Assembly: GCA_029838215.1 (NCBI GenBank)
Contig: JALGVI010000093.1
Coordinates: 1-11,808, forward strand
Length of the DNA: 11,808 nt
Reading direction: 5' to 3'
From: Candidatus Helarchaeota archaeon
GTDB taxonomy: Archaea; Asgardarchaeota; Lokiarchaeia; Helarchaeales; RDOG01
Shown here: positions 1-11,808 of the stretch, piece after piece
How positions within the stretch are numbered: the stretch's first letter is position 1
Layout: each line of letters starts with the position of its first letter
Made by a program: the position numbers and the translations under genes
The notes under the pieces: model-generated
Database searches by the model: none
What the model was told of the DNA's origin: nothing
The model's input: the letters and a program-made list of their open reading frames with translations, nothing else

Positions 1-335
1 CGGACTGATTTTTTAGGAATTGTCTTTTTCCTATTACCTATGAGTCCCTTGCTTTTAATGAACGTGTAAAAAAATTCCCCGGGTTCTCGTCCTTCTCGAA
101 TCACTTCATGCTTGTAATGGGGGAGATTTTTGAGAATTTTTAATTTTCCAGCCCAGTTCGCAGCGACATAACGATGGTAAAGGCGGGATTTTTTTCCCGC
201 CCATATCCATATTTTCTTCACGCCCTTGTCGATTATTAAATAAACTTCCGTGGTTTCAAAGAGGTTTTCAGGTCGGGGCACTATTGATTCTCCGCTTATC
301 CGATAGATGTATTCATCATCGCTGTCCACGCTCAT
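1..335 (-). CDS. Gelsolin-like domain protein (Asgard gelsolin family); C-terminus truncated by window edge; not in supplied ORF track
   Basis: Manual translation from ATG at 335 (in-frame GTG at 353 also possible) is open to the edge for 111 codons: MSVDSDDEYIYRISGESIVPRPENLFETTEVYLIIDKGVKKIWIWAGKKSRLYHRYVAANWAGKLKILKNLPHYKHEVIREGREPGEFFYTFIKSKGLIGNRKKTIPKKSV. It matches the gelsolin repeat pattern L-x3-[DE]-VYLID...IWIW-x-G-x2-S...AA-x2-A...[VI]-x-EG-x-EP-x2-F. Starts 25 nt after the CheW-CheC stop, same strand. Confidence 0.85.
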   Translation of the reverse strand, partial: MSVDSDDEYIYRISGESIVPRPENLFETTEVYLIIDKGVKKIWIWAGKKSRLYHRYVAANWAGKLKILKNLPHYKHEVIREGREPGEFFYTFIKSKGLIGNRKKTIPKKSV

Positions 336-360
336 GTGCACTCGACCACTCACGTATATT

Positions 361-1683
361 TTATTCTTCTTCGTAGAATCGTGCCAATTCTTCAAGTAAT
401 ACTTCGAGCGTTTCCGTGTCCGGTATAAACAAGAAGAAACCTTCGATTTCTTTTTCTTTAATTATCACCTTGGTAGTAATGACCAGAGAGAGATCTTGGA
501 GGAGTTTTATTTCATCTTTGAGAATGTGAAATAGCCTTTTTGGTGTTTCGATGTTAATATCAGGAGGTTCTGTCATTAACATGAATCCCAATAGATTTCC
601 TATTGCACTGGTATAATGACTTCCCAAAATGTTTCCTACTTCACTCATTGCACTTAAATGCAGTTCTGGAATGTCGCCGGTGGACTTAATGCTTTTAGGA
701 GCTATTTTTTCAGAGTCGCCAAGAAGAATTGTGACTAACGTGAGAAAATCTTGAATTCTGAAAAATACCAGAACCGTTGCTCGTGTCTTGCCCGTGACGT
801 GACTCCACGAAATGAACATTTTTTCATTCTTTTTTGTAAGACGCTTGCTGAATTCATTTATTTCAAGCATCTCTACTGAGGGTATGTTAATATCAACCCT
901 TTGATTTATCATTTTGGCAAGGGCATTTGCTGCATTTCCAGCACCGATGTTTCCGATTTCCCTCAAGGCATCCTTTTGAATCTCTGATAATTTGATTTGT
1001 TGCAATTCTCTTGCATCTTGTTCCAGTTTGGTAACAACTTTTTGGACTTTTCTACTTGTTTCCTTCTTTCTGCTTGAAGATGACGTGGGTTTGGACTTTT
1101 CTGGTGGGGATGCTCGTTGCTTTGATTTTGATTTTCCACTTTCTGCTCGCGACTTTACTTCGGGGCGGTACTCTGGCACGTTTGGAACCAATTCTGGAAT
1201 CATTGGTTCGGTATTTTCGCCAGCAACGTTCATGGATGTTATCAAGGATTCTAAATCTAAGAGAATGTAGGTTTCATCATTTAAAACGGCGATGGATTTT
1301 ATGTAATTCCAGTCAATGTCTGTTTCGATAATTGCATCTTTTTCGCCAAACAAGGAAACCGGGAGTTCTCGGACACCAATTACGGAATCCACGAGCAATC
1401 CAATATTTATGCCCTCAAATTTTAAAAGAAGAATCGGTAATCCATCTATGTCCACTTGAGTTTCTTTGACTTCGCTAATTTTGTGTTTTAATGAAATTAT
1501 TGTATAGATTTCATTTCTAATTTCAATGATTCCAACTAAATATTTCTCCGACAATGGTATGTGAATTATTTCATTTTTTGGAATGTATATTTCTGTTATG
1601 TCTTTTATTTCAAATAGATACTTTTCATTTCCGACTTGAATCATTATCACGTTCAAAGTATCAACCGTCTTGCTTTCCATCAA
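361..1683 (-). CDS. cheC: CheW-CheC fusion protein (CheW-like aa ~9-150, K/S/P-rich linker aa ~151-230, CheC phosphatase aa ~231-440)
   Basis: C-terminal half has both CheC catalytic motifs: D238-x3-E242-x2-N245...P268 (DALREIGNIGAGNA) and S344-x3-E348-x2-N351...P374 (SAMSEVGNILG). N-terminal half has CheW hallmarks (IHIPLSEKYLVGIIEIRNEI, IGLLVDSVIGV, YILLDLESLI). Start may be TTG 1683 or ATG 1680; SD-like GGAGATG at 1696-1690. Confidence 0.9.
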   Translation of the reverse strand: MMESKTVDTLNVIMIQVGNEKYLFEIKDITEIYIPKNEIIHIPLSEKYLVGIIEIRNEIYTIISLKHKISEVKETQVDIDGLPILLLKFEGINIGLLVDSVIGVRELPVSLFGEKDAIIETDIDWNYIKSIAVLNDETYILLDLESLITSMNVAGENTEPMIPELVPNVPEYRPEVKSRAESGKSKSKQRASPPEKSKPTSSSSRKKETSRKVQKVVTKLEQDARELQQIKLSEIQKDALREIGNIGAGNAANALAKMINQRVDINIPSVEMLEINEFSKRLTKKNEKMFISWSHVTGKTRATVLVFFRIQDFLTLVTILLGDSEKIAPKSIKSTGDIPELHLSAMSEVGNILGSHYTSAIGNLLGFMLMTEPPDINIETPKRLFHILKDEIKLLQDLSLVITTKVIIKEKEIEGFFLFIPDTETLEVLLEELARFYEEE

Positions 1684-1717
1684 CTTTTACATCTCCAATA
1701 AATTTTCATGAAATTCA

Positions 1718-2596
1718 TTAAACAACACTCTTTGTGATAATACCTCGCCAAATGGGTTCAATTCCTGGTTTTTCTTTTTCCGATTCTGAAAAAAATTCGG
1801 GCTGTCGATATACGATGATTCGACCACCTTCTGAGTTTTTATAAACAAATTCTAGAAAGTCGTACATTCCATTGAAATTAAAGGCCGCCACGGCAAGGTC
1901 ATTATCATTTACGATCAAGAGATCTTCATGATTGAATGGTCTATCGTGATCAATCCACTCCAGCCATAGCTCCGGCTCCAAGAGGTTTCCATTTATTGTT
2001 AATTCTTGATTGAGTGGGATGTTTCTGTAGGTCTTGTGTGCGGCCAACACGATCTTGTCCGGTTTAAGCGAATAACTTTTTGTAAAATGACCCAGACTCG
2101 TGATTAATTTTTTAAATTCATTTAATTCTAAAATGCCAAAACACGAAACCAATACCGTTGAGCCATCCTTATTTTCAATGATAAAATCAACGATATTGTC
2201 CTGTTCTGCAGATTCGTTGACAAAAATGCTACCGATATCCCAATACCTGCTGATCTTCAAGTATTGATAAAAACGCCATCTAACGGCGAGTCGGGTGTTT
2301 TCTTCCCTACTGATGAACAGCTTGTATATCTGCTGGAGTTTTCTTTCGGTTAAATATGAAAATTCGGCCTTTTGTGTATCATCGAAGTTGAGTGGAATGA
2401 ATCCCTTGATGCCTTTTCCTGTTTTTTTCTTGGTTTCGGATTTTTGACTGGATTTTCCCTTTGATTTACCAGAACTGATGTTCTCTAACAAGATGGGAAG
2501 ATCTGCTTTAGTCAAATGGGGTTGAATTTGTTCAATGAGGTAAGCCAATCGCTCGCGTGATTTGTCAAGAAGAGTATCAAAAAATTGAAAGTTCAT
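1718..2596 (-). CDS. Hypothetical protein with probable degenerate PD-(D/E)XK (restriction-endonuclease-like) fold
   Basis: 292-aa ORF tightly packed in the operon (gaps 25 and 34 nt). Segment IVDFIIENKDGSTVLVSCF...KPDKIVLAAH resembles the D-x-[IV]...[ILV]-E-x-K core, but E-x-K reads S-C-F. K/S/G-rich linker at aa 41-62. Confidence 0.55.
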   Translation of the reverse strand: MNFQFFDTLLDKSRERLAYLIEQIQPHLTKADLPILLENISSGKSKGKSSQKSETKKKTGKGIKGFIPLNFDDTQKAEFSYLTERKLQQIYKLFISREENTRLAVRWRFYQYLKISRYWDIGSIFVNESAEQDNIVDFIIENKDGSTVLVSCFGILELNEFKKLITSLGHFTKSYSLKPDKIVLAAHKTYRNIPLNQELTINGNLLEPELWLEWIDHDRPFNHEDLLIVNDNDLAVAAFNFNGMYDFLEFVYKNSEGGRIIVYRQPEFFSESEKEKPGIEPIWRGIITKSVV

Positions 2597-2621
2597 GCTT
2601 CACACATCCGTTTATCAATCC

Positions 2622-5600
2622 TCAACTTATCATGTATGATTCTAATTCTGCGAAACTTGTTTCTTCGCGTCCTTTACTTTGTATATAATAACGAATTTCC
2701 TTCTCTTCGTATGGAGGGAGTGCTTGGATGTTAAAGGAGATACTCAAGGCGTTCTCTTCTTTATCCTCTGAAGTTGAATATTTCAGGTTTGAAGAAACAA
2801 TTTCAAAATTTTTAGGCAACGAATCCGTGATGTTTACATCTTTCACGTCAATATTTGACTTGTTGTTAACCAATATGCTTATGGCAAATTCGTTGACGGA
2901 TCTGCCTGGGAAGATTTCCTTGCTGATTTCGATGGAACGTCTCTTGTGTATTATCATTAATTCGGGTTCTTCCTCTTGAGACAATTCGTGCTTGACCGTG
3001 ATGAAACCATCTATGACCATTCCATCACGAGATTCAGGGTAATATGAATTAATCTTGAGTGGAAAATGATATTTCTTTTTATAATCGGGTTTTATTGCCT
3101 TTATTGGATACTTGATTTCAATGCTTTCATTTGCTTTCAAGAAAAGGTCCGGATCCAATTTTTTAAGATTCAAGAGAATTTCAACTCGGTGTTCAATCGT
3201 GGGATCATCATCAGGTGGAGATACCCTGAGCTCAAAATTCTTTGTATAAGGAAGACCCGTTGAAAGCCGAATCTGGTATTGTGAAGGATCTAGGACAGGA
3301 GCAAAATCAATAGGTAAGGTTTCTTCGATTATTAGACCCGCCAAAGTGGCAGAACCAACATTTTTCACCATTACAGAATTACCGATTTCTGCTTCTTCAA
3401 AAGAATTAATTTCCGTTTTTAAGAATTTTTTCTCTAATTGAAAATCTACAATATCAAAAACATCTTCGCCAATCATCGAATTTATGATAGACCGTTTCTT
3501 AATTTCGTGCGTGATTGTATAATTCAACTTGCGAAGAAACCTCGGTTCGCTTTCATCCTCAACTTCCCATGAATCTGTTGCGAAATTCTCGCCCGGCAAA
3601 AGGATTTTTCTTTTATTCTGGTCCGTGAAATCGACGTCAAGGTATGTTTGAGTTTTGGATTTATTTAAGACTGTTATTCTTTTTAATTCCATGTTAAATT
3701 CGCTATTATTCTTGAAATTTAAGGAACATTCCCATTTATTTGGTTCTGTTTCCTTTTCTTTTTTCTTTATGGCATGTCTAACATGTGAAAAGGCAGAGCA
3801 TTGCTCAATTTTCGTGCCCGATAACGTGTCATTCTTTAGGATGCACGAAAGTTCAATCTCTCCTGTACCAATAAGTTCTTTCTTCTTGGGAAATACTTTA
3901 ACGAAAATGTTGAGTTGCTTTTCTTCATTAGGTCTTATGGCAGGAATCGACCAAATTACTCTTTCAGATTCATATTTAAAATCTAAATTATATCCTGAAT
4001 TACCCTCAAATTCATAAAACTCTTTTGAAAAATGTTTCGATAGTGTGACTTCTTCGATCATTGAAGCAGACCGATTCTTCAGTATTATGGTGTATTTTAA
4101 AAGATTTTCCCTGTTAAAAATGAGTATATTTTTAGTCTTAGGAATTTTTCCAGATGCTCTCTTAGCTTCTTCCTCTTCCCGTGCTTTCTTGATATCGTCA
4201 TCGATCTTGATGAGATTTTTTATTCTAAACACATAATCTGTCAGACCTGCATCTTTAGGAACTTGCTTGATTAATTTTTTATTAGAAACAAGAAGCTCAA
4301 TTAATGACATGTACCACTTTTCGATTTCGGCATTATACCGTTCAATTTTTTCTAGCCATTCTTCGATGGCTTGAGCTCGTGTATTAGCATTCAATTTCTG
4401 AAGTTTCTCCAAGCTTTCCGTTAATTCCCCTTCTGGATTTTTAATTTTTCCTGAGAAATACTTTGTCAAGATGGTCTTGTACCAATTTACATGATTGATG
4501 ATCATGCTATCTTTTGGAATGGCATCTTCTCGTGCGTATCGTAATTTTGACTCGACTTTTACGGCTTTTTTAAGGGATTCTTCTTTTTGTTTCCGTAATT
4601 CTTCTTCCTTTTTCTGTAAGAGTTCTTTTTCTTTTCGTAACTCTTCTTCTTTTTTGTAAATTTCCTTCTCTTTTTCCTTTATTTCTGTTTCTTGCTTATC
4701 CAACTTTTCTTTTTGTTTTGATAGCGTTTCTTTGAGTTTTTGTAAACCGCCTTCTATCTTTTGAATTTCTTTTTGTTTCTTGAGTCCCTTTTGTCTGCTC
4801 ATTTCTTCCTGTTTGAATATGGCATCTTTTTGAATTTTTAACGTATTTTTCAGTTCACGAATCTTTTGGTCCCGTTCTTTGACTTCTTTTTCCGACTTCA
4901 TTATATTTTGATTTATATCTTTGATTTCTGCATTTATTTTTTCAATTCTATCCTGAATGTTTTTTACTGCATCTTTGAGCTTTTTATTCTTCTCATCTTC
5001 TTCAAGTTCTTGATTCTTCTGTTTCAAAAGTTGTTTTTCCTGCTTTAATGCCTGTTCTTTCTGTTTCCTTACATCTTTCTGTTTTATGATCTCCGACTTG
5101 ACCTGATCACGTTTTTCTTCTTTTTTCTGTATCTCTTTTTCTTGTATTGCAAATTCTTCTCGTTTTTTCAATCCTTCTTTCTTGATTTTTTCATCTTGTT
5201 CGCGAATACTTTTTTGATTTTTGAGCTCACGTTCCCTTCTTTCCTCTTCTTGTTCGATTGCTTCTTCCTGATTTTTAATTTTTTCCAAAGCCTTCCTGGC
5301 TTTTTCTTTCTGAATCAAGAGTTTCTCTTTTTGTTTTCGCAAGGTATCTTCATTTTTACGGACTTTATCCATTTGGTTTAAAAATTCTTCTTCTTCAGGA
5401 GTAAGAGATGATTTTTTGGATGATTTTTTCTTTATGGCGAGAATTTTTAAAGGACGTAAGGCGCTATCCCCTGAAACTTGTTCTGAAACGACCTTAGTTT
5501 CCTCTAAATCAAATATAGCGTGTTTTATTATGAGCTTAAGGAGCTCACCCCTACTATTTAACTCTATTTTATCATATTCTTGGATGAGCTCGTTAATAAC

Positions 5601-6284
5601 ACCTGTTACTTTTGTGGTATTTGTCTTTAAACCTCGTTGAACCATCTTTTTCTCTTGAACGGTTAGAGACTCAATTTTTTCCACTTTTTCTCTTGCAGGA
5701 GAATTAGTTAATTTGAAAATTTGATCTATGGCTGTTTGGAATCCCGGTTCCAAAATCCACTTTCTAGCTTTCTCTCTCCAGTCTAATTTCTGCTTTTCGG
5801 GTTCCCTGAATAGATCCTCCTGACTGATATAATCAAATTCTCGATTTAGAAATTCTATTTTTTCCGAAACCGAGATTGGATCTTGCAAGTCCTCTGTTTT
5901 AACCAAATTATAATCCAAATTCTTACTCGTGTTTGGCTCCAAGTTGCCAATTTTTACATTTTCGCCCAATTTTAAATCAACGTTTTCATTTCCCGTGAAA
6001 GTGATGTTGGTATCCCAAATGCGATCTTTTCTTGACCCATTTACGATCCGAATAAAACCCGTTCCTTTAATTTCGGATTTCTTTCCATCTTTGTAATGCT
6101 TGAAATTAATTGCTTCTTCAACAAACAGTTGTAGGTTCGTGGATTTTTCGATGATTTCGGATGTTTTAAATTGTTCCACCGAAACCTTTTCATCCATTTT
6201 AACTGAAGTTTTGAGAGGCATTCCTAAAATATTAGGAGAAAGACTTAATTCCAATTCTTCATGATTGATACGCTTGAAACCCAT
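2622..6284 (-). CDS. Large modular protein: split mu-homology-domain-like beta-sandwich, central long coiled coil, C-terminal Ig/DUF11-like beta-sandwich domains
   Basis: 1220-aa ORF with SD GGAGTGA 6 nt upstream. aa ~49-147 and ~717-835 align by eye, in order, to the two parts of the adaptin mu C-terminal domain (LFVEEAIN..DG......G; EP....LDYNL....P.SV; LKYTIILK; SERVIWSI....EEKQL; TLSGTKI). aa ~298-582 is K/E/Q-rich coiled coil. aa ~946-1205 carries KNVGSATLAGLIIEETLP and NKSNIDVKDVNITDSLP strand motifs. CDS is certain; fold assignment is moderate. Confidence 0.65.
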   Translation of the reverse strand: MGFKRINHEELELSLSPNILGMPLKTSVKMDEKVSVEQFKTSEIIEKSTNLQLFVEEAINFKHYKDGKKSEIKGTGFIRIVNGSRKDRIWDTNITFTGNENVDLKLGENVKIGNLEPNTSKNLDYNLVKTEDLQDPISVSEKIEFLNREFDYISQEDLFREPEKQKLDWREKARKWILEPGFQTAIDQIFKLTNSPAREKVEKIESLTVQEKKMVQRGLKTNTTKVTGVINELIQEYDKIELNSRGELLKLIIKHAIFDLEETKVVSEQVSGDSALRPLKILAIKKKSSKKSSLTPEEEEFLNQMDKVRKNEDTLRKQKEKLLIQKEKARKALEKIKNQEEAIEQEEERRERELKNQKSIREQDEKIKKEGLKKREEFAIQEKEIQKKEEKRDQVKSEIIKQKDVRKQKEQALKQEKQLLKQKNQELEEDEKNKKLKDAVKNIQDRIEKINAEIKDINQNIMKSEKEVKERDQKIRELKNTLKIQKDAIFKQEEMSRQKGLKKQKEIQKIEGGLQKLKETLSKQKEKLDKQETEIKEKEKEIYKKEEELRKEKELLQKKEEELRKQKEESLKKAVKVESKLRYAREDAIPKDSMIINHVNWYKTILTKYFSGKIKNPEGELTESLEKLQKLNANTRAQAIEEWLEKIERYNAEIEKWYMSLIELLVSNKKLIKQVPKDAGLTDYVFRIKNLIKIDDDIKKAREEEEAKRASGKIPKTKNILIFNRENLLKYTIILKNRSASMIEEVTLSKHFSKEFYEFEGNSGYNLDFKYESERVIWSIPAIRPNEEKQLNIFVKVFPKKKELIGTGEIELSCILKNDTLSGTKIEQCSAFSHVRHAIKKKEKETEPNKWECSLNFKNNSEFNMELKRITVLNKSKTQTYLDVDFTDQNKRKILLPGENFATDSWEVEDESEPRFLRKLNYTITHEIKKRSIINSMIGEDVFDIVDFQLEKKFLKTEINSFEEAEIGNSVMVKNVGSATLAGLIIEETLPIDFAPVLDPSQYQIRLSTGLPYTKNFELRVSPPDDDPTIEHRVEILLNLKKLDPDLFLKANESIEIKYPIKAIKPDYKKKYHFPLKINSYYPESRDGMVIDGFITVKHELSQEEEPELMIIHKRRSIEISKEIFPGRSVNEFAISILVNNKSNIDVKDVNITDSLPKNFEIVSSNLKYSTSEDKEENALSISFNIQALPPYEEKEIRYYIQSKGREETSFAELESYMIS
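4581..4655 (-). repeat. Imperfect 42-nt (14-aa) tandem duplication in the coiled coil (KKEEELRK twice)
   Basis: aa 544-551 and 558-565 are identical (KKEEELRK). The DNA copies differ at synonymous sites. The period equals two heptads. Confidence 0.75.
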
Positions 6285-6290
6285 CCTGCT

Positions 6291-6297
6291 TCACTCC
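6291..6297 (-). promoter_or_regulatory. Shine-Dalgarno site (GGAGTGA) of the 1220-aa gene
   Basis: Near-consensus archaeal SD (GGAGGTGA) 6 nt upstream of the ATG at 6284. Confidence 0.7.
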
Positions 6298-6337
6298 ATC
6301 GAATTTACTCATAATTTTTTTACCTTCAATAGATTGC

Positions 6338-8431
6338 TTAAGTGCTAATTTCTTCAACTTGTAAATTTTCGGTTTTTCGGAGTCTTTGGGACATTATTCC
6401 CAAAACATCAATTATCAAACATATGGAGCCATCTCCCGTAATTGTAACGCCCGAAATGCCCCTTAATCTGGAAAATTTCGAGGCAATTGGTTTGATTACG
6501 ACTTCCATCTGCTGTTTTAATCCATCTACGACCAAGATTGCATCGTTATTTCTTCCATTATTACACCAGATCGCTATTTTCGATGTTCCTTGCAATTCGG
6601 ACTCTTCATTTGATTGGTTACTCAACTCAAATATCTTATTCAACCAAATAACGGGAACTAATTTGTTGGACACTTTATAAAATTCGCTACCCTTCACGTA
6701 TTCTATCATTTTCCGATCAAAGAATGAAATTTTGTTGATATTTTCAGTCGGAATGGCGAAAAGATCTCCTGCCACGTCCACGAATTGTGCCTTAATTATT
6801 GCTCTAGTAAATGGAACTGATAAAATGAATCGTGAACCCACATCTTTTTTTGACATGATGGTCAAGGAACCACCCAAGTCACGTATCTTTTCGGAAACGA
6901 TTGCCAGTCCCATGCCCCGACCTGAAACCATGTCTACACCTGATAGCGTCGAGAAACCAGGAGACAACAATATTTGATGAAGAGCCTCATTGCTTAATTC
7001 CATTGCTTCTTCAAGTGAAAACAATTCTTGTTCGACAATCTTGTTTCGGATATCGTCGTAATTAATTCCTCTTCCGTCATCTTCTACTTCTATGAATACA
7101 GACCCCGCTTGTTGAAATGTTCTTAGTCTCACGATTCCCATGGGGTCCTTTCCTTTTTTCTTTCGCACGCTTGGGGTTTCTATCCCATGATAAATGGCGT
7201 TTCGGAGGAGATGTAGCATTGGTGATGAAAGTTCTTCCAGAATCTTCCGATCCAACTCTACAGATAATCCTTCTAAAATAAATTCTACTTGTTTTCCGTA
7301 TTCTTTCGCAAGATCACGTACCATTCTTCGATATCTTCTGAATGTAGACCCAACTTTCACTAATTTCAATTGAAAAATGATCTCTTGGATTTCGAGAAAC
7401 AACTTATCCATTTTCGTAAAAAGCCTGTTCGCATCCCAAAGTTGTTTTTCTTCAAGAATTTGATTAACCTGATTTTTTAAGATTATTAATTCTCCGAAGT
7501 AATTCATCAACCGTTCCAGAACTTCAATATCCACCTTAATGTCTGAAATTCTTTCGTCATCGTCGATACTGCTCATTCTTACACTGGTATTTGTCATGAA
7601 TTCTTCTTGAATGGAAAGGTCACTAAATTGACTCTTACCTGTTGCTTCGGATTTCCGTGATTTCGGTTCTTTTTTCTGATATTTCTGCATGTTCGTTTGA
7701 GATAATAGTTGATCGGGCGATGTTTCTGTAATGGCGAGGTTTTCAATTTCCAAGATTTCTTCTAATATGGTCGCAATGGTCTTGTCATCTTTTTCCGTAA
7801 TGAAGTATAATGAAAAGTCTGAACCATATTCTCCCATTTGCAGGATATCGGGATCGGGTTCACTATAGATGATATGGCCGATCTCGTTTAATGCTCTTAA
7901 AATGATGAATAATCTTACTTTTTTAAACACGCAAGTAGAGAGAATTTTGATATAAATCTTGTAGAACTTCTTATTTTTCTTATTTGCGATGAACTTTAAT
8001 TCATTTGGATCGAGAGGGGTTATCAATGCCTCTTCATCTTCGATCTCGAAATTATCAAACGCTTTTTTGGTGTTATTTAGTAATTCTTCATCCAAATCTT
8101 TAAAATTACCCTTCTTGAATTGTTTCAGCTTCGTGCGAAGCGTATCAAGGCTTGAAAATAATAAATTCACGAAATCTTCGGATTTTTCCTTTAATTCTTC
8201 ACTTTCTTTTGCCTTGTTTAGAAACGTTTCAAAGTGATGGCAAAACTGGGAGAGATTTTCGAGTCCAAACATCCCAGTCAACCCTTTTAACGTGTGAAAC
8301 GCAAAGAACAATTCATTTACAGCTTTAATATTTCCTGCACTTTCTTCAAAAGCCAAAATGGAGTCCTCTATATTTTGAATTAGGTCTTCAGTTTCGCTCA
8401 AGAAGAGTTTTGTATCTTCCTTACTAGGCAT
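6338..8431 (-). CDS. cheA: Chemotaxis histidine kinase CheA (P1-P2-P3-P4-P5)
   Basis: HPt motif FHTLKG (H46), P2-like segment, dimerisation IKVDIEVLERLMNYFGELII, N-box HLLRNAIYHG, G1 EDDGRGI, F/G2 PGFST..SGRGMG, C-terminal CheW-like domain ending GVTITGDGSICLIIDV. SD GGGGT 8 nt upstream. Confidence 0.97.
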   Translation of the reverse strand: MPSKEDTKLFLSETEDLIQNIEDSILAFEESAGNIKAVNELFFAFHTLKGLTGMFGLENLSQFCHHFETFLNKAKESEELKEKSEDFVNLLFSSLDTLRTKLKQFKKGNFKDLDEELLNNTKKAFDNFEIEDEEALITPLDPNELKFIANKKNKKFYKIYIKILSTCVFKKVRLFIILRALNEIGHIIYSEPDPDILQMGEYGSDFSLYFITEKDDKTIATILEEILEIENLAITETSPDQLLSQTNMQKYQKKEPKSRKSEATGKSQFSDLSIQEEFMTNTSVRMSSIDDDERISDIKVDIEVLERLMNYFGELIILKNQVNQILEEKQLWDANRLFTKMDKLFLEIQEIIFQLKLVKVGSTFRRYRRMVRDLAKEYGKQVEFILEGLSVELDRKILEELSSPMLHLLRNAIYHGIETPSVRKKKGKDPMGIVRLRTFQQAGSVFIEVEDDGRGINYDDIRNKIVEQELFSLEEAMELSNEALHQILLSPGFSTLSGVDMVSGRGMGLAIVSEKIRDLGGSLTIMSKKDVGSRFILSVPFTRAIIKAQFVDVAGDLFAIPTENINKISFFDRKMIEYVKGSEFYKVSNKLVPVIWLNKIFELSNQSNEESELQGTSKIAIWCNNGRNNDAILVVDGLKQQMEVVIKPIASKFSRLRGISGVTITGDGSICLIIDVLGIMSQRLRKTENLQVEEIST

Positions 8432-8462
8432 TTTTTTTTACCCCGATAAGTTGAAATCAAAA

Positions 8463-8858
8463 TTATTTTTTACCTTTTTTTGATGGTTTCATTAAATTGC
8501 GGTCGATAACTTCAAAAATTTGTTCGTCCTTAAATGGTTTGATGATAAAGTCTTTTGCTCCTTTTTTTGCAGCCTCCATTACGAGCGTTTCTTGACCCAA
8601 TGCCGAAACCACGACAATTTTCGCGCTTTTATCAAGCTCAATGATTTTCTCGATTGTTTCAATACCACCCTTTTCAGGCATGACTAGATCCATCGTTACA
8701 AGGTCTGGTTTCAGTTTCATGTATTGAGCAATGGCTTCATTGCCGTTGGCGGCTTCTCCAACGACTTCGACTTTATCGATCTTTTTAATTATATTTTTGA
8801 GCATTGTTCTCGTGAACTGTGCATCATCTACGACTAAAATTTTTTTAATTTCTGCCAT
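8463..8858 (-). CDS. cheY: Chemotaxis response regulator CheY (stand-alone receiver domain)
   Basis: ILVVDD, phospho-acceptor in VTMDLVMP (D57), VSALG, FIIKPF all intact; located between cheW and cheA. Confidence 0.96.
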   Translation of the reverse strand: MAEIKKILVVDDAQFTRTMLKNIIKKIDKVEVVGEAANGNEAIAQYMKLKPDLVTMDLVMPEKGGIETIEKIIELDKSAKIVVVSALGQETLVMEAAKKGAKDFIIKPFKDEQIFEVIDRNLMKPSKKGKK

Positions 8859-8867
8859 TTTAACACA

Positions 8868-8873
8868 CTCCTT
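8868..8873 (-). promoter_or_regulatory. Shine-Dalgarno site (AAGGAG) of cheY
   Basis: AAGGAG 9 nt upstream of the ATG at 8858. Confidence 0.65.
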
Positions 8874-8881
8874 TATCTCGT

Positions 8882-9412
8882 TTAAAGTTGGTGAATCAGA
8901 TCATCCTGCATTGAATTTTGCTCGGCTTCGGTAAGGATTTTTTTCAAATCCAGCCAAATTCGTGGATTATCCTTGAATTTCACGATTCCTCTAATATATC
9001 GAGCATCCGCACTCGTACGAATAATGGGATTCAGTCCAACGATGTCATTTACGCTGACGTGAACAACGTTAATGATCCGATCGACAAGAAACCCAACGTT
9101 TATTCCATTAACGGTAACTATGATGATGTGTTGTTTTATATTCTCATCATTTGAATCCGCAGATTCCTTAATTTTAACTTTTTTATGCTCATCGAGCTTT
9201 AATTTCTTGTTTAAATTTAAAACATGAACTATTTCTCCCCGATAATTGAAAATTCCATCAATATAATCCAAGCTTTGTGGAAGTTTTCTGATTTGCCCTG
9301 CGAGAACGATTTCCTTGGCGTCGTGAAGATCAATTGCAAATTGTTCACCATTAACTTCCATTAGTATCAGGGAGATTTGATTTCGCGTTTCATTCAATAT
9401 TTCTTGAGACAT
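8882..9412 (-). CDS. cheW: Chemotaxis coupling protein CheW
   Basis: FAIDLHDAKEI, LPQSLDYIDGIFNYRGEIVHVLNL, VGFLVDRIINV, YIRGIVKFKDNPRIWLDLKKIL are canonical CheW motifs. SD-like AAGGAAGTG 5 nt upstream. Confidence 0.96.
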   Translation of the reverse strand: MSQEILNETRNQISLILMEVNGEQFAIDLHDAKEIVLAGQIRKLPQSLDYIDGIFNYRGEIVHVLNLNKKLKLDEHKKVKIKESADSNDENIKQHIIIVTVNGINVGFLVDRIINVVHVSVNDIVGLNPIIRTSADARYIRGIVKFKDNPRIWLDLKKILTEAEQNSMQDDLIHQL

Positions 9413-9435
9413 TCATCCACTTCCTTTAATTCACG

Positions 9436-10272
9436 TTAAATTTTGAAATATTGTTCTAAAATATCATCAAATGAATCAAATACGGCAACATCGCCGAAAA
9501 AATTTTCAATTTCTTCCTTGAATTTTTCTATGAATAAATCTGCCACGTAATACATGTATCTTTTAAGTAAAGGGGTTAATTTACAAACTAAATATACAAA
9601 AATGATTTCTTTTTTTACAACTGTATAAAAAATATGGTTTCCAAAATTGATTTCCTTGAGTTTTGCTCCCGTGTCTTTTCCAATTATTTGTTCGGACATG
9701 GAAAAAATGGCGGAGATAAAACCTGCAATCAATGGTTCATCAACTTCGTTCACTAAAGTCCTCGAAAAGAATGGTATTCCCGTTTTACTGAGGATGTAAA
9801 TGGCCTTGACACCACCAATGCGAGGAACTATTATCGTTTCCTCACAAAAATCTCGAATTTTCGATAGCGAAGAATTCGCACGAAAAAGACTGCGTATTTT
9901 TCTTGCATGGAGATATAATCGGGAATAATCCCCCGTATCTCCTTTATCAAACATGTAAATGGCTATTAATTTTTCACCTTCTGAATTCTCAAAATAATTC
10001 ACGTATATGGTGAAATTGTCCAGGGGAATGAAAGAAATCTTGTGGTCATCGGACTTGAATTCTTGCTTGAAGAGTTCCAAGATGTTCTGAATCATGGGAA
10101 TGTCAATTCCTTTTTGAAATACCACGTTGAATCCTTTCGTAAAATTTGGTAACAAGATTTTTACCAATCCAAACCCCATGACTTCTAAAGTTCTTCCAAA
10201 CTTGGAAACCGTCTTCATCAATCCTTCTGTTTCGTGAATTTTATTTGTACTTGCCATTTTTTTCGACTCCAA
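9436..10272 (-). CDS. Longin-domain protein, probably two tandem longin-like domains
   Basis: aa 153-278 (VKAIYILSKTGIPFFSR...DEPLIAGFISAIFSMSEQI...LKEINFG...IIFVYLV...F..EIENF.GD...FDSFDDIL..YF) follows the sigma/mu-adaptin and Asgard longin pattern. aa ~29-150 has a predicted beta-beta-alpha-beta-beta-beta-alpha-alpha order compatible with a second longin. True start may be ATG 10257 (GGAG 10 nt upstream) rather than TTG 10272. Confidence 0.75.
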   Translation of the reverse strand: MESKKMASTNKIHETEGLMKTVSKFGRTLEVMGFGLVKILLPNFTKGFNVVFQKGIDIPMIQNILELFKQEFKSDDHKISFIPLDNFTIYVNYFENSEGEKLIAIYMFDKGDTGDYSRLYLHARKIRSLFRANSSLSKIRDFCEETIIVPRIGGVKAIYILSKTGIPFFSRTLVNEVDEPLIAGFISAIFSMSEQIIGKDTGAKLKEINFGNHIFYTVVKKEIIFVYLVCKLTPLLKRYMYYVADLFIEKFKEEIENFFGDVAVFDSFDDILEQYFKI

Positions 10273-10357
10273 ATCACGATTTTTTCTTCACGCGAATTTT
10301 GAGAAAAGAAGAAATTCATCGTGTAATGCACCTTCGTGTTGAATTTTCCTTCATTCT

Positions 10358-11257
10358 TCAGGATTTCCCTTTGGCATCATCTTCTTTTTCGAGACGTAGT
10401 GTTGATTTTAGATTCTCTGCCAATTCACTTAAACGACTTGCTGTTGCCGTAATTTCTTCCATTGATGCCGTTTGTTCTTCCGCTGAAGAACTGATTTCTT
10501 CCATTGCCGCAGACGTTTCTTGACTTGAGGATAACGCACCTTCAAGATCGGTTGTAATACCACTGATTAATTCCACCGTTTGTTCTATTCGGGTAATGAC
10601 ATCATAAACTCTCGAACTAGATTTAAGAACTGTTGATTTGGATTCTTCTGCGATGCTCGCGTTAAGAGCCAATAAATTCGTCTGTTCCGCAATATTTGTT
10701 ATGACTTCCATGACACCGCGTATGTTGTCCGTAGAAACCTTGACTTCCGTTGATAATGCATTGATTTGAGCCGCCGCCGCGCTAATGTCCGTCAACGATT
10801 TGACTTGGTCTTGGGTACTTGCTGAAACCTCTTGAGTTGTTTGTGAGATTTCCTCTGCTGAAGCATTTACTTCATTTGCACTAGCTGCCAACTCTGCTGC
10901 CATATTTGCAACACTAACGCTTGCATCCTGTCCAGCCATTACAACTGTAGATATTTTTTTCTTAAAGTTTCTAACCAGCTTAATTATTAACCAAATTGCG
11001 ACAATTATGAAGCCAACTCCCGGTGGAATCGTAATTATCGTGACAAATAAGTCATTATGCATCGTGCCAACATCAAAGATGACAAGGACAACTAAGATTG
11101 CTATTGCTGCTAACATTCCTGCTGCAATTTTAAATTCTTCAGATTTATAATCTCTTCCTAAAACAAAGTAAAAAACCAAAATCAGGAGCGGGATAAAGAT
11201 AGCCACTAATATGTAAGTGAAGCTAGGATCAAGATATAGTTGCAAATTACTCACCAT
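10358..11257 (-). CDS. Methyl-accepting chemotaxis protein with 3 predicted TM helices and an in-frame loss of the conserved hairpin tip (possible decoy or pseudogene)
   Basis: Hydrophobic segments at aa ~13-33, 43-61, 70-94. MCP motifs ELAASANEVNASAEEI, IAEQTNLLALNASI and EEQTASMEEITATA are present, but NASI joins directly to AEES with the usual EAxRAGExGRGFAVVAxEVRxL missing. Confidence 0.85.
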   Translation of the reverse strand: MVSNLQLYLDPSFTYILVAIFIPLLILVFYFVLGRDYKSEEFKIAAGMLAAIAILVVLVIFDVGTMHNDLFVTIITIPPGVGFIIVAIWLIIKLVRNFKKKISTVVMAGQDASVSVANMAAELAASANEVNASAEEISQTTQEVSASTQDQVKSLTDISAAAAQINALSTEVKVSTDNIRGVMEVITNIAEQTNLLALNASIAEESKSTVLKSSSRVYDVITRIEQTVELISGITTDLEGALSSSQETSAAMEEISSSAEEQTASMEEITATASRLSELAENLKSTLRLEKEDDAKGKS

Positions 11258-11468
11258 TATTCCATTTTTTTCGTATATTTTTGAAATTCTTTTTTTTTAA
11301 TTCTAGTTACTCACCTTGTTCTTTGATTTCATTGAAAGATGATCAAGGTAGTTTTGTAACCACGATTTCAAATATTGAAACCATATTTAGTTTTAAACCC
11401 TCGATTTTTGGAAGCAAAATGACAGTTCTTAATAGGAGGTGATTGAAAAACCAACTTCTTGGATGTGA

Positions 11469-11483
11469 TTTTTTTTTTTTTTT
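11469..11483 (+). repeat. T15 homopolymer in the intergenic region between the two MCP genes
   Basis: 15 consecutive T on the + strand, the longest homopolymer I noticed in the window. Confidence 0.9.
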
Positions 11484-11520
11484 AACAAAATGCAACCAAA
11501 AAGCCGGTGTTCTCATTCGC

Positions 11521-11808
11521 TTAAATCGTATTCTTTTTCCTTTTTATGAACCCAAGTTTCTCCTTTATTTTCTCATTGGTGGATTTTGTTTGAGAAAACG
11601 TCTGAATCTCCGTACGGACAAGCAAGTCTTTTAAATTCTCCGAAAGCTCTCCCAACCGGGCCGCTGTAGCGGTGATTTCTTCCATTGATGCTGTTTGTTG
11701 TTCTACTGAAGAATTTATTTGTTCCATTGCAGCCGAAGTTTCTTCACCTGCCGATAAGGCCCCTTGAAGATCCGCGGCAATATTTTCGATAAGCTCTACA
11801 GTTTGTCC
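11521..11808 (-). CDS. Methyl-accepting chemotaxis protein, C-terminal 95 aa only (N-terminus beyond window)
   Basis: Frame is open from 11808 (GQTVELIENIAADLQGALSAGEETSAAMEQINSSVEQQTASMEEITATAARLGELSENLK...), so the track's start at 11727 is an internal Met. 44/59 identical residues to the C-terminal arm of the adjacent MCP. Confidence 0.9.
   Translation of the reverse strand, partial: GQTVELIENIAADLQGALSAGEETSAAMEQINSSVEQQTASMEEITATAARLGELSENLKDLLVRTEIQTFSQTKSTNEKIKEKLGFIKRKKNTI

Follow-up and report, generated by a model that had tools for sequence, protein, structure and literature searches.

A single-domain homologue of gelsolin is a fixed component of a chemosensory (che) operon in Asgard archaea. 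Its gene, which we call che-Gel, lies at the left edge of the window (the whole stretch of 11,808 nucleotides from a Candidatus Helarchaeota archaeon that was analysed here) and follows a gene with CheW/CheC domains while preceding cheR, cheB or cheD. Judged by its sequences, the che-Gel family is compact, strongly conserved and confined to Asgard archaea. In the literature we found no Asgard che operon described as containing a gene of the gelsolin type, and no paper on the subfamily itself, which is apparently undescribed. The reading that we develop below, and to which we assign a probability of roughly 0.35, is that che-Gel physically links the Che machinery to actin, either as an output or as an anchor.

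The first-pass annotation of this DNA had reported an unlisted minus-strand frame running from an ATG at 335 to the edge of the window, directly downstream of the CheW-CheC gene, and our reading of the sequence bears this out: The frame is open from ATG 335 to base 3, it encodes 111 residues within the window, and its ATG is located 25 nt past the stop codon of the gene at 361–1683. The strings quoted in that annotation are all present in the translation, namely the gelsolin-like VYLIIDKGVKKIWIWAGKKS and EGREPGEF as well as a basic stretch, KSKGLIGNRKKTIPKKS, which follows the domain (positions 6–56, minus strand). Comparison of the window copy with the family alignment shows this basic stretch to be peculiar to the present genome; other members carry a conserved NYPGxSR motif at that place. 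The window constitutes the start of contig C69 in an assembly of 3.6 Mb and 170 contigs (94% complete, 6% contamination). Leftward extension of the contig, which had been proposed as a check, completed the protein: The start of contig C110 is the exact reverse complement of window positions 1–114, and C110 is the sole partner of the window end. End overlaps of 114 nt are common to many contig ends of this assembly, and such equal-length overlaps are expected of de Bruijn graph assembly. Joining C69 and C110 results in a single open frame of 226 codons, the first 111 of which occupy positions 1–335 of the window on the minus strand, while the remaining 115 codons and the stop codon correspond to bases 115–460 of C110. 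In addition to the ORF, the overlap and the joined frame, this assignment draws on the alignment with a full-length metagenomic orthologue of 220 aa (P0002; E 1e-24, 57% identity in the domain). As the gene for this orthologue is followed by cheR, and as the protein aligns with the C110-encoded part as far as the conserved C-terminal helix, we regard the join as sound. Orthologues in the genomes of relatives match the window protein at E 7e-32 and 5e-29; by virtue of these three matches che-Gel is a real gene and not a chance frame. The completed protein of 226 aa consists of one gelsolin domain, a disordered low-complexity linker, and a conserved coiled-coil-like helix of ~40 residues at the C-terminus. 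The rest of the protein accordingly lies outside the window, as had been noted, whereas the further domains that had been left open can now be specified: The linker and one long helix were recovered, and the completed 226 aa contain no globular domain beyond the gelsolin domain.

The gelsolin-homology domain comprises residues ~9–95 (positions 51–311, minus strand) with the order four strands, long helix, strand, short helix, as delimited by phmmer against the PDB and by AF2 modeling and Foldseek searches of an orthologue. In the phmmer comparison, the window protein matched 2DGel3 from Thorarchaeota (7c2h, 3e-7), CapG (1j72, 5e-7), ProGel (7c2f, 2e-6), villin (3.5e-6), and 7whf (8e-5), as well as 2DGel proteins of the Heimdall and Loki type; a profile built from 45 family members matched ProGel 7c2f with E 1.3e-7. 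The Pfam family Gelsolin (PF00626), against which a HMMER search had been suggested, does match the window protein (P0001), but at 16.2 bits and E 0.009 the score remains below the cut-off of 21. A typical family member from Thorarchaeota, P0018, has no Pfam match at E <= 0.05, while a paralogue from the sister group described below (L010) passes Pfam Gelsolin with 24.4 bits. Because the gathering threshold is missed, every database copy of che-Gel is named ‘hypothetical protein’. Structure prediction was carried out on P0018 (52% identity with the window protein) in place of the window protein itself, with an alignment of 46 sequences. The resulting AF2 model has a pLDDT of 82 overall and of >90 over residues 1–111 and 144–182, and its elements (E10–14, E17–20, E31–36, E41–46, H52–67, E75–80, and H86–96) follow the gelsolin order. 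Foldseek placed ProGel first (7c2f_B, E 2e-6, TM 0.71, 28% identity), and each of the 48 matches at E <= 1e-3 is a domain of gelsolin, villin, adseverin or CapG. Many of these structures were determined in complex with actin, among them Asgard gelsolins. A single-sequence AF2 model of another orthologue (L009) reached a pLDDT of 51 and was confident for the C-terminal helix only. At the level of sequence and of the orthologue model, the gelsolin homology and fold of che-Gel are established, and the earlier assignment of a gelsolin domain is upheld by the PDB matches, the family profile, and the Foldseek results on P0018 alike.

A glutamate at the start of the long helix of gelsolin serves as ligand of the type-II Ca2+ site. 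In che-Gel this helix, SRLYHRYVAANWAGKLKI, covers residues 50–67 (positions 135–188, minus strand), as seen in the family alignment and in the alignments with 2DGel3, CapG, and ProGel. Here, the S-R-L-Y-H of che-Gel aligns with the S-x-x-D/x-E of Thorarchaeota 2DGel3 and CapG, which puts His54 (codon at 174–176) in the position of the glutamate, exactly as the first-pass annotation had it. The type-II site is therefore incomplete: The strand aspartate, Asp36, is kept, the helix glutamate is replaced by a histidine, and this His54 is invariant in 45/45 aligned family members. ProGel carries a lysine at the same position and likewise lacks the type-II site (PMC7444086), which means that the site does not define the fold. 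One-domain Asgard gelsolins without Ca2+ sites have been described, among them 1DGelX, which severs actin without Ca2+ (PMC7444086). Of the earlier suggestion that the protein is possibly Ca2+-independent, the loss of the ligand stands, given the invariant histidine and the precedent of ProGel and 1DGelX; Ca2+-independence itself can reasonably be predicted. Twelve positions of the long helix are invariant or nearly so (S50, R51, L52, H54, R55, Y56, A58, A59, G63, K64, L65, and K66), and this conservation spans genomes of the Loki, Thor, Hermod, and Hod type, which implies a very conserved partner. Lokiactin is 72–93% identical among the relatives searched. Across classes, a set of polar residues in the C-terminal helix (E..E......YS..H...R) is likewise fully or almost fully conserved. 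The apolar actin contacts of gelsolin domain G1, which we take to be I103 and V106 in gelsolin numbering, would align with N60 and G63 of che-Gel, and this counts against actin binding.

The genes of the window that surround che-Gel are all encoded on the minus strand. The immediate upstream neighbour is a CheW-CheC fusion of 440 aa (361–1683; Pfam CheW 9e-20, CheC 5e-19, and synteny), which is preceded by a conserved orphan of 292 aa (1718–2596) that has no Pfam family, keeps its position, and yields weak PD-(D/E)XK-like leads only. Further upstream follow a DUF11-repeat protein of 1220 aa (2622–6284; Pfam and synteny) and, by their domain matches, a CheA with Hpt, P2, dimerisation, HATPase, and CheW domains (6338–8431), a CheY-type receiver (8463–8858), and a CheW (8882–9412). 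The conserved run is headed by a longin/Roadblock-like protein of 278 aa (9436–10272) with weak matches to Pfam Fuz_longin_1 and Robl_LC7; it belongs to an atlas cluster of 355 Asgard proteins that has weaker Roadblock/longin neighbours. A short protein of 299 aa with an MCP signalling domain, again assigned by domain match, is encoded at 10358–11257. On the other side of che-Gel, C110 continues with cheR after 5 nt, then with cheB, cheD, cheC, and the gene of a 335-aa Ras-family GTPase, whose N-terminal extension of 165 residues is Roadblock-like.

This arrangement is shared widely. One common, co-oriented run is found on four long contigs, which bear the labels Hod-, Thor-, Hermod-, and Lokiarchaeia (L029–L032). 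It starts with a longin/Roadblock-like gene (~270 aa) and proceeds through cheW, cheY, cheA, a DUF11-like gene (~669 aa), an orphan (~284 aa), and cheW-cheC-cheC to che-Gel, after which come cheR, cheB, cheD, cheC, a Ras/Arf-like GTPase gene (~319 aa), and a REC-CheB-like gene; in the Thor contig, cheR is missing and the REC-CheB-like gene is cut by the contig end. Including these four, seven contigs besides that of the window show the same order and strand (L003, L008, L009, and L029–L032). In a scan of one genome per species across 185,579 species we obtained 35 loci, all from Promethearchaeota and one of them on a closed chromosome. In 35/35 of these species-level loci, which represent several Asgard classes, che-Gel is located inside the che run and always on the same strand, and a CheW/CheC gene is its immediate neighbour in 31/31 loci with enough upstream DNA. 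The window contributes a divergent variant of both the operon and the protein: Its upstream gene of 440 aa has a single CheC unit, compared with the CheW-CheC-CheC protein of 659 aa in most other lineages, and its DUF11 protein measures 1220 aa versus ~669 aa elsewhere. Besides che-Gel, four other non-che genes are fixed in most loci, namely the longin/Roadblock-like gene, the Ras-like GTPase gene, the DUF11-type gene, and the orphan of ~285 aa. These four are equally good or better candidates for an output. Thus, when che-Gel was proposed as the best candidate effector of the pathway, its membership in the che system was correctly recognized, as the gene order in 35/35 loci attests, whereas its ranking above the Roadblock-like/Ras GTPase and the longin-like protein is not supported.

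The spacer between the stop codon of the cheW-cheC gene and the ATG of che-Gel is 25 nt long (336–360, minus strand, by sequence reading). An AT-rich TAAAATATA extends over this stop codon at 363–355, at about -24 relative to the ATG. A scan of positions 1–900 of the window for sigma-70 promoters and intrinsic terminators, which is uninformative for an archaeon, detected no terminator-like site. In the orthologous operons, the gap in front of che-Gel amounts to 81–123 nt, more than any other gap of the run in the four loci whose genes had been called; moreover, a conserved AGAATATCCAAAT box is found 54–63 nt upstream of che-Gel in 10/32 orthologous loci. The frames of che-Gel and cheR abut or are 5–12 nt apart in 4/5 loci with both ends read. 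Owing to the large gap, the conserved box, and the near-abutting cheR, che-Gel may head a sub-operon of its own, as predicted from these sequence features.

A profile search against 5.8 billion proteins returned at least 249 clusters of che-Gel. The best 120 of these all have E < 1e-61 and lengths of 174–220 aa, and none of the 120 bears a name or a Pfam domain; where organism labels are given for the clusters, they read Loki-, Thor-, Hermod-, Hod- or Promethearchaeota, or simply ‘archaeon’. Most relatives comprise 174–205 aa, compared with 226 aa for the window protein. In an exhaustive search of representatives at 50% identity, none of the 18 representatives with E <= 1e-30 exceeded 205 aa or was fused, and word-index searches for longer forms revealed only the 220-aa P0002 and nothing of >=386 aa. 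The phylogeny with other Asgard gelsolin domains that the first-pass annotation had envisaged places the che-Gel family in one group (support 93/96). Its sister is a gelsolin-plus-helix paralogue of ~182 aa, the gene of which is accompanied by a FIST gene and two Roadblock-like genes. Within the family, the window copy is the most divergent member, with the longest branch (0.69) and the loss of NYPGxSR. Of 151 genomes sampled from the phylum, a set of kin in which the MAGs are incomplete, 2 contain the family at E <= 1e-20 and 11 a CheA dimerisation domain, and both carriers of the family also have CheA. Asgard archaea thus have at least two kinds of che system, one of which is marked by the family.

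The carriers of che-Gel were also surveyed for genes of motility and the cytoskeleton. CheF was found neither in the present genome nor in any of the 151 phylum genomes, and archaellin was not found in the present genome (94% complete); a clear archaellin is present in 1/151 sampled genomes only (G162), which has CheA and lacks the che-Gel family. Likewise, searches of five further carriers, including the closed chromosome, found no archaellin, no CheF, and no platform protein at the level of Pfam T2SSF, while 4/5 CheA-positive Asgard genomes without the che-Gel family have clear, strong T2SSF genes. The absence of CheF and the archaellum is not general in Asgard archaea, since a 2026 survey reports that some of their genomes encode both (PMC13705601). 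The present genome does contain a divergent T2SSE ATPase gene beside a weak T2SSF-like gene on contig C23, unlinked to che. We considered this pair as a specific output of the che system and rejected it: The ATPase, which 4/5 other carriers also have, occurs in 26/31 relatives, most of which lack CheA. With regard to the cytoskeleton, an actin of the Lokiactin type (Pfam Actin at 441 bits) and an ARP are encoded in the genome, and besides che-Gel there are three more genes with gelsolin domains. L. ossiferum possesses chemoreceptor arrays and che genes (PMC9834061), and both this organism and a Hodarchaeales isolate crawl by means of Lokiactin-dependent protrusions (PMC13716822). Five gelsolin homologues co-precipitate with Lokiactin according to the same study, in which chemotaxis is unmentioned (PMC13716822).

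Among relatives of solved structure, ProGel (7C2F) resembles che-Gel most closely: It is both the best structural and the best profile match of the family, and it too consists of a single gelsolin/cofilin-type domain without the Ca2+-ligating glutamate and with a similar helix pattern, xLFxxxMxxxxAxKL. Nevertheless, ProGel consists of the domain alone (the crystallised chain has 94 aa), whereas the che-Gel family adds a linker and a coiled-coil helix; furthermore, ProGel has not been reported in a che context, whereas the che-Gel family is much more conserved and locked in the che operon. ProGel binds G-actin very weakly, with a Kd of ~337 µM (PMC7444086). 1DGelX from Thorarchaeota may be similar to che-Gel in architecture, with one gelsolin domain followed by a predicted coiled-coil extension, and its activity on rabbit actin is Ca2+-independent and comprises severing and nucleation with a Kd of 7.7 µM (PMC7444086). 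As a one-domain gelsolin that gains function by a C-terminal helix, 1DGelX may serve as the best functional analogy. In architecture, P0018 has a domain, a linker, and a helix at 144–182, and 1DGelX a domain and a C-terminal coiled-coil ‘domain X’; compared by its published description, 1DGelX runs at about actin size on gels and is thus much larger than 226 or 184 aa (PMC7444086), and no che linkage has been reported for it. At the level of the pathway, the Frz-MglA/MglB system of Myxococcus xanthus is comparable, in which a Che-type phosphorelay acts on a small-GTPase/Roadblock polarity module in cytoskeleton-dependent surface motility and not on a rotary filament (PMC3441718, PMC2907295). 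Like this system, the che-Gel operon has Ras-like GTPase and longin/Roadblock-like genes; unlike it, Frz-MglA/MglB is bacterial, contains no gelsolin, and does not have its components in one operon with the che genes. Finally, archaeal CheF links CheY-P to the ArlCDE switch of the archaellum (PMC7534055), which makes it a lineage-specific small protein that connects a che system of the bacterial type with the organism's own motility apparatus, the role proposed here for che-Gel. The two proteins are unrelated in sequence and fold, and the che-Gel protein has no match to CheF (PF04283).

If che-Gel does link the Che machinery to actin, the following sequence of events is conceivable: The gelsolin domain would bind Lokiactin via the invariant long helix in a Ca2+-independent manner, and the C-terminal helix would either dimerise che-Gel or dock with a helical partner in the chemosensory machinery, by which the Che machinery would be coupled physically to the actin skeleton. 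Che-Gel could then act as an output with a local effect on filament dynamics, or it could anchor the receptor arrays on filaments. Actin binding is predicted here from homology only, and the helix partner as well as any control by CheY-P are presumed. According to a more far-reaching proposal, actin-driven crawling or the growth of protrusions is under the control of the Che phosphorelay, with che-Gel as the point where signal and Lokiactin meet and with its access to the filaments governed by CheY-P or by a CheC-type partner; this we consider unlikely. Several observations count against the link to actin: ProGel, the nearest solved relative, has negligible affinity for G-actin, and some domains with a gelsolin fold, for example that of Sec23, do not bind actin (PMC7444086). 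Pfam misses the family, other non-che genes belong to the operon, and the T2SSE/T2SSF-like pair is kept. Moreover, the window copy is the most divergent of its family, and the samples consist of kin with incomplete MAGs.

Equal credence is due to the view that the gelsolin fold has been repurposed in che-Gel and that the protein works as an adaptor or scaffold within the Che system without binding actin, for instance by bridging the CheW-CheC(-CheC) phosphatase, CheR/CheB/CheD or the receptor array; it would then resemble CheF or CheV in role, not in ancestry. The perfect adjacency to the CheC-domain gene and the near-abutting cheR (0 or 5–12 nt in 4/5 loci) are in line with such a function, as are the conservation of the family far beyond that of ordinary Asgard gelsolins, the failure of Pfam to recognize it, and the retention of other canonical gelsolin paralogues elsewhere in each genome. 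In addition, the invariant polar residues of the C-terminal helix (Y-S..H...R) resemble a specific docking site. On the other hand, the nearest relatives in sequence and structure are all actin binders, and to our knowledge no Che protein uses a gelsolin fold; that our searches for longer forms found no fusion to a Che domain speaks weakly in the same direction.

It is also imaginable that che-Gel is an ordinary actin regulator which has hitch-hiked into the operon for co-expression, without any physical or signalling connection to Che. The gap in front of the gene, larger than all others of the operon in the four loci with gene calls, and the box conserved in 10/32 loci would be compatible with a promoter of its own. 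Yet the position of che-Gel, including strand and neighbours, is fixed in 35/35 loci from several Asgard classes, a neutral linkage would not survive such divergence, and both carriers among the 151 phylum genomes have CheA, all of which renders this explanation very improbable. We give still less weight to the idea that the window copy is decaying or an assembly artefact and that the join with C110 is a false graph edge. This copy does have the longest branch of the family and has lost NYPGxSR, the assembly is contaminated to 6%, and the gene is interrupted by the end of its contig; however, the overlap is exact, has a unique partner, and is of the 114-nt length common to many contig ends. 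Furthermore, all 226 codons are open, the conserved residues of the C-terminal helix and the invariant residues of the domain are kept, and the genes downstream on C110 are those expected from synteny.

We conclude that che-Gel is a candidate, albeit an unproven one, for a connection of chemical sensing to the actin skeleton by which Asgard archaea crawl. Its presence in the che operon provides a concrete, cheap, and testable hypothesis of how chemical sensing could be joined to the actin skeleton in the archaea closest to eukaryotes, and it brings to light a whole gelsolin subfamily that is invisible to counts of Asgard actin regulators based on Pfam or InterPro. If it is true that the phosphorelay acts on Lokiactin through che-Gel, a prokaryotic chemosensory pathway would have a cytoskeletal output of the eukaryotic type; if che-Gel does not bind actin, it would still be a new accessory part, with a fold of the eukaryotic type, of an archaeal chemosensory system.

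The conserved che run contains several genes outside the canonical chemotaxis set. It is opened, in other lineages as well, by a gene for a 278-aa longin/Roadblock-like protein (window 9436-10272, minus strand), which weakly matches both the longin family Fuz_longin_1 (E 0.013) and Roadblock (E 0.073) and belongs to a protein-atlas cluster with 355 Asgard members. At the other end, on the contig of the same assembly that continues the run beyond window base 1 (C110), the run closes with a Ras-family GTPase (3936-4943, plus strand, outside the window; Pfam Ras 2e-39), as it does in 20 of the 35 orthologous loci, a set that includes loci truncated at a contig end. This GTPase carries a 165-residue N-terminal extension with a weak, sub-threshold likeness (E 0.021) to the Roadblock-fold MAPKK1_Int/LAMTOR3 family. 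Shortly past the end of the run, the opposite strand carries a set of genes in one orientation (C110 5543-14598, minus strand). The set comprises genes for a KaiC/ArlH-like ATPase of 229 aa, for an HTH protein and for a receiver domain that stands alone, together with an ORF of 2050 aa.

Two further non-che genes lie within the operon on the minus strand. The DUF11-repeat protein (window 2622-6284) is expanded in the window's lineage: it comprises 1220 aa here, whereas the protein that occupies this place in the operon on Hod-, Thor-, Hermod- and Loki-type contigs has ~669 aa. An orphan of 292 aa (window 1718-2596), for which no Pfam family was found, is kept between cheA and cheW-cheC in every long orthologous locus; its protein-atlas neighbours fall into PD-(D/E)XK or restriction-endonuclease-like clusters with scores of 0.83-0.86, which we treat as leads only.

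Beyond the run, a sister paralogue of che-Gel, the gelsolin-fold gene of the operon, forms a family in genomes that lack CheA (L010 99-3244; also L011 and L012). Its 182-aa product combines a gelsolin domain above the Pfam cut-off (24.4 bits) with a C-terminal helix and carries an aspartate at the position of che-Gel His54; the gene is located directly 3' of two Roadblock/LC7-like genes and 5' of a FIST-domain gene. Elsewhere in the assembly, contig C23 (695-7884) encodes a divergent 733-aa T2SSE ATPase and a membrane protein of 525 aa that weakly resembles T2SSF. Nearby lie a TFIIB-like gene, one for a small Ras/Arf-like GTPase and another that matches folliculin-C weakly. The T2SSE ATPase occurs in 26 of 31 relatives, whether or not CheA is present.

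Within che-Gel itself, NRKKT in the basic stretch following the domain (window 27-38, minus strand; residues 100-103) resembles the LKKT/LRRV core of the WH2-like actin-binding motifs located between the domains of two-domain Asgard gelsolins (2DGel). Because it is not conserved across the che-Gel family, this putative WH2-like motif is only a weak lead.

The intergenic gap preceding che-Gel holds a box, AGAATATCCAAAT, 54-63 nt upstream of the ATG and followed by an AT-rich TATA-like sequence, which is conserved in 10 of 32 orthologous loci (L058, L059, L063, L066, L070, L082, L084, L085, L088 and L089); the 25-nt spacer of the window is devoid of it. The box could be a promoter or regulator site at the head of a che-Gel-cheR-cheB sub-operon.

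Follow-up and report, generated by a model that had tools for sequence, protein, structure and literature searches.

A mu-homology domain protein with an optional helical stalk, encoded directly after cheA in a conserved Lokiarchaeial chemotaxis operon

How could a chemotaxis pathway yield a response in a cell that has no archaellum? Asgard archaea crawl via an actin-dependent mechanism (PMC13716822), and putative chemoreceptor arrays together with che genes have been described for some of them (PMC9834061). The window analysed here is a stretch of 11,808 nucleotides from a Candidatus Helarchaeota archaeon, and one gene of its che operon bears on this question. The gene (2622..6284, minus strand) is one ORF of 1220 amino acids plus stop, and its start lies 53 nt past the stop of a five-domain cheA (6338..8431, minus strand; Hpt, P2, dimerisation, HATPase and CheW-like domains), directly after cheA, as the initial annotation had it. 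The protein is probably a soluble member of the Asgard mu-homology domain (MHD) family that carries an optional stalk at the crossover between subdomains A and B and serves as an interaction platform of the che pathway. Computation provides the fold and its topology, the family relation, the variability of the insert and the synteny, whereas every partner and the function are inferred.

The fold assignment comes from an AF2 model of aa 1-960, in which the beta parts have pLDDT values of about 85-93 and the overall pTM is just 0.42. The model superimposes on the MHD of AP-2 mu2 (PDB 6BNT, 5WRK, 2BP5 and 1BW8) with a Z of 17.4 and an rmsd of 2.7 A over 227 of 250 residues, where a model without a clear match typically reaches a best Z of 7-8. 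The best 50 chains listed are all MHDs; AP-1 to AP-4 mu, delta-COP (4O8Q) and SGIP1 (5AWT) share the fold with Z 14-17 over about 215-230 residues. The superimposed range, 47..940 of the model on 168..435 of mu2, spans both sides of a long insert. The earlier proposal that aa 49-147 and aa 717-835 are parts of one split MHD is therefore borne out by the model, while the proposed end at aa 835 is too early and the domain reaches aa 940. A model of the insert-less orthologue P0018 gives much the same result (Z 15.9, 229 of 250 residues), and Foldseek places an insert-less orthologue on MHDs with an E of 5e-10 and a TMt of 0.6-0.7.

In the predicted structure two sandwich subdomains are found with the second nested in the first, as in the MHD fold. 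By computation, one complete MHD is predicted, with subdomain A made of aa 46-147 and about 827-940 and subdomain B of aa 718 to about 826. The first part of subdomain A (5844..6149, minus strand) has six strands and the motif NxSxKDRIWD. Subdomain B (3807..4133, minus strand) is labelled DUF11 by Pfam at aa 724-803; a profile of the paralogues aligns it to subdomain B of AP-1 mu1 and AP-3 mu, and Foldseek aligns it to mu2 over 110 columns with an rmsd of 1.9-2.9 A. The returning part of subdomain A (3465..3806, minus strand), whose boundary with subdomain B is approximate, is followed by the structural alignment up to aa 940 on mu2 435 and contains the conserved motif AxSHxxHAIxxxEKETEPNxWxC (invariant columns of alignment A1). 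Compared with mu2 it holds about 100 extra residues.

By sequence the relation to MHD proteins is less direct. PF00928 (Adap_comp_sub) does not match the window protein or its segments even at E<=10, and since Pfam sees only DUF11, family membership is based on the modelled fold together with a homology chain that leads through paralogues. The C-terminal 504 aa match four paralogues of the same genome with E values of 2e-42 to 8e-28. These paralogues are 590-707 aa long and have a common architecture of an MHD and two further domains. One of them, L003 (E 4e-38 to the C-terminal 504 aa), matches PF00928 with 45.9 bits (E 6e-12), where the gathering threshold is 31.6 bits, and the match (aa 174-333) extends from ahead of the insert site across subdomain B. 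Two more paralogues have sub-threshold matches to PF00928 that cover both sides of the insert site, P0063 with 30.6 bits (aa 119-330) and L004 with 26.9 bits (aa 12-227), and the paralogue profile reaches AP-1 mu1 with an E of 0.02. Computation thus supports MHD homology of the window protein, indirectly, through this chain and the modelled structure. The orthologues all come from Asgard MAGs and are 38-45% identical over the C-terminal 521 aa.

It is conceivable that Ig-like (DUF11) domains merely happen to be arranged like an MHD, without common descent from eukaryotic MHDs, and that the insert is a variable linker between independent domains. Besides the DUF11-only result of Pfam, the N-terminal unit taken by itself has weak matches to the Ig repeats of proteins unrelated to it (E about 1e-5), and Foldseek also lists integrins, pilins and other multi-Ig proteins. 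However, these multi-Ig matches have TM values of about 0.1-0.2 or cover only about 135 aligned residues, whereas a single rigid superposition crosses the insert and takes in nearly the whole mu2 domain. The PF00928 matches of L003, P0063 and L004 speak against it as well, and so does the appearance of the same family among published PF00928 candidates (PMC10307638). We regard such a coincidence as very improbable.

Asgard MHD proteins as such are already known (Eme et al. 2023, PMC10307638). That work lists the family discussed here among its Asgard PF00928 candidates, these share the motifs SxKNRIW and PxxWxC with the window protein's family, and longin and MHD domains are described there as unfused in Asgard archaea. 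The che-linked subfamily is set apart from these candidates by its divergence, which is too great for detection by Pfam, and by its own MGFK peptide, an insertion site of 19-970 aa and a fixed place after cheA. The accessible supplement text of PMC10307638 contains no signature motif of the subfamily, and our literature search returned no paper on a che-linked, stalk-bearing MHD subfamily. Unlike AP mu and delta-COP, the window protein has no N-terminal longin (Clat_adaptor_s) domain; ahead of the MHD there is a low-confidence peptide of 45 aa without a Pfam match. We do not class it as an orthologue of these subunits.

Two Ig-like domains follow the MHD, an addition relative to AP mu subunits, delta-COP and muniscins such as SGIP1. 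Three further beta-sandwich domains had been expected, but because the MHD continues to aa 940 the first of them is the returning part of subdomain A. The fourth beta-sandwich region (2940..3464, minus strand; aa about 941-1115, from the secondary structure of the P0018 model) is matched by Ig-like chains of pilins and adhesins, and the C-terminal sandwich (2625..2939, minus strand; aa about 1116-1220) is recognised by Pfam DUF11 and TIGR01451. Surface proteins of archaea and bacteria typically carry DUF11 repeats. As the C-terminal domains find their best structural counterparts in pilins and adhesins, one could think of a secreted or surface adhesin that stands beside cheA incidentally. A hydropathy scan of the 1220 aa, however, found no signal peptide and no transmembrane or hydrophobic segment (maximal 19-residue Kyte-Doolittle mean 1.25), the protein begins with a conserved peptide that is not hydrophobic, gene order is constant in 29 of 29 loci and presence of the gene tracks one CheA type. 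An adhesin is the least credible of the explanations that we considered. The hydropathy data support a soluble and presumably cytoplasmic protein.

The MHD fold is what eukaryotic coats use for reading cargo and partners. In mu2 the residues F174, D176, K203 and R423 form the YxxPhi pocket. By an approximate alignment (the superimposed range starts with 47 on 168, the profile is weak, and the rest is by eye) Phe54 takes the place of mu2 Asp176, as had been suspected at the outset, and the same approximate alignments put Val81 at the place of K203. The by-eye residue pairs to mu2 in the initial annotation agree with the structural-range and profile alignments, the pair with Phe54 only approximately placed. 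Across the aligned family the column equivalent to D176 varies: most members have a hydrophobic residue, three have Arg, Asn or Lys, and none has Asp. Weak sequence signals are kept at the first strand, where E57 and G76 stand at the places of mu2 E179 and G198, and also within subdomain B. The approximate alignment hence supports the view that the Asp at the YxxPhi-binding place is absent from this protein.

The genomic setting also differs from that of coat adaptors. The gene lies in a chemotaxis operon and not beside coat subunits, and no gene for AP large (beta, gamma/alpha) or sigma subunits is found within the window. In loci from 31 other species, cheA is immediately 5' of the MHD orthologue in all 29 that could be assessed, and immediately 3' of it, again in 29 of 29, stands a gene for a 292-aa protein (1718..2596, minus strand, in the window), which is conserved and has no family match. 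The five sampled genomes with an orthologue show the same two neighbours without exception. The typical order is a roadblock/longin-like gene, cheW, cheY, cheA, the MHD gene, the 292-aa gene, cheW-cheC, cheC and gelsolin. Among 200 sampled Asgard genomes a CheA of at least 49% identity occurs in five, and these are exactly the five with an MHD orthologue; all members of the orthologous group are che-linked. By gene context the protein is a component of the che system, being encoded in the operon and co-occurring with the core kinase. The computed synteny establishes it as a constant component of a single type of Lokiarchaeial chemotaxis operon, and in this conserved operon four lineage-specific genes, its own among them, are fixed. 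Gelsolin and the roadblock/longin-like gene share the operon with the MHD gene. Conserved gene order is an association and not a mechanism.

Profile searches for CheF (PF04283), the archaeal CheY adaptor, and archaellin (PF01917) gave no match in the five orthologue-bearing genomes, which are 90-97% complete, while control genomes did give matches. Going by gene order and these two negative searches, the MHD protein may link the array to membrane or cytoskeleton or act as a coat, as the initial annotation proposed, and it is a candidate output of a chemotaxis system without a detectable swimming motor. In the interaction platform that we favour, the MHD surface and the N-terminal peptide would tie the CheA/CheY core to lineage-specific partners, while the stalk would provide spacing or reach.

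The N-terminal peptide (6201..6284, minus strand; aa 1-28, MGFKxIxxxELETxLSPxFLGxPLK) is predicted to be disordered, with a pLDDT of 30-50. M1, F3, K4, G21 and P23 are invariant in the 14 sequences of alignment A1, and an MGFK-type start is common to about 55 family members. The peptide resembles the N-terminus of E. coli FliM, MGDSILSQAEIDALL, which we treat as a lead only. About 7 of the first 15 positions of FliM are alike and in register, with M1, G2, I6, E10, L11, E12 and L15 of the family consensus facing M1, G2, L6, E10, I11, D12 and L15 of FliM; short-form members read ISQTEL where E. coli FliM has LSQAEI. Such a peptide invites the reading that the protein is a receiver of CheY-P and the output switch of a motor-less pathway, in which the peptide would dock CheY-P as the FliM N-terminus does in bacteria and the MHD and Ig domains would relay the signal to the membrane or to actin regulators. 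This would sharpen the platform reading and does not contradict it. The cheY gene is two genes upstream of the MHD gene, the CheY encoded in the operon has its closest match in that of T. maritima (E 5e-37), and the absence of CheF from the searches fits as well. Like FliM or CheF, the window protein would take the place of an output component in the che operon, a candidate role, yet it has no FliM, FliN or CheF domain. A FliM-like pattern picks out this protein only among 2749 long ORFs of the genome, but the pattern was written after both sequences had been seen, and short amphipathic motifs recur by chance. Moreover, FliM L14 and the D/N position are lost in the family peptide, its second half, SPxFLGxPLK, has no FliM counterpart, and an NCBIfam profile search with aa 1-48 gave no match. 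Docking of CheY-P is possible but rather doubtful.

Taken one step further, the protein might be the missing output adaptor of the archaellum-less Asgard che pathway and steer actin-driven crawling or membrane remodelling, a proposal that we put forward only tentatively. CheY-P would dock on the FliM-like peptide, and the MHD platform would then act on gelsolin, the roadblock/longin-like protein and the 292-aa protein. If this were true, an adaptin fold would connect a prokaryotic two-component pathway with eukaryotic-signature machinery. More generally, if the MHD protein receives the che signal at all, the coupling of prokaryotic sensing to eukaryote-like cytoskeletal or membrane machinery would become directly testable.

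The most conspicuous feature of the window protein is the helical insert of 570 aa (4134..5843, minus strand; aa 148-717, alignment A1). AF2 predicts it as all-helical with two disordered breaks, in line with the initial annotation. Its site is not a beta-hairpin loop as had been proposed there; interpolated Pfam coordinates and a weak profile alignment put it at about the A-to-B crossover, near mu2 279-283. Eukaryotic MHDs are not known to us to carry an insert at this crossover. Since about 7 residues are enough to span the site in the paralogues (alignment A3), the insert must start and end at neighbouring points of the fold and hence leave and return. Distal helix 1 (4998..5399, minus strand; aa 296-429) and distal helix 2 (4548..4982, minus strand; aa 435-579) are joined by a predicted turn, DEKNK (4983..4997, minus strand; aa 430-434), the sole helix break within aa 296-579. 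The flexible breaks (5400..5489, aa 266-295, and 4506..4547, aa 580-593, both minus strand) fall close to segments of pLDDT<50 at 259-294 and 575-600, which mirror each other about aa 432. From topology and AF2 secondary structure, the insert is most likely an antiparallel helical hairpin with arms of about 134 and 145 residues, most likely some 20 nm long, on a shorter jointed helical base, and the reach of the whole stalk would be at most about 35 nm. Helix 2 has full a/d heptad occupancy at aa 435-476; heptads are poor over much of the length, and 60-75% of the residues of the central arms, helix 1 included, are charged. The highly charged arms could alternatively be single alpha-helices or be paired between subunits.

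The stalk is an optional, fast-evolving accessory. Homologues without the insert and of about 650 aa had been predicted, and at about 660-690 aa they make up the majority of the orthologues. An insert confined to che-linked copies had also been considered; all orthologues turn out to be che-linked, and most have no insert. Homologues carry inserts of either 19-37 aa or 315-970 aa, and that of the window protein has no significant sequence similarity to the others. On the tree its presence requires at least 5 changes of state, which makes it optional, with several gains or losses, and an AU test rejects a single long-form clade (p 7e-5). Since most species dispense with it, the stalk is not central to function.

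On a different reading the protein would itself be built into the chemoreceptor array: its MHD and Ig domains would bind the CheA/CheW baseplate, and the stalk would pack beside the receptors or space the array from other structures. Putative arrays were observed in Ca. L. ossiferum (PMC9834061). At every locus examined the MHD gene stands between cheA and cheW-cheC, which would suit such a role. Chemoreceptor signalling hairpins are of a size range comparable to that of the two distal arms. The inserts, however, share sequence neither with each other nor with any receptor motif, and matches of the window insert to MCP chains sit among generic coiled-coil ones (SMC, myosin). Because most orthologues have no stalk, receptor-like packing is not the conserved role, and we consider an array element improbable.

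As a shape, the predicted stalk resembles the arms of SMC and Rad50, the arm of seryl-tRNA synthetase and the chemoreceptor hairpin in being a helical excursion that goes out and back at one point of a globular fold, its two arms jointed at places that mirror each other. Unlike those arms the stalk has no sequence relation beyond coiled-coil composition, it is optional and unconserved in sequence among orthologues, and much of it is unusually charge-rich and single-alpha-helix-like. Whatever its function, an MHD with an optional helical stalk of 0-970 aa at one fixed site is an unusual natural domain insertion, and it offers structural studies a ready series of naturally occurring length variants.

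Searches of Pfam and NCBIfam with the whole window protein (1220 aa, encoded at 2622-6284 on the minus strand), with its N-terminal unit and with the insert (aa 148-717) returned only DUF11/TIGR01451 matches, at aa 724-803 and around aa 1137-1190. The homologues, all of which come from Promethearchaeota or other Asgard MAGs, are 660-1618 aa long. In their alignment an N-terminal unit of aa 1-147 is conserved, as are the last 500 aa, with a stretch of 19-970 aa between them. The initial annotation had predicted insert-less homologues of about 650 aa, and natural forms of about 670-690 aa were indeed found. The fold without an insert was checked on the natural orthologue P0018, modelled by AF2 with a 19-sequence alignment (pLDDT 81.6). 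Foldseek matched this model to mu2 adaptin C-terminal domains (E about 5e-10, TMt 0.6-0.7), and VIA-align placed model residues 49..392 on mu2 168..435 with a Z of 15.9 and an rmsd of 2.8 Å over 229 of 250 residues. AP-1 to AP-4 mu and delta-COP head the VIA-align list; pilins come next and align over about 135 residues only.

The window protein was also modelled with its insert in place (aa 1-960), and the beta parts reach a pLDDT of about 85-93. Here VIA-align superimposes residues 47..940 on mu2 168..435 (Z 17.4, rmsd 2.7 Å, 227 of 250 residues), and all 50 chains listed, SGIP1 included, are mu-homology domains (MHDs). Because of this superposition and this list, the pieces flanking the insert are one MHD in the model, and the observation of a Mu-adaptin-like MHD split by a helical insertion is confirmed with corrected boundaries. 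The domain comprises aa 46-147 and aa 718-940, not aa 49-147 and 717-835 as first described, and it is followed by two further beta-sandwich domains instead of three, since what comes after aa 835 is the return of subdomain A. For the insert-bearing model, the Foldseek alignment was confined to roughly 110 columns past the insert, whereas VIA-align spanned it. Against PDB sequences, a family profile that included the long forms found coiled-coil proteins only (SMC, myosin), and profiles without inserts gave weak AP mu matches (E 0.02-0.5). As a separate feature, the che-linked subfamily carries an S-H-x-x-H...C motif (aa 833-853; 3726-3788, minus strand) in which S833, H834 and H837 are invariant and C853 is kept in at least 90%; the two histidines are not kept in the paralogues. 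The motif may mark a site for a metal or a partner where subdomain B returns to A.

The C-terminal 504 aa of the window protein match four paralogues from its own genome (E 2e-42 to 8e-28). The paralogue L003 (707 aa) lies over the curated threshold of the Pfam MHD family PF00928 (45.9 bits, E 6e-12), and others score 26.9-30.6 bits. On this chain of sequence matches we consider the window protein to be related to the PF00928 MHDs by homology and not by likeness only. Eme et al. 2023 (PMC10307638) describe 44 PF00928 candidates in Asgard archaea, with the domain unfused to a longin-type domain, and an example candidate there has the same SxKNRIW and PxxWxC motifs. Pfam gives no PF00928 match for the che-linked subfamily, and its signature motifs were not found in excerpts of the supplement text of that study. 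The window protein is an Asgard member of the MHD family that is specialised to a che operon; its stalk, placed where the subdomains cross over, is optional. Tail to tail with the paralogues L003 and L004 stand ORFs of 444-457 aa (L003:3053-4387 and L004:3021-4394), for which there is no Pfam family.

When the Pfam coordinates of the paralogues P0063 and L004 are interpolated through the alignment that includes the paralogues, the insert site maps close to position 112 in the PF00928 profile of 259 positions, which makes the strand after the insert (KYTIILKN) the first strand of subdomain B. This placement is consistent with a paralogue-profile alignment of the rest of subdomain B to AP-1 mu1 and AP-3 mu. 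This puts the insert roughly at the crossover from A to B, around mu2 279-283, with the subdomain boundaries of mu2 taken to be those of the 1998 structure. In the same alignment the paralogues bridge the site with about seven residues, so the ends of the insert must sit together and its helices must go out and back. In the AF2 model helices span 162-265 and a disordered break follows over 266-295; then come helices of 134 residues (296-429) and 145 residues (435-579), joined by a turn at 430-434, and beyond another break at about 580-593 there are helices at 594-709. The low-confidence breaks (259-294 and 575-600) are mirrored about the turn, as expected for a jointed antiparallel hairpin. 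We infer from this model that the insert would form such a hairpin, with a stalk estimated at about 20 nm for the distal part and at most about 35 nm overall. In the distal arms 60-75% of the residues are charged and the heptads are weak except at aa 435-476, a composition that would also suit arms that are single helices or that pair between subunits. An intein or mobile insert was considered and rejected, as no such motifs are present and many species have the insert in frame and in helical form. An assembly artefact is likewise rejected, given long forms in many independent MAGs. Tandem repeats in the insert DNA are limited to short, low-score arrays.

The window, a contig of a Loki-type Asgard archaeon, has at least nine genes on its minus strand: an MCP-like gene (10358-11257), a gene for a 278-aa protein (9436-10272), cheW (8882-9412), cheY (8463-8858), cheA (6338-8431), the MHD gene, a gene for a 292-aa protein (1718-2596), a cheW-cheC fusion (361-1683) and, at the window edge, a predicted gelsolin-like ORF (3-395) that is counted in the related loci. 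The MHD gene starts 53 nt after the end of cheA, and 25 nt separate its stop from the 292-aa gene. Clear orthologues occur in five of 200 sampled Asgard genomes, and in each of these cheA directly precedes the MHD gene and the 292-aa gene directly follows it. CheA was found in 24 of 201 genomes, and those with a CheA sharing at least 49% identity with that of the window are exactly the five with an orthologue. A scan of species-representative genomes yielded 31 loci; tblastn placed cheA directly upstream in all 29 that could be assessed for it, and the 292-aa gene directly downstream likewise in 29 of 29. The recurring order is 278-aa gene, cheW, cheY, cheA, MHD gene, 292-aa gene, cheW-cheC and gelsolin; gelsolin is present in 24 of the loci, and the 278-aa gene lies upstream of cheW in 25.

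As to whether the insert occurs only in che-linked copies, the paralogues, on other contigs and away from cheA, lack it, and most che-linked loci are short too (23 of 31, next to one intermediate and seven long). By blastp the window insert matches none of the other inserts significantly. With the insert columns left out of the tree, the che-linked proteins group together in a single clade apart from the paralogues, and long and short forms require at least five state changes. Placing the long forms in one clade is rejected by an AU test (p 7e-5), for a group named after the tree was seen. The nearest relative of the window protein, P0035, has no insert. Taken together, the tree results, the lack of similarity of the window insert to the others and the insert-less P0035 mark the site as a hot spot of repeated stalk gain, loss or resizing. 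Judged from these sequence comparisons, the stalk is accessory and not the core of function. The longest inserts (717-970 aa), in the homologues P0010 and P0020, consist of tandem units of about 100 aa sharing an (E)EFDPQI...ESKL...EQxxLD motif, which suggests stalk growth by tandem duplication; this motif is absent from the window insert.

The MHD and its insert are real, and the interpretation first attached to them is thereby partly supported; a role in linking the chemosensory array to membrane or cytoskeleton is a proposal. Putative chemoreceptor arrays and che genes have been described in Ca. L. ossiferum (PMC9834061), and Asgard archaea crawl in an actin-dependent manner, in a report that makes no mention of chemotaxis (PMC13716822). 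Our literature search, which covered mu homology domains in Asgard archaea and MHDs linked to che operons, turned up no paper dealing with the che-linked subfamily, with MHD proteins encoded in che operons or with an MHD that carries an insert. Searches for CheF (PF04283) and archaellin (PF01917) were negative in the window genome and four relatives, which are 90-97% complete, while control genomes gave matches. The window protein has neither a signal peptide nor a membrane segment, and a secreted adhesin was rejected for want of the former.

The most conserved linear motif of the che-linked subfamily is in the first 28 residues, MGFKxIxxxELETxLSPxFLGxPLK, which are predicted to be disordered. 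In the window protein they resemble, in register, the CheY-P-binding N-terminus of E. coli FliM, MGDSILSQAEIDALL, taken from the K-12 record. A pattern written post hoc from both sequences matches the window protein alone among 2749 long ORFs of the genome, and the genome scan found no second protein with the MGFK N-terminal motif. Docking of CheY-P on this peptide, as on FliM, is a further lead of low probability.

For the 292-aa protein, Pfam and NCBIfam gave no match and the ESM Atlas nothing above 0.86, with weak leads to PDDEXK_3, HSDR_N_2 and MunI-type clusters at 0.83-0.85. Its C-terminal half holds a D...ExK-like string (VDFIIENKDGS), and the protein may be a nuclease-like fold reused as a partner. 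The C-terminal 120 aa or so of the 278-aa protein have 7-17 matches per genome in relatives, where they are part of a very large family of paralogues. Its ESM Atlas matches are unnamed Asgard clusters only, the nearest named ones being Roadblock/LAMTOR2 and Fuz_longin at 0.80-0.82, as a lead only.

On the closed chromosome CP070831.1 (locus L025) cheY, cheA, the MHD gene and the 292-aa gene are kept, and searches with the window proteins detected neither the 278-aa gene nor cheW-cheC nor gelsolin within 10 kb; this may be a trimmed form of the operon. Five loci (L011, L016, L018, L023 and L032) carry the Loki-type operon in MAGs labelled Hodarchaeota, Hermodarchaeota, Odinarchaeota or Bathyarchaeota, which points to mislabelled or mis-binned MAGs or to operon transfer. 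Relatives have a second cheC that stands alone after the cheW-cheC fusion (e.g. G168:C393:2452-3084); the corresponding position in the window is at its left edge or past it. The N-terminal part of the MCP-like ORF contains hydrophobic segments, and its signalling domain is only short and is matched by Pfam in two separate stretches.
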